A DNA stretch of 64,000 nucleotides from Candidatus Faecimorpha stercoravium (GTDB lineage: Bacteria; Bacillota; Clostridia; Lachnospirales; Bianqueaceae): positions 20,763-84,762 of the forward strand of contig DVGT01000062.1 in the NCBI GenBank assembly GCA_018712555.1, given 5' to 3'. Numbering within the stretch: the stretch's first letter is position 1; every line of letters starts with the position of its first letter. Made by a program: the position numbers and the translations under genes. Below the pieces are notes generated by a model. It saw nothing but the letters and a program-made list of their open reading frames with translations, did no database searches and was not told the DNA's origin. Shown here piece by piece: positions 1-64,000 of the stretch.

Positions 1-2
1 AG

Positions 3-2069
3 GAGCGCGTGGTAAGACTGCAGGGAGACGTTTTAACTCGATATCTCCTTGTGGACTTTAATCCGGATGGACGGGGCTATCAAGCGACAGTAGAAAAAAT
101 AGAAGTACCAGAAGTCCCACCAGAAGAGGAACAAGCACTTAGGCGTGAATTGTATGAGAGCTTTGAGCAATACGCTGAAATAACAAGCATTGTGCCGCAA
201 ACGATGCTAAGGGCGATGTCTATTCGCCACGCCGGAGATATGGCGGATTTGATTGCGGCTAATTTGTCGGGAGAATATGAAGACAAATATGATATATATA
301 TGGAAATAGATCCCATGGAGCGTGCGCGGAAGGTCTATACTCTTTTAAAGAAGGAGAAAAAGATATCTCAATATAGAGCGCGCCTGCAAGCAGAAGTGGG
401 AAAGGAACTTCGAGAAATACAGAGAGAAAGCTTTCTGCGGGAAGAACTGCAAACGATACAGAGACAATTGGGAGAAGCAGATCAGGATGATTTGAGCGAT
501 GGACTCAATATGTTGCTGTTGGATCCTGGAATTCCGGCAGTGGTTAAGCAAAAGGTAGAATTTGAACAGAAACGTTTGAGAAAACTGCCGCCAATGTCAC
601 AGGAAGCTGGGCTGATTCAGGATTATCTGGATCGTATCGCAGAGATACCCTGGAAAAGTGAAAAAGATAGTTTTGGCATGCTGGACTGGATTGAAAAGCG
701 ATTGGATCGGGATCATTATGGCATGGAGAGAGTAAAGCGCCGTATTGTGGAGTTTGTGGCGGCGAAGACGCTGAAGCCGGATGTCAAGAGCCCGGTGCTC
801 TGTCTTGTCGGACCGCCGGGTGTTGGAAAAACATCAATCGCTTCCTCGATTGCCACGGTTTTAAACCGACCTTATGTGCGCGTCTCATTAGGTGGTGTGC
901 GGGATGAGGCAGAGATTCGCGGTCATAGACGAACTTATGTAGGGGCTATGCCGGGACGGATTGTCAGTGCGATGATTCAGGCCAAATCATCTAAACCGGT
1001 GATGCTTTTGGACGAGATTGATAAGATGGCCAGCGATCTGCGGGGAGATCCGACCGCAGCCTTGCTGGAGGTATTGGATCTGTCTTTGAACCATGAATTT
1101 CGAGATGCCTACACGGAATTGCCGTTGGATCTATCCAATGTGTTTTTTATTGCGACTGCGAATACGCTGGAAGGAATTCCGCTGCCATTGATGGATCGTA
1201 TGGAAATTATCGAGCTGGAAAGCTATTCCCGACAGGAAAAACTGGAAATTGCTACGAAATATCTATTGCCTAAGCAGCGAAAGGAATATGGGCTGAAGGT
1301 GTATCAGCTTAAACTTTCGCAGGATGCGCTGGAGAGGATCATTGCGGAATATACAAGAGAGGCCGGCGTACGGGAACTGGAACGTCTGATCGGTTCCTTA
1401 TGCCGTAAGGCGGCTCGCATGATTGTGGAAGGCTCGAAGAAGAGTCTGACTGTGACAGACAAGAATCTGGCGTCTCTGATGGATGAGCCTCCTGTGAAAG
1501 AAGATGATGAGAAGCGCAAGCCGGAATGTGGCGTTGTCAATGGATTGGCTTGGACATCTCTAGGCGGAGAAGTCTTGACAGTAGAGACAGCCGTACTGGA
1601 AGGCTCCGGGAAACTGGAGCTGACAGGGCAGATGGGCGATGTGATGAAAGAATCGGCACAGATTGCTTTGAGTGTGGTCCGCAGTCATGCGATTCCGGAA
1701 CGGGATGCTAAATACTATAAAGAGCATGATGTGCATGTACATATACCGGCAGGGGCTGTTCCTAAGGATGGACCTTCAGCAGGTGTGACACTGGCGACCG
1801 CGATGTATTCTGCGTTGTCAGGGCATGCGGTGCGCAGCGATCTGGCGATGACAGGGGAATTAAGTCTGCGGGGACGCGTACTGCCCATTGGCGGATTGAA
1901 GGAGAAGATTCTGGCGGCTCGTCAGAAGGGGATCCAGGAGGTTCTGGTACCGGATCTGAATCGACCGGATGTAGAGAAACTTCCGGATCATGTGACGGAA
2001 GGCATGGACATTCGTTATATGCAACATATCGACGAGGTGTGGAAAGAAGCCGTTCTCAGTCAGCCATAA
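3..2069 (+). CDS. lon: ATP-dependent Lon protease (5' partial, N-terminus off-window)
   Basis: The frame is open to the window edge. Motifs: Walker [10 protein letters not shown], Walker B LLDEIDK, catalytic-Ser motif PKDGPSAGV. By memory of Bacillus LonA, about 85 N-terminal residues are missing. Confidence 0.9.
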
Positions 2070-2086
2070 TAGAAAGGAAGGATATC

Positions 2087-2665
2087 ATGGAGATTAGTCG
2101 GGCAGAACTCAGTGCGGTAGCCGCGACGATTCCCCAGATTCCAAAACAGGAATTGCCGGAAATCGTATTTGCGGGGAAATCCAATGTGGGGAAGTCCTCA
2201 TTGATCAATAGTCTGGTCAACCGAAAATCGCTGGCGCGTACCAGTTCGCAGCCGGGGAAGACGAGAACGATGAATTTCTATAAGGTTCAGGAGCGATGGA
2301 TGTTTGTGGATCTTCCGGGATACGGATATGCGAAAACCGCTCGAGCAGAGCAAGAGCGGTTTTCAAAGGTGATTGATTATTATCTGACACACCGACAAGG
2401 TATCCGATATGTATTTCTGTTGGTGGATATCCGTCATGAGCCGGGGACGTTGGATATGACCATGTTGGAATGGGTGCGGCATCATGGGTACCAGCCGGTG
2501 ATCATTGCGACCAAAGCGGATAAGCTGAGCAAGGCACAGCAGCAGAAGCAACTATCAGTCTTGCGAAGGAGCATGTCCCTGACGTCAGAGGATCGAATCA
2601 TTCCATTCTCGGCATTGTCTAAACAGGGCAGGGATGAGATATGGACTCTCTTGGAGGAAGAATAG
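2087..2665 (+). CDS. engB: Ribosome-biogenesis GTPase EngB/YsxC
   Basis: G1 motif GKSNVGKSSLIN, DLPGYGY, TKADK. ATG at 2087 is preceded by RBS AAAGGAAGG (2073-2081). lon-engB synteny matches Bacillus. Confidence 0.9.
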   Translation: MEISRAELSAVAATIPQIPKQELPEIVFAGKSNVGKSSLINSLVNRKSLARTSSQPGKTRTMNFYKVQERWMFVDLPGYGYAKTARAEQERFSKVIDYYLTHRQGIRYVFLLVDIRHEPGTLDMTMLEWVRHHGYQPVIIATKADKLSKAQQQKQLSVLRRSMSLTSEDRIIPFSALSKQGRDEIWTLLEEE

Positions 2666-3196
2666 TCACTCCTCCTCGGCATTCATATCCCGGATCAGAT
2701 TACGATACAGGGTTAAACCCTTCTGTAGCCAGAGAATACGAATACGAGCAGCTTCTTCCTGAGTTCCCACATGGAAAACTAGCTCGAAGAGATGGGTATC
2801 ATAGTCGCGCACATAACAGGTAACGGTATATCGACCATCGGTTTCCTGATGCAAAGAGACATCCAGCCCCATCGTAGAGGGACGATCCATAGCGCCGAGT
2901 TCTGCGTATTCCAGGATTTCGCGGCGCAGGCTGTGAGGAATGCGGAGCTGAAACAGATTCAGTGTTTCGCAGCCCTTACGGGTGATATGATACAGGATGC
3001 GGTTATTTTCCTTGGTGGAAGAAAGCAATCCGGAATCTTCCAACTCAATAATATACTGATCCAACGAAAAATAATCCATATATTTATGGTACAAAACAAA
3101 GTCTGCCAGCTCAGAGCGGGAGATGCATCCCTTTTCCCGAAGGATATATAAAAGAATCAGCTTATTGAGCGTGAAATCGGAAGGATTACCAGACAT
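2666..3196 (-). CDS. DUF4364-like small winged-helix-type protein (function unknown)
   Basis: The N-terminus MSGNPSDFTLNKLILLYILREKG...LDQYIIELEDSGLL resembles the clostridial DUF4364 family (from memory). Start taken at M22 of the ORF (3196); the longer ORF start at 3259 has no support. Confidence 0.6.
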   Translation of the reverse strand: MSGNPSDFTLNKLILLYILREKGCISRSELADFVLYHKYMDYFSLDQYIIELEDSGLLSSTKENNRILYHITRKGCETLNLFQLRIPHSLRREILEYAELGAMDRPSTMGLDVSLHQETDGRYTVTCYVRDYDTHLFELVFHVGTQEEAARIRILWLQKGLTLYRNLIRDMNAEEE

Positions 3197-3344
3197 AACC
3201 AACACCTGCCTTTTGTATACTAACCGGAATCCCCGGCAATATATAATTGTATCGTACAACAGAGAATTTGTAAAGATAATTCTTGAAGCATTCCTCGTTA
3301 TATACCAATATTGTTGTAAAAAATCCAGAAAAGGAGAGAGTCAA

Positions 3345-4604
3345 ATGATTACACAGGCTCCCAGAGGGACCTATGACCTGTATGGAGAACAGGTTCGAAA
3401 ATGGCAGAGTATCGAAAAAACAATCGCACGTCTGATGGAGGATTTCCATTATGGAGAGATTCGTACGCCGATATTTGAGCATACGGAATTATTTCAGCGT
3501 GGTGTAGGAGATACTACGGATATTGTACAGAAGGAAATGTATACTTTTCTGGATAAAGGAAACCGAAGTATTACCCTGAAGCCGGAGGGGACAGCTGGAG
3601 CGGCCAGAGCCTTTCTGGAACACAAGATGTTTGCGGATCCGCAGCCAACAAAATTATATTATATTACCCCCTGCTTTCGTTATGAGAAGCCGCAGGCAGG
3701 GCGCGACCGCCAGTTTTCCCAGTTTGGCGTTGAGTTGTATGGATCGGCAGAAGCGGCGGCAGATGCAGAAGTGATTTCTGTTGCGTATGAATTATTAAAA
3801 CGCCTGGGGATTCATAATGTGACGCTGCACATCAATTCTTTAGGATGCAGAGAATGCCGTGCGAAATATAATCAAGAGTTGAGGGACTATTTTGAGCGCT
3901 ATAAGGACAGCCTGTGTGAGACCTGTAAAGAGCGTCTGGAACGAAATCCGCTGCGGATTTTAGATTGCAAGAATCCACAGTGTCGAGAGATTGTAGAAGG
4001 CGCCCCTTCTGTTCTGGATGCGTTGGACCAGGATTGCAGAGAGCATTTTGAGAAGGTACAGGCCTATCTTTCCGGAATGGGCATTCCATTTGTGGTAGAT
4101 CCGGAAATCGTACGCGGTTTGGATTATTATACGCGAACGGTATTTGAATTTGTCTGCGATGAGATCGGCGCTCAGGGCACTGTCTGTGCCGGCGGTCGGT
4201 ATGATCACCTGATCGAGGAGCTGGGTGGCAGTTCGGTCCCCGCTGTGGGCTTTGCTGCGGGCATTGGTAGGATGATCCTAGCGATGGAGGCCGCGAATGG
4301 GACGATGCAGACAGAGACACCCCTGGATCTTTATGTGGGAAGTATGGGAGAGAAGGCGTCTATAGAAGCGCTGTCTCTGGTATATCAGCTGCGTGCGCTG
4401 CATGTGAGTGCGGAATCGGATCTTCTCGGAAGAAGCGTTAAGGCACAGATGAAATACGCTAATAAGCGGGGCGCTCGTTATACGATGATCCTGGGCGAGA
4501 CAGAGCTTGAAACTGGGAAGGCATCTCTCAAAAATATGGAGAGCGGGGAAAGCGAGACCGTAGATTTTCGGAATATACAAGAGTGGAGGAATCAGTTGTC
4601 ATGA
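3345..4604 (+). CDS. hisS: Histidine--tRNA ligase
   Basis: 420 aa. Class II motifs include FRYEKPQAGRDRQFSQFGVE. ATG at 3345 follows RBS AAGGAGAGAG. The 74 codons upstream in the ORF are non-homologous. Confidence 0.93.
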   Translation: MITQAPRGTYDLYGEQVRKWQSIEKTIARLMEDFHYGEIRTPIFEHTELFQRGVGDTTDIVQKEMYTFLDKGNRSITLKPEGTAGAARAFLEHKMFADPQPTKLYYITPCFRYEKPQAGRDRQFSQFGVELYGSAEAAADAEVISVAYELLKRLGIHNVTLHINSLGCRECRAKYNQELRDYFERYKDSLCETCKERLERNPLRILDCKNPQCREIVEGAPSVLDALDQDCREHFEKVQAYLSGMGIPFVVDPEIVRGLDYYTRTVFEFVCDEIGAQGTVCAGGRYDHLIEELGGSSVPAVGFAAGIGRMILAMEAANGTMQTETPLDLYVGSMGEKASIEALSLVYQLRALHVSAESDLLGRSVKAQMKYANKRGARYTMILGETELETGKASLKNMESGESETVDFRNIQEWRNQLS

Positions 4605-6394
4605 CAGAAGAATCTTTGAATGGCCTGAAGCGCAGTATGTACTGTGGAGAGGTTCGGCCGGAACATGTGGGAAGGCACATTACCGTAATGGGATGGGTAC
4701 AGAAAGTACGGAATAAGGGAAGCCTGATTTTTATCGATGTTCGGGATCGAGCAGGAATCGTACAGGTCGTCCTATCAGAGGACAATGCGTCTCCTGCACT
4801 TTTAGAGCAGGCTTCCGCCTTGCGGACAGAGTTTGTGGTGGCCGTCAGCGGACAGGTGCAGCGCAGAGAGGGTGCTGTCAATGAGAAGCTGCCGACAGGG
4901 GAAGTGGAGATCGTGGCAGAACAGATTCATGTTCTCTCTGCGGCAAAGACAACACCGTTCCAGATTCTGGACGAGGTGGATACGCGGGAGGATCTTCGTC
5001 TGAAATATCGGTACCTCGACCTTCGTCGTCCTAAGATGCAGCATAATCTTTGGCTGCGGCATCAGGTGACGGCAGCCATTCGGAACTTCCTCAATCAGGA
5101 AGGATTCCTGGAGATCGAGACGCCCATGCTGATTAAGAGTACGCCGGAGGGAGCCAGAGATTATTTAGTGCCAAGCCGTGTGCATCCGGGGCATTTCTAT
5201 GCGTTGCCGCAATCGCCGCAGATGTATAAGCAGCTGCTGATGATCTCGGGGATGGATCGGTATTATCAGTTGGCGCGGTGTTTTAGAGACGAGGATCTGC
5301 GGGCAGACCGTCAGCCGGAATTTACACAGGTGGATATGGAGTTATCCTTTGTAGAAGAGGATGACATCATGGACGTGAATGAACGAATGATCGCCAAGGT
5401 GTTTCATGATGTGGCTGGCTGGGAGATCTCATTGCCTATGCGCCGTATGACATGGAACGAGGCGATGGACCGGTATGGTTCGGATAAGCCGGATCTGCGC
5501 TTTGGTATGGAGATTCAGGATGTCAGTGAGGTCGTATCTGGTTGTGGCTTTGGGGTCTTTGAATCGGCATTGGCTTCTGGCGGTGTTGTGCGTTGTCTGG
5601 TTGTGAAGGGACAGGCGGACATGCCCAGAAAGAAGATCGATGCCCTGGGCGAGGTAGCGAAATTATATCGTGCCAAGGGACTGGCCTGGATCGGCTTGCA
5701 TGAGGATGGAACCGTGAAGTCTCCGATTGCTAAATTCATGAGCGAAGAGAAGCTGCAGGAGATTGTGACTGCGGCCGGTGCTGAAAAGGGCGATCTGATC
5801 GTTTTCTGTGCAGATAAAAAGAAAATAGTCTGCGATGCATTGGGAAATGTACGCCTGCATCTGGGACATCAGCTGGATCTGATTGATCCGAATCATCATG
5901 AATTTCTATGGGTGACTCAGTTCCCCATGTTTGAGTACAGCGAAGAAGAGGGACGTTATATGGCGATGCATCATCCCTTTACGATGCCGTATGAAGAGGA
6001 TCTTGCGTACCTGTTTTCGGATCCGGGGCGTGTGCGTGCCAAGGCCTATGATATGGTGCTGGATGGTGTAGAGATGGGCGGCGGAAGCATCCGTATTCAT
6101 CGAAAGGATATTCAGGAAAAGGTATTTGAGGCGCTGGGATTCACGATGGAGGAAGCTATGGAGAAGTTTGGTTTCTTCCTAGAGGCGTTTTCTTATGGAG
6201 CACCGCCGCATGGAGGATTGGCCTTCGGACTGGATCGTATGATTATGCTTTTGTGCGGCACCGATAATATTCGGGAAGTCATCGCGTTCCCCAAGATTAA
6301 GGATGCGTCTTGCCTCATGAGCGAAGCTCCTTCTACAGTAGATGAGAAACAGCTTGAAGAATTGCACCTTATGCTGCGCGGGAAGAGCGAGTGA
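4601..6394 (+). CDS. aspS: Aspartate--tRNA ligase
   Basis: Motif FRDEDLRADRQPEFTQVD and OB-fold N-terminus. ATG at 4601 overlaps the hisS stop (ATGA), with RBS GGAGGA at 4585-4590. Confidence 0.93.
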   Translation: MTEESLNGLKRSMYCGEVRPEHVGRHITVMGWVQKVRNKGSLIFIDVRDRAGIVQVVLSEDNASPALLEQASALRTEFVVAVSGQVQRREGAVNEKLPTGEVEIVAEQIHVLSAAKTTPFQILDEVDTREDLRLKYRYLDLRRPKMQHNLWLRHQVTAAIRNFLNQEGFLEIETPMLIKSTPEGARDYLVPSRVHPGHFYALPQSPQMYKQLLMISGMDRYYQLARCFRDEDLRADRQPEFTQVDMELSFVEEDDIMDVNERMIAKVFHDVAGWEISLPMRRMTWNEAMDRYGSDKPDLRFGMEIQDVSEVVSGCGFGVFESALASGGVVRCLVVKGQADMPRKKIDALGEVAKLYRAKGLAWIGLHEDGTVKSPIAKFMSEEKLQEIVTAAGAEKGDLIVFCADKKKIVCDALGNVRLHLGHQLDLIDPNHHEFLWVTQFPMFEYSEEEGRYMAMHHPFTMPYEEDLAYLFSDPGRVRAKAYDMVLDGVEMGGGSIRIHRKDIQEKVFEALGFTMEEAMEKFGFFLEAFSYGAPPHGGLAFGLDRMIMLLCGTDNIREVIAFPKIKDASCLMSEAPSTVDEKQLEELHLMLRGKSE

Positions 6395-6431
6395 AAACAG
6401 GCATAAGAAAATAGATATAGGCATAAAAAAA

Positions 6432-6464
6432 ATTCGACGCAGAATCATTCATTCTGCGTCGAAT
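6432..6464. terminator. Bidirectional hairpin terminator between aspS and the convergent HPr-like gene
   Basis: Perfect 14-bp arms ATTCGACGCAGAAT / ATTCTGCGTCGAAT with a 5-nt loop. An A-run lies upstream. Confidence 0.7.
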
Positions 6465-6483
6465 CATGCATTGCAAGTGGTGA

Positions 6484-6729
6484 TCAGGTATGATCCTGGT
6501 CTACCAAATAGGGGCTTAGCAGCTGCAGGCAATGATCTGCCTGTGCGTCATCGTGAATATCCAGGCGCAGCGGCTGACTCAGATCGAGGCTAAAGATTCC
6601 CATGATGGACTTAGCATCGACTACGTATCGGCCGACAACCAGATCCAGATCCCCTTCAATATGTGTTGTAGTGCTGACAAAGTTCTTGACTTTATCGATG
6701 GAATTCAGCAAAATATAAACGGATTTCAT
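6484..6729 (-). CDS. HPr-fold protein lacking the His15 site
   Basis: 81 aa. It keeps the Ser46-region motif DAKSIMGIFSL, but no GxHARPA-type His is present near residue 15. Confidence 0.6.
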   Translation of the reverse strand: MKSVYILLNSIDKVKNFVSTTTHIEGDLDLVVGRYVVDAKSIMGIFSLDLSQPLRLDIHDDAQADHCLQLLSPYLVDQDHT

Positions 6730-6831
6730 GCAAAGTCCTCCTTATGGATAGTCATGCCCATTTCACAATGGGCCTTCATTAATCTTAGAATTTTTTTGGC
6801 AGATTGTCAACAACTATTTTTGGAAAAAAGA

Positions 6832-6860
6832 TTGTAAAATCAAAAAAAATCCGATATAAT
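6832..6860 (+). promoter_or_regulatory. Sigma-A type promoter upstream of mtaB
   Basis: TTGTAA (6832-6837), 17-nt spacer, TATAAT (6855-6860). Confidence 0.5.
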
Positions 6861-6882
6861 ATGATAATAGGAGAAGAATCGT

Positions 6883-8190
6883 ATGAGAGTGGCTCTGTAT
6901 ACGTTAGGCTGTAAAGTGAACAGCTATGAGACGGACAAGATCCGGGAAACTTTTCAATCAGAGGGGGTAGTCATTGTTCCTTTTACAGAATTGGCGGATG
7001 TCTATATAGTCAATACCTGTACGGTAACACAAATGGCAGCTAAGAAATCTCGTCAGATTCTTCACCGGGCCAGAAGGCTGAACCCTGAAGCGCTCATCGT
7101 GGCGACGGGCTGTTTTGTGCAGGCGGGAGGAGAGGGGATGCCGGAAGGCGCTGTGGATCTCTATGTGAGCAATGCAGACAAGTCCCAATTGGTTCAGAGG
7201 GTGTATGACGCTATGCGGGATCGGACGATGCTGAGCGATTCCATACAGGCGGCAGAAGAGGGGACAAGGGGACATACTCGAGCATTTCTGAAGATTCAGG
7301 ATGGATGCCGCCAGTATTGTTCATACTGTATCATCCCTTATGTGAGAGGACCGCTCCAGAGCCGAGAGCCGGAAGACGTTCTGGCAGAAGTCAGGCATCT
7401 GGTGTCTCAAGGATATAAGGAACTGGTCTTAACGGGAATTCATCTGAGCTCCTATGGACGGCAGGGTACTCTTGCGGATCCGAATGTACAGATCACGTTA
7501 GGCCAGCTGATACAGCGCCTGAATGAAGTAGAAGGGCTTGCGCGGATTCGGCTGGGCTCCCTGGAGCCAGGGCTGATTACGGAGGCATATCTGGAGGAGA
7601 TCGCGCAATCCAGTAAGCTGTGCCCCCATTATCATCTGTCACTGCAAAGCGGTTGTGCGAGGACATTGCGTGCAATGAACCGGCGGTATACACCGGATGA
7701 ATACGCACAGGCTGTAGAACGTCTGCGGCGTTTCCGACCGGAGACGGCGATTACAACAGATCTGATTGTAGGCTTTCCCGGAGAGACAGAAGAAGATTTT
7801 GAAGAATCGTTAGCCTTTTTACGACAGATTGGTTTTTCACAGGTGCATGTGTTCAAGTATTCTAAGCGGGATGGAACGGTGGCCGCAAGGCGGAAGGATC
7901 AAGTCCCGGAAGACGTGAAGCATGCGCGCAGTGAGAAGGCCATCCGGGTGGCGGAAGATTTATCTTGGCAGTTTGCTTCTCGTTTTATCGGATCGGTTCG
8001 GGAAGTTTTGCTGGAGGAACCCTGGGAACGGGGATGGGAAGGATATACAGATCATTACATTCGCACCCTGGTGGAAGAGGAGAAAACATCGGGGCGGCGG
8101 ATACTTTCGGAAAACCAGATTGTACCTGTACAATTTCAGAGCTGCATACGACAGGGCGGCGAGATATACTTGAAAGGAGTGATTACGTAA
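6883..8190 (+). CDS. mtaB: tRNA (N6-threonylcarbamoyladenosine) methylthiotransferase MtaB (radical SAM)
   Basis: N-terminus VALYTLGCKVNSYETD, radical-SAM CRQYCSYC, C-terminal TRAM-like region. Size of 435 aa fits MtaB/YqeV rather than MiaB. Confidence 0.85.
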   Translation: MRVALYTLGCKVNSYETDKIRETFQSEGVVIVPFTELADVYIVNTCTVTQMAAKKSRQILHRARRLNPEALIVATGCFVQAGGEGMPEGAVDLYVSNADKSQLVQRVYDAMRDRTMLSDSIQAAEEGTRGHTRAFLKIQDGCRQYCSYCIIPYVRGPLQSREPEDVLAEVRHLVSQGYKELVLTGIHLSSYGRQGTLADPNVQITLGQLIQRLNEVEGLARIRLGSLEPGLITEAYLEEIAQSSKLCPHYHLSLQSGCARTLRAMNRRYTPDEYAQAVERLRRFRPETAITTDLIVGFPGETEEDFEESLAFLRQIGFSQVHVFKYSKRDGTVAARRKDQVPEDVKHARSEKAIRVAEDLSWQFASRFIGSVREVLLEEPWERGWEGYTDHYIRTLVEEEKTSGRRILSENQIVPVQFQSCIRQGGEIYLKGVIT

Positions 8191-8468
8191 TGGATCGAAA
8201 TACAAAGTATTTTAACGTAGTTTCCGACGATAGCAATCCGGTGCGCAGTGCGCTTGTGGATGTATACCGGGCATTGCAGAAAAAAGGCTATAATCCTGTG
8301 AATCAAATCGTTGGTTATATTATGTCCGATGATCCTACGTATATCACCAGCTATCAGAATGCCAGAAGCCGTATCGCACGCTTGACAAGAGATGAGATCT
8401 TGGAAGAATTGGTGAAGACCTTTATAGAGGCAAATCACTTAGACGATCAGGAGGAATCCAGATCTTGA
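8190..8468 (+). CDS. IreB/UPF0297 family protein (YrzL-like)
   Basis: 92 aa; VYRALQKKGYNPVNQIVGYIMSDDPTYITS is the UPF0297 hallmark. The ATG overlaps the mtaB stop. Confidence 0.8.
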   Translation: MDRNTKYFNVVSDDSNPVRSALVDVYRALQKKGYNPVNQIVGYIMSDDPTYITSYQNARSRIARLTRDEILEELVKTFIEANHLDDQEESRS

Positions 8469-8917
8469 GAATTATGGGACTTGATTTTGGAGCCAAGACG
8501 ACGGGAATCGCGATGAGCGATCCCGGTTGCATGCTGGCATCGCCGGTGGAGACGGTGTTTCGGGAGGAAGAAGAAAACCTGAAGCAAACAGTGCGCCGGA
8601 TTCGGCAGTTGGCAGAAGAAAACGATGTACACACGATTGTATTAGGACTGCCGAAGAATATGAATAATACATTGGGAGAGCGAGCGGAAAAGACGCTGGC
8701 TTTTAAGCGCCGTCTGGAGAGGGATTTGTATCAGGTGGAAGTCCTGTTGTGGGATGAACGTCTGAGTACCCGGATGGCGGAGAAACCTCTGCTGGAAAGA
8801 GGATTGGACAGGCATAAGCGCAAACAGGTCGTGGATCAGATTGCGGCAGTCTATATTTTGCAGGGGTACCTGGACGCAAGAAAGACCCAGGGTGAGAATG
8901 AGGAATCGATCCGTTGA
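8465..8917 (+). CDS. ruvX: Holliday junction resolvase-like RuvX/YqgF
   Basis: MRIMGLDFGAKTTGIAMSD N-terminus. TTG start at 8465, with an alternative ATG at 8474. Confidence 0.88.
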   Translation: MRIMGLDFGAKTTGIAMSDPGCMLASPVETVFREEEENLKQTVRRIRQLAEENDVHTIVLGLPKNMNNTLGERAEKTLAFKRRLERDLYQVEVLLWDERLSTRMAEKPLLERGLDRHKRKQVVDQIAAVYILQGYLDARKTQGENEESIR

Positions 8918-8960
8918 AGGCGGTTAGATCATAAATTAAATCAAAAAGGAGGTTGAGGGT

Positions 8961-9317
8961 ATGGAGGAAATCAGAGTGGTTACACTCTATGATGAGGAAA
9001 CTGATACCCAGAAGGACTTTGAACTGGCGGGGTGCTGTGAGCTGGATGGCAAGACGTACTGGATGCTGGCCGAATTGCCGGAAGAGAAAACAGAATCCGG
9101 TATGCAGGACGATGATGACGACGAGGACGTGGAAGAAAGCAAAGCGTATCTGTTTCGCCTTTGTGATCGGTCAGAGGCTGAGTTTACTGTCATTGAGGGA
9201 GATCGGGAGCAGTATGTCACTATTGAAAAAATAAGTGATGAGGAATATGACCGGGTCGTTCAGATTTTTATTCAGTCCGATGAGTTTGACCTGGAAATTG
9301 AGGAAGAAGAGGTGTAA
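8961..9317 (+). CDS. DUF1292/UPF0473 protein (YrzB-like)
   Basis: Acidic 118-aa protein. Its position after ireB-ruvX reproduces the Bacillus yrzL-yrrK-yrzB order. Confidence 0.75.
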   Translation: MEEIRVVTLYDEETDTQKDFELAGCCELDGKTYWMLAELPEEKTESGMQDDDDDEDVEESKAYLFRLCDRSEAEFTVIEGDREQYVTIEKISDEEYDRVVQIFIQSDEFDLEIEEEEV

Positions 9318-9319
9318 CT

Positions 9320-10990
9320 TTGGCGGAGCGTGGAAGAAAGAGAAAAAAAGTAAAGATCATACCTATTGGCGGACTAGACCGGATTGGTCAGAATATGACA
9401 CTGATTGAGTGTGACGATCAGATTTTGGTGGTAGACTGCGGTGTTGCGTTCCCGGGAAGCGATATGTTAGGAATTGATCTGATCATTCCGAACTTCGATT
9501 ATCTGCGAGAGAATAGAGAAAAGCTTGTGGGCGTAGTATTAACGCACGGCCATGAGGATCATATCGGCGCACTGCCGTATTTTCTGCGGGAATTCCAGGT
9601 CCCGGTGTATGGAACTTCCTTGACACTGGCCCTGGTAGAAAACAAGATGCAGGAGACCAACGTAAAGAAGTACAGTCTGACGGTGGTGAAGCCTGGAGAC
9701 GTGGTGACGCTGGGCTGCTTTAAGACAGAGTTTATCAGGACCAATCATAGTATCGGAGATGCGACAGCCTTGGCGATCAGTACACCAGTGGGCGTGATCG
9801 TGCATACAGGAGACTTCAAAGTAGACTATACTCCGATTCATGGCAGCATGATTGATCTGCCTCGGTTCGCGGAGCTGGGAAAGAAAGAAGTACTGGCATT
9901 GATGAGTGACAGTACGAATGCCGAGCGGCCAGGATATACCATGTCGGAGAGAACGGTCGGAAAGACGCTGTTAGACATCTTCGACCGTTCGGAGGAAAGC
10001 CGAATCATCGTGGCGACATTTGCATCTAATGTGGATCGCGTGCAGCAGATTTTCAATGCGGCCAGAGACCATGGCCGTAAGGTTGTGGTGATGGGCCGCA
10101 GCATGATCAATGTGGTCAATACAGCGATGGAGACAGGGTATCTGGAGGTTCCAGAAGGGATTCTGATTGAGATCGGAGATGTCAATGATTATCCGGATGA
10201 GGAGATTGTCATCATAACGACCGGAAGTCAGGGGGAACCTTTATCGGCCCTGGCGAGAATGGCATCCGGTGAACATCGGAATGTCACGATCAAGGCCGGC
10301 GATAAGGTTATCTTCAGTTCTAAGCCGGTTCCGGGTAATGAGAAGACGGTTACACGCGTCATCAATGAATTGATGAAGAAGGGCGCAGAGGTCGTCTATG
10401 AGAACGCGCATGTATCCGGCCATGCTTCGCAGGAAGAACTGAAGCTGGTATACAGTCTCCTGAAGCCCAAGTATTTTATCCCGGTGCATGGAGAATATAA
10501 GCATCTGCTGGCCCATAAGAACCTGATTCAGGAGATGGGACATCCGGAAGAAGATATTTTCCTGATGAGTGTGGGTGACGTGCTGGAGCTGGATAAGGTA
10601 CAAGGCGAGGTCACAGATCATATGGAGATCGAAGATGTTCTTGTGGATGGACTGGGCGTAGGCGATGTAGGCAATATTGTATTGCGTGACCGAAAGCTTC
10701 TGGCGGAGAATGGTCTTTTGATCATCGTTTTGACCTTGAAGAGAGGAACCGGTCTGATCGAAGCGGGACCGGATATCGTCTCCCGAGGCTTTGTGTATGT
10801 GAGAGAATCCGAGTCATTGATGGAGGGCTGCCGTAAGGTTGTCATGGAAGTATTTGATATGTGTAAGCAGCGCAGCATTAATGACTGGGGTAGTATTAAA
10901 ACAGAAATCAGAGATGCTCTCAGAGAGTATCTGTGGAGAGAAACCAAAAGAAGTCCTATGATTTTGCCGATTATCACTGAGGTTCGGTAA
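9320..10990 (+). CDS. rnj: Ribonuclease J
   Basis: Metallo-beta-lactamase HGHEDHIG, beta-CASP region, 556 aa. TTG start. Confidence 0.9.
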   Translation: MAERGRKRKKVKIIPIGGLDRIGQNMTLIECDDQILVVDCGVAFPGSDMLGIDLIIPNFDYLRENREKLVGVVLTHGHEDHIGALPYFLREFQVPVYGTSLTLALVENKMQETNVKKYSLTVVKPGDVVTLGCFKTEFIRTNHSIGDATALAISTPVGVIVHTGDFKVDYTPIHGSMIDLPRFAELGKKEVLALMSDSTNAERPGYTMSERTVGKTLLDIFDRSEESRIIVATFASNVDRVQQIFNAARDHGRKVVVMGRSMINVVNTAMETGYLEVPEGILIEIGDVNDYPDEEIVIITTGSQGEPLSALARMASGEHRNVTIKAGDKVIFSSKPVPGNEKTVTRVINELMKKGAEVVYENAHVSGHASQEELKLVYSLLKPKYFIPVHGEYKHLLAHKNLIQEMGHPEEDIFLMSVGDVLELDKVQGEVTDHMEIEDVLVDGLGVGDVGNIVLRDRKLLAENGLLIIVLTLKRGTGLIEAGPDIVSRGFVYVRESESLMEGCRKVVMEVFDMCKQRSINDWGSIKTEIRDALREYLWRETKRSPMILPIITEVR

Positions 10991-11015
10991 ACACGTTTGA
11001 GAAGGATGGGAAATC

Positions 11016-12119
11016 ATGATAGAAAGGTTTAACCGATTCTTGGCCTGGTTGGCGAGGAATATCAAGAAGACGATTGGCTTTTTAGGTCTGATTGCATTGA
11101 TGGCACTGGTGTTTACGACGGCGTTCAGCCAGGGGTACCATTTTATGAGAGAGGACTCCTATGCGGCGCAGGATGATAATGCCGGAACGGTAGCAGTAGA
11201 GATTCCGCAGGATGCTACGACGAATGAGATCACAGATCTTCTGCAGCAAAGAGGGCTGATAGAAGATACGTGGGAATTTCTGATTAAGGCGCGGCTGATG
11301 GGTGCGACGGATGATTTTAAGTCCGGTATTTATTATATCCTGGAAGGATCCAGTGTGGAAACCATTATTGAAATCCTGCGTGCAGGAGATCAGTCGGATG
11401 TAGTACCAATTCATATTGCGGCAGGCGCGACGATTGATGAGATTGCGACGCTGTTGGAAGAGAGCGGTATCTGCTCCGCAACAGATTTTCAGCGGGCAGC
11501 GAATCTGACGACGTATGATATCAGTCTGATTAAGAATATCGAAGTGCCGGAAGGCCGTCGTTATATCTTGGAAGGATATGTGCTGCCGGGAACGTATCAG
11601 ATTATACGGGATTCCAGTGCGACAAATGTCATGGAGGTGTTCTTGGAACGCTTTGTATCAGAGTATACAGCCTCTCTGAGTCAGATGGCGGATCAAAGCG
11701 GTTATACACTGGATCAGATTCTGACATTGGCGTCGATTGTCCAATCGGAATGTGCGGTGTCATCGGATTACAGTACCTTTGCTTCTATGCTGCTCAATCG
11801 CATTCGGAGCGGAAAAGAATCTCTCTCCTATTGGTCCATGCCTTCCACAGTGCTGTATGCGCAGCATCGTATGGAAGAGGAGCTGACGTCGGTTTCAGAA
11901 GCAGACCAGCAATACGATTCGCCGTATAACACCTATCTCTATCAGGGATTCCCGCCGGGACCGATCTGTAATCCGTCCATTGACGCGATCAGAGCGGTGC
12001 TGTATCCAGAGGATACAGAGTATTTGTATTATGAGATCGATTTGAATGCTCCGAATGGACCGCGGCATTTCTCGGTCACGGAAGAGGAACACAACGCATA
12101 TTTGGAGTCGCAGAGGTAA
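11016..12119 (+). CDS. mltG: Endolytic murein transglycosylase MltG (YceG-like)
   Basis: N-terminal TM helix. YceG-type region LEGYVLPGTYQI ... SPYNTYLYQGFPPGPICNP. Confidence 0.85.
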   Translation: MIERFNRFLAWLARNIKKTIGFLGLIALMALVFTTAFSQGYHFMREDSYAAQDDNAGTVAVEIPQDATTNEITDLLQQRGLIEDTWEFLIKARLMGATDDFKSGIYYILEGSSVETIIEILRAGDQSDVVPIHIAAGATIDEIATLLEESGICSATDFQRAANLTTYDISLIKNIEVPEGRRYILEGYVLPGTYQIIRDSSATNVMEVFLERFVSEYTASLSQMADQSGYTLDQILTLASIVQSECAVSSDYSTFASMLLNRIRSGKESLSYWSMPSTVLYAQHRMEEELTSVSEADQQYDSPYNTYLYQGFPPGPICNPSIDAIRAVLYPEDTEYLYYEIDLNAPNGPRHFSVTEEEHNAYLESQR

Positions 12120-12123
12120 TCGC

Positions 12124-12807
12124 ATGATCGATTCAAAAGATCTCCCCAGGTATGTGGGAGAGGAGTATATTTTGCAGTTTATTCGCTGGATGACTCCCTA
12201 TCGAGAGGACGTTTCCACCCCGGTATTGGAACATTGCCGGGGGGATAACGTCCCCATTCTTTCTGAGGAGACAAAATCCTTGCTGGCCGTCTTATTGCAG
12301 ATGAAGATGCCGACGCGGATTCTGGAGATTGGGACGGCTTATGGTTTTTCAGCGATTTTCATGAGTCAGTTTTTAATGGAGGGCGGTCTTATTCATACGA
12401 TTGAGAGAAATCCCGTGATGATTGAACAGGCCCGAAGACATATAGAGGCGGCAGGGCTGGCTGGAACGATCACATTGTATGAGGGACATGCACAGGAGAT
12501 TCTAAAATCTCTGACAGGACCATATGATATGGTGCTGATGGATGCTTCGATGGGGCAGTATGGGATCTTTTGGGAAGAAATTCAGACATTCTTGTCTCCA
12601 GGAGCCTGGGTAATGGCCGATAATGTGCTGCATGGCGGAATGGTTGCCAAGCCGCGTCTGGAGGTGCCGAGAAGACAGCGTACGATTCATAGTCGGCTGA
12701 GAAGTTTTCTGGAGACGGTGCTGCAGGATGAGAGATATCAGACCAGCCTGCTGCCCATTGGAGATGGGGTTTTGCTGGCAGTGCGTAAAGGAGAGACGAA
12801 GAAATGA
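12124..12807 (+). CDS. Class I SAM-dependent O-methyltransferase (YrrM-like)
   Basis: SAM motif ILEIGTAYGFS. ATG at 12124, just after the mltG stop. Sits upstream of a U32 gene, as in Bacillus yrrM-yrrN-yrrO. Confidence 0.75.
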   Translation: MIDSKDLPRYVGEEYILQFIRWMTPYREDVSTPVLEHCRGDNVPILSEETKSLLAVLLQMKMPTRILEIGTAYGFSAIFMSQFLMEGGLIHTIERNPVMIEQARRHIEAAGLAGTITLYEGHAQEILKSLTGPYDMVLMDASMGQYGIFWEEIQTFLSPGAWVMADNVLHGGMVAKPRLEVPRRQRTIHSRLRSFLETVLQDERYQTSLLPIGDGVLLAVRKGETKK

Positions 12808-14027
12808 GAAAACCGGAATTGCTGGCTCCTGCAGGAGGACCTGAGGCGCTCAGAACGGCCGTTTTATATGGAGCGGATGCGGTCTATCTGGGAGGAAGCC
12901 GTTATGGACTTCGTGCGAAGGCGCGCAATTTTGATAGAGAACAGATGAGAGAGAATATTGCCTATGCCCATAAACACGGTGTCAGAGTGCATGTGGCAGT
13001 GAATATTCTGGCTCATAATGAACATTTGGAAGGATTAGAAGCGTATCTGAAAGAACTGGAAGAAGATGGAGCCGATGCATTGATTGTGGCCGACGCAGGC
13101 ATCTTTCAGATTGCTAGGGAGACAGTGCCGCAGATGGAACTTCATCTCAGTACGCAGGCCTCTGCTACTAATTATCGCACATTTCAGTTTTGGCATGAGC
13201 AGGGGGCCAAGCGGATTGTGGCAGCCCGGGAATTATCGCTTGCTGAACTCAGGCAGATCCGGGAACGATGCGATGAAAAACTGGAGCTGGAAGTATTTGT
13301 GCATGGTGCCATGTGTATCTCGATTTCCGGACGGTGCCTGCTCAGCAACTATATGGCCGCACGGGACGCCAATCTGGGCGCCTGTGTACATCCCTGCCGA
13401 TGGAAATACCGCCTAGTGGAAGAGACACGTCCGGGAGAGTATTATCCGATAGGAGAAGAGGATGAGGGAACGTATATCATGAACTCCAAGGATTTGTGCA
13501 TGATCGAATACATTCCGGAACTCATTCAGGCGGGAATTACCAGTTTTAAGATAGAAGGACGAATGAAAACACCGCTGTATGTGGCGATGGTGACAAAGGC
13601 GTATCGAGAAGCAATCGATGATTATATGGAGAATCCGGCTCTTTTTGAGAAAAAGAAGCCATATTATCTGCACCTCTTATCGCAGGTCAGTCATCGAGGA
13701 TACAACACAGGGTTTTTCTTTGGACATCCCGATGAAAATAGTCAGGTGTATCCCTCCTCTGAATACATCAAGAAGGTCAATTTTGTCGCGAAGGTATTGA
13801 AGCGGCAGGGAGAGGAACTCTGGATAGAACAGCGCAATAAGTTTTCTGTGGGAGACACATTATACTTTCTGACGCCCGTCGGAGCTCCCCTAGCTTATCA
13901 GGTGCAAGGGATTCGGACGGAAGAGGGGATATTGCGGGAAAGCGCGAATCATGCGCAGGAGATTCTGCGTATTGCGGCGCCGGAACGAGAGATTCCAGAA
14001 GGTTGTATTCTCATGAAGCCCCTATAA
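12804..14027 (+). CDS. U32 family peptidase-like protein (YrrN/YrrO/TrhP-like)
   Basis: U32 signature EVFVHGAMCISISGRCLLS. ATGA overlap with the upstream methyltransferase. Confidence 0.85.
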   Translation: MRKPELLAPAGGPEALRTAVLYGADAVYLGGSRYGLRAKARNFDREQMRENIAYAHKHGVRVHVAVNILAHNEHLEGLEAYLKELEEDGADALIVADAGIFQIARETVPQMELHLSTQASATNYRTFQFWHEQGAKRIVAARELSLAELRQIRERCDEKLELEVFVHGAMCISISGRCLLSNYMAARDANLGACVHPCRWKYRLVEETRPGEYYPIGEEDEGTYIMNSKDLCMIEYIPELIQAGITSFKIEGRMKTPLYVAMVTKAYREAIDDYMENPALFEKKKPYYLHLLSQVSHRGYNTGFFFGHPDENSQVYPSSEYIKKVNFVAKVLKRQGEELWIEQRNKFSVGDTLYFLTPVGAPLAYQVQGIRTEEGILRESANHAQEILRIAAPEREIPEGCILMKPL

Positions 14028-14114
14028 GGACTTGCTGAAAAACAGAAGGAAAAGCACTTTTTTGATGAAGAATGCATATACATGGCATCAGGTTCATCGA
14101 AGGAGTGCTTTTTT

Positions 14115-14807
14115 ATGTGGATTCTTTTAGCCCTGCAATTTTTATTTCTGATCGGATACGTAGCAGGCAGCGTAGCGTTTCCCAAGCCTCTGAGTCCAGA
14201 AGAAGAGGAGGAATGCTTGCGGAGGATGCGTCAAGGAGACCAGGAGGCGAGAGAGGAATTGATCGAACGAAACATGCGTCTGGTCGCACATATTGTTAGA
14301 AAGTATTCCAGCCAAGGAAAATGCGGAAGCTGGGAAGCGGATGACCTGATTTCCGTAGGATCCATCGGCTTGATCAAAGGCATATCTACCTATCGGGAGG
14401 ACAAATGCACAAGACTGTCAACCTATCTGGCGCGTTGTATTGAGAATGAGATCTTGATGCTGCTACGGAGTGATAAAAAGACAAAAAACGAGGTTTCTCT
14501 TCAGGATCCGATCGGACAGGATGGAGAGGGGAATACGCTGACATTGATGGATGTGCTGACTTATGAGGAAGAGGACGTGCTGGATCGTTTGGATCAACGC
14601 ATGAAATATGGGCGGGTTCTTGCGTGCATGAAAAAAGTCTTGGATGAACGGGAGGCTAAGGTGATTGTCATGCGGTACGGGCTTGAGGATGGAGAAGAAC
14701 ATACACAGAAAGAAACGGCGCAGGTGTTGGGAGTGAGTCGATCCTATGTGAGCCGCATCGAGAAAAAGGCTTTGGATAAATTGAAAAAAGAATTGTCCAT
14801 ATCCTGA
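14115..14807 (+). CDS. sigK: Sporulation sigma factor SigK (with short pro-sequence)
   Basis: FPKPLSPEEE...LIERNMRLVAHIVRKY, SLQDPIGQDGEGN and RSYVSRIEKKAL match B. subtilis SigK rather than SigE (from memory). RBS AAGGAG lies 9 nt before the ATG at 14115. Confidence 0.85.
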   Translation: MWILLALQFLFLIGYVAGSVAFPKPLSPEEEEECLRRMRQGDQEAREELIERNMRLVAHIVRKYSSQGKCGSWEADDLISVGSIGLIKGISTYREDKCTRLSTYLARCIENEILMLLRSDKKTKNEVSLQDPIGQDGEGNTLTLMDVLTYEEEDVLDRLDQRMKYGRVLACMKKVLDEREAKVIVMRYGLEDGEEHTQKETAQVLGVSRSYVSRIEKKALDKLKKELSIS

Positions 14808-14898
14808 CTCGATCATAAACATATTTTTGAAAAGGTAAGAAGAGAACGACAAACAAAAAAATATATGAACAAAACGAAAAGAAAATTTGAAATTGCTA

Positions 14899-14927
14899 TT
14901 GACGAAAATTGACAAGTGGGGTATAAT
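14899..14927 (+). promoter_or_regulatory. Sigma-A type promoter of the ABC transporter operon
   Basis: TTGACG (14899-14904), 17-nt spacer, TATAAT (14922-14927). Confidence 0.6.
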
Positions 14928-14997
14928 TTGCTCAGACACATCCCCAAGGGGAGCAAGCGATTTTTACATCACATGATAGGTTAGGAGGTCACATGAA

Positions 14998-15948
14998 ATG
15001 GCGAGAGACAAATCAAAGAAGCCCAGGCAGACGACTCTGGTACAGAGCGTTCAGAGAGAGATTTATAAAAACTGGAGTCTGTATCTTCTCGTGGCAGTAC
15101 CGGTTATATACTTGATTATTTTTAAGTATATTCCCATGTATGGTGTACAGATTGCCTTTCGGCGTTATCAGCCGGTTTATGGCATTGAAGGCAGCCCATG
15201 GGTGGGGCTGGATTATTTCGAACAATTCATGACAAACTATAAGTTCTGGGATATCATTCGAAACACTTTGAGCATTAGCATCTACTCTTTACTGACGTTT
15301 CCTTTATCCATTATCCTGGCGGTTTTATTGAATTATATCCCGTTTCGAAAATTCCAGAAGACGGTGCAGCTTGTGAGTTATGCCCCTCATTTTATCTCCA
15401 CGGTTGTCATGGTATCCATGATTCTGCAATTCCTCGATACACGTACCGGCCTGGTCAACGCATTGATTACGGCACTGGGAGGAGAGGCCATTAACTTCAT
15501 GGGACGGAAAGATCTCTTTTATCATATTTATGTATGGAGCGGAGTCTGGCAGGGCGTCGGCTATGCGTCCATCATTTATATCGCGGCATTGGCAGGCGTC
15601 TCTCCCGAACTTCATGAGGCGGCCATCATGGACGGAGCTACTATCATGAAACGTGTATGGCACATTGATTTGCCAAGCATTTTGCCAACGGTCATGATCA
15701 TGTTTATCATGCAGTGCGGCACGGTGATGAGCGTCGGCTATGAAAAGGTCTATCTGATGCAGAATAGTATGAATCTGGAGGTTTCTGAAGTCATAGATAC
15801 TTACGTGTACAAACAGGGACTGACTTCTACGATGCCGAAATATTCATACTCAACGGCAGTGGGTCTTTTTGTCTCTATCATTAACGTCATTCTTCTGGTG
15901 ACAGTGAATACGATTGCCAAGAAGGCAAGCGGCAGTTCTCTGTGGTAA
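14998..15948 (+). CDS. Sugar ABC transporter permease (LplB-like)
   Basis: Multi-TM protein with EAA loop EAAIMDGATIMKRVWHIDLPSI. LplB-type N-terminus FKYIPMYGVQIAFRRY. Confidence 0.85.
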   Translation: MARDKSKKPRQTTLVQSVQREIYKNWSLYLLVAVPVIYLIIFKYIPMYGVQIAFRRYQPVYGIEGSPWVGLDYFEQFMTNYKFWDIIRNTLSISIYSLLTFPLSIILAVLLNYIPFRKFQKTVQLVSYAPHFISTVVMVSMILQFLDTRTGLVNALITALGGEAINFMGRKDLFYHIYVWSGVWQGVGYASIIYIAALAGVSPELHEAAIMDGATIMKRVWHIDLPSILPTVMIMFIMQCGTVMSVGYEKVYLMQNSMNLEVSEVIDTYVYKQGLTSTMPKYSYSTAVGLFVSIINVILLVTVNTIAKKASGSSLW

Positions 15949-15957
15949 GGAGGGATT

Positions 15958-16860
15958 ATGATGGCAAGAACAAGAAAGTCAATTCGCTATACCCTGGGAG
16001 ATCGGATTTTCTTAACGGTCGATTTTATCATTCTGGTGCTGTTGCTGATTGCCATTGCGTACCCATTGATCTATATTTTCTTTGCGTCGTTCAATGCACA
16101 AGTGACTAAGATGGGACTGTCTCTATTTCCAGAAGAGTGGACAGTTCAGGGCTATAAAGCCGTGTTTGAATATAAGTTCATATGGAGTGGATATCGGAAT
16201 ACGCTGATCTATACGGCAGTAGGGACCGTTATCAATCTGTTTGTGACAATCTGCTGTGCGTATCCCTTGTCTCGGAAAGACTTCAAGGGCCGGGGGATCA
16301 TCATGGTCATGTGCATGATTACCATGTATTTCAGCGGAGGACTGATTCCTACGTATTTGGTTGTCAAGGATTTGGGAATACTCAATTCTATGTGGGCTAT
16401 TGTTTTGCCGGGGGCCATGTCAGTATATAACATGATTGTGATGCGGACATATTTTGATACCCAGATTCCACAGGAATTGCTGGAATCGGCGCAGCTGGAC
16501 GGATGTGGCAATCTGAATTTCCTCAAGAGCATTGTGCTTCCGCTGTCAGTCCCGATTCTGGCTGTCGTCGGACTATTTTACGCGGTGGGACACTGGAATT
16601 CGTATTTTAACGCGATGATCTATTTGACAGAGCGGGATCGATATCCATTACAGGTGATTTTGAGAGACATACTGATTATGAATACGGTGGATCCCTCGGA
16701 GTCATCCATGGATCTAAATCTCCTGCAAAGCATGGAAGAAAGACAAAATGTCATGAAATATTCATTGATCATCGTGTCTTCTGTGCCGGTTCTGATTCTG
16801 TATCCATTTATTCAGAAGTATTTCGTAAAGGGAATCATGATCGGAGCGATCAAGGGCTGA
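15958..16860 (+). CDS. Sugar ABC transporter permease (LplC-like)
   Basis: EAA loop ESAQLDGCGNLNFLKSIVLPLS. The start may be the second ATG at 15961, which has better spacing to GGAGGG. Confidence 0.85.
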   Translation: MMARTRKSIRYTLGDRIFLTVDFIILVLLLIAIAYPLIYIFFASFNAQVTKMGLSLFPEEWTVQGYKAVFEYKFIWSGYRNTLIYTAVGTVINLFVTICCAYPLSRKDFKGRGIIMVMCMITMYFSGGLIPTYLVVKDLGILNSMWAIVLPGAMSVYNMIVMRTYFDTQIPQELLESAQLDGCGNLNFLKSIVLPLSVPILAVVGLFYAVGHWNSYFNAMIYLTERDRYPLQVILRDILIMNTVDPSESSMDLNLLQSMEERQNVMKYSLIIVSSVPVLILYPFIQKYFVKGIMIGAIKG

Positions 16861-16908
16861 TACCGGGTTTCCGGTTTAGCAAATACATATTATATAGGAG
16901 GGAACGAA

Positions 16909-18639
16909 ATGAAAAAGTCTGTAGCATTTTTGCTGAGTTTGATCCTTGTGATCACGTCTCTTTTAGGCTGCGGCGGCAGCAATGATTCAAGCGTGACAGA
17001 GACGTCGCAGGCGGAAGCGTCACAGGCAGAAGCATCGCAGGCGGAGTCTGAGGAGTCCGCACAGACGCAGGCGGATGATGAGACGGTTACAAAACTCTAT
17101 GAGTGGCCGTTAGCAGAGGATGGAGCAGAACTAACCATCTTCACGAAGCTTTTGACATCCATCGAAGACTTTGATACCAACAAGACGACATTGTGGTATG
17201 AGGAGCAGACGGGTGTTCATATCAACTGGATCCAGGCTCCGGAGGCGGAGTTTACGACCCAGTTGAACCTGAATATTACCGGTGGAGAATGGCCTGATAT
17301 TTACGCAGCCAATCTGTCGACTACCGAACTGATGTCCATGCGGAATGGCGGCGTCATCATACCGTTGAACGATCTGATCGATACCTATGCGTATTACGCG
17401 CATCAGATCCTGGAAGAACATCCGGAGTACAGGGATTATCTGACCGCGCCGGATGGGAATATGTATTCTCTATGGTATAATGATACAGGCAAACATATGT
17501 ATTATACCCGTAAGATGTTCGTGAAGCAGAGCTGGCTGGATCAGCTGGGTATAGAAGCGCCTACCACCACGCAGGAGTTCGAAGATATGCTGATCGCATT
17601 CCGGGATAACGATATGAACGGTAATGGCGATACGACGGATGAGGTTCCGTTCATGTCCTCTTTTAAGGCCTGGGGTGGTTCTCCGTTCTGCTATTTCATC
17701 TGTCCGTTCCAGATGACTTCGGGAGATGGGATTTACGCAGATGAAGACGGCACATGGCATCTGGCAGCAGCAGAGGATGGATATAAGGAAGCTTTGACCT
17801 GGATGAATCACCTGTTTGAGGAAGGGCTGATCGCAGAGGAAACCTTCACACAGGACAAGAATCAGTTTAAGGCGATTATCAACGCCAGCTCCGAGGAAGA
17901 GGCCATCGTTGGATGCTTCACGGCAGCATATCAGGGCGAAGTCATCAATAATGGCTCCTATACGCAGCAGGCGGATTATGTTCCAGTAGAACCTTTGGAA
18001 GGACCCAGTGGACAGAAGATCGCGCCCAGCAGCGGCTATGGAGATTTCAAGGCGCGCTGCGCTATCACATCAGTCTGCGAGAATCCGAAGATTGCGATCC
18101 AGTGGCTGGATTTCTGGCTGAGTCAAGATGGCCGTCTGTATCAGGAATACGGTGTGGAAGAGGGTGTGGATTACCAGATTGTGGATAAACCTTCCATCTA
18201 TGGTTCTCCGACTTCCTACGAGAGACTATTTGAACTGTCGCAGTCTACACTGCAGAATATCGTCTGGTATAACCATACGGTGCCGCGTCACGACTGGGAA
18301 GAGATTCGATATGGCAACGCGCTGGAGGATGGATCCCAGGAGACTCTGCTCTATGAGGCAGCTCTGCTTTACGAGGATTATTATGTTCCTACGGGACTTA
18401 AGGCCCTGTTCTGGATCGAGGATGAGGTAGAGGCTGAGGAGTATGATACGCTGAAGACGGATATCAACGACTATATCGAGACACAATCTACCGCGTTCAC
18501 GACCGGAGAACGCAGCCTGGATGAGTTTGACATGTTTGTGCAAGAGCTCAAAGACATCGGGATGGATCGGTATCTGGAACTGGCAGGCAAGTTCTATGGG
18601 AATTCCGGTGTAGATTATGATGGTACGATTGCAGGATAA
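16909..18639 (+). CDS. Extracellular solute-binding lipoprotein (LplA-like, large family-1 SBP)
   Basis: Signal peptide with lipobox LLGC. 576 aa, Ser/Glu/Ala-rich linker. Operon position is after the two permeases. Confidence 0.85.
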   Translation: MKKSVAFLLSLILVITSLLGCGGSNDSSVTETSQAEASQAEASQAESEESAQTQADDETVTKLYEWPLAEDGAELTIFTKLLTSIEDFDTNKTTLWYEEQTGVHINWIQAPEAEFTTQLNLNITGGEWPDIYAANLSTTELMSMRNGGVIIPLNDLIDTYAYYAHQILEEHPEYRDYLTAPDGNMYSLWYNDTGKHMYYTRKMFVKQSWLDQLGIEAPTTTQEFEDMLIAFRDNDMNGNGDTTDEVPFMSSFKAWGGSPFCYFICPFQMTSGDGIYADEDGTWHLAAAEDGYKEALTWMNHLFEEGLIAEETFTQDKNQFKAIINASSEEEAIVGCFTAAYQGEVINNGSYTQQADYVPVEPLEGPSGQKIAPSSGYGDFKARCAITSVCENPKIAIQWLDFWLSQDGRLYQEYGVEEGVDYQIVDKPSIYGSPTSYERLFELSQSTLQNIVWYNHTVPRHDWEEIRYGNALEDGSQETLLYEAALLYEDYYVPTGLKALFWIEDEVEAEEYDTLKTDINDYIETQSTAFTTGERSLDEFDMFVQELKDIGMDRYLELAGKFYGNSGVDYDGTIAG

Positions 18640-18660
18640 AAAGACATAAATGGGGGTTAT

Positions 18661-18700
18661 ACTGCCGCGGCGGCCTAATATTTGGCCCGCGGCAGTTTTC
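18661..18700 (+). terminator. Rho-independent terminator of the ABC operon
   Basis: ACTGCCGCGG (18661-18670) pairs with CCGCGGCAGT (18687-18696), followed by TTTTCTTT. Confidence 0.7.
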
Positions 18701-18787
18701 TTTATGGAAAAAGCGGCAGGCGGCTCTTGATTTCACGGGGGAATGCCGATATAATAAAATAAAAAGAGAATCAGGGAGGGATACGCA

Positions 18788-19165
18788 ATGAAAAGCATAA
18801 AACCAGGCCGAGGACCATCGTTTATGGGAGGAGTCATGAGTATTCTGATTGGCTTATTTGGCGTGGGATGGACTATTGCGGCGGCTTCTAACGGCGGCGG
18901 TATATTTGCACTCTTCGGCATCATTTTCATCGTGGCAGCAATTATGCAGGCAGTGTATCATTTTAAGAACGCCACCAGCAAGAATCGTTATTCTGATTTT
19001 GATATCACAGACAGCGGGGAGGAGACAGATCCGTTCAATGAGAGATTTGGATCGTCACAGAGTCATGCGGGCACGGAGCAGGAACATCGGTTTTGTCCAT
19101 ATTGCGGTACACCGGTGGGAGAGGGATATGAGTTTTGCAGCCGGTGCGGCAAGAAGCTCCCCTGA
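18788..19165 (+). CDS. Membrane protein with C-terminal zinc-ribbon (function unknown)
   Basis: Two predicted TM helices, then CPYCGTPVGEGYEFCSRCG. RBS GGGAGGG. Confidence 0.55.
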   Translation: MKSIKPGRGPSFMGGVMSILIGLFGVGWTIAAASNGGGIFALFGIIFIVAAIMQAVYHFKNATSKNRYSDFDITDSGEETDPFNERFGSSQSHAGTEQEHRFCPYCGTPVGEGYEFCSRCGKKLP

Positions 19166-19250
19166 GATCTAAAGTAGGAGATTGGGCGTGCATATTCGTT
19201 GAAATGGGTGGTTCCTTATAGAGAACCCATAGAAAAAGCGGAGGTGCACA

Positions 19251-19577
19251 ATGAATTTATTTTATCACATTACATCCAGGAGGAACCTGGAATCGATACA
19301 GAAGGAAGGGCTCTTGCCCCAATATGGGTATTTATCGGAGTTGGTGATGGAGCAGCGCAGCGCAATCTACTTATTCAAGGAACTGGACGAGGTGCGTTAT
19401 GCCATGGAAAACTGGTTCGGCGAGTGTATTCGATATGTGTATGCCCCCAAAGACCTGATTCTGCTCAGGATCAATCTGCCAGATGAAATCCATTTTGAGG
19501 AGCGATTTGGATGGGAAGCGATCTGTTACACGCGGATTCCGCCGGAGTGTATTTCGGTAGTTCCTTTTCCAGAATAA
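19251..19577 (+). CDS. Hypothetical 108-aa protein, Tpt1/KptA C-lobe-like (tentative)
   Basis: Strong RBS GGAGG 6 nt upstream. N-terminus LFYHITSRRNLESIQKEGLLP and C-terminus ICYTRIPPECI resemble the KptA NAD-binding lobe (from memory). Confidence 0.45.
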   Translation: MNLFYHITSRRNLESIQKEGLLPQYGYLSELVMEQRSAIYLFKELDEVRYAMENWFGECIRYVYAPKDLILLRINLPDEIHFEERFGWEAICYTRIPPECISVVPFPE

Positions 19578-19586
19578 AAGAAAAGC

Positions 19587-19615
19587 TTGTCAGTCCATCC
19601 CATCTGTGGTAAGAT
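19587..19615 (+). promoter_or_regulatory. Candidate promoter of the large glycoside-hydrolase-like gene
   Basis: TTGTCA (19587-19592), 17-nt spacer, TAAGAT (19610-19615). Confidence 0.4.
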
Positions 19616-19651
19616 AATTATACTTTATGACAAGAATGTGAGGCGAGGATT

Positions 19652-22600
19652 TTGCTATACGTGAGAAATGCAGAAACAGAACTGGATCCAGCGTTATTTC
19701 AGAATCCTACGGGAGAGTATCGCGGCATTCCTTTCTGGTCTTGGAATGGACGCATCACGCGGGAACAGATTGACAGAGATCTGGAAATCTTTCAGAAGAT
19801 GGGATTTGGCGGCGTCGATATTCATCCACGAGTGGGTCTGGATACGGCCTACTTGGGTGAGGAATTCATGGAACTGATTCGATATACAGTGGAGCGGTGT
19901 AAAGAGATGGGGCTGGTCTGCTGGCTCTATGATGACGACCGGTTTCCTTCGGGGGCAGCAGATGGTATGGTCACGCAGAATATGGCATACAGAGGACGGT
20001 ATTTACTGCTGACAGAGCAGGATCTCGGCGGGCAGGAGGGAATCTGTGATAGTCGGGAAAGCTTTGAAGCCGCGATCCAAAATGGAGAGAAGCCACGAGG
20101 ATATTATCTGACGGCATATCGAATCATGCTGAAAGAGGGGGCGCTGGCACATTATGAACGACTTCGGACATCGGAGGCTGTGGAACAGGCGAAGTGGAAA
20201 GAGGGACGACTTCGGTTTGCGTATCTGATGCTGCTGGAGGAGAGTCCGGCCTTTGAGGGACAGACCTATGTGGATACGATGAATCCGGAGGCGATTCGTG
20301 AGTTTATCCGCATGACGCATGAAACCTATGAAAACTGGATAGGAGAGGAATTCGGAGAGACGGTACAGGCGATTTTCACAGATGAGCCTCGTATGGGGAA
20401 GCATCTGCAGATTTCCCGGGCGGAGTCGAAGGAAGATGTGACACTTCCCTATACGGAATATCTGGCGGATCAGATGAGACAGAAGTGGAAGATGGATCCG
20501 TTGGATAAGATGCCAGAGTGCGTATGGCAGCTGCCTGAGGGAGAATGGAGCGTATTTCGTTACCGATATCTGGATATGGCGTCAGAATGCTTTACTACTG
20601 CGTATATGGATCAGATCGCGGCGTGGTGTAAGGAACATCGAATTGTAATGACCGGTCATGTATTGGGCGAGGATCACTTAGCGCAGCAGAGTGCATCCGT
20701 AGGGGACTGTATGCGGTGCTATCGTTCGATGGATTTGCCGGGGATTGACATCCTGCGGGATCAACGGCAGTTTATCACGGTGAAACAGGCAGCGAGCGTG
20801 GCCCGGCAGAATGGACAGCCGGGCGTGGTCAGCGAGATGTATGGTGTGACGCACTGGGATTGTGATTTTAAGACCTTTAAGCTGCAGGGAGACTGGCAGG
20901 CGGCGTTAGGCATAACCATACGGGTTCCCCATCTGTCTCATATGAGCTTGGGGGGAGAGGCTAAGAGGGATTGGCCGGGTTCCCTATCTTTTCAGCAACC
21001 TTGGTATGAGAGGTTTTCTTTGATAGAAGATCATTTTGCCAGGTTGAATACGATTCTCAGCCGAGGTACAGCGAAGATCCGTATCGGAGTGATTCATCCC
21101 GTGGAGTCTCTGTGGATGTATATGGGTCCGGAGGATCAAACCGGAGAGATTCGTCAGGAGATGGATGAGGATTTTGCAAGATTGACAGAATGGCTGTTAA
21201 GAGGGGGCTTCGACTTTGATTATCTGTCCGAGGCACTCCTTCCATCGCAGTGTCAGGAAGAAGGTACCAATCCCCTGCAGGTGGGCCGGGTTTCTTATGA
21301 TGTCGTGCTGGTGCCTAGCTTAGTGACTATCCGCAGAACGACGCTGGATCTGTTAGACGCATTTCATAAGCAGGGAGGCCGAGTTCTCTTTATGGGACGG
21401 ATTCCGGAATTGGTAGATGGAGAACCGAATGATGCGCCGCAGGCATTGGCGAAAGAATGTGTGTGTCTGCGGCAAAGCCGGAATGATCTTTATAAAGCAC
21501 TGGAGGATATGCGGACTGCAGATATTCGAAAGGAGTCCGGCATGCGTGCAGATCATCTGCTGTGCCAGATGCGCGAGGATGGAGAGGTCAAGTGGTTGTA
21601 TATCTGTCATGCAGATCGAATAGAGAAAGACCTGGGGGAGGAAGTCTATACCATTCGAGTGAGAGGAACGTATCGTGCTAGGATGTATGATACGCAGTCC
21701 GGGAAGATTGGCCCAGCCTGTTTTCGACATGAGGGGACAGACACGATTTTGACCTGGAGAGCATATGCAGAGGACAGCGTAGTATTTTGCCTGTCAGCGC
21801 CGGAGGAAACGGACGAAGGGGCAGAACCAGACAGACAATATGAGCCGCAGCAGAGACTATCTGTAGTGCGGGGCTATGCGCGGCAGGAAGCCAATGCACT
21901 TTTATTGGACCGTCCCAAATGGCAATTGGATGGCGGAATCCTGCAGGGCCCGGATCCTATTCTCAAGATCGACGAAGATGTCCGCAAAAAGCTGGGATAT
22001 GCGCTTCGAGGGGAGCATATGTTTCAGCCCTATATGCTGGCAGAGACGGAAACACATAGGTTGACACTGCATTTTTACTTCTATTCGCATATTGCGTTGG
22101 ATGCCTTTTTGGCATTGGAGGAGGCGGCGGTATCCCGTGTTCGGCTGAATGGACAGAGCGTTCCCATGGATCTCCGAGGATACTATGTGGACCCGGCGAT
22201 TCAGGTGATCGCATTGCCAGGGATCCAGCAGGGAGACAACTTGTTATCAGTGGATATACAGATGAGTCAGAAAACCAATTTGGAAAACATGTGGATTCTG
22301 GGAGAATTTGATGTGGATCTGGCAGGGATGCAGCCGGAGATTCATCCGATGCGTCCAAGGCTGCGCATTGGAGATATCACCCGGCAGGGCTTGCCCTTCT
22401 ATACGGGAAATCTGGATCTTACGGTTTCTTTTGCAATACGAGAAGCGGGAGAATACAGCGTCAGGATTCCGCATTTTTGTGCCCCTCTTCTGGGAGTGTG
22501 GGTGGATGAGGAGCCGGAAATACAGATCGCCTATGCGCCGCATAGAGCGGAACTGGGATGGCTCGTTCCAGGAAAACATCAACTGACGGTTCGAATATAC

Positions 22601-22786
22601 GGCAATCGGTTTAATGGACTGGGAACCCTCCATATTCCCTGGAAAAACTGGAAATGGTATGGGCCAGATTCCTTCCGGACTCAGGGAGAGGATTTCACAG
22701 AATGCTATCAGGTGCGTCCGGTAGGGCTGCTTTCCGGTATCATTCTGGAAAAGGTAACAAATCAGCAGAAAGAAGGTAATTTCTAA
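19652..22786 (+). CDS. Large putative glycoside hydrolase (family not assigned)
   Basis: 1044 aa. The N-terminus YRGIPFWSWNGRITREQIDRDLEIFQKMGFGGVDIHPR is typical of uncharacterised glycosidase-like proteins. The start is uncertain: TTG at 19652 or GTG at 19661. Confidence 0.55.
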   Translation: MLYVRNAETELDPALFQNPTGEYRGIPFWSWNGRITREQIDRDLEIFQKMGFGGVDIHPRVGLDTAYLGEEFMELIRYTVERCKEMGLVCWLYDDDRFPSGAADGMVTQNMAYRGRYLLLTEQDLGGQEGICDSRESFEAAIQNGEKPRGYYLTAYRIMLKEGALAHYERLRTSEAVEQAKWKEGRLRFAYLMLLEESPAFEGQTYVDTMNPEAIREFIRMTHETYENWIGEEFGETVQAIFTDEPRMGKHLQISRAESKEDVTLPYTEYLADQMRQKWKMDPLDKMPECVWQLPEGEWSVFRYRYLDMASECFTTAYMDQIAAWCKEHRIVMTGHVLGEDHLAQQSASVGDCMRCYRSMDLPGIDILRDQRQFITVKQAASVARQNGQPGVVSEMYGVTHWDCDFKTFKLQGDWQAALGITIRVPHLSHMSLGGEAKRDWPGSLSFQQPWYERFSLIEDHFARLNTILSRGTAKIRIGVIHPVESLWMYMGPEDQTGEIRQEMDEDFARLTEWLLRGGFDFDYLSEALLPSQCQEEGTNPLQVGRVSYDVVLVPSLVTIRRTTLDLLDAFHKQGGRVLFMGRIPELVDGEPNDAPQALAKECVCLRQSRNDLYKALEDMRTADIRKESGMRADHLLCQMREDGEVKWLYICHADRIEKDLGEEVYTIRVRGTYRARMYDTQSGKIGPACFRHEGTDTILTWRAYAEDSVVFCLSAPEETDEGAEPDRQYEPQQRLSVVRGYARQEANALLLDRPKWQLDGGILQGPDPILKIDEDVRKKLGYALRGEHMFQPYMLAETETHRLTLHFYFYSHIALDAFLALEEAAVSRVRLNGQSVPMDLRGYYVDPAIQVIALPGIQQGDNLLSVDIQMSQKTNLENMWILGEFDVDLAGMQPEIHPMRPRLRIGDITRQGLPFYTGNLDLTVSFAIREAGEYSVRIPHFCAPLLGVWVDEEPEIQIAYAPHRAELGWLVPGKHQLTVRIYGNRFNGLGTLHIPWKNWKWYGPDSFRTQGEDFTECYQVRPVGLLSGIILEKVTNQQKEGNF

Positions 22787-23587
22787 ATGGACAACGTGCT
22801 AGAGAATGGAACAAGGTTTGATGGCATGGCGGACTTGTACGATGAGGCAAGACCCAGGGTTCCGCTGTATCCTGTCGAGATCTTGACGCGTTATTTGGGG
22901 CGAACGCCGGAGAGGGTGGTGGATCTCGGATGTGGCCCCGGAATCTCTACAGAAGTCTGGAGAGGGCATGCGGAGGAGGTTATCGGTATTGAGCCGAATG
23001 CGGATATGATTCGCCGCGCGAAAATGAAGGAAGGAGACGGTCTGGTTTTCCGGCAGGCCTTTGGACAGGAGACGGGATTACCAGACGCCTGTGCAGATAT
23101 CGTGGTTAGTTCCCAGGCATTCCATTGGATGGAACCGGTAGCTACGCTGCAGGAAATTCATCGGATCCTGAAGGCAGGCGGTATTTTTTCTACCATTGAT
23201 TATGAGTGGCCGCCGTCTTGTGGATGGCGGGCAGAACTTGCTTTTCAAAAGTTTTCACAGGACCTGGGCCGATTGGATCCAGAGGGCCCCAAGCAGGGCA
23301 TTATCCGGTGGAAAAAGAGCGATCATCTGAAACATATTCGGGAATCGGGTCACTTCGTATATAGCCGGGAACTGTTCTTTGCCAGTACGGAACGCTGCAG
23401 TGCCAAGCGACTGGTCAACATGGCACTGTCTCGCAGCAGTATGCAGTATATTGTGACGCATCATCCGCAGGAAGCAGGAGAAATGATACAAGCATTTCAA
23501 GAAGAACTGAAGAGACTGCTGGGAAGTGGAGAATTTGAAGTATCCATCAGTTACCGTATGAGAATGGGGGTCAAGGCGGAAGTATGA
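22787..23587 (+). CDS. Class I SAM-dependent methyltransferase
   Basis: Motif I VVDLGCGPGIS. The ATG directly follows the upstream stop. Confidence 0.8.
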   Translation: MDNVLENGTRFDGMADLYDEARPRVPLYPVEILTRYLGRTPERVVDLGCGPGISTEVWRGHAEEVIGIEPNADMIRRAKMKEGDGLVFRQAFGQETGLPDACADIVVSSQAFHWMEPVATLQEIHRILKAGGIFSTIDYEWPPSCGWRAELAFQKFSQDLGRLDPEGPKQGIIRWKKSDHLKHIRESGHFVYSRELFFASTERCSAKRLVNMALSRSSMQYIVTHHPQEAGEMIQAFQEELKRLLGSGEFEVSISYRMRMGVKAEV

Positions 23588-24966
23588 GAAAATCTTATGA
23601 AATGGACATGTGTCATGGTCCATTGCTGCGTAAGTTATTAGTATTTTCATTGCCTGTCATGTTATCCGGAGTGCTGCAGCTTCTTTTTAATGCAGCAGAT
23701 ATCATTGTAGTCGGACAGTATGTGGGCAGCACCGCGTTAGCAGCTGTGGGGTCTACGGGATCGCTGATCAATTTATTGATCAATCTGCTGATCGGGCTTT
23801 CCGTAGGCGCGAATGTCATGGTGGCCAGATATTACGGGGCACATGAAGAAAAGTTGGTGAGTCAGACTGTGCATACAGCCATTTTGCTCAGTCTGGTGAG
23901 CGGCATCGTCATGATCTTCATCGGAATTGCATTGGCAGAACCGCTCCTGCGGCTCATGGGAACACCGGATAATGTGCTGGATCAGGCAGCACTGTATGTG
24001 CGGATCTATTTTGCGGGTATGCCCGTTATTATGCTGTATAATTTTGGCAGTGCGATTCTGCGGGCGGTTGGCGATACGAAGCGCCCCATGTACTTCCTTT
24101 TGATAGCAGGGATCCTGAATGTTTTCATGAATCTGTTTTTTGTCATCGTATTTCACATGGGAGTAGCAGGTGTCGCGCTGGCGACGGTACTGTCTCAGTG
24201 TGTTTCTGCGGGACTGGTTCTGCTTTGTCTGATTCGTTCCAATGGGGCGATTAAGCTGCATCTGAAGGAAATGAAAATACACAAGGAGCCGTTACTGAAA
24301 ATGATTCGAGTAGGATTGCCTGCGGGGATCCAGGGCTCGATTTTCAGTATTTCCAATGTGCTGATTCAGTCCTCGGTGAATTCCTTTGGAGATATTGCGA
24401 TGGCCGGCAATGCGGCTGCTTCCAATATTGAAGGGTTCATCTATACCTGTATGAATGCCATCTATCAGGCAGCCATCAGTTTTACCAGTCAAAACTACGG
24501 AGCAGGACAGTACAGGCGGATTCGAAAGATCATGCGGAGCGGAGTTCTGATCGTGAGTTGCGTAGGATTTCTTTTAGGCGGAATCGCCTTTCTATGTGCT
24601 CCGATTCTGTTGTCCATCTACAATACGGATCCACAGGTGATTCAATATGGTATGCTGCGGATGGAAATTATCTGCCTCACTTATTTTACGTGTGGAATCA
24701 TGGATGTGATGGTAGGATGCCTTCGAGGATTGGGATATTCCATCATGCCCATGATCGTATCCTTAGCGGGAGCCTGTGGAATTCGAGTCCTGTGGATTTT
24801 CACCGTTTTCCAATGGGATCGTACGCTGACCATGCTGTACATTTCGTATCCTGTGTCCTGGATGATCACGGCAGCAGTTCATATTATTTGCTTCCTGATC
24901 ATTATTCGGAAAGTCCCCAATATGGACGCGGAAGATGATAACGGACAAAGAATCGCGGTACAATAA
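23584..24966 (+). CDS. MATE family efflux transporter
   Basis: 460 aa, about 12 TM helices, MATE-like N-terminus LLRKLLVFSLPVMLSGVLQLLFNAADIIVVGQ. ATGA overlap with the upstream gene. Confidence 0.88.
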   Translation: MRKSYEMDMCHGPLLRKLLVFSLPVMLSGVLQLLFNAADIIVVGQYVGSTALAAVGSTGSLINLLINLLIGLSVGANVMVARYYGAHEEKLVSQTVHTAILLSLVSGIVMIFIGIALAEPLLRLMGTPDNVLDQAALYVRIYFAGMPVIMLYNFGSAILRAVGDTKRPMYFLLIAGILNVFMNLFFVIVFHMGVAGVALATVLSQCVSAGLVLLCLIRSNGAIKLHLKEMKIHKEPLLKMIRVGLPAGIQGSIFSISNVLIQSSVNSFGDIAMAGNAAASNIEGFIYTCMNAIYQAAISFTSQNYGAGQYRRIRKIMRSGVLIVSCVGFLLGGIAFLCAPILLSIYNTDPQVIQYGMLRMEIICLTYFTCGIMDVMVGCLRGLGYSIMPMIVSLAGACGIRVLWIFTVFQWDRTLTMLYISYPVSWMITAAVHIICFLIIIRKVPNMDAEDDNGQRIAVQ

Positions 24967-24967
24967 G

Positions 24968-25007
24968 AAAAGGAAATGATGGCCTCGTGTAGACCGTCAT
25001 TTCCTTT
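24968..25007. terminator. Bidirectional terminator between the MATE gene and the convergent Cys-rich gene
   Basis: AAAGGAAATGATGG / CCGTCATTTCCTTT arms (one G-T pair) with flanking A and T runs. Confidence 0.65.
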
Positions 25008-25013
25008 TGACAT

Positions 25014-25763
25014 TTAAGCATTCTTATCTTTTTCCACGAACTGACTGTTCACTTTCAAAATGGTACGCGGAAGAGCATCCTGGCTGTTTTTCCAAGGCTT
25101 GTCCTTGTATCTGTAATCGAATTTCAGAGTGAACCATTCTAACTCATCGGCCATGCGAGCCAAATTCTCTGTTTCCTGGTTACGAATCGTTTGACGGAAG
25201 GTGGTGCAGTCCTCTCCAGAAAGATACTGCGGCGCTTCCTGATACAACATGAGAAAATGATCCAGACAGTAGCCCTTGGACTGCTCGATCAACTGGCGAA
25301 AATCCGCCTGTTTCTTCCACATATGAAAAAAAGTGGAGAGAAAACGAGAAAAGGAGATCTCAATTCGGTCACAGATGTAACAGGAATGGCGCCAGCGCTC
25401 GCGAAGATCCGGAATGGTACCGGACGATGAGGTCGCCTTTTTGGTAAACCATCCGGATTTGACCGGCTTTTCTCCTTCGGATTGGGAAAGTGCTTGATCC
25501 AGCACTTCTATACGGTGCTTCAGGTGAGAATGCATCATCAGAGCCAGTCCCAGGGAATTGCCCTGATCATAGAGCTGTTTCATATGTTTCTGACAGAATC
25601 CCTTCTCATTGGTCTCGCCCCGTACGTCTACCTCCATGTAGGAGGGACTGAGAACAAAATGAATGCTGTCCGTTTCCAGCTGGTGATACATGGAACAAAA
25701 TGGGCATTCCGTCCCGGCTTTAAAACCATCCATGACGGGAATGGTGTAGATTTCTTCTTTCAC
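25014..25763 (-). CDS. Cysteine-rich conserved hypothetical protein (DUF6062-like)
   Basis: Motifs ECPFCSMY, GFCQKH, SCYICDRI, GYCLDH. GTG at 25763 has GGAGG 7 nt upstream; an alternative ATG is at 25781. The ORF extension to 25898 is unlikely. Confidence 0.6.
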   Translation of the reverse strand: MKEEIYTIPVMDGFKAGTECPFCSMYHQLETDSIHFVLSPSYMEVDVRGETNEKGFCQKHMKQLYDQGNSLGLALMMHSHLKHRIEVLDQALSQSEGEKPVKSGWFTKKATSSSGTIPDLRERWRHSCYICDRIEISFSRFLSTFFHMWKKQADFRQLIEQSKGYCLDHFLMLYQEAPQYLSGEDCTTFRQTIRNQETENLARMADELEWFTLKFDYRYKDKPWKNSQDALPRTILKVNSQFVEKDKNA

Positions 25764-25885
25764 GCTATTACCTCCAGACATCAGAATATCTGTATTATAA
25801 TCGAAATGAAGAGGTTTGTACAGAGGGGAGAGGGCATTCCCCTCAAAAACGTGAAAGAAAATTGGGGAAAATACCGAAAAATCCC

Positions 25886-25914
25886 TTGTTTCTTCCATGA
25901 TTTTGGATTATAAT
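25886..25914 (+). promoter_or_regulatory. Candidate pta-ackA promoter
   Basis: TTGTTT (25886-25891), 17-nt spacer, TATAAT (25909-25914). Confidence 0.4.
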
Positions 25915-25968
25915 AGGGGTGACGTGTCAATGCACGAGTTTTTGTATACAGAAAGGGGACAATAGTCC

Positions 25969-26970
25969 ATGAGCGCATTTTTGGATAATGTAAAGGCAAG
26001 AGCTAAACAGGACAAGAAGACCATTGTACTGCCGGAGTCGATGGATCGGCGTACCTTTGAGGCGGCGGCCGTTGTTTTGAAGGAAGGCCTGGCCAATCTG
26101 ATTATTATCGGTAGTCCGGAAGAAGTGGAGAAGAATAGTCAGGGACTGGATATTCAGGGAGCGACCATTGTGGATCCCGCGACCTGCGAGAAGACAGAGG
26201 CTTACATTGAGAAGTTGGTAGAGCTTCGTCAGAAGAAGGGCATGACCTATGAGATGGCGAAGGATCTGCTGCTGCATGAGTACATGTACTTTGCCTGCAT
26301 GATGGTGAAGATGGGAGACGCTGACGGCGTGGTTTCCGGAGCATGCCACTCTACGGCGAATACATTGAAGCCCTCTCTGCAGATCATCAAGACAGCACCT
26401 GGCACAAAGCTTGTTTCGGCTTTCTTTGTGATCGTAGTGCCGGATTGCGAGTACGGTGCAGACGGTACCTTTATTTTCGCAGATTCTGGTCTGGTGCAGA
26501 ATCCGAATTCAGAAGAACTGGCTGCGATTGCAGCGTCTTCGGCACAGTCTTTCGAGTTGTTAGTACAGAAGGAGCCCATTGTGGCAATGCTTTCTCATTC
26601 GACAAAGGGCAGTGCGAAGCATGCGGATGTGGATAAGGTCGTAGAGGCGACCAGGATCGCAAAAGAAGAAAATCCGGATCTGAAGCTGGATGGCGAACTG
26701 CAGCTCGATGCAGCCATCGTTCCTTCTGTAGGAAGCTCCAAGGCACCGGGCAGCGATGTGGCAGGCAAGGCAAACGTGCTGGTGTTCCCGGATCTGGATG
26801 CGGGAAATATCGGATACAAGCTGGCACAGCGTCTGGCTAAGGCCGAGGCGTATGGTCCCATCACACAGGGAATCGCAGCACCCATCAACGATCTGTCCCG
26901 TGGATGCTCTGCGGAGGATATCGTCGGCGTCGTGGCAATTACGGCGGTACAGGCCCAGGCAAAGCGGTAA
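25969..26970 (+). CDS. pta: Phosphate acetyltransferase
   Basis: 333 aa. Short-form Pta, with KTIVLPES...GADGVVSGA...SRGCS motifs. Confidence 0.93.
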   Translation: MSAFLDNVKARAKQDKKTIVLPESMDRRTFEAAAVVLKEGLANLIIIGSPEEVEKNSQGLDIQGATIVDPATCEKTEAYIEKLVELRQKKGMTYEMAKDLLLHEYMYFACMMVKMGDADGVVSGACHSTANTLKPSLQIIKTAPGTKLVSAFFVIVVPDCEYGADGTFIFADSGLVQNPNSEELAAIAASSAQSFELLVQKEPIVAMLSHSTKGSAKHADVDKVVEATRIAKEENPDLKLDGELQLDAAIVPSVGSSKAPGSDVAGKANVLVFPDLDAGNIGYKLAQRLAKAEAYGPITQGIAAPINDLSRGCSAEDIVGVVAITAVQAQAKR

Positions 26971-27003
26971 GAGAATCTATTACTTATAAGGAGACAAGTA
27001 GTT

Positions 27004-28200
27004 ATGAAAAAGGTATTGGTTATCAATTGCGGCAGCTCTTCTCTGAAGTATCAGCTGATCGACATGGAGACGGAAGAAGTCGTAGCCAAGGGACTGGCAG
27101 AGCGTATCGGTATCGACGGTTCCCGTCTGAAGCATCAGCCGGCGGGTAAGGATGCAGTGGTTCAGGAAGAACCCATGCCGGATCATCATAAGGCAGTAGA
27201 GATGGTATTGGCAGCGTTGACCGATCCGAATCATGGCGTTATCGCGGATATGAGCGAGATCTGTGCCGTAGGCCATCGTGTGGTACATGGCGGAGAGAAG
27301 TTCGCAAGTTCTGTTCTGATCACGAAGGAAGTCATCGAGACGATGGAAGAGTGTTCGGACCTGGCTCCGCTGCACAATCCTGCAAATCTGATCGGTATTG
27401 AGGCCTGTATGGCACTGATGCCGAATACGCCGATGGTGGCAGTATTCGATACGGCATTTCATCAGACGATGCCGGAGAAGGCATTCCTGTATGGAATTCC
27501 CTACAAGTATTACAAGGAATATCAGGTGCGTCGATATGGTTTCCACGGCACCTCTCACCGTTACGTGTCTCAGCGTGTGGCAGCCATCCTGGGCAAGCCG
27601 ATCGAGGATCTGAAGATCGTGGTGTGCCATCTGGGCAATGGGGCCAGTGTGTGTGCTGTGAAGGGCGGCAAGTCTGTGGATACTTCCATGGGTCTGACTC
27701 CGTTGGAGGGCCTGATCATGGGTACCCGCAGCGGTGACCTAGATCCCGCGATTCTGCAGTACATCATGCATAAGGACAATCTGGACATCGACCAGATGAT
27801 GAATGTACTCAATAAGGAATCCGGCGTACTGGGTCTGTCTGAGATTTCCAGCGACTTCCGTGAGATTGAGAATGGCTGTGCAGAGGGCAATAAGGATGCG
27901 ATTCGCGCCAACGACGCTTTTGTATACCGGGTGGCTAAGTATATCGGCTCCTATGCGGCAGCGATGAACGGTGTGGATGCCATTGCTTTCACGGCTGGAC
28001 TGGGCGAGAATAATGCGTTGGTGCGTAAGGAAGTCTGTGAGTACCTGGAGTTCTTGGGTCTTAAGGTGGATGACGAGAAGAATAATGTACGTGGTAAAGA
28101 AGTTGTATTCTCCACGGACGATTCTAAGGTAGCAGCATTGTTGGTTCCCACCAATGAAGAGCTGATGATCGCGAGAGATACGATGGAGCTGATTGGCTAA
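27004..28200 (+). CDS. ackA: Acetate kinase
   Basis: [16 protein letters not shown]-terminus, 398 aa, pta-ackA operon. Confidence 0.95.
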
Positions 28201-28275
28201 TTTACCATCGGAGTGTATAATAAATTCCCCGTCGGAGATTCTGGCGGGGAATTATGCTATACTATGGAGGGCTAT

Positions 28276-29094
28276 ATGAGAATCGAGAAAATTCGTTCCA
28301 GAAATGATGTATATCAGAAGTTTCAGGTGCTGAAGAACAATCGAAACAAACGATATAAGTATCATCAGTTCTTTGTAGAAGGGGTTCGAAATCTGAAAGA
28401 GGCCTATAGAAATCATTGGACGATCGATGCCTTCCTCTATACAAGAGAGGAACCGCTGTCCGACTGGGCAGAGAGCATGCTGAAAGAAGTACCGGTTTCA
28501 TGTCATTATGAGCTTTCTGCGGAGCTCATGAGAGAACTCTCCGGAAAGGAAGATACCTCAGAGCTTCTGGCCATTGCGGAGATGCGGCAGGATGATTTCA
28601 GTCAGCTGCCGCTGCGGGAAAAGCCGATGCTGGCCCTATTTGACCGCCCATCGAATAAGGGGAACCTGGGGACGATCATTCGTTCCTGCGATTCCCTGGG
28701 AGTGGACGGACTGATTCTGACGGGGCATGGCGTGGATCTATATGATCCGCAAGTCATCACATCAACGATGGGTTCCTTTTTTCAGGTTCCTGTCATACGG
28801 GTGTCGGAGCATGCGCGTCTGAAGAGCTTTATTCAGCAGATGAAGGAAACATATCCGGATTTTCAGGTGATCGGCACAACCTCGCATCACGAAACGCCGC
28901 TCGATCAATTGGACCTGAATCGTCCCCTGCTGTTCATGATCGGCAATGAAACCGACGGACTCAGCTATGGACTCAAGGAGACCTGCGATGTGCTGGCAAC
29001 CATTCCCATGAGTGATTCCGCTTCAGCCTCTTCGCTGAATGTGGGATGTGCGGCGACCGTCATGTTCTATGAGGCGGCGAGGCAGAGGAGATGA
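28276..29094 (+). CDS. TrmH/SpoU family RNA 2'-O-methyltransferase
   Basis: SpoU motifs LFDRPSNKGNLGTIIRS, IGNETDGLS, IPMSDSASASSLNV. The start is uncertain among 28213, 28264 and 28276. Confidence 0.8.
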   Translation: MRIEKIRSRNDVYQKFQVLKNNRNKRYKYHQFFVEGVRNLKEAYRNHWTIDAFLYTREEPLSDWAESMLKEVPVSCHYELSAELMRELSGKEDTSELLAIAEMRQDDFSQLPLREKPMLALFDRPSNKGNLGTIIRSCDSLGVDGLILTGHGVDLYDPQVITSTMGSFFQVPVIRVSEHARLKSFIQQMKETYPDFQVIGTTSHHETPLDQLDLNRPLLFMIGNETDGLSYGLKETCDVLATIPMSDSASASSLNVGCAATVMFYEAARQRR

Positions 29095-29729
29095 GGCAGA
29101 CAATGGATAGCAAACGTATAGAGCAACAGATGCGGTTTCTGGCGGAGATCGATCGGATGAAGGCCGTGTATCGGCAGACCCTCCTGATCGACCGGTCGCG
29201 AACGGAGACGGATGCGGAGCATTCCTGGCATCTGGCCATGATGGCCATGACGCTGTTTGAGTACTGTAAAGACCCGTCGGTCGATCTCCTGCGTGTACTG
29301 CAGATGGTATTGGTACATGATCTGGTAGAAATCTACGCGGGCGATACCTTTGCCTATGACGCAGAGGGGAACCGGACGAAGGCCAAGCGGGAGAAAGAAG
29401 CAGCAGATCGCCTGTTTACCATGCTGCCGGCGGAACAGGGCGCTGCCTATAGGGCGTTATGGGAAGAGTTTGACAGCGTACAGACGCCGGACGCCCGATT
29501 TGCTACGGCGATGGATCGTCTGCAGCCCTTCCTTAATAACTACATGACAGAAGGACATTCCTGGCAGCAACGGCATGTGACAGAGAATCAGGTGCGCACG
29601 CGTATAGGCATGATCGAAGATACGGTTCCGGAGATCTGGCCCTGTGTGGAACGAATGCTTGCGGAATGTGTCGAGAAGGGCTGGCTCATTCCTGGGGATG
29701 GGAATCCTCAGGACCTTCGGAATCGTTAG
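29091..29729 (+). CDS. HD-domain phosphohydrolase (YfbR-like)
   Basis: AEHSWH ... LVHDLVEIYAGD metal-binding pattern. ATGA overlap with the upstream gene. Confidence 0.8.
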   Translation: MRQTMDSKRIEQQMRFLAEIDRMKAVYRQTLLIDRSRTETDAEHSWHLAMMAMTLFEYCKDPSVDLLRVLQMVLVHDLVEIYAGDTFAYDAEGNRTKAKREKEAADRLFTMLPAEQGAAYRALWEEFDSVQTPDARFATAMDRLQPFLNNYMTEGHSWQQRHVTENQVRTRIGMIEDTVPEIWPCVERMLAECVEKGWLIPGDGNPQDLRNR

Positions 29730-29901
29730 AGGAGACCAGATATCGTTCTGCCAGCAGGTTCAGCAGGGCTGCTACAAAGCATAGAACGATCCAGATCCAT
29801 TGATATTCGCCGCGAATCGTACCGTAGATCAGGTGGACAACGCCAATACCGACAAGAATCAAAGAAAGTAAGATGGTTTTGCGGGGAAGTTTGGGTTTCA
29901 T
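29686..29901 (-). CDS. Small two-TM membrane protein (hypothetical)
   Basis: 71 aa with two hydrophobic helices. GAGG lies 7 nt upstream of the ATG. The 3' end overlaps the HD gene by 44 nt. Confidence 0.45.
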   Translation of the reverse strand: MKPKLPRKTILLSLILVGIGVVHLIYGTIRGEYQWIWIVLCFVAALLNLLAERYLVSSNDSEGPEDSHPQE

Positions 29902-29994
29902 AGACTGACCTCGTTTCTGTAAAAAAATAGCGTATGTGCGCTATAAAAAGTATATCATATTCATTTTGAAAACACAATCCAGGGAGGGATCATT

Positions 29995-30762
29995 ATGCAG
30001 ATTATCGATGCGCATGTGCATCCATTTGAAGTCGTAAGTCAACGTTCCGGACGGTATTCGGAAGGCGTGACGGATATGGAGGTCTTCAAGGAGGATCTGG
30101 AGAGAGCAGGAATCACACACTGCTGTGGATCTGTCATCAGTCGGGTGGATGGATCATCTTGGGAACCGATTCACGCGCTCAATGAAGCGGCGCTGCGCCT
30201 GCGGGATTTGTACGCGGGATTCTATACGCCAGGCATCCATGTGCATCCCGCGTTCCCCAGGGAATCCTGCGAAGAGATCGAAAAGATGGCTGCACAGGGT
30301 GTTACATTGATTGGAGAATTGGTGCCGTATATGATGGGATGGAGCTCGTATGCCAGTCCGGAGGCTGCGGAGATTTTCACGCTGGCACAGGAGAAAGGAA
30401 TGACGGTCAACGTGCATCCTTCTACCGATGAGGACCTGGAAAAGTTTGCCTCGCTATATCCGCGCCTTTCGATCATCGTGGCGCATCCTAGGGATGCCGC
30501 AGACTATCAGGAAAATCTGGCGCGGATACGGCGTCATGAGAATGTATGTCTGGATCTGAGCGGCACAGGGCTTTTCCGATATGGCATGCTCCGATACGGG
30601 TTGGATCAGGTCGGAAAGGATCGGATTCTCTTCGGCACGGATTATCCAATCTGCAATCCGGGGATGTATGTGGAGGCCGTATTATTTGAGAACCTGACGG
30701 ATGAAGAGCTGGAAGCGGTCATGGAAAAGAATGCCAGGAGGCTGATTTTTAAGGAAGAGTAA
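29995..30762 (+). CDS. Amidohydrolase-2 family metal-dependent hydrolase (possible lactonase)
   Basis: IIDAHVHP N-terminal metal motif, 255 aa TIM-barrel hydrolase pattern, FGTDYP near the C-terminus. Confidence 0.8.
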   Translation: MQIIDAHVHPFEVVSQRSGRYSEGVTDMEVFKEDLERAGITHCCGSVISRVDGSSWEPIHALNEAALRLRDLYAGFYTPGIHVHPAFPRESCEEIEKMAAQGVTLIGELVPYMMGWSSYASPEAAEIFTLAQEKGMTVNVHPSTDEDLEKFASLYPRLSIIVAHPRDAADYQENLARIRRHENVCLDLSGTGLFRYGMLRYGLDQVGKDRILFGTDYPICNPGMYVEAVLFENLTDEELEAVMEKNARRLIFKEE

Positions 30763-30771
30763 GGCTGGACC

Positions 30772-31410
30772 TTATGCATCCGGCTGGCAGACACATTTTA
30801 AGGAGTTGACCATGGATTGATTCAAATGATAAATCAGCGCATCCTTGGCGGCCTCCGGATTTTCCCGCAGTAAAGAGGCAATGATTTCTTCGTGCTGTTC
30901 CAGATTGCCTTCTCGATTTCGAATTCCCTGATGAGCCGCGAACATGGCGAGGCGAACCTGTTGCAGCATGAGGGAATGATACATGTTCAGCAATATATCA
31001 TTCTGCGTGATGGAGATCAGAAAGGTATGGAACTGCGCGTCCAGTTCAAAATGAGGAAGGGATTCTTCCTGCTCTGATTGTTGAAAGCGTGTCTCATAGC
31101 GCAGTAATTCACGTTTCGAATACAGCGAGCAGTATTGCGTGATAATCGTGGGTTCAAACAGTTTGCGCACCTGATAATGCTGCTGGATAGAATCCTCGGT
31201 AATCGGTGTGATGCGCATTCCTTTACGAGGGTAGATTTGAATGAGTCCATCTTTTTGCAGGCGGATAACGGCTTCGCGCAGCGGTGTTCGACCCAGGCCG
31301 GTTTCTTCTGCCATATCCTTTTCCGTGAGGAAAAGACCGGGCATATAGTCGCAGGTCATGATCTTTCGATATGAGGCATCCTGGGGCAAGGGTATCTCTT
31401 GAGCTTCCAC
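30772..31410 (-). CDS. GntR/FadR-type transcriptional regulator
   Basis: wHTH LTEKDMAEETGLGRTPLREAVIRLQKDGLIQIYPRKG plus an FCD-like C-terminal domain. The start is uncertain: GTG 31410, TTG 31392 or ATG 31359. The 379-aa ORF reaching 31911 is an artefact. Confidence 0.75.
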   Translation of the reverse strand: MEAQEIPLPQDASYRKIMTCDYMPGLFLTEKDMAEETGLGRTPLREAVIRLQKDGLIQIYPRKGMRITPITEDSIQQHYQVRKLFEPTIITQYCSLYSKRELLRYETRFQQSEQEESLPHFELDAQFHTFLISITQNDILLNMYHSLMLQQVRLAMFAAHQGIRNREGNLEQHEEIIASLLRENPEAAKDALIYHLNQSMVNSLKCVCQPDA

Positions 31411-31437
31411 TACAGTCCGAATGCGATTGAAGGCGCG

Positions 31438-32334
31438 ATGAAGGATCTGAAGCGTTTCGTGTTGGAAAGAAAGTATCATGTCTACGAAACGCTGCAATTG
31501 CAGCAGGACTACGAGGCAGAAAGCGAGTATTTTGGGATTCCGGGGCTGCAGCGTTGGGCGCTCGCGACGCTGAATGTGGCATTGTGGGATGCCTGGGCCA
31601 GGACTCTGGGTCAGCCGATCTATCGTCTGTTTGGATGCAGCCGCAAGAAGATTCCAGTCTATGGAAGTGGAGGATGGATCAGCTATACGGATGAGGAGCT
31701 TTTGGAGGAAGTGAAGGAATATCAGAAGCGGGGATTCCAGGCAGTCAAGATCAAAGTGGGAAGTCCGGATCAGGAGCGAGACGTGAGAAGACTGCATCTG
31801 GTTCGGGAAGCCATTGGTCCGAATATGAAGATCATGATGGACGCGAATCAGGGAATGGACGTGCCATCCAGTGTCAGCCTGATCGAACAGGTGAAGCATC
31901 TGGGGATTCATTGGTTCGAGGAGCCGGTCTCAAATACGGACTTTGAAGGATATGCGCTGATTCATCAAAAGACGAGTATCAGTCTGGCAATGGGAGAGCG
32001 GGAATATTCGACAGTGGCGCTGCGAGAGCTCATTGGGCGAAGAGCACTGGATTTGTGGCAGCCGGATCTGATCCGTCTGGGTGGCGTGGAGGCTTGGCGA
32101 GATAGCGCAGCGCTGGCAGCCGCATACCATATCCCGGTGTTGCCTCATTATTATAAAGACTATGACATTCCGCTATTGGCTACGGTGTCCAGACCATATG
32201 GTGCGGAAAGTTTTGATTGGATTGATGGAATTATCGATCAGCCGATGGAGATTGTCGATGGATATGCGCTGCCAAGAGAAGGAGAAGGCTGGGGATTCCG
32301 GTTCTTACATCAGTACATGACGGAGGTAAAGTAA
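31438..32334 (+). CDS. Enolase-superfamily (MR/MLE) protein lacking the N-terminal ~55 residues (possible pseudogene)
   Basis: The barrel residues are present: KIKVG, MMDANQG, WFEEP, MGEREY, LPH. However, the ALWD motif lies at residue ~50 instead of ~106 as in the neighbouring paralog. An upstream in-frame stop and the GntR gene leave no room for the capping domain. Confidence 0.65.
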   Translation: MKDLKRFVLERKYHVYETLQLQQDYEAESEYFGIPGLQRWALATLNVALWDAWARTLGQPIYRLFGCSRKKIPVYGSGGWISYTDEELLEEVKEYQKRGFQAVKIKVGSPDQERDVRRLHLVREAIGPNMKIMMDANQGMDVPSSVSLIEQVKHLGIHWFEEPVSNTDFEGYALIHQKTSISLAMGEREYSTVALRELIGRRALDLWQPDLIRLGGVEAWRDSAALAAAYHIPVLPHYYKDYDIPLLATVSRPYGAESFDWIDGIIDQPMEIVDGYALPREGEGWGFRFLHQYMTEVK

Positions 32335-33450
32335 ATGGTGATTCAGAAATTTGAGACCTGGTGGGTCGAACGGGATCAGTGTCTTTTCGATGAGAAGCGC
32401 CAGGGAGGCGCTAAGATGGGATGGGATGTCATCGCTCTGAAACTTACGACCGATACGGGAATTGAAGGGATCGCCACCTGTATGGCGGCGCGAAGCGGCG
32501 GTGTCAGTGAAAATTATTTGCACGACAGTATTGCTCCCGTCGTATTGGGACGAGATCCTCACGATCGGGAAGCCATTTTTCATGCGCTATGGAACGTGGA
32601 CAGGCATGAGGCATTCTTCCCCATTTTCCTGCCGGGACCGGTAGACGTCGCCCTTTGGGATATCTGTGCTAAGGAGGCAGGGTTGCCGTTGTATAAGTAC
32701 ATCGGGGCCTATCGAGATCATCTGCCGGTATATGCCAGCGGCAATTTCCACGGTACGGTACAGGAATACGTAGATGAGGCCTTATATTATAAAGAAAAAG
32801 GAATCGGCGGATACAAAGCGCATCCTTCGGGCCCTGTGGAATTTGATCTCGAGGTTCATCAGGCGGTACGAGATGCCGTCGGGCCCGATTATGTTCTGAT
32901 GAGCGATCCGGTAGGAGAATACACGATGGGGGATGCCGTACGTGTGGGCCGTCAGCTGGAGAAGCTGGGATATAAATGGTTTGAAGAGCCGTTCCGTGAT
33001 TTTGAACTCTATAAGTATCAGGAACTTTGTCGGACTCTGGATATTCCGATTGCCGGGACAGAGACGACAAGAGGCTGTCACTGGGGCGTTGCGCAGGTGA
33101 TCGCGCAGAGAGCCGCCGATATCGTCAGAGCGGATGTGAGCTGGAAGGACGGCATCACCGGGACGCTTAAGATCGCGCATATGGCGGAGGCATTTGGCAT
33201 GAACTGTGAGATCCATACCACGACGATGAATTACATGGATCTGGTCAATGTTCATGTCAGCTGCGCGATACGTAACTGTGAGTATTTTGAATATTTTGTG
33301 CCGGAGGATTCCTACAGGCTTCCGATGAAGGGAGATCTGCCGATTCGAGACGGCATGATCTATGTGCCGAACGAACCCGGTGTAGGAGCAGAATTGGATT
33401 GGGATTTGATTGCAAGGAGCTGCCGCAGTCATCGTGTGCAGCAAATATAA
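32335..33450 (+). CDS. Enolase-superfamily (MR/MLE) sugar-acid dehydratase/cycloisomerase, full length
   Basis: 371 aa. VDVALWDICAKEAGLPLYKYIG, LMSDP, WFEEP, AGTETT. The ATG directly follows the upstream stop. Confidence 0.85.
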   Translation: MVIQKFETWWVERDQCLFDEKRQGGAKMGWDVIALKLTTDTGIEGIATCMAARSGGVSENYLHDSIAPVVLGRDPHDREAIFHALWNVDRHEAFFPIFLPGPVDVALWDICAKEAGLPLYKYIGAYRDHLPVYASGNFHGTVQEYVDEALYYKEKGIGGYKAHPSGPVEFDLEVHQAVRDAVGPDYVLMSDPVGEYTMGDAVRVGRQLEKLGYKWFEEPFRDFELYKYQELCRTLDIPIAGTETTRGCHWGVAQVIAQRAADIVRADVSWKDGITGTLKIAHMAEAFGMNCEIHTTTMNYMDLVNVHVSCAIRNCEYFEYFVPEDSYRLPMKGDLPIRDGMIYVPNEPGVGAELDWDLIARSCRSHRVQQI

Positions 33451-33463
33451 GGAGGACAGGCAG

Positions 33464-34210
33464 ATGGAAAAAGAACTGCAGGGACGGATTGGCATTGTGA
33501 CTGGCGGAAGCAGCGGAATCGGGTATGCCATCGCGAATACCCTGGCGGAAGCTGGCGCGACCGTCTATGTCATCAGTCGTACCGGAGGAGAGAAGAAGGG
33601 ACTGGAACCCAATCGAGAGGGCGTGATTCATACCATCGGCGATGTGACGCATTTTGAAGAGATGCGATCGCTGGTGAATGCGATCGCCTCCAGAGAGGGC
33701 CTGGATTTCCTGGTGAATAATGCGGGTATCACGAAGAAATGCCGGGCAGAAGAGTTTCCGATGGAAGACTTCGAAAGGATTCTCAATGTGAATGTCACAA
33801 GCATTTTCGCGCTGTGCCAGAGTGCATATCCCTACCTGAAGGCCAGTCAGCATAAGGGCCGCATCATCAATATCAGCAGTATGGCGGCGCATCTGGGATT
33901 TTCCGAGGTAGTTCCCTACTGTACCAGCAAAGCGGCTGTATGCGGTATGACAAGAGGACTAGCGGTGGAATGGGCTAATGACAACATTACGGTCAACAGC
34001 ATTGCACCGGGATGGTTTCCCAGCGAGATGAGTAAGCAAGTCATGACGCCGGAGCGCAAACAGGCCATTCTGGGCCGTATGCCAGTACATGCCTTTGGCG
34101 ATACGAAGGACTTGGGGGCGATGGCCAAATTCCTCCTGGGAGATGGTGCAAAGTATATCACAGGACAGGACTTTGCCGTAGATGGCGGTGCGCTGGCCTA
34201 CGGATTTTAA
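33464..34210 (+). CDS. SDR family oxidoreductase (KduD/gluconate-5-dehydrogenase-like)
   Basis: TGGSSGIGYA cofactor motif and YCTSK catalytic YxxxK. RBS GGAGGA at 33451-33456. Confidence 0.88.
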   Translation: MEKELQGRIGIVTGGSSGIGYAIANTLAEAGATVYVISRTGGEKKGLEPNREGVIHTIGDVTHFEEMRSLVNAIASREGLDFLVNNAGITKKCRAEEFPMEDFERILNVNVTSIFALCQSAYPYLKASQHKGRIINISSMAAHLGFSEVVPYCTSKAAVCGMTRGLAVEWANDNITVNSIAPGWFPSEMSKQVMTPERKQAILGRMPVHAFGDTKDLGAMAKFLLGDGAKYITGQDFAVDGGALAYGF

Positions 34211-34220
34211 GGAGAAGATC

Positions 34221-35614
34221 ATGGGACATTTTAACGAAGACTTATTCTTGACCAATGAGACAGGGAAGCGACTGTATCACTCTTACGCGGAACAGATGCC
34301 TATTATTGACTATCATTGCCATCTGTCACCGAAGGAGATCTATGAAAACAAAGAATTCGAGGATCTGGGAGAAATGTGGCTCTCGGGGGATCACTATAAA
34401 TGGCGGGTCATGAGGACCTTCGGCATTCCCGAGAAGTATATCACGGGAGACGCCAGTTATTATGAGAAATACATGGCCTTCGCCAAGATTCTGCCGGAAC
34501 TCATCGGCAATCCCATCTATATCTGGTGTGCATTGGAACTCAAGCGATACTTCGATATTGACGAGCCGCTGTCCGAGGAAAATGCGGATGAGATTTATCA
34601 GAAGACCCGCTCTATGATTCGAAAAGAGATATGACGCGGCGCTGGTGCATGGAGAAAAGTCGTGTGGAACTGGTTTCTACGACAGAGGATCCGACGGACA
34701 CTCTGGAATATCATTTTCTGATGCGGAAGGAACAGCATAAGACCAAGGTCGTATCCGCTTTCCGGCCAGATAACGCGATGTTTATCACTCGTCCCACATT
34801 CGGAGACTATATGAAAAAGCTATCGGCAGCAGCCGGGATCCCGGTACAAAGCTTCCAGGATATGCTGAAGGCGCTGGAATTGCGACTGCAATATTTCCGC
34901 CAGGTAGAAACCACCGTTTCGGATGATGGCATTCCTTATTTATATTGGGAAGACTTCACGATGGATGAGATTGAAGCCATCTGGCAAAAAGCCATGAGAG
35001 GAGAGTCCCTGACCTCGAAGGAGGAAAATCAGTATATCAGCGCATTTTTGTTTCATATGGGGCAGCTCTACTATGATCATGGTTTTGTCATGCAGCTTCA
35101 TATCGGAACCTATCTGGATTGTAATCGCAAGGGCGTTGCAGAAGTGGGCCAATCCTGCGGATTCGACTGCACGGACGATTCGACTTCGATTTTAAGTGTA
35201 GGCGAACTCCTGAACCGCCTGACAGAGATCGGAAAGCTTCCTAAGACGATTCTATATCCGCTGGATGCCGCGAAGCAGGAAAACTTCGCAATCCTGGCTG
35301 CTGGATTCTGCGAAGGAGGTACACGAGCCAAGGTGCAGTTAGGGGCTCCCTGGTGGTTCAATGACCATGTCTATGGACTGGAGCGGCAATTCCAGGCGGT
35401 CGCGAACCTGTATCCCATCAGTCTATCCGTGGGAATGCTGACAGACAGCCGGAGTTTTATCTCCTATCCCCGCCATGAATTGTATCGCCGAGTACTCTGC
35501 AACTACTTTGGAATGCTAGTCGAACGGGGAGAGTATTTCGGAAGTGAAGAAACACTGCAAAAAGTGATTCAAAATATTTGCTATTACAATGTGAAAGACT
35601 TTTTCGGATTTTAA
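34221..35614 (+). pseudogene. uxaC: Glucuronate isomerase uxaC interrupted by a 1-nt frameshift
   Basis: ORF 34221-34634 (…IDYHCHLSPKEIY…) and ORF 34631-35614 (…RVELVSTTEDPTD…WWFND…) together align collinearly with a ~465-aa UxaC. The frame switches within GAAAAGAG at 34621-34628. Confidence 0.8.
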
Positions 35615-35625
35615 TGTATAAGAGA

Positions 35626-35658
35626 GGACTCGCCTGCATATTGGGCGAGCCCTTTTTT
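35626..35658 (+). terminator. Rho-independent terminator after uxaC
   Basis: GGACTCGCC / GGCGAGCCC stem (8 of 9 pairs), 9-nt loop, then TTTTTT (35653-35658). Confidence 0.65.
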
Positions 35659-35740
35659 GTAAATATATTGTAAACATTCCCCATTTCGCCAGCCACCTTC
35701 TCTCTAAAAAGCGACTATAGATGAGTGGAGGGCGATATTC

Positions 35741-36493
35741 ATGAACGTTCTACTTTTACTCCAGGAACGCACTCGCATCCAGCAGGCACTGCTTCATTCG
35801 CCGCCCGGCCATCTCGTATATCATAAAGGCCGCTACGGCGCCCAGCAGTACACCCGCCCCTCGGATCATAAGCGCGTCCAGAAATACATTCGCATGAAGG
35901 ATCTTCCGCAGATGGAAGCGCGCTATCGGGAGAAAGCCACCCTGGAAGCGCGCCTCCGGGAGATCGAGAAGCTCCTTCGCGCAGATCCCAAGGAGGTCAA
36001 ACGCGTGAAGGCCCAGCTGCAGCGGGAAGAGCGGAATCTATTGGAGACACTCCGGAAGCCGCACAGCGCGCAGTATCGGCATCTCACACTGCGCGGCGAA
36101 TATGTGGCCTCCAAGTCCGAGGCGCTCCTGGCCGACTACTTATATTTTCACCACATCCCTTACGAGTACGAGCAGCCCCTCTTCGTCCGAGGCGTCTGCT
36201 ATCATCCCGACTTCACACTCTCGATTCGCGGCGTGACCGTATACGTCGAGCATCTGGGACTGCTCGATCAGCCCCAATATGCCGAGGAGTGGAAGAAGAA
36301 ATACCAGCAGTATCAATCCATCGGGATCCACGAGGGCTTCAACCTCATCTGCACCCGCGAGCACGAGGGCGCCATCAACATGCAGGAGATCGACCACCAG
36401 TTCCGCGACATGGGCGTCATCGGGAAAAACTGGGACAAGATCGCAGTGCGGGATCAAGAGCGCATCCGACGAAGAAGGGAAAAGAAAAAGTAA
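35741..36493 (+). CDS. Orphan protein: charged helical N-terminal half plus PD-(D/E)XK-like C-terminal motif set
   Basis: RBS GGAGGG 7 nt upstream. Motifs SKSEALLADYL...PYEYEQPL...HPDFTL...VYVEHLG and basic tail RIRRRREKKK. Codon usage is strongly G/C-ending, unlike the neighbours. Confidence 0.6.
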   Translation: MNVLLLLQERTRIQQALLHSPPGHLVYHKGRYGAQQYTRPSDHKRVQKYIRMKDLPQMEARYREKATLEARLREIEKLLRADPKEVKRVKAQLQREERNLLETLRKPHSAQYRHLTLRGEYVASKSEALLADYLYFHHIPYEYEQPLFVRGVCYHPDFTLSIRGVTVYVEHLGLLDQPQYAEEWKKKYQQYQSIGIHEGFNLICTREHEGAINMQEIDHQFRDMGVIGKNWDKIAVRDQERIRRRREKKK

Positions 36494-36495
36494 TA

Positions 36496-36522
36496 CTATT
36501 ATATATAATATTAATATAATAG
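36496..36522. other. AT-only perfect inverted repeat in the leader of the repeat array
   Basis: CTATTATAT (36496-36504) / ATATAATAG (36514-36522). Two TATAAT hexamers lie at 36504-36509 and 36515-36520. Confidence 0.5.
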
Positions 36523-36555
36523 CATTTAAGTGTTTCTTCTTTGTGGGAAATCCGT

Positions 36556-37277
36556 CCCCTCGGTGATATTCTCATCACTTAGATGCTATGAATTGTAAAA
36601 TCGCGCTGCGGCGATGAGATCTTCTCATCACTCAGACCCCTGGAATTGTAAAATCTCGCTGCGGCGATGAGATTCTCGGGGGCCCGGGGATTTTCTCATC
36701 ACCCAGGCGCTCTGAAATGTAAAATATCGCTGCGGCGATGAGATTCTCCGGGGCCCCCGGGGATTTTCTCATCACTCAGGCACTTTGAATTGTAAAATCT
36801 CGCTACGGCGATGAGAATCTCGGGATTTTCTCATCACCCAAGAATTCTTGAATTGTAAAATCATGCTGTGGCGATGAGAATCTCGGGGCCCCCTGAAGAT
36901 TTTCTCATCACTCAGACCCCTGGAATTGTAAAATCGCGCTGCGGGGATGAGAATCCCAGGGGGCCCGAAGGGATTTTCTCATCACTCAGGCGCTCTGAAT
37001 TGTAAAATCATGCTGCGGCGATGAGACTCTTGGGCCCCTGAAGATTTTCTCATCACCCAGGCGCTCTGAAATGTAAAATCTCGCTGCGGCGATGAGATTC
37101 TCCGGGGCCCCTGAAGATTTTCTCATCACTCAGTTCTCTTGAAATGTAAAATCTCGCTGCGGCGATGAGATTCCCCAGGGATCCGAGGGAATTCTCTCAT
37201 CACTTAAGCACCCTGGAATGTAAAATTTTGCAGCGGGGATGAGAATCTCTGGAAGCCCAAAGATTTTCTCATCTAGA
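36556..37277. repeat. Tandem array of 10 full, one truncated and one decayed leading copy of a 53-74 bp dyad-rich repeat
   Basis: TTCTCATC starts at 36569, 36622, 36693, 36766, 36828, 36902, 36976, 37047, 37120, 37194 (variant) and 37266. Conserved blocks are TTCTCATCAC, TGAAWTGTAAAATC and GCTGCGGCGATGAGAWTCTC, joined by variable G/C-rich linkers. Confidence 0.92.
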
Positions 37278-37288
37278 GATATATAAAA

Positions 37289-37314
37289 GGGGCTGCTGAG
37301 TCTTCAGCAGCTCC
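37289..37314 (-). terminator. Rho-independent terminator of alaS
   Basis: On the minus strand: GGAGCTGCTGA-AGAC-TCAGCAGCCCC followed by TTTTATATAT. Confidence 0.75.
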
Positions 37315-37323
37315 TTGATGAAA

Positions 37324-39966
37324 TTATTTCTGCAGTTGTTCGATAGCGGTCTCTGTCGCTTTCTTTAGGGCTTCCTCAATCTTTGATGAATCTTTTCCAC
37401 CAGCTTGCGCCATATTGGGACGTCCGCCGCCATTTCCGCCAGTGATTTGCGCCGCCACTTTGACAATATTGCCGGCATGAGCGCCCTTCTTGACAGCGTT
37501 CTCTGTGGCCATGACAACAAAAGAGAGCTTTTCTTTTCCGCCAGCTAGGATGATGATGGAGTCACCTAATTTATCCTTTAGGGTGTCACCCATCTGACGC
37601 AGGGCATTGTTGTCGAGCTCGGGACGATATGCACTGAGGATGGAAATATCTGCGACCTTTTGTACATCCTTCAAAATGTCATCCGCCGCATTGGCCGTCA
37701 TCTTGGCTTTCAGGCTTTCAAGTTCTTTTTGCAGGGATCTGAATTCTTCCATAAGGTTTTGCGCCTGCATTACGGCCTTTTCTTTGCTGACTTTGAAGAG
37801 GTGTGCGATCTGATCCAGCTCTTCATCCTGCTTGCGGAAATATTCCAGTGCCTTTTCGCCGGTCAATGCCTCGATACGCCGTACGCCCGCAGCCACGCCG
37901 CCTTCGGAAAGAATCTTGAAGCATCCGGCCTGCGCTGTGTTCGAGAGATGGGTACCGCCGCACAACTCGATGCTGTAGTCGCCCATCATGACCATACGAA
38001 CCTGATCGCCGTATTTCTCGCCGAAGAGAGCCATCGCGCCCTTCTTACGCGCTTCATCCATCGTTGTGATCTCTGTACAAATAGGCAATGCTGCGAGGAT
38101 CTCACGATTGACTTCGTCTTCGACCTGCTTCAGTTCTTCTGCGCTCATGGCCTGGAAATGGGTGAAATCGAAACGCAGTCTGTCAGCGGTCACATCGGAA
38201 CCTGCCTGCTCTACGTGGGAACCTAATACATTACGCAGCGCTTTCTGCAACAGGTGTGTCGCGGAGTGATTGCGCGCGCAGGCCATACGCTGCTCGCCAT
38301 TTACGGTGAGCGTGGCGATCTGTCCGTTCTCGATATAGCCTTCCGTGACTCTGCCCACATGACCAATCTTGTCGCCGATCGCCTTTTTGGTCGTCTCTAC
38401 TTCTACGGTACCTGTCTGTGTATGCAGAATACCACTGTCGCCATGCTGGCCGCCGCTAGTCGCATAAAATGGCGTATGATCCAGAAATACGGTAACATGC
38501 TGGCCCGATTCTGCCTTCTCCACTACCTCAGACTCTGTGGTGATCGCCAGAATCGTGCTGTCAGATTCCTCCAGGCGGTCGTATCCATGGAATTCTGTCA
38601 CCATATTGGGATCCAACAAATTATAGACTGTCGCCTTGGCACCCATATAGTTGGACTCTTCTCTGGCGGAACGGGCACGAAGGCGCTGCGCCTCCATTTC
38701 CTGCTGGAAGCCTTCCTCGTCCACGGTCATATTGGCTTCCTGCGCGATCTCCAGAGTGAGATCCATGGGGAATCCATAGGTATCATACAGCTTAAAGGCC
38801 TGACCGCCGGAAAGCACATTCTTGCCCGTCTTCTGATTCTCCTGGATATACTGCTGTAATCTTTCCAGTCCCGAGTCGAGCGTGGCATAAAATTTCTCTT
38901 CTTCGCTATGAAGCACCTTGAAAATGTACTCCTTTTTATCCTCTAATTCCGGATACGCGTCTTTAGAATTCTCAATGACGGTATTGCTGATTTCTGCCAG
39001 GAATGGACGAGAAATGCCGAGGAGTTTTCCATGGCGTGCCGCACGGCGCAGCAGACGACGCAGTACATAGCCCCGGCCCTCGTTGGAAGGCAGGACGCCG
39101 TCGGAAGTCATGAACGTCATGGAACGAATATGATCGGTAATGACACGCACTGAAACATCGGTCTCATGTTTTTTCCCGTATTCCACATTCGCAATCTGAC
39201 ACACATGATCCCGGATCGCCTTAATGGTATCCACATCGAAGATCGAGTCCACACCCTGCATCAGAGCTGCCAATCTTTCCAGTCCCATACCCGTATCGAT
39301 ATTCTTATGCTCCAGTGTCTGGTAGCTGCCATCGTCCTGACGGTCGAACTGCGTAAATACATTATTCCAGAATTCCATGTAGCGATCGCAATCGCAGCCT
39401 ACTGTGCAGCCCGGCTTACCGCAGCCATATTCCTCGCCGCGATCGTAGTAAAGCTCTGAGCAAGGACCGCAGGGACCAGAGCCATGCTCCCAGAAGTTGT
39501 CTTCCTTCCCCATGCGGAAAATGTGATCCATGGGCATACCGATCTCCTCATGCCAGATACGTTCTGCCTCATCATCATCCTGATACACGGTCACATAGAT
39601 GCGCTCCGGTTCCATTTCCAGCACTTCGGTGCAATATTCCCAGGCCCAGTGAATGGCCTCTGTCTTGAAATAATCTCCGAAGGAGAAATTACCCAGCATT
39701 TCGAAAAAGGTGCCATGACGCGCCGTCTTTCCCACATTTTCGATATCGCCGGTACGAATGCATTTCTGACAGGTCGTAACCCTTTTGCGGGGCGGTACTT
39801 CCTGTCCCGTGAAATACGGCTTCAGCGGGGCCATACCTGCATTGATTAAAAGCAGGCTGTTATCGTTCTTCGGAATCAAAGGAAAGGAGTTCATCCGCAG
39901 ATGTCCCTTCGACTCAAAAAAACGAAGATAACTCTCTCGAAGTTCGTTTAATCCCATGTACTTCAT
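37324..39966 (-). CDS. alaS: Alanine--tRNA ligase
   Basis: 880 aa. RFFESKGH N-terminus, editing-domain HSATHLL, C-terminal DHHA1 GGGGRPNMAQAGG. Its RBS AAGGAG lies inside the last ribF codons. Confidence 0.95.
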   Translation of the reverse strand: MKYMGLNELRESYLRFFESKGHLRMNSFPLIPKNDNSLLLINAGMAPLKPYFTGQEVPPRKRVTTCQKCIRTGDIENVGKTARHGTFFEMLGNFSFGDYFKTEAIHWAWEYCTEVLEMEPERIYVTVYQDDDEAERIWHEEIGMPMDHIFRMGKEDNFWEHGSGPCGPCSELYYDRGEEYGCGKPGCTVGCDCDRYMEFWNNVFTQFDRQDDGSYQTLEHKNIDTGMGLERLAALMQGVDSIFDVDTIKAIRDHVCQIANVEYGKKHETDVSVRVITDHIRSMTFMTSDGVLPSNEGRGYVLRRLLRRAARHGKLLGISRPFLAEISNTVIENSKDAYPELEDKKEYIFKVLHSEEEKFYATLDSGLERLQQYIQENQKTGKNVLSGGQAFKLYDTYGFPMDLTLEIAQEANMTVDEEGFQQEMEAQRLRARSAREESNYMGAKATVYNLLDPNMVTEFHGYDRLEESDSTILAITTESEVVEKAESGQHVTVFLDHTPFYATSGGQHGDSGILHTQTGTVEVETTKKAIGDKIGHVGRVTEGYIENGQIATLTVNGEQRMACARNHSATHLLQKALRNVLGSHVEQAGSDVTADRLRFDFTHFQAMSAEELKQVEDEVNREILAALPICTEITTMDEARKKGAMALFGEKYGDQVRMVMMGDYSIELCGGTHLSNTAQAGCFKILSEGGVAAGVRRIEALTGEKALEYFRKQDEELDQIAHLFKVSKEKAVMQAQNLMEEFRSLQKELESLKAKMTANAADDILKDVQKVADISILSAYRPELDNNALRQMGDTLKDKLGDSIIILAGGKEKLSFVVMATENAVKKGAHAGNIVKVAAQITGGNGGGRPNMAQAGGKDSSKIEEALKKATETAIEQLQK

Positions 39967-39971
39967 CTTTC

Positions 39972-40913
39972 TTACTCCTTTTCTTCCGCGAAATATGCGC
40001 GGGCATTTTGTATGTCTATCTGCTGCTGATTCCGCAGCGCCTCCATACTCTCAAACTTGATTTCTGGCCGCAGGTGGCGATAAAACTCAATCCGCACATC
40101 CCGCCCATATAAATTTTCATCAAATTCCATCAGATAGGTCTCGCAGCGCAGGCTGATCCCCTCTCCCACCGTCGGATTATGACCGATGTTAGAGACGCTT
40201 TGATAGGCACCATCCTGTGTAAACGTTCTTGTGACGTATACTCCGGGATCCGGATACTGCCGCGCTTCATTTAATAGTAGATTGACTGTGGGAACCAGTG
40301 CTCTGTGACCAAGCCCCATCCCTTTATTCACATTTCCCAGCATGAAATAAGGGCGTCCCAGTAGGCGGTTGGCCTCTTCCATCTTTCCTTCTTTCAGAAG
40401 GGCGCGAATCCGACTGCTGGAGATACGCAATCCATCATCTCGCACTTCCGAGACGACGCGGCATTCCATACCATGCATGCCGCAAAGCTTCTGCATCATC
40501 GCTGCGTCTCCCCGATTCTGTCTTCCAAACCGAAAGTTACTGCCGATTACGACGCCTACCGCATGGAAGTTCTCCACGAGAATTTGGTTCACAAACTGTT
40601 CCGGTTCCATATCCATAAGTTCTGGTTCAAAATGCATGATGACCAGATGATCGATCTGCTGTGTCTCATTGACGACCCATTCTTTTTCTGTGAGTCCATA
40701 AATCAATGGCACTGGTTGCTTCTCCATCAGCACATGGGTAGGATGCGGCTCGAAGCTCATCATCACGGTACTTGCATGACATTCCCTTGCTAATTGGCTG
40801 GTTTCCTGCACCAGCCTGCGATGTCCAAGATGCAGTCCATCAAAAAAGCCCAAAGTGATGACAGACGGCTGTATACGAAATGGCCATTTCTCATTCCATC
40901 GCATTTTTTCCAT
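39972..40913 (-). CDS. ribF: Bifunctional riboflavin kinase / FMN adenylyltransferase
   Basis: LGFFDGLHLGH N-terminal motif, 313 aa, position downstream of truB. Confidence 0.9.
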   Translation of the reverse strand: MEKMRWNEKWPFRIQPSVITLGFFDGLHLGHRRLVQETSQLARECHASTVMMSFEPHPTHVLMEKQPVPLIYGLTEKEWVVNETQQIDHLVIMHFEPELMDMEPEQFVNQILVENFHAVGVVIGSNFRFGRQNRGDAAMMQKLCGMHGMECRVVSEVRDDGLRISSSRIRALLKEGKMEEANRLLGRPYFMLGNVNKGMGLGHRALVPTVNLLLNEARQYPDPGVYVTRTFTQDGAYQSVSNIGHNPTVGEGISLRCETYLMEFDENLYGRDVRIEFYRHLRPEIKFESMEALRNQQQIDIQNARAYFAEEKE

Positions 40914-40928
40914 CTTTCATCACTCCTT

Positions 40929-41816
40929 CTAATACATCTTCTCGATTTTACACAGTCTTGCTCCGTCCTCCAACACTTCACTGACTTGATACAAGGCTGT
41001 AAAATGTCCCTGCGAATTATATACGCGAATCCGCTCTCCTATTGCGGATTCAGCCGGCAACAGCAGCGTATTGCCGTTTTGCAGGCGCTTCTCCTGCGCT
41101 TCTTCAATCTGAATCCCTTCGTATTTCGCAAATATGCGATCCACCGATAGAATTCGCTCTTCCAACTTTCCCTGATCTTTCAACGTCCGGATCTGATCCA
41201 GCGTCAGACTGTCCTCCAGAGTAAACGGCCCGCTTCGCAGCCGGCACAGTGATGACATGCAGGCCAGCCAGCCGGTCTTTCTCCCGATATCTTCGCACAG
41301 CGTCCGAATATAAGTTCCTTTCGAGCAGGTCACACGAATCCGTGCGCCTTTTTCATCAAGCGCCAGCACCTGGATCTCTTCGATCCGAATCTGTCTCGGC
41401 TTACGTTCGACCTCGATGCCTTCTCTGGCTAAATCATACAGACGAACACCGCCAACCTTGAGTGCGGAATACATGGGCGGAACCTGCCATATATCGCCTG
41501 TCAGCTCCTCGATAGCCTGCATAAAACGCTCCCCGCGAAAATCGTAGGATGCCTGCCGGGTCACATGTCCCGATAGATCCTGGGTATCCGTTTCCTGACC
41601 AAAAAGCAGTTCTGCCTCGTACTGCTTCTGCGATCCCGTGAGCAACTCCGCAGCCTTGGTGGCCCGCCCCAGACATACTGGCAGGACGCCGCTGGCATCC
41701 GGATCCAGTGTTCCCGTATGTCCTATCTTCTTGATGCGCAGGATTCCGCGCAAAATGGCAATCACATCATTCGATGTGTATCCCGGCTCCTTGTTGACAT
41801 TCAGAATCCCGTTCAC
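40929..41816 (-). CDS. truB: tRNA pseudouridine(55) synthase
   Basis: GHTGTLDPDASGVL catalytic-Asp motif. Confidence 0.92.
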   Translation of the reverse strand: MNGILNVNKEPGYTSNDVIAILRGILRIKKIGHTGTLDPDASGVLPVCLGRATKAAELLTGSQKQYEAELLFGQETDTQDLSGHVTRQASYDFRGERFMQAIEELTGDIWQVPPMYSALKVGGVRLYDLAREGIEVERKPRQIRIEEIQVLALDEKGARIRVTCSKGTYIRTLCEDIGRKTGWLACMSSLCRLRSGPFTLEDSLTLDQIRTLKDQGKLEERILSVDRIFAKYEGIQIEEAQEKRLQNGNTLLLPAESAIGERIRVYNSQGHFTALYQVSEVLEDGARLCKIEKMY

Positions 41817-42802
41817 TCGGCATCCTCCGGTAGCTGTTTCATGATCTCACGCAGGATGCGCTGGCATGCGGGCTCTATCGGACCGGAAACGGTGCAGCCC
41901 GCTGCCCGAACGTGACCGCCGCCGCCGAAGGCTCTCGCCACCGCCGCGACGTCCACGCGATGCTTCGAGCGCATGTTCACACGGATCGTATTGGGCGCCA
42001 GTTCCCGCAGAAATACGGCCACTTCTGCCTCAGATACCTCTGCCAACGTGGCTACTGCTCCTTCGCTGTCGTCACTGGTTGCTCCCACCGCTTGAAAATC
42101 CCTGGTCTCCATGGCGGAAACCACAATCTGATCGCGGTATAAATACGCCTTCTGCAATATGACCCCCAACACCTTCGTCTCTACGAAGCCCTTGGTATGA
42201 AACAAACCATTCATGATCGCTGTGATATCGATCCCCGTGTCTGAAAGATCCGCGGCCATCCGAAAAATCTCAGGCGTCATAGACGAATGCCTGAATCCGC
42301 CCGTATCGAAGGAAAGCCCGGTAAAGAGAGCTTCCGCTACCTCCTTTGTAATGGGATATCCATTTTGCCGAAACAGTCGAAACAGGATCTCACAGGTGGA
42401 GGTAGCCGACGAATCCGTCCAGTTATAGGTCGCATATTCCTTATGATTCACATGATGGTCGATGCAGAAGGACTCTTCCGAAAGATCTGCGCATATATAG
42501 GCCTCTCCCGTTCTATGGGGCTCTGCGCAATCCAGCATGATCCAGCCAAATCGGCCACAGGTGGCCTTACACAGCGTCTCCCTATTCAGTATGGGCAGAC
42601 CCTGAGAGAGCCAGCTATAACGAGAGATATTTCCCTCATAATAGATCATAGGATGCTTTCCCTGCCGAAGCAGTTCCAGCCCCATAGCCACACAGGCTCC
42701 GATGCTGTCTCCGTCCGGTCGGATATGACCGCTCAGAATCAGGCGATCCTGTCGATCCACAAAAGCCTGAAAGGCCTTCGCCATCTCCTCAAACGTCATC
42801 AT
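41813..42802 (-). CDS. nrnA: DHH/DHHA1 phosphoesterase (NrnA-like oligoribonuclease/pAp phosphatase)
   Basis: GHIRPDGDSIGA, CIDHHVNH, GGGGHVRAAG. Start at the ATGATG at 42802, which overlaps the rbfA stop. Confidence 0.85.
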   Translation of the reverse strand: MMTFEEMAKAFQAFVDRQDRLILSGHIRPDGDSIGACVAMGLELLRQGKHPMIYYEGNISRYSWLSQGLPILNRETLCKATCGRFGWIMLDCAEPHRTGEAYICADLSEESFCIDHHVNHKEYATYNWTDSSATSTCEILFRLFRQNGYPITKEVAEALFTGLSFDTGGFRHSSMTPEIFRMAADLSDTGIDITAIMNGLFHTKGFVETKVLGVILQKAYLYRDQIVVSAMETRDFQAVGATSDDSEGAVATLAEVSEAEVAVFLRELAPNTIRVNMRSKHRVDVAAVARAFGGGGHVRAAGCTVSGPIEPACQRILREIMKQLPEDAE

Positions 42803-43184
42803 CTTCCTCCGCCTCTTCCTGCGATGCTTCCACACCATAATCCTTAAGCATTTTGGAAATATGAATGCTATATTCGATCGAATCATCCATGATGAACTTG
42901 AGTTCCGGCGTATTGCGCAGATTCAGCCGCGAAGCCAGTTCCCTACGAATAAATCCGGATGCGGATTTTAGCGCCTTGGCGGTCTCATCCCGTCGTTTCT
43001 CATCTCCCAAGATGCTGATATATACTTTACAATATTTCAGATCCCGCGTCGTATCTGCCTTTAAGATTGATAACAGCGGTGTCTCGATTCGAGGATCCTT
43101 TACCTCGTCGCGGAGGATCTCACTCAGTTCTCGGCGGACTTCTTCATTAATGCGTTCCATCCGTCCACTTGCTTTTCCTGCCAT
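42789..43184 (-). CDS. rbfA: Ribosome-binding factor A
   Basis: RINEEVRRELSEILRDEVKDPRI. Start taken at M37 of the ORF (43184). Confidence 0.9.
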   Translation of the reverse strand: MAGKASGRMERINEEVRRELSEILRDEVKDPRIETPLLSILKADTTRDLKYCKVYISILGDEKRRDETAKALKSASGFIRRELASRLNLRNTPELKFIMDDSIEYSIHISKMLKDYGVEASQEEAEEDDDV

Positions 43185-43233
43185 TCTATTCTCCTCTATC
43201 ACGCGATGCCCCGAGGGGGCATCGCGATTTCCT

Positions 43234-45957
43234 TTAGCTTCTTGTGATCTCCTCCATCGAGAAGGCCTCAATCGTATCGCCTTCCTTAACATCGCTGAAG
43301 GATTTCAGCATGATACCACACTCATAATTCGTGGCGACCTCCTTCACATCGTCCTTGAAGCGGCGCAGAGAATCAATCTCGCCCTCATAGACGACGATGC
43401 CGTCTCGAATCAGTCTCGCCTTGCTGCCTCTTGTGATCTTACCATCGGTCACATAGCAACCGGCAATCGTACCGATACCCGACACCTTGAAGGTCTGTCT
43501 CACCTGTGCGTGACCATCTACCTTCTCCTGGAATTCCGGATCCAGCATACCCTTCATGGCGGCTTCGATATCCTCAATCGCATCGTAAATCACGCGGTAT
43601 AGACGCATATCCACTTTTTCCCGCTCCGCCACGGCCTTAGCACCCGCATCTGGCCGCACGTTGAAACCGATGATGATCGAATTGGACGCCGATGCCAACG
43701 TCACGTCGGATTCGTTGATGGCACCCACACCGCCATGGACGATTCGGAGTACCACCTCATCGTTAGACAGCTTCTCCAGACTCTGACGCACCGCTTCCAC
43801 GGAACCCTGTACGTCCGCTTTCACGATGATATTCAGTTCTTTCATCGAACCTGCCTGAATCTGATCGAAGAGACTCTCCAACGAAACCTTCTTGGTCCCC
43901 TCCAAAAGCTTCTCCCGATCCTTGGCGCTGACCTTCTCAGCCAGCTGTCTGGCTTCACGCTCACTCGGCGTCACAAAGAACTGTTCTCCCGCTACAGGAA
44001 CTTCCGACAATCCCAGAATTTCCACCGGATCCGATGGTCCTGCGCTCTTTACTTTCTTGCCTTTATCATCGCTCATGGCCTTCACGCGGCCGAACGCCTT
44101 GCCCACTACAATCGAGTCTCCGATTCTAAGCGTGCCGTTCTGCACCAGCGCTGTAGCCACAACGCCGCGGCCCTTATCCAACTGCGCCTCGATGACATGC
44201 CCTGTCGCAGGTCGATCCGGATTGGCCTTATATTCTTCCATGTCGGCAACCAGCAGAACCATCTCCAGCAGCGTATCAATCCCTTCTCCGGTCTTGGCGG
44301 ATACCGGCACACAGATCGTAGAACCGCCCCATTCCTCTGGGATCAATTCATATTCTGTCAGCTGCTGCTTCACATGGTCCGGATTCGCCTCTGGCTTATC
44401 CATTTTATTGATCGCCACGATGATCTGCACACCAGCCGCCTTCGCATGGTTGATCGCCTCAATCGTCTGCGGCATGATACCATCATCTGCGGCCACTACC
44501 AGGATGGCAATATCCGTCACCTGTGCGCCTCGAAGACGCATGGCCGTGAATGCCTCATGTCCCGGAGTATCCAGGAATGTGATCTTACGATCATTGATGC
44601 TGACCACAGAAGCACCGATATGCTGCGTGATACCGCCAGCCTCTCCCGCGGTTACCTTCGTCTTACGAATCGCATCCAGCAAAGAAGTTTTACCGTGATC
44701 TACATGACCCATCACAACGACAACCGGCGGACGGCTCTTCAGGCTTTCGGGAGAATCCTGCTGCTCCATGTAAGCCTTGAAAATATCCTCTTCCTGCATG
44801 GGTTCTGCCAGGATATCCATCTCCAGTGCCAATGCCTCTGCCTGCTCATAGTCCAGGTCATCATTCTGGCCCATCATCTTACCCTTCAGCATCAGGCTCT
44901 TGATGATCTGAGTTACTGGCTTCTTGACCATGTCCGCAAACTCCCGTACGGTCATCATCGCCGGAAGCTGCACGACTTTGATCTCTTCCTCTTCTTCCTG
45001 CGGCTTGGGCGCGGGTTTATTCTTTTTGACGCGATTCTTTACCACCTCATCGTCTTCTTCGCCCATTGCCATGAAGTTTTTGTTATGCCGACGTCCAAAG
45101 CCGTCCTGCGATACGTTCTTCGCCCTCTCTCTTTCCTTATCCTTATCCCGGCGCATACGTTCCGTCTTCTTCGGCTTATCGATGGCAGACGTCACTTCCT
45201 TCGGCGCCTCCGGAATGGAAAGCTCTTCCTGATTCCGGCCGCCGCGATTGCCAGTCTGTGGCCGCGCATTGCCGCGCGAGTTTCCAAAATTGCGGTCTCT
45301 GCCCCGGTTCTCATTCGATCCCTGATTCCGGCCGCCGCGCTGATTCTGGCTTCTCTCGCTCCGGTTTTCATTTCGATCATTCCGCTCGCTCCGGTTCTCA
45401 TTCCGGTTCGTACGAGGCCGATCTCCCTTGGGGGCATTCTCTTTCTTCGCACTCGTTTCAGGACGCTCCGCTTTCTTCTGCGGTTCTTTTTCCTTAGCCG
45501 CTTCCGGCTTTTTCTCCGGCTTCTTTTCTGTTTTCTCGTTTTTGGGCTGCTCCGCCTTAACTACAGGTTCCTTGGGCTGCTCCGCTTCCTTCTTTTCCGG
45601 AATCGGTTTCGCCTCTACCGCTTCCTTCTTTTCGGGAACTGGCTTCACCTCCACCGGCTCCTTTTTCTCTGGTACCGGGGCTTCCTCTTGCTTTTTCTCG
45701 GGGACCTCTTTCTTCGGAGCCGGTTTGTTCTCTTCTTTCTTAGGCGCGGGCTTCGCTGCTGCCGCACTCTTTGCCGCCGGCCGCTTAAACCGGGGCTCTT
45801 TACCTGTCAGCTTCACACAAACCTTGCGGATCTCCTCCATCTCCAGAGGAGCCTTGGCATTGGGAACAAATACCCCGATACTCTCCAGACATTTCAGCAC
45901 ATCTCCGCTGCTGACCTTTAATTGCTTTGCCAAACTTTCAACTGTTATTTTTGCCAC
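43234..45957 (-). CDS. infB: Translation initiation factor IF-2
   Basis: [13 protein letters not shown]-domain. Long low-complexity Lys/Glu/Pro and Arg/Asn/Gly N-terminal region. GTG start. Confidence 0.95.
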
Positions 45958-45990
45958 TGGCTCATTTCCACCTTTCGGATATTCCGGAGA

Positions 45991-46302
45991 TCAATTCTCC
46001 TCCATTTTTTTCAATATGCTCCCTGCCAATCCGGTATCCGTTACCGCAACGCAGGAACGCTTTTCTTTACCAATGGCCCTTCCCAATCCTTCCTTATTAC
46101 AGGAAAGCTGATAAAAAGGCACATGGTAATACTCACTCTTATTCTTGAATTTCTTATATGTGTTTGCGGATACATCCTGGGCCACCACAACCAGCCTGGC
46201 CTTACCGCTCTTCAGCGCTTCCTCACACTGAAACTCGCCAGATACCGCCCGGCCGGCCTTGCTGGACAACCCGAGCATCTGCAGAATTCCTTGCTCATTC
46301 AC
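45991..46302 (-). CDS. ylxQ: L7Ae-family RNA-binding protein YlxQ
   Basis: 103 aa; LGLSSKAGRAVSG...ARLVVVAQDVS pattern. Lies between ylxR and infB. Confidence 0.8.
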   Translation of the reverse strand: MNEQGILQMLGLSSKAGRAVSGEFQCEEALKSGKARLVVVAQDVSANTYKKFKNKSEYYHVPFYQLSCNKEGLGRAIGKEKRSCVAVTDTGLAGSILKKMEEN

Positions 46303-46568
46303 TTTTGTCTGAACTCCTCTCGCAAGGTTTCCACGAGCTCCTTTGATACAGGAACCCCCAGGGAACGTTCAATTCCCTTATTCTGAATGGCCTTCTCCAG
46401 ACATTCTTGCTGATCGCAGATGTAAGCGCCGCGCCCGGACTTTTTTCCCGTACGATCCAAAGAAACATGTCCTTCGGGGTCCCTCACAATCCGAAGCATC
46501 TCCTTCTTACTCTTCATGGCCTGGCAGCCCGTACACTTCCGCAGTGGAACTTTTCTTTGTTTCAGCAT
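46299..46568 (-). CDS. ylxR: YlxR/DUF448 RNA-binding protein
   Basis: PLRKCTGCQAMKSKKEMLRIV ... GRGAYIC. Immediately downstream of nusA. Confidence 0.85.
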   Translation of the reverse strand: MLKQRKVPLRKCTGCQAMKSKKEMLRIVRDPEGHVSLDRTGKKSGRGAYICDQQECLEKAIQNKGIERSLGVPVSKELVETLREEFRQK

Positions 46569-46590
46569 GCCATATCTCCTTTATACCCGC

Positions 46591-47682
46591 TTAATCGTCT
46601 TCGTCATCAAAGGGAGGCACGAAGTAATCATCCTCCTCTTCATCCATGATGACACGTCCCAGCGTACCACTCTTGATATCAATACGATATCCGGTAAGAC
46701 GGGCCGCCAGACGCGCGTTCTGCCCATCTTTGCCGATAGCCAAGGAAAGCTGATTCTCAGGTACGGTCACAGACGCCATGAAGTTCTCTGGATCCACATC
46801 GACTCGCAGCACCTGCGCTGGAGAAAGAGCGGCCGCAATATATACATCCGGCTGTTCGTTCCATACCACGATATCTACCTTCTCACCAGACAGCTCATTG
46901 ACCACAGCATTGACACGGTCTCCATTGGGACCTACACAAGCGCCCAACGGATCTACCTGCGGATCCTTACTCATGACCGCCAGTTTGCTCCTGGAACCGG
47001 GCTCTCTTGCGATATTCTTGATCTGTACAATTCCCTCGTGAATCTCCGGCACTTCCTGCTCAAACAGGCGCTTCACCAGTTCAGGATGCGTCCGGGATAC
47101 CAGAATCTGCGGGCCCTTGGGCGTATTACGCACTTCCACCACATAGACCTTAATAATCTGATTCTGCTTATACTCTTCGCCGGGAATCTGTTCCGCAGGA
47201 CTCAGAAGCGCTTCCGTTCGGCCCAGGTTGATGTATACGTTCTTCTTCTCTTTCCGCTGAATCATGCCGGAGACCATCTCGCGCTCTTTCCCCTTATACT
47301 CTCCATAGATGATATTGCGCTCCGCTTCCCGGATCTTCTGCACTACCACCTGCTTGGCATTCTGTGCGGCAATCCGTCCAAAATTTCTTGGGGTCACTTC
47401 CACATCCACCACATCTCCGATCTGAAGAGCCGGATTGATCTGCTGCGCCTTTTCCAAACTGATCTCCAGATTATCGTCCTGCGGTACATCCACCACGTTT
47501 TTCTGTGCCCATACCTTCACCGTGCCATCCTTTCGGTTCAGATCCACCTTGATATTCTGGGAGGTTCCGAAATTCTTACGGCAAGCTGATACCAGCGAAG
47601 CCTCCAGGGCCTCATATACGACCTCTTTGTCGATTCCCTTTTCCCGCTGGAGTTCCTCCAGGGCCATTACAAAATCATTCAT
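46591..47682 (-). CDS. nusA: Transcription termination/antitermination factor NusA
   Basis: 363 aa with N-terminal domain, S1 and two KH regions. rimP-nusA synteny. Confidence 0.95.
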   Translation of the reverse strand: MNDFVMALEELQREKGIDKEVVYEALEASLVSACRKNFGTSQNIKVDLNRKDGTVKVWAQKNVVDVPQDDNLEISLEKAQQINPALQIGDVVDVEVTPRNFGRIAAQNAKQVVVQKIREAERNIIYGEYKGKEREMVSGMIQRKEKKNVYINLGRTEALLSPAEQIPGEEYKQNQIIKVYVVEVRNTPKGPQILVSRTHPELVKRLFEQEVPEIHEGIVQIKNIAREPGSRSKLAVMSKDPQVDPLGACVGPNGDRVNAVVNELSGEKVDIVVWNEQPDVYIAAALSPAQVLRVDVDPENFMASVTVPENQLSLAIGKDGQNARLAARLTGYRIDIKSGTLGRVIMDEEEDDYFVPPFDDEDD

Positions 47683-47703
47683 TTTGACGATCTCCTCCTA
47701 TCA

Positions 47704-48189
47704 TTAGAATATCACGGCCAAACGAATCCCGGCCAGCTCTTTGCGATTCCATATGCTAATTGCTTCATCCTCATCCGCAAGCGTCACTTCCTGCTTCTGT
47801 GGATCATAGGACACCAGCTTTGCGGTAAACTCCCGCTCCCCTGCAAATGCGCCCTCCTTATGAGGCGTATATAACTTCACCTCAACCAGCTTACCTATGC
47901 TGCGGACAAAATCCTTATCTTTTTTGAGCGGACGGTCTAAGCCTGGTGAGCTTACTTCCAAGATATAAGGAATGTCAATAGGATCCGCCTTCTCCAGCTG
48001 CTCATCCAGATAATGACTGGTATCCACGCAGTCATTGATGGAAAAGCCGCCTTCCTTATCGCCGAAGACCTTCAGATACCAATTGGATCCTTCCTTGACG
48101 AAATCCACATCCACGATCTCATATCCCCGCTCGGCCGCAAAGGGCTTGAGGCATTCTTCCACCAACTGAATCATTTCTGCTTTCTTCAT
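47704..48189 (-). CDS. rimP: Ribosome maturation factor RimP
   Basis: 161 aa; YILEVSSPGLDRPLK motif. Confidence 0.9.
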   Translation of the reverse strand: MKKAEMIQLVEECLKPFAAERGYEIVDVDFVKEGSNWYLKVFGDKEGGFSINDCVDTSHYLDEQLEKADPIDIPYILEVSSPGLDRPLKKDKDFVRSIGKLVEVKLYTPHKEGAFAGEREFTAKLVSYDPQKQEVTLADEDEAISIWNRKELAGIRLAVIF

Positions 48190-48221
48190 ACAATCACCTC
48201 ACTTACACCGCCTGTATCCGG

Positions 48222-48254
48222 CTTACAACAAATGAGAGCGGGTCACCCCACTCT
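48222..48254 (-). promoter_or_regulatory. Terminator-like hairpin in the rimP-nusA leader (candidate attenuator)
   Basis: Minus-strand RNA GAGAGUGGG-GUGA-CCCGCUCUC (9 bp including one U-G pair, GNRA loop), followed by AUUUGUUGU. It lies between the promoter and the rimP ATG. Confidence 0.45.
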
Positions 48255-48280
48255 CTAAAACTTAACTCATACACTGTATT

Positions 48281-48309
48281 AGTATAGCACTATCCCCCAA
48301 TAAATGCAA
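48281..48309 (-). promoter_or_regulatory. Sigma-A type promoter of the rimP-nusA-infB operon
   Basis: Minus strand TTGCAT (48309-48304), 17-nt spacer, TATACT (48286-48281). Confidence 0.6.
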
Positions 48310-48402
48310 GAGATTTTAAAAAAATTCTGATTTTCTCTTGACCTTATAGTTGCTATATGGTTTATCCTTAGGACAGTGGGAAATCCACAAAGGAGGTTTA
48401 TC

Positions 48403-49056
48403 ATGTTTAAGCGTACCGTGGACTCCTGGATACAGCGGCTGAAGGAGGGCATCACGCCTTCTATGATCTTTTTCATCATTCTCGGTTCCGCCATCTGTAC
48501 CTTCGGTGTCCACAATATTCATCAGCAAACTCATATTACCGAGGGAGGGTTGATCGGCACTATGCTGCTCATCGAGCATTGGCTAGGGCTGCCGCCTTCC
48601 GTCATCACACCGATCCTGGATATATCCGGATATCTTCTGGCTTATAAGTATCTGGGCGGACGCTTCATCAAGATCTCAGCGATCTCTACGCTTTGCGTCT
48701 CCCTGTTTTATGAATTCTGGGAGCTCTTTCCGCCGATACTGCCAAATCTATCTGCCTATCCTCTTGCCGCCGCAATCCTAGGCGGTCTCCTAGTGGGAGG
48801 GGGCGCCGGTATCGTCGTGAGGCAAGGCGGTTCCAGCGGCGGCGATGATGCGCTAGCCCTGACTCTATCTCATGTGACTCATTGGAGGCTTTCCAAGGCA
48901 TATCTTATCATTGATTTGGTTGTCTTAGGTCTCTCCCTCAGCTATATTCCTTTCTCGAATATTGTATTTTCCATCGCGACCGTCATCGTATCTTCCAACG
49001 CGATTGATTGGGTACAGCGCGTTCAATGGAAACGGAAAGCAGACATCAGAATCTGA
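48403..49056 (+). CDS. YitT/YczE-like integral membrane protein
   Basis: Multi-TM protein with GGSSGGDD motif. RBS AGGAGG at 48391-48396 precedes the ATG at 48403. Confidence 0.7.
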   Translation: MFKRTVDSWIQRLKEGITPSMIFFIILGSAICTFGVHNIHQQTHITEGGLIGTMLLIEHWLGLPPSVITPILDISGYLLAYKYLGGRFIKISAISTLCVSLFYEFWELFPPILPNLSAYPLAAAILGGLLVGGGAGIVVRQGGSSGGDDALALTLSHVTHWRLSKAYLIIDLVVLGLSLSYIPFSNIVFSIATVIVSSNAIDWVQRVQWKRKADIRI

Positions 49057-49073
49057 TTTCATATTCTGATGCA

Positions 49074-49117
49074 AAAAAAGACAAAGTCCCTCTCAAAACA
49101 GGACTTTGTCTTTTTTA
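49074..49117. terminator. Bidirectional terminator between the yitT-like gene and polC
   Basis: AGACAAAGTCC / GGACTTTGTCT perfect arms, flanked by AAAAAAA and TTTTTT. Confidence 0.75.
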
Positions 49118-49120
49118 TGT

Positions 49121-52100
49121 TTAAAACAGGCTCATCTGCATGGATTCCGGCATGCCGTCCAGGATATGAAGCCTCCGCATCTGTTCCAGCGTGGTCTTAG
49201 ATACCTTGGCCCGCGTACAAAAAACATCAATGGTTCGGAACTCTCCTTCTTCCCGAGCGTCCACAATGGCCTTCGCCGCGGTGGCACCCATGCCGTTTAG
49301 CGAGGTAAACGGCGGAATGAGATGTCCCTCCTCGGACAGTTTGAAACGATCGGCGCCGGATTTTTCCAGACTGATCGGTTCAAACTGAATCCCTCGGCAA
49401 TACGCCTCGATGACCAGTTCCAGCGTGGTGATCATATCCTTTTCCTTTTCCGTGGCCTCCTTACCCAGCGCTTCCAATCGCGCTTTCTCGTTCCTGGCCA
49501 CATCCTCGCCCTGGCACATGAGTTCATAATCGAATCCCTTCGCACGAATGCTGAAGAAGGCCGCGTAATAGGCTTCTTTATAGAACACCTTATAATAAGC
49601 GACTCGAAGAGCCATCATCACATAGGCCGTCGCATGCCCCTTCGGGAAGAGGTACTTGATCTTCTGACAGGACTTAATATACCACTCCGGCACGCCCGCC
49701 TCCCGCATGGCCTGCTCATCCTCCGGCTTCAATCCCTTTCCTTTTCGAACCGCTTCCATGGTCTTGAAGGAATACAGATTGTCCATATGATGCCGAATCA
49801 GATAGGTCATGATATCATCCCGGGTACAGATGACCTCCGAAATCGTGGCCACATGATCCCGGATCAGATCCTGCGCATTATTATTCCACACATCGGTTCC
49901 GTGCGAAAGGCCGGATATGCGCACCAGATCCGAAAAGCACTGCGGCTTCGTATCCACCAGCATCTGCCGGACGAATCGCGTGCCAAATTCCGGGACTCCA
50001 TAGGTGCCCACGGGGCTGCCGATCTGTTCCGGTGTGACGCCCAGCGCCTCCGTCCCCAAAAAGAGGGACAACACCTCTTTATTATCGACTGGAATCGTGG
50101 TCGCATCTACCCCCGTCAGATCCATGAGCATACGGATCATCGTCGGGTCATCGTGCCCCAGAATATCCAGCTTCAAAAGACGTCCATGCAGCTGATGATA
50201 ATCGAAATGCGTCGTGATCGTGCCTGTCTCCGCCTTGTTGGCCGGATACTGCACCGGGCAGAACTGATAGATGCTGTACCCCTTGGGCACAACCATCTGA
50301 CCGCCGGGATGCTGTCCCGTGGTGCGCCGCACGCCTGTGCAGCCCGCCACCAATCGATTGATCTCCGCCCGATTGAGGCGCATATGATGCTCATCGACAT
50401 ACTTCTTCACATAGCCGTAGGCTGTCTTATCCGCCAAGCCGCCCATAGTCCCCGCGCGGAACACCTGCGTCTTTCCGAAGAGTTCTTCCGTAAAGGCATG
50501 CGCCCTGGGCTGATATTCTCCTGAGAAATTCAGGTCGATATCCGGCTCCTTATCCCCGTCGAACCCCAGGAAGGTCTCGAAGGGAATATCATGTCCTTCC
50601 TTCATGAGCATGCTGCCGCAATGGGGGCAGACCTTATCCGGCAAGTCAAATCCCGATTTGCCGGCATTGGCCCTGATCTCCTCTGAATCAAACTCGCTGT
50701 ACTTACATTCTTTGCAGTAGTAGTGAGGTTTCAGCGGATTCACTTCCGTGATCCCCGCCATGGTCGCCACAAAGGAAGATCCCACGGATCCTCGGGAACC
50801 TACCACATATCCATCCGCATTGGAATGCCATACCAGTCGCTGTGCGATGATATACAAACTGGCAAATCCATTCTTGATGATGGAGGTCAGCTCCCGATCC
50901 AGACGTGCCTGAACCGGTTCGGGCAGCGGGTCTCCATAGATACTCTTCGCCTTATTATGTGTGATCTCCACCAGCTCATCATTGGCGCCGGGAATCTCCG
51001 GCGTGAAAGTACCGTCCGGAATCGGCTTAATCTTCTCGATCTTCTCACTGATCATGACTGGATTGTCGATGACCACCTTGCGCGCCATCTCCTCTCCCAG
51101 ATAACTGAATTCCTCCAGCATCTCTTCCGTCGTTCTGAGGTAGAGCGGCGCCTGCTGATCTGCATCGTCAAACCCTTTTCCCTTCAGAATGATCTTTCGA
51201 TAGATGCCGTCTTCCGGGTTCATGAAATGGACATCGCAGGTCGCGACCACAGGCTTGTGATACTGTTCTCCCAACTCTATGATCCTGCGGTTGATATCCT
51301 TCAGCGCCTCCATGTCCGGCACCGTATGATCGCGTACCATGAACTCATTGTTGCAGAGCGGCTGAATCTCCAAATAGTCATAATAATTGACCAGATTCTC
51401 GATGACCTCCGGCCCATCGTTATCCAGTACCGCCTGATAGAGTTCACCCGCTTCACAGGCCGTTCCCAGAAGCAGTCCCTCCCGCAGGCGATTCAGCTCC
51501 GACTTGGGAATCCGCGGCACCCGGTAGAAATACTGCAGATGCGCGATGGAAATGAGCTCATACAGATTCCGGAGTCCGGTCAGATTCTGTACCAGAATGA
51601 TGGCGTGATGCGCCCGGAGACGCTTCACATCCACTCTCGCCATAATAAACGGATTGATGTCCGAAAGCTTCTCCACGTTCTGCTCCGCAAGCTCCAGGAG
51701 GCAGCGCTTGAAGATCTCCGCCGTCGCCCCGGCATCGTCCACGGCCCTGTGGTGGTTCTCCAGAGAGATTCCCAGGTGTTTACAAACTGCATCCAGCGTG
51801 TATCGCTTAAGCTGATTATACAGTCCCCGCGCCAGCGCCAGCGTATCCACTACCGTGAAGGAAAGATCTCCTAGCCCCAGATCCCGGGCCTTGGTTTCTA
51901 TAAAACCAGAATCGAAGCCCGCATTATGGGCCACCCAGACCGCGCCCTCACAGAACTGCAGAAACTGTGGAAGCGCCTCTTCGATCGAAGGCGCATCCTG
52001 CACCTGTTCATCGGTGATGCTGGTCAGCTCGGTGATCTTCTCCGGAATCGGCATGCCAGGATTCACAAAGGTGCTGAACGTATCCACCGTCTCCCCATTC

Positions 52101-53887
52101 TGCACCTTGACGGCACCGATCTCGATGATGTGATCCCGTTCCTTATTAAATCCTGTGGTCTCGATATCGAAAACGACAAAAGGCACTGAGAAATCCTGTC
52201 CCTGTTCTCGCCGCACCGCCTCCTGCAGATCGTCTACCAGATAGGCTTCTACTCCGTATATCACCTTGATTGGCAGTTTTTCCGCTGCTTCCATCGCTTC
52301 CGGGAAGCCCTGTACTACGCCATGGTCAGTGATCGCCACCGCAGGATGTCCCCAACGAGCGGCCTGCTGCACCAGCTCCGTCGGTGAAGAAACAGCATCC
52401 ATTTCGCTCATTTTCGTATGCATATGCAGTTCTACCCGCTTCACCGGCGCGTTGTCTTCCCGCTGCGGCTTAATAACACTCTTCCGCCGCCGGATCGCCT
52501 TCGCCTGCAGGATCCTGTGATCCCCCTTGTAATCATCCTGCATCTCGCCATAGACCTCCAGGCCCTTTCCTGCCTTCAGATCCGAGGCAATCACTTTATA
52601 CCTCTCCTTGTCCACCTTGGCATATACGGGTATGGAACCGGTATAATCCGTGATGTCTATGATGAGCGACATATTGCCCGACCGGTCCTCATTGGCCTCA
52701 TGCAGGATCACATCGCCCTGTACCGTTACCATGCCGCTGACCGCCTCGATATTGCGCAGCGGTCGTTCATTCTGTGCCTCAAAGGGCGTCCCGATGATCA
52801 TCTGATCCATCGCCGCCTTCACATCCGGATCAATTGGATACTCCTCCTGGCACAGGGTGATATGATTGGCAATCAGCGTCACCGCATGAAGGTAGTCATC
52901 CTGCTTGGCCGTTCCCTTCACCATGAGCGTTACGCCATTTATGATCTTCTCTCCCCATTTCTCGTAATCCTCATTCGGTACAAAAGCCTTGACAATGGCT
53001 TCCTTCTGATAATCGGTCAATGTGAGCTGCAACAAGGTCTTTTCTCCCTTGATCTCCCGCTCGCTTTTCGCCGATACAATACCGTGCAATACATAGCGCT
53101 TCTTGTCCTCCAGCGGATCCAGCTCGCCGATCTTACCGGTAATGCGCCGCCCCAGAAGAATCTGATCCTCCGGCATCTCTTCCTTCTCGGGCTCATCCAT
53201 CTCCGGCATTCCCGAACCCCAGTTATCCACAGGATCGTCCCAGGGAAGCTCACCTGGCTCCACCATGGCCTGGCTCTGCGGCTCCATCTGTTCTTCTGGC
53301 GCTGGAACATTCTGCGCCAGCATCTTTCGCAAAATGCTTTCTTCTCTTTTTTTACGCTCCTCTTCCTGCTGCTGTATCAGATCCGGCGTCTCTGCTTCCT
53401 CTTGCAGATGGATCTGCGTATGGCTTCCCGTAATCTGCCGCATATCTGCCTCAAGCCGCTGAAGAATCCCGCTGTGCCGAAGCAGTCTCGCCTGAGACGC
53501 CGGCAATTTGATTTCTACTTGTCCCGCTCTGCAGGCCGATCTTTTCGGGGATGACAGAATGGACACCAACATCGGATGCAGATGACGCTCCGTATCCAAC
53601 GCCATATCCCAGGCATCCTCCCAGATATCCTCCTGGTTCTTCGGTTTATATTGAACCTCCAGAGAGACGCGAAGCTGATCCTGCATTCCCTCCTGAATGG
53701 CCCCCTGCAGGGTATTACACCAGACCGGCGAGAACAGATGACTTGTCTTGGTCTGAATGCACATCACGCGTTCCTGCCGCTTGACGCGAATTTCCTGTAC
53801 TTCAAGAAGAGAGGCAAGCTCTAACTGCCCCTCATCTTCAATCCACTTGCCAAAATAATCCTCCACTGTTCGTTTCTGTGCTTGCAT
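49121..53887 (-). CDS. polC: DNA polymerase III PolC-type alpha subunit
   Basis: 1588 aa. PHP HMHTKMSEMDA, exonuclease FVVFDIETTGF, polymerase core. Carries an acidic insertion at residues ~161-241. Confidence 0.95.
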   Translation of the reverse strand: MQAQKRTVEDYFGKWIEDEGQLELASLLEVQEIRVKRQERVMCIQTKTSHLFSPVWCNTLQGAIQEGMQDQLRVSLEVQYKPKNQEDIWEDAWDMALDTERHLHPMLVSILSSPKRSACRAGQVEIKLPASQARLLRHSGILQRLEADMRQITGSHTQIHLQEEAETPDLIQQQEEERKKREESILRKMLAQNVPAPEEQMEPQSQAMVEPGELPWDDPVDNWGSGMPEMDEPEKEEMPEDQILLGRRITGKIGELDPLEDKKRYVLHGIVSAKSEREIKGEKTLLQLTLTDYQKEAIVKAFVPNEDYEKWGEKIINGVTLMVKGTAKQDDYLHAVTLIANHITLCQEEYPIDPDVKAAMDQMIIGTPFEAQNERPLRNIEAVSGMVTVQGDVILHEANEDRSGNMSLIIDITDYTGSIPVYAKVDKERYKVIASDLKAGKGLEVYGEMQDDYKGDHRILQAKAIRRRKSVIKPQREDNAPVKRVELHMHTKMSEMDAVSSPTELVQQAARWGHPAVAITDHGVVQGFPEAMEAAEKLPIKVIYGVEAYLVDDLQEAVRREQGQDFSVPFVVFDIETTGFNKERDHIIEIGAVKVQNGETVDTFSTFVNPGMPIPEKITELTSITDEQVQDAPSIEEALPQFLQFCEGAVWVAHNAGFDSGFIETKARDLGLGDLSFTVVDTLALARGLYNQLKRYTLDAVCKHLGISLENHHRAVDDAGATAEIFKRCLLELAEQNVEKLSDINPFIMARVDVKRLRAHHAIILVQNLTGLRNLYELISIAHLQYFYRVPRIPKSELNRLREGLLLGTACEAGELYQAVLDNDGPEVIENLVNYYDYLEIQPLCNNEFMVRDHTVPDMEALKDINRRIIELGEQYHKPVVATCDVHFMNPEDGIYRKIILKGKGFDDADQQAPLYLRTTEEMLEEFSYLGEEMARKVVIDNPVMISEKIEKIKPIPDGTFTPEIPGANDELVEITHNKAKSIYGDPLPEPVQARLDRELTSIIKNGFASLYIIAQRLVWHSNADGYVVGSRGSVGSSFVATMAGITEVNPLKPHYYCKECKYSEFDSEEIRANAGKSGFDLPDKVCPHCGSMLMKEGHDIPFETFLGFDGDKEPDIDLNFSGEYQPRAHAFTEELFGKTQVFRAGTMGGLADKTAYGYVKKYVDEHHMRLNRAEINRLVAGCTGVRRTTGQHPGGQMVVPKGYSIYQFCPVQYPANKAETGTITTHFDYHQLHGRLLKLDILGHDDPTMIRMLMDLTGVDATTIPVDNKEVLSLFLGTEALGVTPEQIGSPVGTYGVPEFGTRFVRQMLVDTKPQCFSDLVRISGLSHGTDVWNNNAQDLIRDHVATISEVICTRDDIMTYLIRHHMDNLYSFKTMEAVRKGKGLKPEDEQAMREAGVPEWYIKSCQKIKYLFPKGHATAYVMMALRVAYYKVFYKEAYYAAFFSIRAKGFDYELMCQGEDVARNEKARLEALGKEATEKEKDMITTLELVIEAYCRGIQFEPISLEKSGADRFKLSEEGHLIPPFTSLNGMGATAAKAIVDAREEGEFRTIDVFCTRAKVSKTTLEQMRRLHILDGMPESMQMSLF

Positions 53888-53893
53888 AAAGGC

Positions 53894-54970
53894 TCAACTC
53901 TCCTCTTTCGCGTCCTGTTCCAATTGTCTTGCTTCCTGCACCAAGGCCGCAAGAAGCTGATCTTCCGGCACCTTATACAGGATCTCTCCTTTTTTGAAGA
54001 TCAGCCCTTCTCCGTTTCCGCCGGCAATCCCAAGGTCGGCCTCTCGCGCCTCCCCCGGTCCGTTCACCACGCAGCCCATGACTGCGATGCGGATAGGCAG
54101 CGTCAGATCGGCCAGGGCTTCCTGCACCTGTTTCGCCAGTTTCACCAGGTCAATGGAAGTTCTGCCGCAAGTCGGGCAGGAGATAAACTCCGGTCCAAAA
54201 CGGCGAAGTCCCGCAAATGTCAGGATCTTCCTGGCAGTACGTACTTCTTCTACCGGATCATCCGTCAGAGAGACCCGCAGGGTATCCCCAATTCCCGCAT
54301 GGAGCATGATCCCGAGTCCCATGGCGGATTTGACTGCGCCGTCAAACAGCGTCCCCGCCTCCGTCACGCCCAGATGCAGCGGATAGGGATATTTTTCCGC
54401 AAAGGCCAGATAGGCATCCGCACAAAGATTTAAATGGGAGGCCTTCAAAGATACTACAATGTCCGTAAAATCAAATTGTTCCAACAAGCGTACGTTTTCT
54501 TCGGCGCTCTCTACCAGCGCTTCCACCGTGGGGCCTCCATATTTGGCCACCAGGTCTTTCCGCAAAGACCCCGCGTTCACACCGATGCGAATCGGTACGT
54601 GATGCGCCTTACAGACATCTACTACCGCCTTGATACGGTCTTCGGAACCGATATTGCCCGGATTGATCCGAATCTTATCCGCGCCATGTTCTACGGCCGC
54701 GATCGCCAGGCGATAATCGAAATGAATATCGGCCACGAGCGGAATCGAGATATTTTCTTTGATCTTCCAGAAGGCTTCCGCCGACTCCATATCCGGCACC
54801 GTCGCTCGAATGATCTCACAGCCGGCCTCTTCCAGCGCGTGGATCTGACGAATCGTCGCCTCCGCATCCTTCGTTTTGGTATTCGTCATAGACTGAATCC
54901 AAATCGGCGCACCGCCTCCTAAGGGCAGTTTTCCCACACGAATCTGTTTTGTTTTCTCTCGTGTATACAT
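53894..54970 (-). CDS. ispG: 4-hydroxy-3-methylbut-2-en-1-yl diphosphate synthase
   Basis: 358 aa GcpE family. C-terminal Fe-S Cys residues (CPTCGRT ... GCVVNGPGE). Confidence 0.93.
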   Translation of the reverse strand: MYTREKTKQIRVGKLPLGGGAPIWIQSMTNTKTKDAEATIRQIHALEEAGCEIIRATVPDMESAEAFWKIKENISIPLVADIHFDYRLAIAAVEHGADKIRINPGNIGSEDRIKAVVDVCKAHHVPIRIGVNAGSLRKDLVAKYGGPTVEALVESAEENVRLLEQFDFTDIVVSLKASHLNLCADAYLAFAEKYPYPLHLGVTEAGTLFDGAVKSAMGLGIMLHAGIGDTLRVSLTDDPVEEVRTARKILTFAGLRRFGPEFISCPTCGRTSIDLVKLAKQVQEALADLTLPIRIAVMGCVVNGPGEAREADLGIAGGNGEGLIFKKGEILYKVPEDQLLAALVQEARQLEQDAKEES

Positions 54971-54995
54971 CCTTCACACTCCGATTTCCATAGAT

Positions 54996-56081
54996 TTACG
55001 CAAACAGTCTCACAATATCCTGATATGCCACAAACAACATCAGAAGCATCAAAAGCAGAAAGCCTACCGTATAGATTCCATTTTCCAGCTGTGGCGACAA
55101 AGGTTTCTTCCGAATCCCTTCCAGGGCCAGAAATATCAGACGGCTTCCATCCAGCGCCGGAATCGGAAACAGATTCATGACGCCCATATTCACGGATAAA
55201 AGCGCTGTTAAGCTCAGCACATTCAGAATGCCGGCCCAGATATCCACCTGCGCCCCGACACTGTAGGATTCGCCTACGACGCTGACGATTCCAATCGGGC
55301 CCATCATATTGTTAAAGGATACCTGCCCTGTGATGAGCTGCACCACACTGCGGATAACCACCTCCACGTCTCCTACCATCTGCCAGAAAGACTGGGCAAT
55401 CGTATTCCAGATCACCTCTGGAAGCACACCGATTCCCTCCTCTGCAAGGATTTCTCCCCAACTCTGACTGCGACCTTCCGCCGTGATCCCAATCCGATAC
55501 CGTTCCAATTCTTCGTCGTATTGCGGTGTGATCGTGACGGTACTCCTCGTGCCATCTGTCTTCTCAACTGTGATCTCCACCGGTACATCCTGTACATCCA
55601 TCAATGCATACTGCAGGTCCTGAAGAATGTGCACCGATTCGCCGTTGATCCTCACGATCCGATCTCCCACCTCAAGGCCGGCTGCTTCCGCACCGTATCC
55701 CGCGTCTAAAGCGCCGATCACTGTCGTCGTATATCCGGTGGAAGCAATCACCACAATCCCCAAGATAAAAGCCGTCAGAATATTCATGAGCGGCCCTGCC
55801 GCCACAATCGTCATGCGGGCCCAGACGGACTTCCCGGAAAAAGAACCTTCTCCCTCCACCTGTTCCGTCTCGCCCAACATCTGACAGTATCCGCCGATGG
55901 GGAAAACCCGCCAGGAAAACACGGTTCCTGTCTTCTTCGATGTATGACTTATGATCTTGGGCCCCATACCCAGCGCAAACTCCTGTACGAAAACCCCATG
56001 CGCACGAGCCGCAATAAAATGTCCCCATTCATGAATCAAGATCATGAAACCAAACACCAGTATGGCGATGATGATCCCCAA
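54996..56081 (-). CDS. rseP: RIP zinc metalloprotease RseP/YluC
   Basis: HEWGH motif in the first TM, central PDZ-like region, C-terminal NLFPIPALDG. Confidence 0.9.
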   Translation of the reverse strand: MGIIIAILVFGFMILIHEWGHFIAARAHGVFVQEFALGMGPKIISHTSKKTGTVFSWRVFPIGGYCQMLGETEQVEGEGSFSGKSVWARMTIVAAGPLMNILTAFILGIVVIASTGYTTTVIGALDAGYGAEAAGLEVGDRIVRINGESVHILQDLQYALMDVQDVPVEITVEKTDGTRSTVTITPQYDEELERYRIGITAEGRSQSWGEILAEEGIGVLPEVIWNTIAQSFWQMVGDVEVVIRSVVQLITGQVSFNNMMGPIGIVSVVGESYSVGAQVDIWAGILNVLSLTALLSVNMGVMNLFPIPALDGSRLIFLALEGIRKKPLSPQLENGIYTVGFLLLMLLMLFVAYQDIVRLFA

Positions 56082-56096
56082 TCCGTTCCCACCTTT

Positions 56097-57254
56097 CTAC
56101 AATGCTTCCCCAAACTCCTGCCTGATTCCCGTTTCCAGAGCAAACACATCTTCCAGCGTATAGTCCTCGGCGTCAAAGCCATGCCGTTCCGCCCATTCCA
56201 TTCCCTGTTCGATCCATTGATAGATAGTCGTAAATCCGATACGATCCGCCAGAAAGGCGGCTACAGCACACTCATTGGCCGCGTTCAGGGCCGCCGGGAA
56301 CAGTCCTCCCCGCACCATGGCCTCTCTCGCCAAGCGCAGAGATACAAACACCTCTTCGTCCGGCTTTTCAAAGGAAAGCATGCCGATCTGGGCCAGATCC
56401 AGGGGTTCTACTATCCTCTTTCCCCGCTTCGGATAGGCCAGAGCGACCTCAATCGGCAGCCGCATATCCGCTACCGCCAACTGGGCCAAGACGGAGCCAT
56501 CCACCAGTTCTACCATAGAATGTATGATGCTCTGCGGATGCACCAATACGTCAATTTGCTCCGGCGGACAATGAAAGAGCCACCTGGCCTCGATCATCTC
56601 CAGTCCCTTATTGACCATGGAGGCGGAATCGATGGTGATCTTCGCGCCCATGCTCCAGTTCGGATGCCGCAAAGCCTGTTCCTTGCGCACACCGGCAAGC
56701 TCAGAAGCGCGCATCCCCCGGAAGGGCCCTCCGGAAGCCGTCAGTATGATTTTATGCAGGCTCCCTGGATCTATACCCGCGAGACATTGAAAGATCGCGC
56801 CATGCTCGCTGTCCACCGGCAGAATCCGAACGTCCTTCTTCTCTGCCAGACCCATGATCAGCTTTCCGGCGCATACCAGCGTCTCCTTATTGGCCAGTGC
56901 GATATCTTTGCCCGCCTGAATGGCCTGTACCGTAGGCCGCAGTCCAATCATTCCGACCATGGCCGTCACCACCATATCCGCTTCCGGCATGGATACGATC
57001 TCTAAAAGCCCCTCCATACCGCATAGCAATTGGGTATCCGGCTCATGCCAATCGGCCGCCAGCCTGGCGTACGCCGCCTCATCATAGACCACCGCCGCTT
57101 TGGGATGAAACTGGCGCACCTGTTCCACGAGTTTTTGCACAGAGGTCCGCACCGCCAACCCCACCACGCGAAACTCCTCCGGCGCACGTGCCGCCACATC
57201 CAGCGTCTGTGTCCCAATGGATCCCGTGGAACCCAGTACCACAATGTTCTTCAT
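56097..57254 (-). CDS. dxr: 1-deoxy-D-xylulose 5-phosphate reductoisomerase
   Basis: GSTGSIGTQTLDV NADPH motif, 385 aa. Confidence 0.95.
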   Translation of the reverse strand: MKNIVVLGSTGSIGTQTLDVAARAPEEFRVVGLAVRTSVQKLVEQVRQFHPKAAVVYDEAAYARLAADWHEPDTQLLCGMEGLLEIVSMPEADMVVTAMVGMIGLRPTVQAIQAGKDIALANKETLVCAGKLIMGLAEKKDVRILPVDSEHGAIFQCLAGIDPGSLHKIILTASGGPFRGMRASELAGVRKEQALRHPNWSMGAKITIDSASMVNKGLEMIEARWLFHCPPEQIDVLVHPQSIIHSMVELVDGSVLAQLAVADMRLPIEVALAYPKRGKRIVEPLDLAQIGMLSFEKPDEEVFVSLRLAREAMVRGGLFPAALNAANECAVAAFLADRIGFTTIYQWIEQGMEWAERHGFDAEDYTLEDVFALETGIRQEFGEAL

Positions 57255-57266
57255 ATCATTACTCCT

Positions 57267-58094
57267 TTACGACAAGTATGTCATCACAAAGATCACGATC
57301 ATAATGGCTGGCCCTACCAACAGGGTAGAATCAAACCGGTCCAGAATGCCTCCATGCCCCGGTATCAGATGCCCAAAATCCTTGATACCCATGACCCGCT
57401 TGATGGAGGAGGCAAACAGATCTCCCAGCTGTCCCAGGAGCGCACCGAATAGGCCGATAAAGAAGCTCAGAATATAGAGATCCGCACTGTCCACATGCAC
57501 AAACGAATGGATGCAGAATGCGTAAATCATGGAAAGCAGAATGGCTCCCAATGTACCGCCTATCGCTCCCTCCACTGTCTTCTTCGGACTCAGATGAGGA
57601 GACATCTTATGCTTGCCAAAGAATCGGCCGGCCAAGTACGCGCAGGTATCGCAGCCCCATGAGGCCATGAACACATACCAGACATAGAAAATGCCATCCT
57701 CCTGCTCCCGCAGAAAGTATAGAAACGAAAAGAGCACAGGAACATACAGGAATCCCATCAGGGTCAATGCTCCATCCTCCACCCGTCTTTTCGGATAGGC
57801 TGTGACGCTCCGGATCATCAGTGCCATCAGGAAAACGACGATATACAGCAGAAAAATGGCCGAACTCCACACATTTTCGATAGCACTCCATATCAAACCA
57901 TAATAAAACAGAGTGCCTGCCATTCCCAAGTACAGGTAGGGCTTATGCCCGCCGGCACTCACGGCATGGAAGAATTCCCAAAGACCGATCAGACTCATGG
58001 CAAGAAGACCGACGAGAAGGAGAATTCCGCCCACATACATCAATCCGATCATGATGAGAACCAGAATCACACCGCTGATCGTTCTCTTAAGCAT
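57267..58094 (-). CDS. cdsA: Phosphatidate cytidylyltransferase
   Basis: Signature SSIKRVMGIKDFGHLIPGHGGILDRFDS. ATG at 58094 is preceded by GGGAGGG. Confidence 0.88.
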   Translation of the reverse strand: MLKRTISGVILVLIMIGLMYVGGILLLVGLLAMSLIGLWEFFHAVSAGGHKPYLYLGMAGTLFYYGLIWSAIENVWSSAIFLLYIVVFLMALMIRSVTAYPKRRVEDGALTLMGFLYVPVLFSFLYFLREQEDGIFYVWYVFMASWGCDTCAYLAGRFFGKHKMSPHLSPKKTVEGAIGGTLGAILLSMIYAFCIHSFVHVDSADLYILSFFIGLFGALLGQLGDLFASSIKRVMGIKDFGHLIPGHGGILDRFDSTLLVGPAIMIVIFVMTYLS

Positions 58095-58107
58095 CCCTAT
58101 CCCTCCC

Positions 58108-58833
58108 TTATTTTCTGCCGCCGAATCGGCGCTGCCGTCCGGCATAGCTGAGTATGGCCTCCTCTAAATCCTGCGGCGTAAAATCCGGCCAGTACTTCGA
58201 GGAAAAATAAAATTCGCTATATGCCAACTGCCATAGAAGGAAATTGCTGATTCTCTCTTCTCCACTGGTCCGGATCAAAAGATCCGGATCCGGAATTCCA
58301 GCCGTATCCAGATGATCGCTGATCACGTTCTCCGTAATGAGATTCGGGGATATTTTCTCTTCCGCGATTCTCTGTACGGCCCGCCGAATCTCGTCTCGTC
58401 CGCCGTAGTTGATCGCAAACTGCAAATAAAAGGAATTGAGATGGGCCGTCGACTGTTCCACATCGGCAATCAATGCCTGAAGATCCGGTGCCAGCCCCGA
58501 TTTATCCCCTAATACCCGAATCCGGATATTTCTGCGAATCGCGTCTTTCTTGTTCTTAATCAGGTATCGCTTCAAAAGCATCATCAGATAAGAAACTTCC
58601 TCCTGACTGCGTTTCCAGTTTTCCGTGGAAAACGCATAGACGGTCAGATAGGAAATCCCCATATCAATCAGAGCGTCCGATATGGTCTCCACATTCTCTG
58701 CCCCTGTCAGGTGTCCCTTCGATCTGGATACCCCGTGTTCCTCAGCCCATCGACCGTTACCGTCCAAAATAATCGCCACATGCCGGGGAAGTCTCTCTTT
58801 CGGAAGCTTCTCCACTCGTTCATATTGTCCCAT
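58108..58833 (-). CDS. uppS: Isoprenyl transferase (undecaprenyl diphosphate synthase)
   Basis: HVAIILDGNGRWA motif, 241 aa. Confidence 0.93.
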   Translation of the reverse strand: MGQYERVEKLPKERLPRHVAIILDGNGRWAEEHGVSRSKGHLTGAENVETISDALIDMGISYLTVYAFSTENWKRSQEEVSYLMMLLKRYLIKNKKDAIRRNIRIRVLGDKSGLAPDLQALIADVEQSTAHLNSFYLQFAINYGGRDEIRRAVQRIAEEKISPNLITENVISDHLDTAGIPDPDLLIRTSGEERISNFLLWQLAYSEFYFSSKYWPDFTPQDLEEAILSYAGRQRRFGGRK

Positions 58834-58893
58834 ATGATCCTCTTCTCCTGCCCCATGAAGGAAAGAGGCCGATTCGCATCAGCCTCCTGCTTC

Positions 58894-59451
58894 TTATACG
58901 GACATAACTTCTTTTGTCTTCTTCTCGATTCTGCTGTCGATCTCTTTGATAAAACGATCCGTCAAATCCTGCATTTCCTTTTCCAAGCCCTTCAGGTCGT
59001 CCTCTGTCATATCGCTGTCCTTCTTCTGCTTCTTGAAGGCATCCATACCGTCTCTGCGGATATTGCGCACCGCCACTTTAGCTGCCTCGCCCCGCTTCTT
59101 CACTTCCTTGCTCTGCTCCTTACGCTTCTCTTCCGTGAGTTCCGGGAATACCAGGCGGATGGCCTTACCGTCATTCGTCGGATTGATTCCGATATCGGAC
59201 ATCAAAATGGCCTTCTCGATCTTCTTGATCATGGAGGCATCCCAGGGCTGAATGACCAGAAGTCGTGCCTCAGGCACTGTAATATTGCCCACTTGCTGCA
59301 ATGGGGTCGGAGAACCGTAATAATCCACCACGATCTTATCCAGTACATGGGGATTTGCACGACCTACCCGAATGGTATTGAACTCCTCCTCCAACGCCAG
59401 GATGGCTTTCTCCATCCGCTCCTCATACGGCTTCATATCTGACTTTGCCAT
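58894..59451 (-). CDS. frr: Ribosome recycling factor
   Basis: 185 aa, typical RRF sequence. pyrH-frr synteny. Confidence 0.95.
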   Translation of the reverse strand: MAKSDMKPYEERMEKAILALEEEFNTIRVGRANPHVLDKIVVDYYGSPTPLQQVGNITVPEARLLVIQPWDASMIKKIEKAILMSDIGINPTNDGKAIRLVFPELTEEKRKEQSKEVKKRGEAAKVAVRNIRRDGMDAFKKQKKDSDMTEDDLKGLEKEMQDLTDRFIKEIDSRIEKKTKEVMSV

Positions 59452-59475
59452 TGTGCTCTCTCCTTTGCCTTTATT

Positions 59476-60177
59476 TTATCCTACAATGGTGGTACCGATC
59501 TTCTCGCCATTCACCACGCGAATAATGCTCCGTTCTTCCTTCAGGGCGAACAACACCGCCGGCATGTGATTTTCCATGCAGAGGGCTGCCGCGGGCAGAT
59601 CCATCACCATCAGGTTCTTCTCCAGGATCTCCTGATAGGTGAGCTCGTCATACCGCTTCGCCTGCGGGTTCTTACGAGGATCATCATCATACACGCCATC
59701 CACACTCTTTGCCATGAGCATGACATCGCAATCCGTCTCCACGGCACGCAGCGCGATCGCCATATCAGTCGAGAAATACGGATGTCCTGTACCGCCTGCA
59801 TAGAAGACCACCTTGCCTTCCGCCAGATCCCGGTTCACCTTGTCCTTATTGAAATTCTCCGTATAGAGTCCGACAGGATAGGGCGCATAAATGGAGGTAT
59901 CCATACCCTCTCCCCGAAAGATCTCAGAAGCGTACAGACAATTCATCACCGTAGCCAACATACCAATCTGATCCGCCTTCACCCGGTCCATCTCCTGGGA
60001 GCTTCTGCCGCGCCAGAAATTGCCCGCGCCGATGACGATTCCAATCTGTGTGCCCTGTGCATGGGCCTCTTTCACCTGCCCGGCAACCTGCCGCACCGTC
60101 GCCTCGTCAAATCCGAATCCCTTGTCCCCGGACAATGCCTCGCCGCTCAGCTTCAGTAAAATACGATGATATTTCAT
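59476..60177 (-). CDS. pyrH: UMP kinase
   Basis: ILLKLSGEAL N-terminus, 233 aa. Confidence 0.95.
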   Translation of the reverse strand: MKYHRILLKLSGEALSGDKGFGFDEATVRQVAGQVKEAHAQGTQIGIVIGAGNFWRGRSSQEMDRVKADQIGMLATVMNCLYASEIFRGEGMDTSIYAPYPVGLYTENFNKDKVNRDLAEGKVVFYAGGTGHPYFSTDMAIALRAVETDCDVMLMAKSVDGVYDDDPRKNPQAKRYDELTYQEILEKNLMVMDLPAAALCMENHMPAVLFALKEERSIIRVVNGEKIGTTIVG

Positions 60178-60237
60178 TCCAATGTACCTCCTGAAACGCC
60201 CCGTCTACACAGAGCTTCCTTTGTCTTCTCGCCTAAT

Positions 60238-60266
60238 ATCATATCAGCAAAAGCACCGCCTGTCAA
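60238..60266 (-). promoter_or_regulatory. Sigma-A type promoter upstream of pyrH
   Basis: Minus strand TTGACA (60266-60261), 17-nt spacer, TATGAT (60243-60238). Confidence 0.55.
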
Positions 60267-60269
60267 GTA

Positions 60270-62840
60270 TTATTCCACGGTCATATAGGTTCCCAGTCCG
60301 CTGAACTGACGAGAATAACTCACCGCTTCCTCGTATCGTCCCGACTGCAGAATGATGCGAATGGTATTCCAGATGCATCGCTTCAGATCCATGATATCCA
60401 GCGTCCCATCAGCGAGCGCTGTCCGTATGCTCTCAAAGTCCATCTCCATACCAGGCATGACCATGTCGTTCCCCGCTCTCATGCACCCTGCGGCCGTACA
60501 CTCACCCCGCGGAGTCGCATTGGTCGTGGTCCAGTCCGTCATGATCGCACCCGCAAATCCCCATTCATCTCGCGCCGCCTTCGTACAGAGATCATAATGG
60601 TTTGCCGCATGGATCCCATTGATCATGTTATAGGACGTCATGATCGCCATCGGCTGTGCATCCCGCACGGCGATCTCGAAGCCCTTGAGATAGATCTCCC
60701 GCAAGGCACGCTCCGACAGGATCGAATCGGATCCCATTCGGTAATCTTCCTGGTTATTGCAGGCAAAATGCTTAATCGTAGCTCCTCGCCCCGCTATGCT
60801 CTGCACGCCACGCACAATCGCGCTGGCCGTCATACCGGATACCAGCGGATCCTCCGAATAATACTCGAAATTCCGGCCGCACAACGGGTTTCGGTGAATG
60901 TTCATACCGGGCGCCAGCCACAGATCCACCTGAAACAGCTCCATTTCACGCCCGATCATCTCTCCTATTTCATGCAGTAAATCCTGATTCCATGTCTGTG
61001 CCAGGAGGGTACCCACAGGGATGGCCGTACAATACTGGTAATACGTCGTTCCTTTCTTTTCTTTTTTCTGTGAGAAAAATCCTCGCTCAAAAGACGCCAG
61101 GAAGTCTCTGCCCATGACTTGCCCATTCTCGACCTGATACGTCTGATGAAGCCGTATGCCTGCCGGTCCATCCGCTAAGACAATACTGGCCACATTCCAT
61201 GGGTCCTCTGCCGCGACCGACGATGTCTCCGCCGCGGATCCCGGAATCGATACACCGGCAGACCCTAATGCACTGCTTTCCTGTCCCCGACTGGGTTCGC
61301 CGCAGGCCAGATGTATGAGCTGTTCTGTGGAGAGCTGCTCCACAATCTCACCCGCTTGTCCTGACAACGGTTTCTGCGCTGTCGTATAGGCTGCGGTCTG
61401 ACTGGGCAGATCCTGCGCTGCGATTTCTACGCTGCACAGGCCCTCCGCTTCCTTATGCCAGGCGACCTCCCGTTCCCGGGTACGTCTCGGATCCGGAGAA
61501 AATTCCTCGATATTTTCCTGCGGCACGCAAATCGGCGCGCATTGCAGCAGGACATGCTCCTGATCCAGGTGCAGTGAGCCCGAAAGCCGTGCACTCTCCA
61601 GGGAATCTCCCACCCATACACCATATAAGCCGGCTTCCAGCACCCAGGCCGACTGCTTCTCATCGTACGATGCCAATTGCTCGATAGAAAACGAAACCGT
61701 AAGGTCACAGGACGCACCGGGCTGCAAGACTTTTGTCTTTCCAAAGCCCGCCAGCCTTCGAAACTCTTTCACGAGACGGCCCTGGGGACAGGATACATAG
61801 ACCTGCAGCACCTCCTTGCCGCTATACTGGTCTCCCGTATTCGTAACCCGTGTCTGAACCCGAATCTGCTTTGCCGAAACATCCCAGACGATATGCGGTA
61901 CCTCCCATGAGAATGAGGTATAGGAGAGCCCATGGCCAAATCCAAACCGTACGGGTACCTCGAACGTGTCAAAATAACGATACCCTACATAGATGCCTTC
62001 CCGATACACTTCTCGCTCCATATGACCGCTATGATAGCTATACGTGTCCGCACTGGGATAATCCGCATAGCTCCTGGCCCAGGTGTCTACCAACTTACCT
62101 GATGGCGTAACATCTCCCGCAAATACATCAGCCAACGCGTTTCCGCCTTCCTGTCCCGCCTGAACGTAGTACAAAGCAGCCTCTATCTTGGGATACTTCT
62201 CCAAAAAGCCCAGATCCACCGGTCCTCCGGCATTGATCACAAGGACGATATGGTCGTAACAACGGCTTAGCTGCGCCAGTAATCCCTCTTCCTCATCCGA
62301 TAGGAAATAGTCTCCCTTCTCATCCCGTCGATCCGCATTCTCGCCTGCAACCCGCGCCAGCACAAACACTGCCGTATCGGCACCATCTTCTTTGGCCATC
62401 TCTTCATCAATCTGGGGACCTGCCAACATATGGTACGGCGTAGTCGAATACGCATTAAAAAAGTTGCCATTCATCTGCTCCATCTTGCGCAGAATCGTAT
62501 CTCTCCATTCTTCTCTGGACGAATGATACAGCTGCTCATACGCCGTGAGCCAGAACTCACTCGTGATCTCATATCCAGCATTCCGCAGCCCCTGGGCAAT
62601 GGTCACAGACGCGCGTTCATTCACATCTCCCGATCCTGTACCGCCTTTCACCGTACAAACGGCTCCGCCGCCATACAGACCAATCCGTGTGCCCTTGGCT
62701 ATCGGAAGAAGCTGCCCCTCATTCTTCAGAAGTACAAATCCCTCCTCTGCCGCTTTCCTGGCCAAGCGGCCATGTTCCACTTCTCTCTGCGTTTTTTCCG
62801 GCGAAATGGTGCCGTTCCATGTTCTTTCTCGTACTTTCAT
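60270..62840 (-). CDS. Glycoside hydrolase family 3 (beta-glucosidase-like)
   Basis: 856 aa. KHFACNNQE and nucleophile region GFAGAIMTDW. C-terminal GH3 and fibronectin-like regions. Confidence 0.88.
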   Translation of the reverse strand: MKVRERTWNGTISPEKTQREVEHGRLARKAAEEGFVLLKNEGQLLPIAKGTRIGLYGGGAVCTVKGGTGSGDVNERASVTIAQGLRNAGYEITSEFWLTAYEQLYHSSREEWRDTILRKMEQMNGNFFNAYSTTPYHMLAGPQIDEEMAKEDGADTAVFVLARVAGENADRRDEKGDYFLSDEEEGLLAQLSRCYDHIVLVINAGGPVDLGFLEKYPKIEAALYYVQAGQEGGNALADVFAGDVTPSGKLVDTWARSYADYPSADTYSYHSGHMEREVYREGIYVGYRYFDTFEVPVRFGFGHGLSYTSFSWEVPHIVWDVSAKQIRVQTRVTNTGDQYSGKEVLQVYVSCPQGRLVKEFRRLAGFGKTKVLQPGASCDLTVSFSIEQLASYDEKQSAWVLEAGLYGVWVGDSLESARLSGSLHLDQEHVLLQCAPICVPQENIEEFSPDPRRTREREVAWHKEAEGLCSVEIAAQDLPSQTAAYTTAQKPLSGQAGEIVEQLSTEQLIHLACGEPSRGQESSALGSAGVSIPGSAAETSSVAAEDPWNVASIVLADGPAGIRLHQTYQVENGQVMGRDFLASFERGFFSQKKEKKGTTYYQYCTAIPVGTLLAQTWNQDLLHEIGEMIGREMELFQVDLWLAPGMNIHRNPLCGRNFEYYSEDPLVSGMTASAIVRGVQSIAGRGATIKHFACNNQEDYRMGSDSILSERALREIYLKGFEIAVRDAQPMAIMTSYNMINGIHAANHYDLCTKAARDEWGFAGAIMTDWTTTNATPRGECTAAGCMRAGNDMVMPGMEMDFESIRTALADGTLDIMDLKRCIWNTIRIILQSGRYEEAVSYSRQFSGLGTYMTVE

Positions 62841-62909
62841 GTGTATTTTACCTCCTGTTTGTCTCTATTGTCTCACAAAAATACGATTTTGAACAGCCCC
62901 TTTTTGATT

Positions 62910-64000
62910 TTAGTGAATCGGGAGTCCGCAGGAGTGACTTGGTACAGTGTCCAGTTCCTTCTCAGATTGCTGCAGGGCATAATAGCGATATCCGCCGATC
63001 AGGTTATAGCACTGAAAACCGTGCTGCATCAGAATCCGGCAGGCCAGATAGCTCCGCAGACCGCTCTGACAGTTTACATAGATCGGCTTCTGTGGATCCA
63101 GTTCACCCATGCGCTCGCGCAGGCTGTCCAGCGGAATGTGCAGGGTATGGGGGATGTGCCCAGCCGCATACTCCCTGTCCGTTCGCACATCCAGCATGAT
63201 GATGCTCCCGTCCTGCGGCAGCCCTTCGATATCCTGATAACGATACTGTTTTACCAGGCCCTGCCGCACATTTTCGATGACAAAACCGGCCATATTCACA
63301 GGATCCTTCGCCGAGGAAAACGGAGGTGCATAGGCCAATTCCAACTCCGCCAGATCCTGTCCCGTCATATGCGCGCGAATGGACACGGCCAGCACGTCGA
63401 TGCGTTTATCCACGCCCGCAAATCCCACGATCTGCGCGCCCAGGATGCATCCTGTCTCTTTGTGGAATAAAACCTTCACCGTCATATTGGAGGCCCCCGG
63501 ATAGTAGCTCGCATGAGACGGTGAAAATGTGACCACATAGTCATACGGAATGCCCGCCGCCTCTGCGCTCCGTTCATTCAAACCCGTGGACGCAATGCTC
63601 ATATCAAAGAGCTTCAGGACAGAGGAGCCCTGGCTTCCCGCATAGCTCGTTTCGATGCCGCACATATGATCTGCCGCGATGCGCCCCTCCTTATTGGCGG
63701 GACCCGCCAGGGCAATCCAGGCCGGTTCCCGGGTCACATAATGCGGTACAGTAACACCGTCGCCTACTGCATAAATATCCGGATCCGACGTCTGCATATG
63801 CGGATTCACCACAATAGCGCCCCGCATTCCCAGTGTAAGACCCGCATCCTTGGCAAGCCAGGTCTCCGGACTCACACCGATAGCCAGGATCACCAGATCA
63901 GTCTCGATGGCCTCCTGCCCCTCTACCTGTACGGTAATCCCTGTTTCTGTCCTCTCGATCCCTGTCACATTCTGCCGCAGACGAAGATCTACTCCCATCT
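62910..64000 (-). CDS. CoA-disulfide reductase/NADH oxidase-type flavoprotein with C-terminal rhodanese domain (5' part off-window)
   Basis: YAVGDGV FAD motif and dimerisation region, then a rhodanese active-site loop VNCQSGLRS. The frame is open to the window end. Confidence 0.8.
   Translation of the reverse strand, partial: MGVDLRLRQNVTGIERTETGITVQVEGQEAIETDLVILAIGVSPETWLAKDAGLTLGMRGAIVVNPHMQTSDPDIYAVGDGVTVPHYVTREPAWIALAGPANKEGRIAADHMCGIETSYAGSQGSSVLKLFDMSIASTGLNERSAEAAGIPYDYVVTFSPSHASYYPGASNMTVKVLFHKETGCILGAQIVGFAGVDKRIDVLAVSIRAHMTGQDLAELELAYAPPFSSAKDPVNMAGFVIENVRQGLVKQYRYQDIEGLPQDGSIIMLDVRTDREYAAGHIPHTLHIPLDSLRERMGELDPQKPIYVNCQSGLRSYLACRILMQHGFQCYNLIGGYRYYALQQSEKELDTVPSHSCGLPIH

What the first reader, a model, noticed from the sequence alone, without database searches (positions are those of the whole stretch)
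36556..37277. Unrecognised tandem array of a 53-74 bp dyad-rich repeat in the only large non-coding gap
- **Unit positions:** units, counted from the first T of TTCTCATCAC, begin at 36569, 36622, 36693, 36766, 36828, 36902, 36976, 37047, 37120 and 37194. A truncated copy begins at 37266. The periods are 53, 71, 73, 62, 74, 74, 71, 73, 74 and 72 bp.
- **Consensus:** TTCTCATCAC - short variable hairpin - TGAAWTGTAAAATC - 3 variable nt - GCTGCGGCGATGAGAWTCTC - G/C-rich, partly palindromic linker (absent in unit 1; 3 nt GGG in unit 4; 12-15 nt elsewhere, e.g. GGGGCCCC) - GATT.
- **Alternative pairings:** every unit carries TCTCATC and its exact reverse complement GATGAGA. Each GATGAGA can therefore pair with the TCTCATC about 40 nt upstream, enclosing the conserved TGTAAAAT segment. 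It can instead pair with the TCTCATC of the next unit, enclosing the G/C linker. At the unit 1/2 junction this second pairing is a perfect GATGAGA-TCT-TCTCATC hairpin. The two pairings are mutually exclusive.
- **Non-coding:** period differences are not multiples of 3, stop codons occur in all frames, and there is no RBS.
- **Identity:** the parts between repeats are themselves conserved, so this is not a CRISPR array. I do not recognise it as a named RNA family or REP/BIME type.
- **Context:** it lies between convergent 3' ends, directly after an orphan nuclease-like gene.
- **Possible roles:** a multi-hairpin ncRNA or protein sponge, an array of protein-binding sites (iteron- or centromere-like), or a BIME-like extragenic palindrome cluster.
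Basis: seen in the sequence. Interest (0 to 1): 0.85.

Follow-up and report, generated by a model that had tools for sequence, protein, structure and literature searches.

The report
Helically phased repeats beside nuclease gene
The repeat array is real and is one half of an unannotated, portable two-part module: a small nuclease-like gene plus its own tandem DNA repeats, whose unit lengths are whole numbers of DNA helical turns, so it most likely acts as a row of protein docking sites on duplex DNA, not as an RNA.

Summary
The array (window 36566-37277; 10 units plus a stub; periods 53, 62, 71-74 bp) is confirmed and matches no Rfam family. It is not an orphan. The adjacent 250-aa gene (35741-36493) encodes an unannotated protein with a fold-less N-terminal half and a C-terminal PD-(D/E)xK nuclease domain. 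Its small relatives (230-290 aa; Clostridia, Treponema, Fibrobacter) carry their own lineage-specific arrays right next to the gene: 24 of 75 loci by TRF against 0 of 78 loci where the same nuclease domain sits in large proteins. Most TRF-negative loci have degenerate arrays upstream. Near-identical copies of gene plus array occur with three different flank combinations and different unit numbers (10 vs 4). Unit lengths are quantised at multiples of about 10.5 bp (42, 52, 63, 74, 84, 95, 105, 128), with p about 1e-5 after collapsing relatives; this held in hold-out loci and was absent in control flanks. Stem mismatches show no strand bias (53 vs 62). Only short blocks are conserved. Best reading: a helically phased array of duplex-DNA binding sites for the neighbouring protein, iteron- or oriT-like. 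It fails the membership tests for type III toxin-antitoxin, TIGR-Tas, CRISPR, REP/BIME and MOB_C. The function is inferred, not shown.

The parts
35629..35649 (+). Terminator hairpin of uxaC. This is the left neighbour and is not part of the module.
   Evidence: Terminator-like site CTCGCCTGCATATTGGGCGAG followed by a T-run. Homology with L086 starts just after it.
35656..35740 (+). Left end of the portable module and upstream/leader region of the nuclease-like gene. It begins TTTTGTAAATATATTGTAAAC, i.e. two TTGTAAA motifs.
   Evidence: Identical in the window, L086 and L087, while the sequence to its left differs in L086. The region is homologous in the upstream regions of the L004, L006 and L088 genes.
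35741..36493 (+). 250-aa protein. The N-terminal half is a helix, a 3-stranded sheet and a long helical hairpin. The C-terminal half (about residues 115-225) is a PD-(D/E)xK nuclease domain followed by a basic tail.
   Evidence: - No Pfam, NCBIfam or PHROG family.
- AF2 model pLDDT 87.9.
- Foldseek matches: Bax1, R2 endonuclease, Hjc, homing endonucleases.
- PADLOC: PDC-S68 C-terminus at E 1e-31 and PDC-S69 at 4e-10.
- Invariant residues E127, D157, E170, H171, K187.
- The N-terminal half has no structural match; best E is 0.41.
36494..36565 (.). A+T-rich spacer with A/T-only palindromes between the gene stop and the first unit.
   Evidence: Inverted repeats I15 and I19; sequence. Conserved in L087.
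36566..37277 (.). Tandem array of 10 units plus a truncated 11th.
- TTCTCATC starts: 36569, 36622, 36693, 36766, 36828, 36902, 36976, 37047, 37120, 37194, 37266.
- Unit lengths: 53, 71, 73, 62, 74, 74, 71, 73, 74, 72 bp.
   Evidence: The lengths lie near 5, 6 or 7 helical turns (mean cos 0.73 at 10.5 bp).
36623..36631 (.). Conserved block A (TCTCATCAC), shown for unit 2. It is the left dyad arm.
   Evidence: Invariant in 13 of 13 units of the window and L087.
36643..36654 (.). Conserved block B (GAAWTGTAAAAT), shown for unit 2.
   Evidence: Nearly invariant; only the W position and the leading G vary.
36666..36672 (.). Conserved block C (GATGAGA), shown for unit 2. It is the right dyad arm and is preceded by GCTGCGGC.
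   Evidence: Invariant in 13 of 13 units. The centres of blocks A, B and C are about 22 bp apart.
37287..37316 (-). Terminator hairpin of alaS. This is the right neighbour and is not part of the module.
   Evidence: I18. Minus-strand terminator GCTGCTGAAGACTCAGCAGC followed by CCCTTTTATA.

Best explanation
The array is the DNA half of a two-part, portable module. The other half is the adjacent small protein, which has an N-terminal reading/oligomerising half and a C-terminal PD-(D/E)xK nuclease domain.

The repeats work as duplex DNA. Each unit carries short conserved blocks (here TCTCATCAC, GAAWTGTAAAAT and GATGAGA, about two helical turns apart). Units are spaced by whole numbers of helical turns. 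Proteins bound to successive units therefore face the same side of the helix and can assemble cooperatively, as on plasmid iterons, partition centromeres or the direct repeats of a MOB_C oriT.

Shown:
- the gene-array association;
- portability of the module;
- helical quantisation of the unit length;
- block-wise conservation;
- absence of strand bias in stem mismatches.

Inferred:
- the binder is the neighbouring protein, through its variable N-terminal half and helical-hairpin dimerisation;
- the assembly keeps an active-site-intact nuclease docked at its own locus (self-titration or autoregulation; most arrays lie just upstream of the gene's promoter);
- and/or the assembly positions the nuclease for site-specific nicking in or beside the array, which would explain the rapid changes in unit number and the movement of the module.
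For: Association:
- Relatives at only 40-48% identity are each followed by a different array, in unrelated neighbourhoods.
- By TRF, 24 of 75 small-ORF loci have a flanking array against 0 of 78 large-ORF loci with the same nuclease domain (Fisher p 4e-9).
- TRF-negative loci have long upstream gaps holding degenerate arrays.
- A dominant k-mer spacing appears in 29 of 100 flanks against 2 of 111 control flanks (p 6e-9); 27 of the 29 are upstream of the gene.
- In L142 the same 128-bp repeat lies on both sides of the gene.

Portability:
- Copies 96-99% identical occur with three flank combinations.
- They carry 10 or 4 units.

Duplex-DNA level:
- Periods of 22 sequence-unrelated repeat families give mean cos 0.76 at 10.5 bp. 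None of 200,000 random sets reaches this, and the best fit is 10.6 bp.
- Hold-out loci give 73, 84 and 135 (= 63 + 72) bp.
- Degenerate arrays give mean cos 0.74, against 0.07 in control flanks.
- After collapsing to 31 protein clusters the mean cos is 0.54 with p 1e-5. It peaks at 10.5 and is negative at 11.0, the RNA helical repeat.
- Close relatives differ by whole turns: 63/73, 53/105, 43/52/63/84.
- The window's own units are 53, 62 and 71-74 bp.
- Stem mismatches split 53 G-U on the gene strand against 62 on the other strand, with 86 transversions.
- Only short blocks are conserved.
- Recurrent 8-mers track protein relatedness.

Precedent:
- The MOB_C relaxase TraX is a small PD-(D/E)xK protein that binds direct repeats in its oriT (PMC12857230).
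- In pTEF1 the oriT region has an inverted repeat plus 12-bp direct repeats.
Against: - No binding, expression or activity data exist; the link between protein and repeat is by association only.
- The k-mer test for a shared operator between each array and its own gene's upstream region was not diagonal-dominant.
- In the window clade the array lies downstream of the gene, which does not suit simple promoter autoregulation.
- Dyad half-site spacing across units varies (3, 12, 21-24 bp), so the inter-unit dyad cannot be a fixed-spacing dimer site.
- The N-terminal half has no recognisable DNA-binding fold.
- Several upstream arrays are C-poor and fold better on the gene strand, which would also fit transcription.
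- Score thresholds in the k-mer statistic were chosen after seeing data, although the same threshold was applied to the controls.
Confidence: 0.55

Rival explanations
1. The module is an oriT-like or ori-like site plus a nicking enzyme. The protein would be a functional analogue of MOB_C relaxases (or of a Rep initiator). It would bind the phased repeats and nick nearby, so that a helper conjugation or replication system can mobilise the module and adjacent chromosome. This is a specific version of the best explanation.
For: - Same overall logic and size as TraX: about 260 aa, an N-terminal DNA-binding part, a PD-(D/E)xK catalytic part, and a gene next to direct repeats plus a dyad.
- The module is found with three different flank combinations.
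- Unit number changes between near-identical strains.
Against: - No detectable homology to MOB_C: hhalign probability 0.2% and no PF13814 hit.
- No wHTH in the N-terminal half.
- No integrase, coupling protein or T4SS genes nearby.
- The small family is absent from plasmid and phage records.
- Units are 42-135 bp, not 11-12 bp.
Confidence: 0.15
2. The array is transcribed into a multi-unit structured RNA. This RNA would be a type III-antitoxin-like inhibitor, a sponge or a scaffold that binds and restrains the nuclease. Each unit would fold into the GAUGAGA...UCUCAUC hairpin.
For: - Nuclease plus adjacent tandem repeats recalls ToxIN.
- Many arrays lie upstream on the gene's strand.
- Upstream arrays are C-poor and fold better on that strand (L017: -212 vs -133 kcal/mol).
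- Strong dyads occur in every unit.
- There is a compensatory C-G to T-A change in the dyad between the window and L006/L088.
- Promoter-like and terminator-like signals exist near or in arrays.
Against: - Unit lengths follow the 10.5-bp B-DNA repeat, and the fit is lost at 11 bp. An RNA has no reason to obey this.
- A strand-neutral count of wobble against A-C mismatches is balanced at 53:62, with 86 transversions.
- The window array folds equally well on both strands: -279.6 vs -285.6 kcal/mol.
- The favoured strand differs between loci.
- Degenerate arrays conserve only short motifs and not pairings.
- No Rfam family matches.
- The toxin fold is not ToxN-like.
Confidence: 0.12
3. The array has no function of its own. 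It would be a minisatellite produced and reshaped by hairpin-prone DNA, or by repair of breaks made by the neighbouring nuclease.
For: - Unit number varies between near-identical strains.
- In L142 the gene sits inside its array.
- The palindromes behave like neutral DNA palindromes.
Against: - Short blocks are invariant while the segments between them vary freely.
- In degenerate arrays only about 16-18 of 64 positions and the spacing survive, which indicates long-term selection on motifs and phase.
- Arrays recur with unrelated sequences across the family.
Confidence: 0.08
4. The array is a guide-RNA array (CRISPR-like or a TIGR-Tas stem-loop array), or an ordinary REP/BIME palindrome cluster.
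For: - The periods are CRISPR-like.
- The minus strand carries GUGAUGA and CUGA, which are box C/D-like.
- TIGR stem-loop arrays have variable palindromic segments (PMC12045711).
Against: - No Nop-domain protein is present.
- There are no variable non-palindromic spacers; the variable segments are diverged copies of each other.
- The box-like motifs are not conserved across arrays.
- The core motif has no match in viral contigs.
- There are no dispersed copies in 64 kb of window or in 177 loci.
Confidence: 0.03

Closest known systems
MOB_C relaxase with its oriT (pAD1/pTEF1 TraX; CloDF13 MobC)
   Same: - A small protein (about 260 aa) with an N-terminal DNA-binding part and a PD-(D/E)xK catalytic part.
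- The gene lies beside a non-coding region with helically spaced direct repeats plus a dyad.
- It occurs in Firmicutes.
   Different: - No detectable homology and no wHTH.
- Units here are 42-135 bp, each with its own dyad, in 2-10 copies. pTEF1 has 12-bp repeats next to one large inverted repeat.
- The setting is chromosomal, without transfer genes, and the family is absent from plasmid records.
Plasmid Rep-iteron origins and partition centromeres (R1 ParR-parC, F SopB-sopC)
   Same: - Tandem direct repeats in helical register next to the gene of the protein that binds them.
- Repeat sequence is specific to each lineage.
- Copy number is variable.
   Different: - The partner here has a nuclease fold with intact catalytic residues. 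It is not a WH, RHH or HTH binder.
- There are no replication or motor genes.
- The units are much longer: 4-12 turns against 1-4.
- The location is chromosomal, between housekeeping genes.
Type III toxin-antitoxin (ToxIN, CptIN, TenpIN)
   Same: A nuclease gene next to a short tandem array, and a compact two-part module.
   Different: - The toxin fold differs.
- The units are longer and are quantised by the DNA helical repeat.
- There is no strand bias.
- The array can lie upstream, downstream or on both sides of the gene.
TIGR-Tas stem-loop arrays
   Same: - Tandem units with palindromic variable segments and short conserved motifs.
- Found in gut metagenomes, beside a small effector gene.
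   Different: - No Nop domain.
- No dual 8-12-nt spacers.
- No conserved box C/D pairs.
REP/BIME with RAYT
   Same: Extragenic palindromes flanking a nuclease or transposase-like gene.
   Different: - There are no dispersed copies.
- The partner is PD-(D/E)xK, not an HUH transposase.
- The tandem units are long.

Membership tests
Type III toxin-antitoxin | The toxin is a ToxN/AbiQ-type (or CptN/TenpN) endoribonuclease. | tested here: not met
   There is no Pfam or PADLOC ToxN/AbiQ hit. The fold is PD-(D/E)xK.
Type III toxin-antitoxin | A short (about 34-45 nt) direct-repeat array lies upstream of the toxin on the same strand, separated from it by a terminator. | tested here: not met
   - In the window the array is downstream of the gene.
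- Units are 53-74 bp here and 42-135 bp in the family.
- L107 has a promoter, not a terminator, between array and gene.
Type III toxin-antitoxin | The repeats act as processed RNA units that bind the toxin. | not testable with these tools
   There are no expression data. Indirect evidence is against it: helical quantisation and balanced wobble/A-C counts.
TIGR-Tas | An adjacent Tas protein with a Nop domain. | tested here: not met
   There is no Pfam hit. The N-terminal model has no PDB match (best E 0.41) and the C-terminal half is PD-(D/E)xK. The feature is as defined in PMC12045711.
TIGR-Tas | [quoted passage not shown] | tested here: not met
   The variable segments are diverged copies or palindromic linkers. 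CUGA is present in only some units, and the motifs are not shared by other arrays.
CRISPR | Identical repeats separated by unrelated spacers, with cas genes. | tested here: not met
   The whole unit is repeated at 77% identity. No spacer-like segments exist. The neighbours are uxaC and alaS.
REP/BIME | Many dispersed copies at unrelated intergenic sites in the genome. | tested here: not met
   No copy lies outside the array in the 64-kb window at up to 3 mismatches. Among 177 loci the core occurs only in the orthologous L087. The whole host genome was not available.
MOB_C relaxase / oriT | The protein belongs to Replic_Relax (PF13814) and has an N-terminal wHTH. | tested here: not met
   The pTEF1 TraX-like protein hits PF13814 and HTH_45. 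This family does not. hhalign probability is 0.2%.
MOB_C relaxase / oriT | A large inverted repeat with a nic site next to short helically spaced direct repeats, within a transfer region. | tested here: not met
   The pTEF1 pattern is seen. Here the units are long, each with its own dyad, and there are no transfer genes.
MOB_C relaxase / oriT | Site- and strand-specific nicking, and helper-dependent transfer. | not testable with these tools
   This needs biochemistry and mating assays.
Iteron / centromere-type binding-site array (a functional class, not a homology family) | Tandem direct repeats in helical register next to the gene of their binding protein. | tested here: met
   Quantisation at 10.5 bp and adjacency to the gene.
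Iteron / centromere-type binding-site array (a functional class, not a homology family) | The adjacent protein binds the repeats specifically. | not testable with these tools
   The evidence is only indirect: the repeats are lineage-specific and motif sharing tracks protein identity.
Iteron / centromere-type binding-site array (a functional class, not a homology family) | It belongs to a replicon or partition cassette (Rep, ParA/ParM/TubZ). | tested here: not met
   No such genes are found in any locus examined.

The most novel reading that the evidence does not exclude
This would be a previously unrecognised class of compact chromosomal module. An active sequence-specific PD-(D/E)xK nuclease would be stored as a cooperative filament on its own helically phased DNA repeat array, which would act as a DNA-level 'holster' or antidote. 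The nuclease would be released or activated on some trigger, for example phage attack, loss of the locus or a change in supercoiling. The result would be either defence or self-propagation of the module between genomes.
Probability: 0.25. Interest if true: 0.88.

Novelty: new variant of a known kind. Interest (0 to 1): 0.74.

Why it matters
If the reading is right, hundreds of gut and rumen bacteria carry an undescribed protein-DNA module. Its logic resembles iterons, centromeres or MOB_C transfer origins, but it is built from an unannotated nuclease family and from unusually long, helically quantised repeat units. It would add a new kind of site-specific nuclease with a built-in, fast-evolving DNA address. 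It would also explain a class of 'mystery' intergenic minisatellites in Clostridia. The prediction is sharp and cheap to test: function should tolerate 10-11-bp changes in unit length but not 5-bp changes. The helical quantisation of tandem-repeat length is itself a simple sequence-only criterion for separating DNA-level arrays from RNA-level arrays, and it could be applied genome-wide.

Tried and rejected
- **Box C/D or k-turn reading.** The minus strand has GUGAUGA and CUGA, but the motifs are not conserved across arrays and there is no Nop domain.
- **One promoter per unit (NsiR1-like).** TTCTCA-17-TACAAT occurs on the minus strand only in the window clade. The L004 hits lie inside the palindrome, and L001 and L107 have none.
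- **Strand assignment from folding energies.** The asymmetries mostly reflect base composition and differ between loci. A strand-neutral test replaced this.
- **Unit-specific compensatory pairing in var1 and the linker.** Not above chimeric or shuffled controls.
- **General 21-bp periodicity of conservation.** Present only in the window, L068 and L157.
- **Phased A/T-tracts (intrinsic curvature).** The helical harmonic ranks in the top 3-4 in 10 of 13 arrays, which is suggestive only.
- **Shared operator between an array and its own gene's upstream region.** The k-mer matrix is not diagonal-dominant.
- **Host avoidance of the dyad arm.** 18 hits observed against about 20 expected.
- **Small peptides encoded per unit.** Frames are not conserved, because unit lengths differ by non-multiples of 3.
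- **Phage or plasmid origin.** Only the nuclease domain occurs there, inside large ATPases or helicases.
- **Literature.** Six full-text searches found no description of such a module.
- **Alignment A1 for locus finding.** Too divergent, so A2 was used.
Full report
**1. The observation**

The array is there and at the stated coordinates.
- TRF reports 36618-37249 with period 73, 8.8 copies and score 596, plus a 53-bp first unit.
- An ungapped repeat search gives 11 copies of GATTTTCTCATC spaced 53, 71, 73, 62, 74, 74, 71, 73, 74 and 72 bp.
- The 30-nt core has 9 matches at up to 3 mismatches. All are in the array and on one strand, with none expected by chance and none elsewhere in the window.
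- Rfam has no match at gathering thresholds in the whole window, and only noise in a permissive scan of the region.
- The flanks are a 250-aa ORF (35741-36493, +) and alaS (37324-39966, -), followed by ribF, truB, an nrnA-like gene and rbfA. This gives a Firmicute-type context.

- The 'short variable hairpin' is no more self-complementary than shuffled sequence.
- The dyad of the G/C linker is generic rather than unit-specific.

**2. The array is one half of a gene + array module**

- The 250-aa protein has no Pfam, NCBIfam or PHROG family. It does have about 30 relatives in the large protein collection.
- Relatives at 40-48% identity sit in unrelated neighbourhoods, and each is followed by its own tandem array with a different sequence. 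L001 has 82 bp x 7.2 and L004 has 75 bp x 9.8.
- L006 and L088 (48-49% identity) carry a recognisably homologous 63-64-bp unit. In it the dyad has changed compensatorily from TTCTCATC/GATGAGAA to TTCTCATT/AATGAGAA.
- Scans of GTDB representatives and metagenomes found about 500 relatives each. These fall into two architectures: small proteins of 230-290 aa, and large proteins (mostly 1100-1260 aa) that share only the nuclease domain.
- Tandem repeats (period at least 35 bp, at least 1.9 copies, within 1.3 kb) flank 24 of 75 small-ORF loci and 0 of 78 large-ORF loci (Fisher p 4e-9).
- In all the other fetched DNA (about 1.1 Mb) only five long-period repeats exist, against 34 next to small-family genes.
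- Arrays lie downstream of the gene (the window clade, L001, L004, L068, L084), upstream (L017, L031/L107, L076, L101, L157, L170), or on both sides. In L142 the same 128-bp repeat flanks the gene on both sides in direct orientation.

**3. The module is portable and dynamic**

- L086 (protein 100% identical) shares sequence with the window only from window position 35655 rightwards. Unrelated DNA and a different neighbour gene lie to the left.
- L087 (99% identical, same uxaC upstream) has only four units. These differ from the window's at the variable positions. L087 then diverges into a terminator and MFS/ClpB genes instead of alaS.
- The unit of inheritance is therefore about 35656-37277.
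- The small family is essentially absent from plasmid, phage and viral-contig collections, and the core motif has no match in viral contigs.

**4. The protein**

- AlphaFold2 gives a confident model with pLDDT 87.9. It has a helix, a three-stranded sheet and a long helical hairpin (residues 1-104), then a PD-(D/E)xK domain (about 115-225) and a basic C-terminal helix.
- Foldseek matches the C-terminal half to Bax1, the R2 restriction-like endonuclease, Hjc and viral homing endonucleases or resolvases.
- PADLOC matches it to the C-terminus of candidate defence protein PDC-S68 (E 1e-31) and more weakly to PDC-S69.
- The acidic and basic signature residues (E127, D157, E170-H171, K187) are invariant, so the protein is probably an active nuclease.
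- The N-terminal half, modelled alone at pLDDT 89, has no structural relative; the best E is 0.41.

**5. RNA or DNA?**

- Folding whole arrays on both strands gave inconsistent preferences. C-poor upstream arrays favour the gene strand, several downstream arrays favour the opposite strand, and the window is a tie.
- I then used a strand-neutral test. Stems were defined from each array's consensus with Watson-Crick pairs only, and variants were counted over all units. The result was 53 G-U on the gene strand, 62 A-C (which is G-U on the other strand) and 86 transversion mismatches, with parity array by array. There is thus no signature of a one-strand RNA constraint.
- Promoter-like and terminator-like matches are not consistent between loci.

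**6. Helical quantisation**

- The periods of 22 sequence-unrelated repeat families next to these genes are 41-45, 62-64, 73-75, 82-84, 95 and 128 bp.
- The mean cosine of 2*pi*P/10.5 is 0.76. None of 200,000 random sets reaches this. Scanning helical repeats from 9 to 12 bp puts the optimum at 10.6 bp, with 0 of 20,000 random sets reaching it.
- Three hold-out loci fetched afterwards gave 73, 84 and 135 bp, the last made of alternating 63- and 72-bp sub-units.
- The apparently array-less members have 300-850-bp non-coding stretches upstream of the gene. These contain degenerate arrays: short conserved motifs around variable centres, spaced 64, 64, 65, 64 (L058), 64, 128, 64, 63 (L044), 84 (L077), 106 (L096) and 52 bp (L012).
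- A k-mer spacing statistic found a dominant spacing in 29 of 100 such flanks against 2 of 111 control flanks of large-ORF loci, and 27 of the 29 are upstream. The modal spacings (51-54, 61-64, 73-75, 80-85, 101-105) again give mean cosine 0.74 (p below 1e-5), against 0.07 for control flanks.
- After collapsing 53 loci into 31 protein clusters (at least 60% identity, median period) the mean cosine is 0.54 with p 1e-5. It peaks at 10.5 and is negative at 11.0, the RNA helical repeat.
- Members of one cluster differ by whole turns: 63/73, 53/105, 43/52/63/84.
- Within the window the odd units are 53 and 62 bp, beside the 71-74-bp units.
- An RNA has no reason to obey the B-DNA repeat. Arrays of sites bound cooperatively on one face of the duplex do.

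**7. What is conserved**

- In 13 units from the window and L087, TCTCATCAC, GAAnTGTAAAAT and GATGAGA are invariant or nearly so, while the segments between them vary freely. The block centres are about 22 bp apart.
- In degenerate arrays only about 16-18 of 64 positions are kept.
- Recurrent 8-mers are shared in proportion to protein identity: 0.001-0.002 below 50%, 0.03 at 50-70%, 0.08 at 70-90% and 0.97 above 90%.
- These patterns fit protein-binding sites that co-diverge with their binder. Common descent alone could also give the last trend.

**8. Mechanism**

The best-supported reading is that the array is a helically phased set of duplex-DNA docking sites for the adjacent protein. The variable N-terminal half would read and oligomerise, and the nuclease domain would be held at, or act at, the array.

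- Shown: the association, the portability, the phase quantisation, the block conservation and the lack of strand bias.
- Inferred: the identity of the binder, the cooperative assembly and the biological outcome.
- Possible outcomes are self-titration or autoregulation of a potentially toxic nuclease, and/or site-specific nicking that drives unit turnover and mobility.
- Weak points: the downstream position in the window clade, the failed operator-sharing test, the lack of a recognisable DNA-binding fold and the absence of any experimental data.

**9. Comparison with known systems**

- The nearest precedent is the MOB_C relaxase with its oriT. MOB_C relaxases are PD-(D/E)xK proteins. TraX has an N-terminal wHTH and binds five direct repeats of its oriT (PMC12857230).
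- In pTEF1 the 261-aa TraX-type gene lies beside a nested inverted repeat and 6-7 direct repeats of 12 bp.
- Membership fails, however. hhalign probability is 0.2%, there is no PF13814 hit, there is no wHTH, there are no transfer genes, and the repeat architecture differs.
- Rep-iteron and ParR-parC or SopB-sopC systems share the phased-repeat logic but not the protein type or the accompanying genes.
- Type III toxin-antitoxin, TIGR-Tas (PMC12045711), CRISPR and REP/BIME each fail a defining feature that was tested (see the membership table).
- No Rfam family covers any of 17 array-bearing loci.
- Full-text searches found no description of such a module.

**10. Verdict**

- The finding is real and not ordinary. 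It is a member of an undescribed gene + DNA-array module.
- I classify it as a new variant of a known kind (phased binding-site arrays beside their binder's gene), with a 0.25 chance that it is something categorically new, namely a nuclease stored on its own DNA array.
- Confidence in the DNA-level binding-array reading is 0.55. The RNA reading is at 0.12.
- Caveats: all evidence is computational. Sampling was capped at 80 loci per scan. Thresholds of the k-mer statistic were set after seeing examples, although they were applied identically to the controls. Host genomes could not be scanned in full for dispersed copies.

Noticed in passing
window 34182-35614: uxaC (glucuronate isomerase) is split into two overlapping ORFs, 34182-34634 and 34631-35614. 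They match Pfam UxaC positions 5-136 and 142-464. This is a frameshift, so either a pseudogene or a sequencing error, immediately upstream of the module.
   Followed up: no
L088 1147-1302: In the 49%-identical relative the 2-unit array is followed at once by a promoter-like TTGACA...TACAAT and a tRNA-Leu(AAG) gene. Other copies of the module abut alaS (the window), thrS (L005) and truA (L004). It is unclear whether the recurrence of tRNA-related neighbours is a coincidence.
   Followed up: partly
L004 6707-6753: A perfect 20-bp-stem hairpin with a T-run on the minus strand only lies between the gene stop and the array. It would stop transcription coming leftwards through the array from the truA side.
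   Followed up: partly
L142 1195-1752 and 3201-3441: The same 128-bp repeat (72-76% identity, direct orientation) lies on both sides of the nuclease-like gene, as if the gene were inserted into its own array.
   Followed up: partly
L013, L016, L037, L041 and about 70 other loci: The same nuclease domain forms the C-terminus of proteins of about 1100-1260 aa in many phyla. They are annotated AAA ATPase or RecD/RecQ-like helicase on plasmids and match PADLOC candidate PDC-S68. None has a flanking array.
   Followed up: partly
window 35656-35676 and 35716-35727: The gene's own upstream region carries two TTGTAAA motifs (the array's block B core) and GATGAGTGGAGG. That 12-mer also occurs in every unit of the unrelated L107/L031 array. 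The significance is unclear.
   Followed up: partly
window 45582-45678: A 36-bp tandem repeat (2.7 copies, 78% matches) lies elsewhere in the window. It was not examined and is probably inside a coding region.
   Followed up: no
L107 4462-4603 and L031 4850-4945: A second, unrelated 42-44-bp tandem repeat (2.3-3.2 copies) lies about 1.1 kb downstream of the gene, beyond the next ORF, in both orthologous loci.
   Followed up: no
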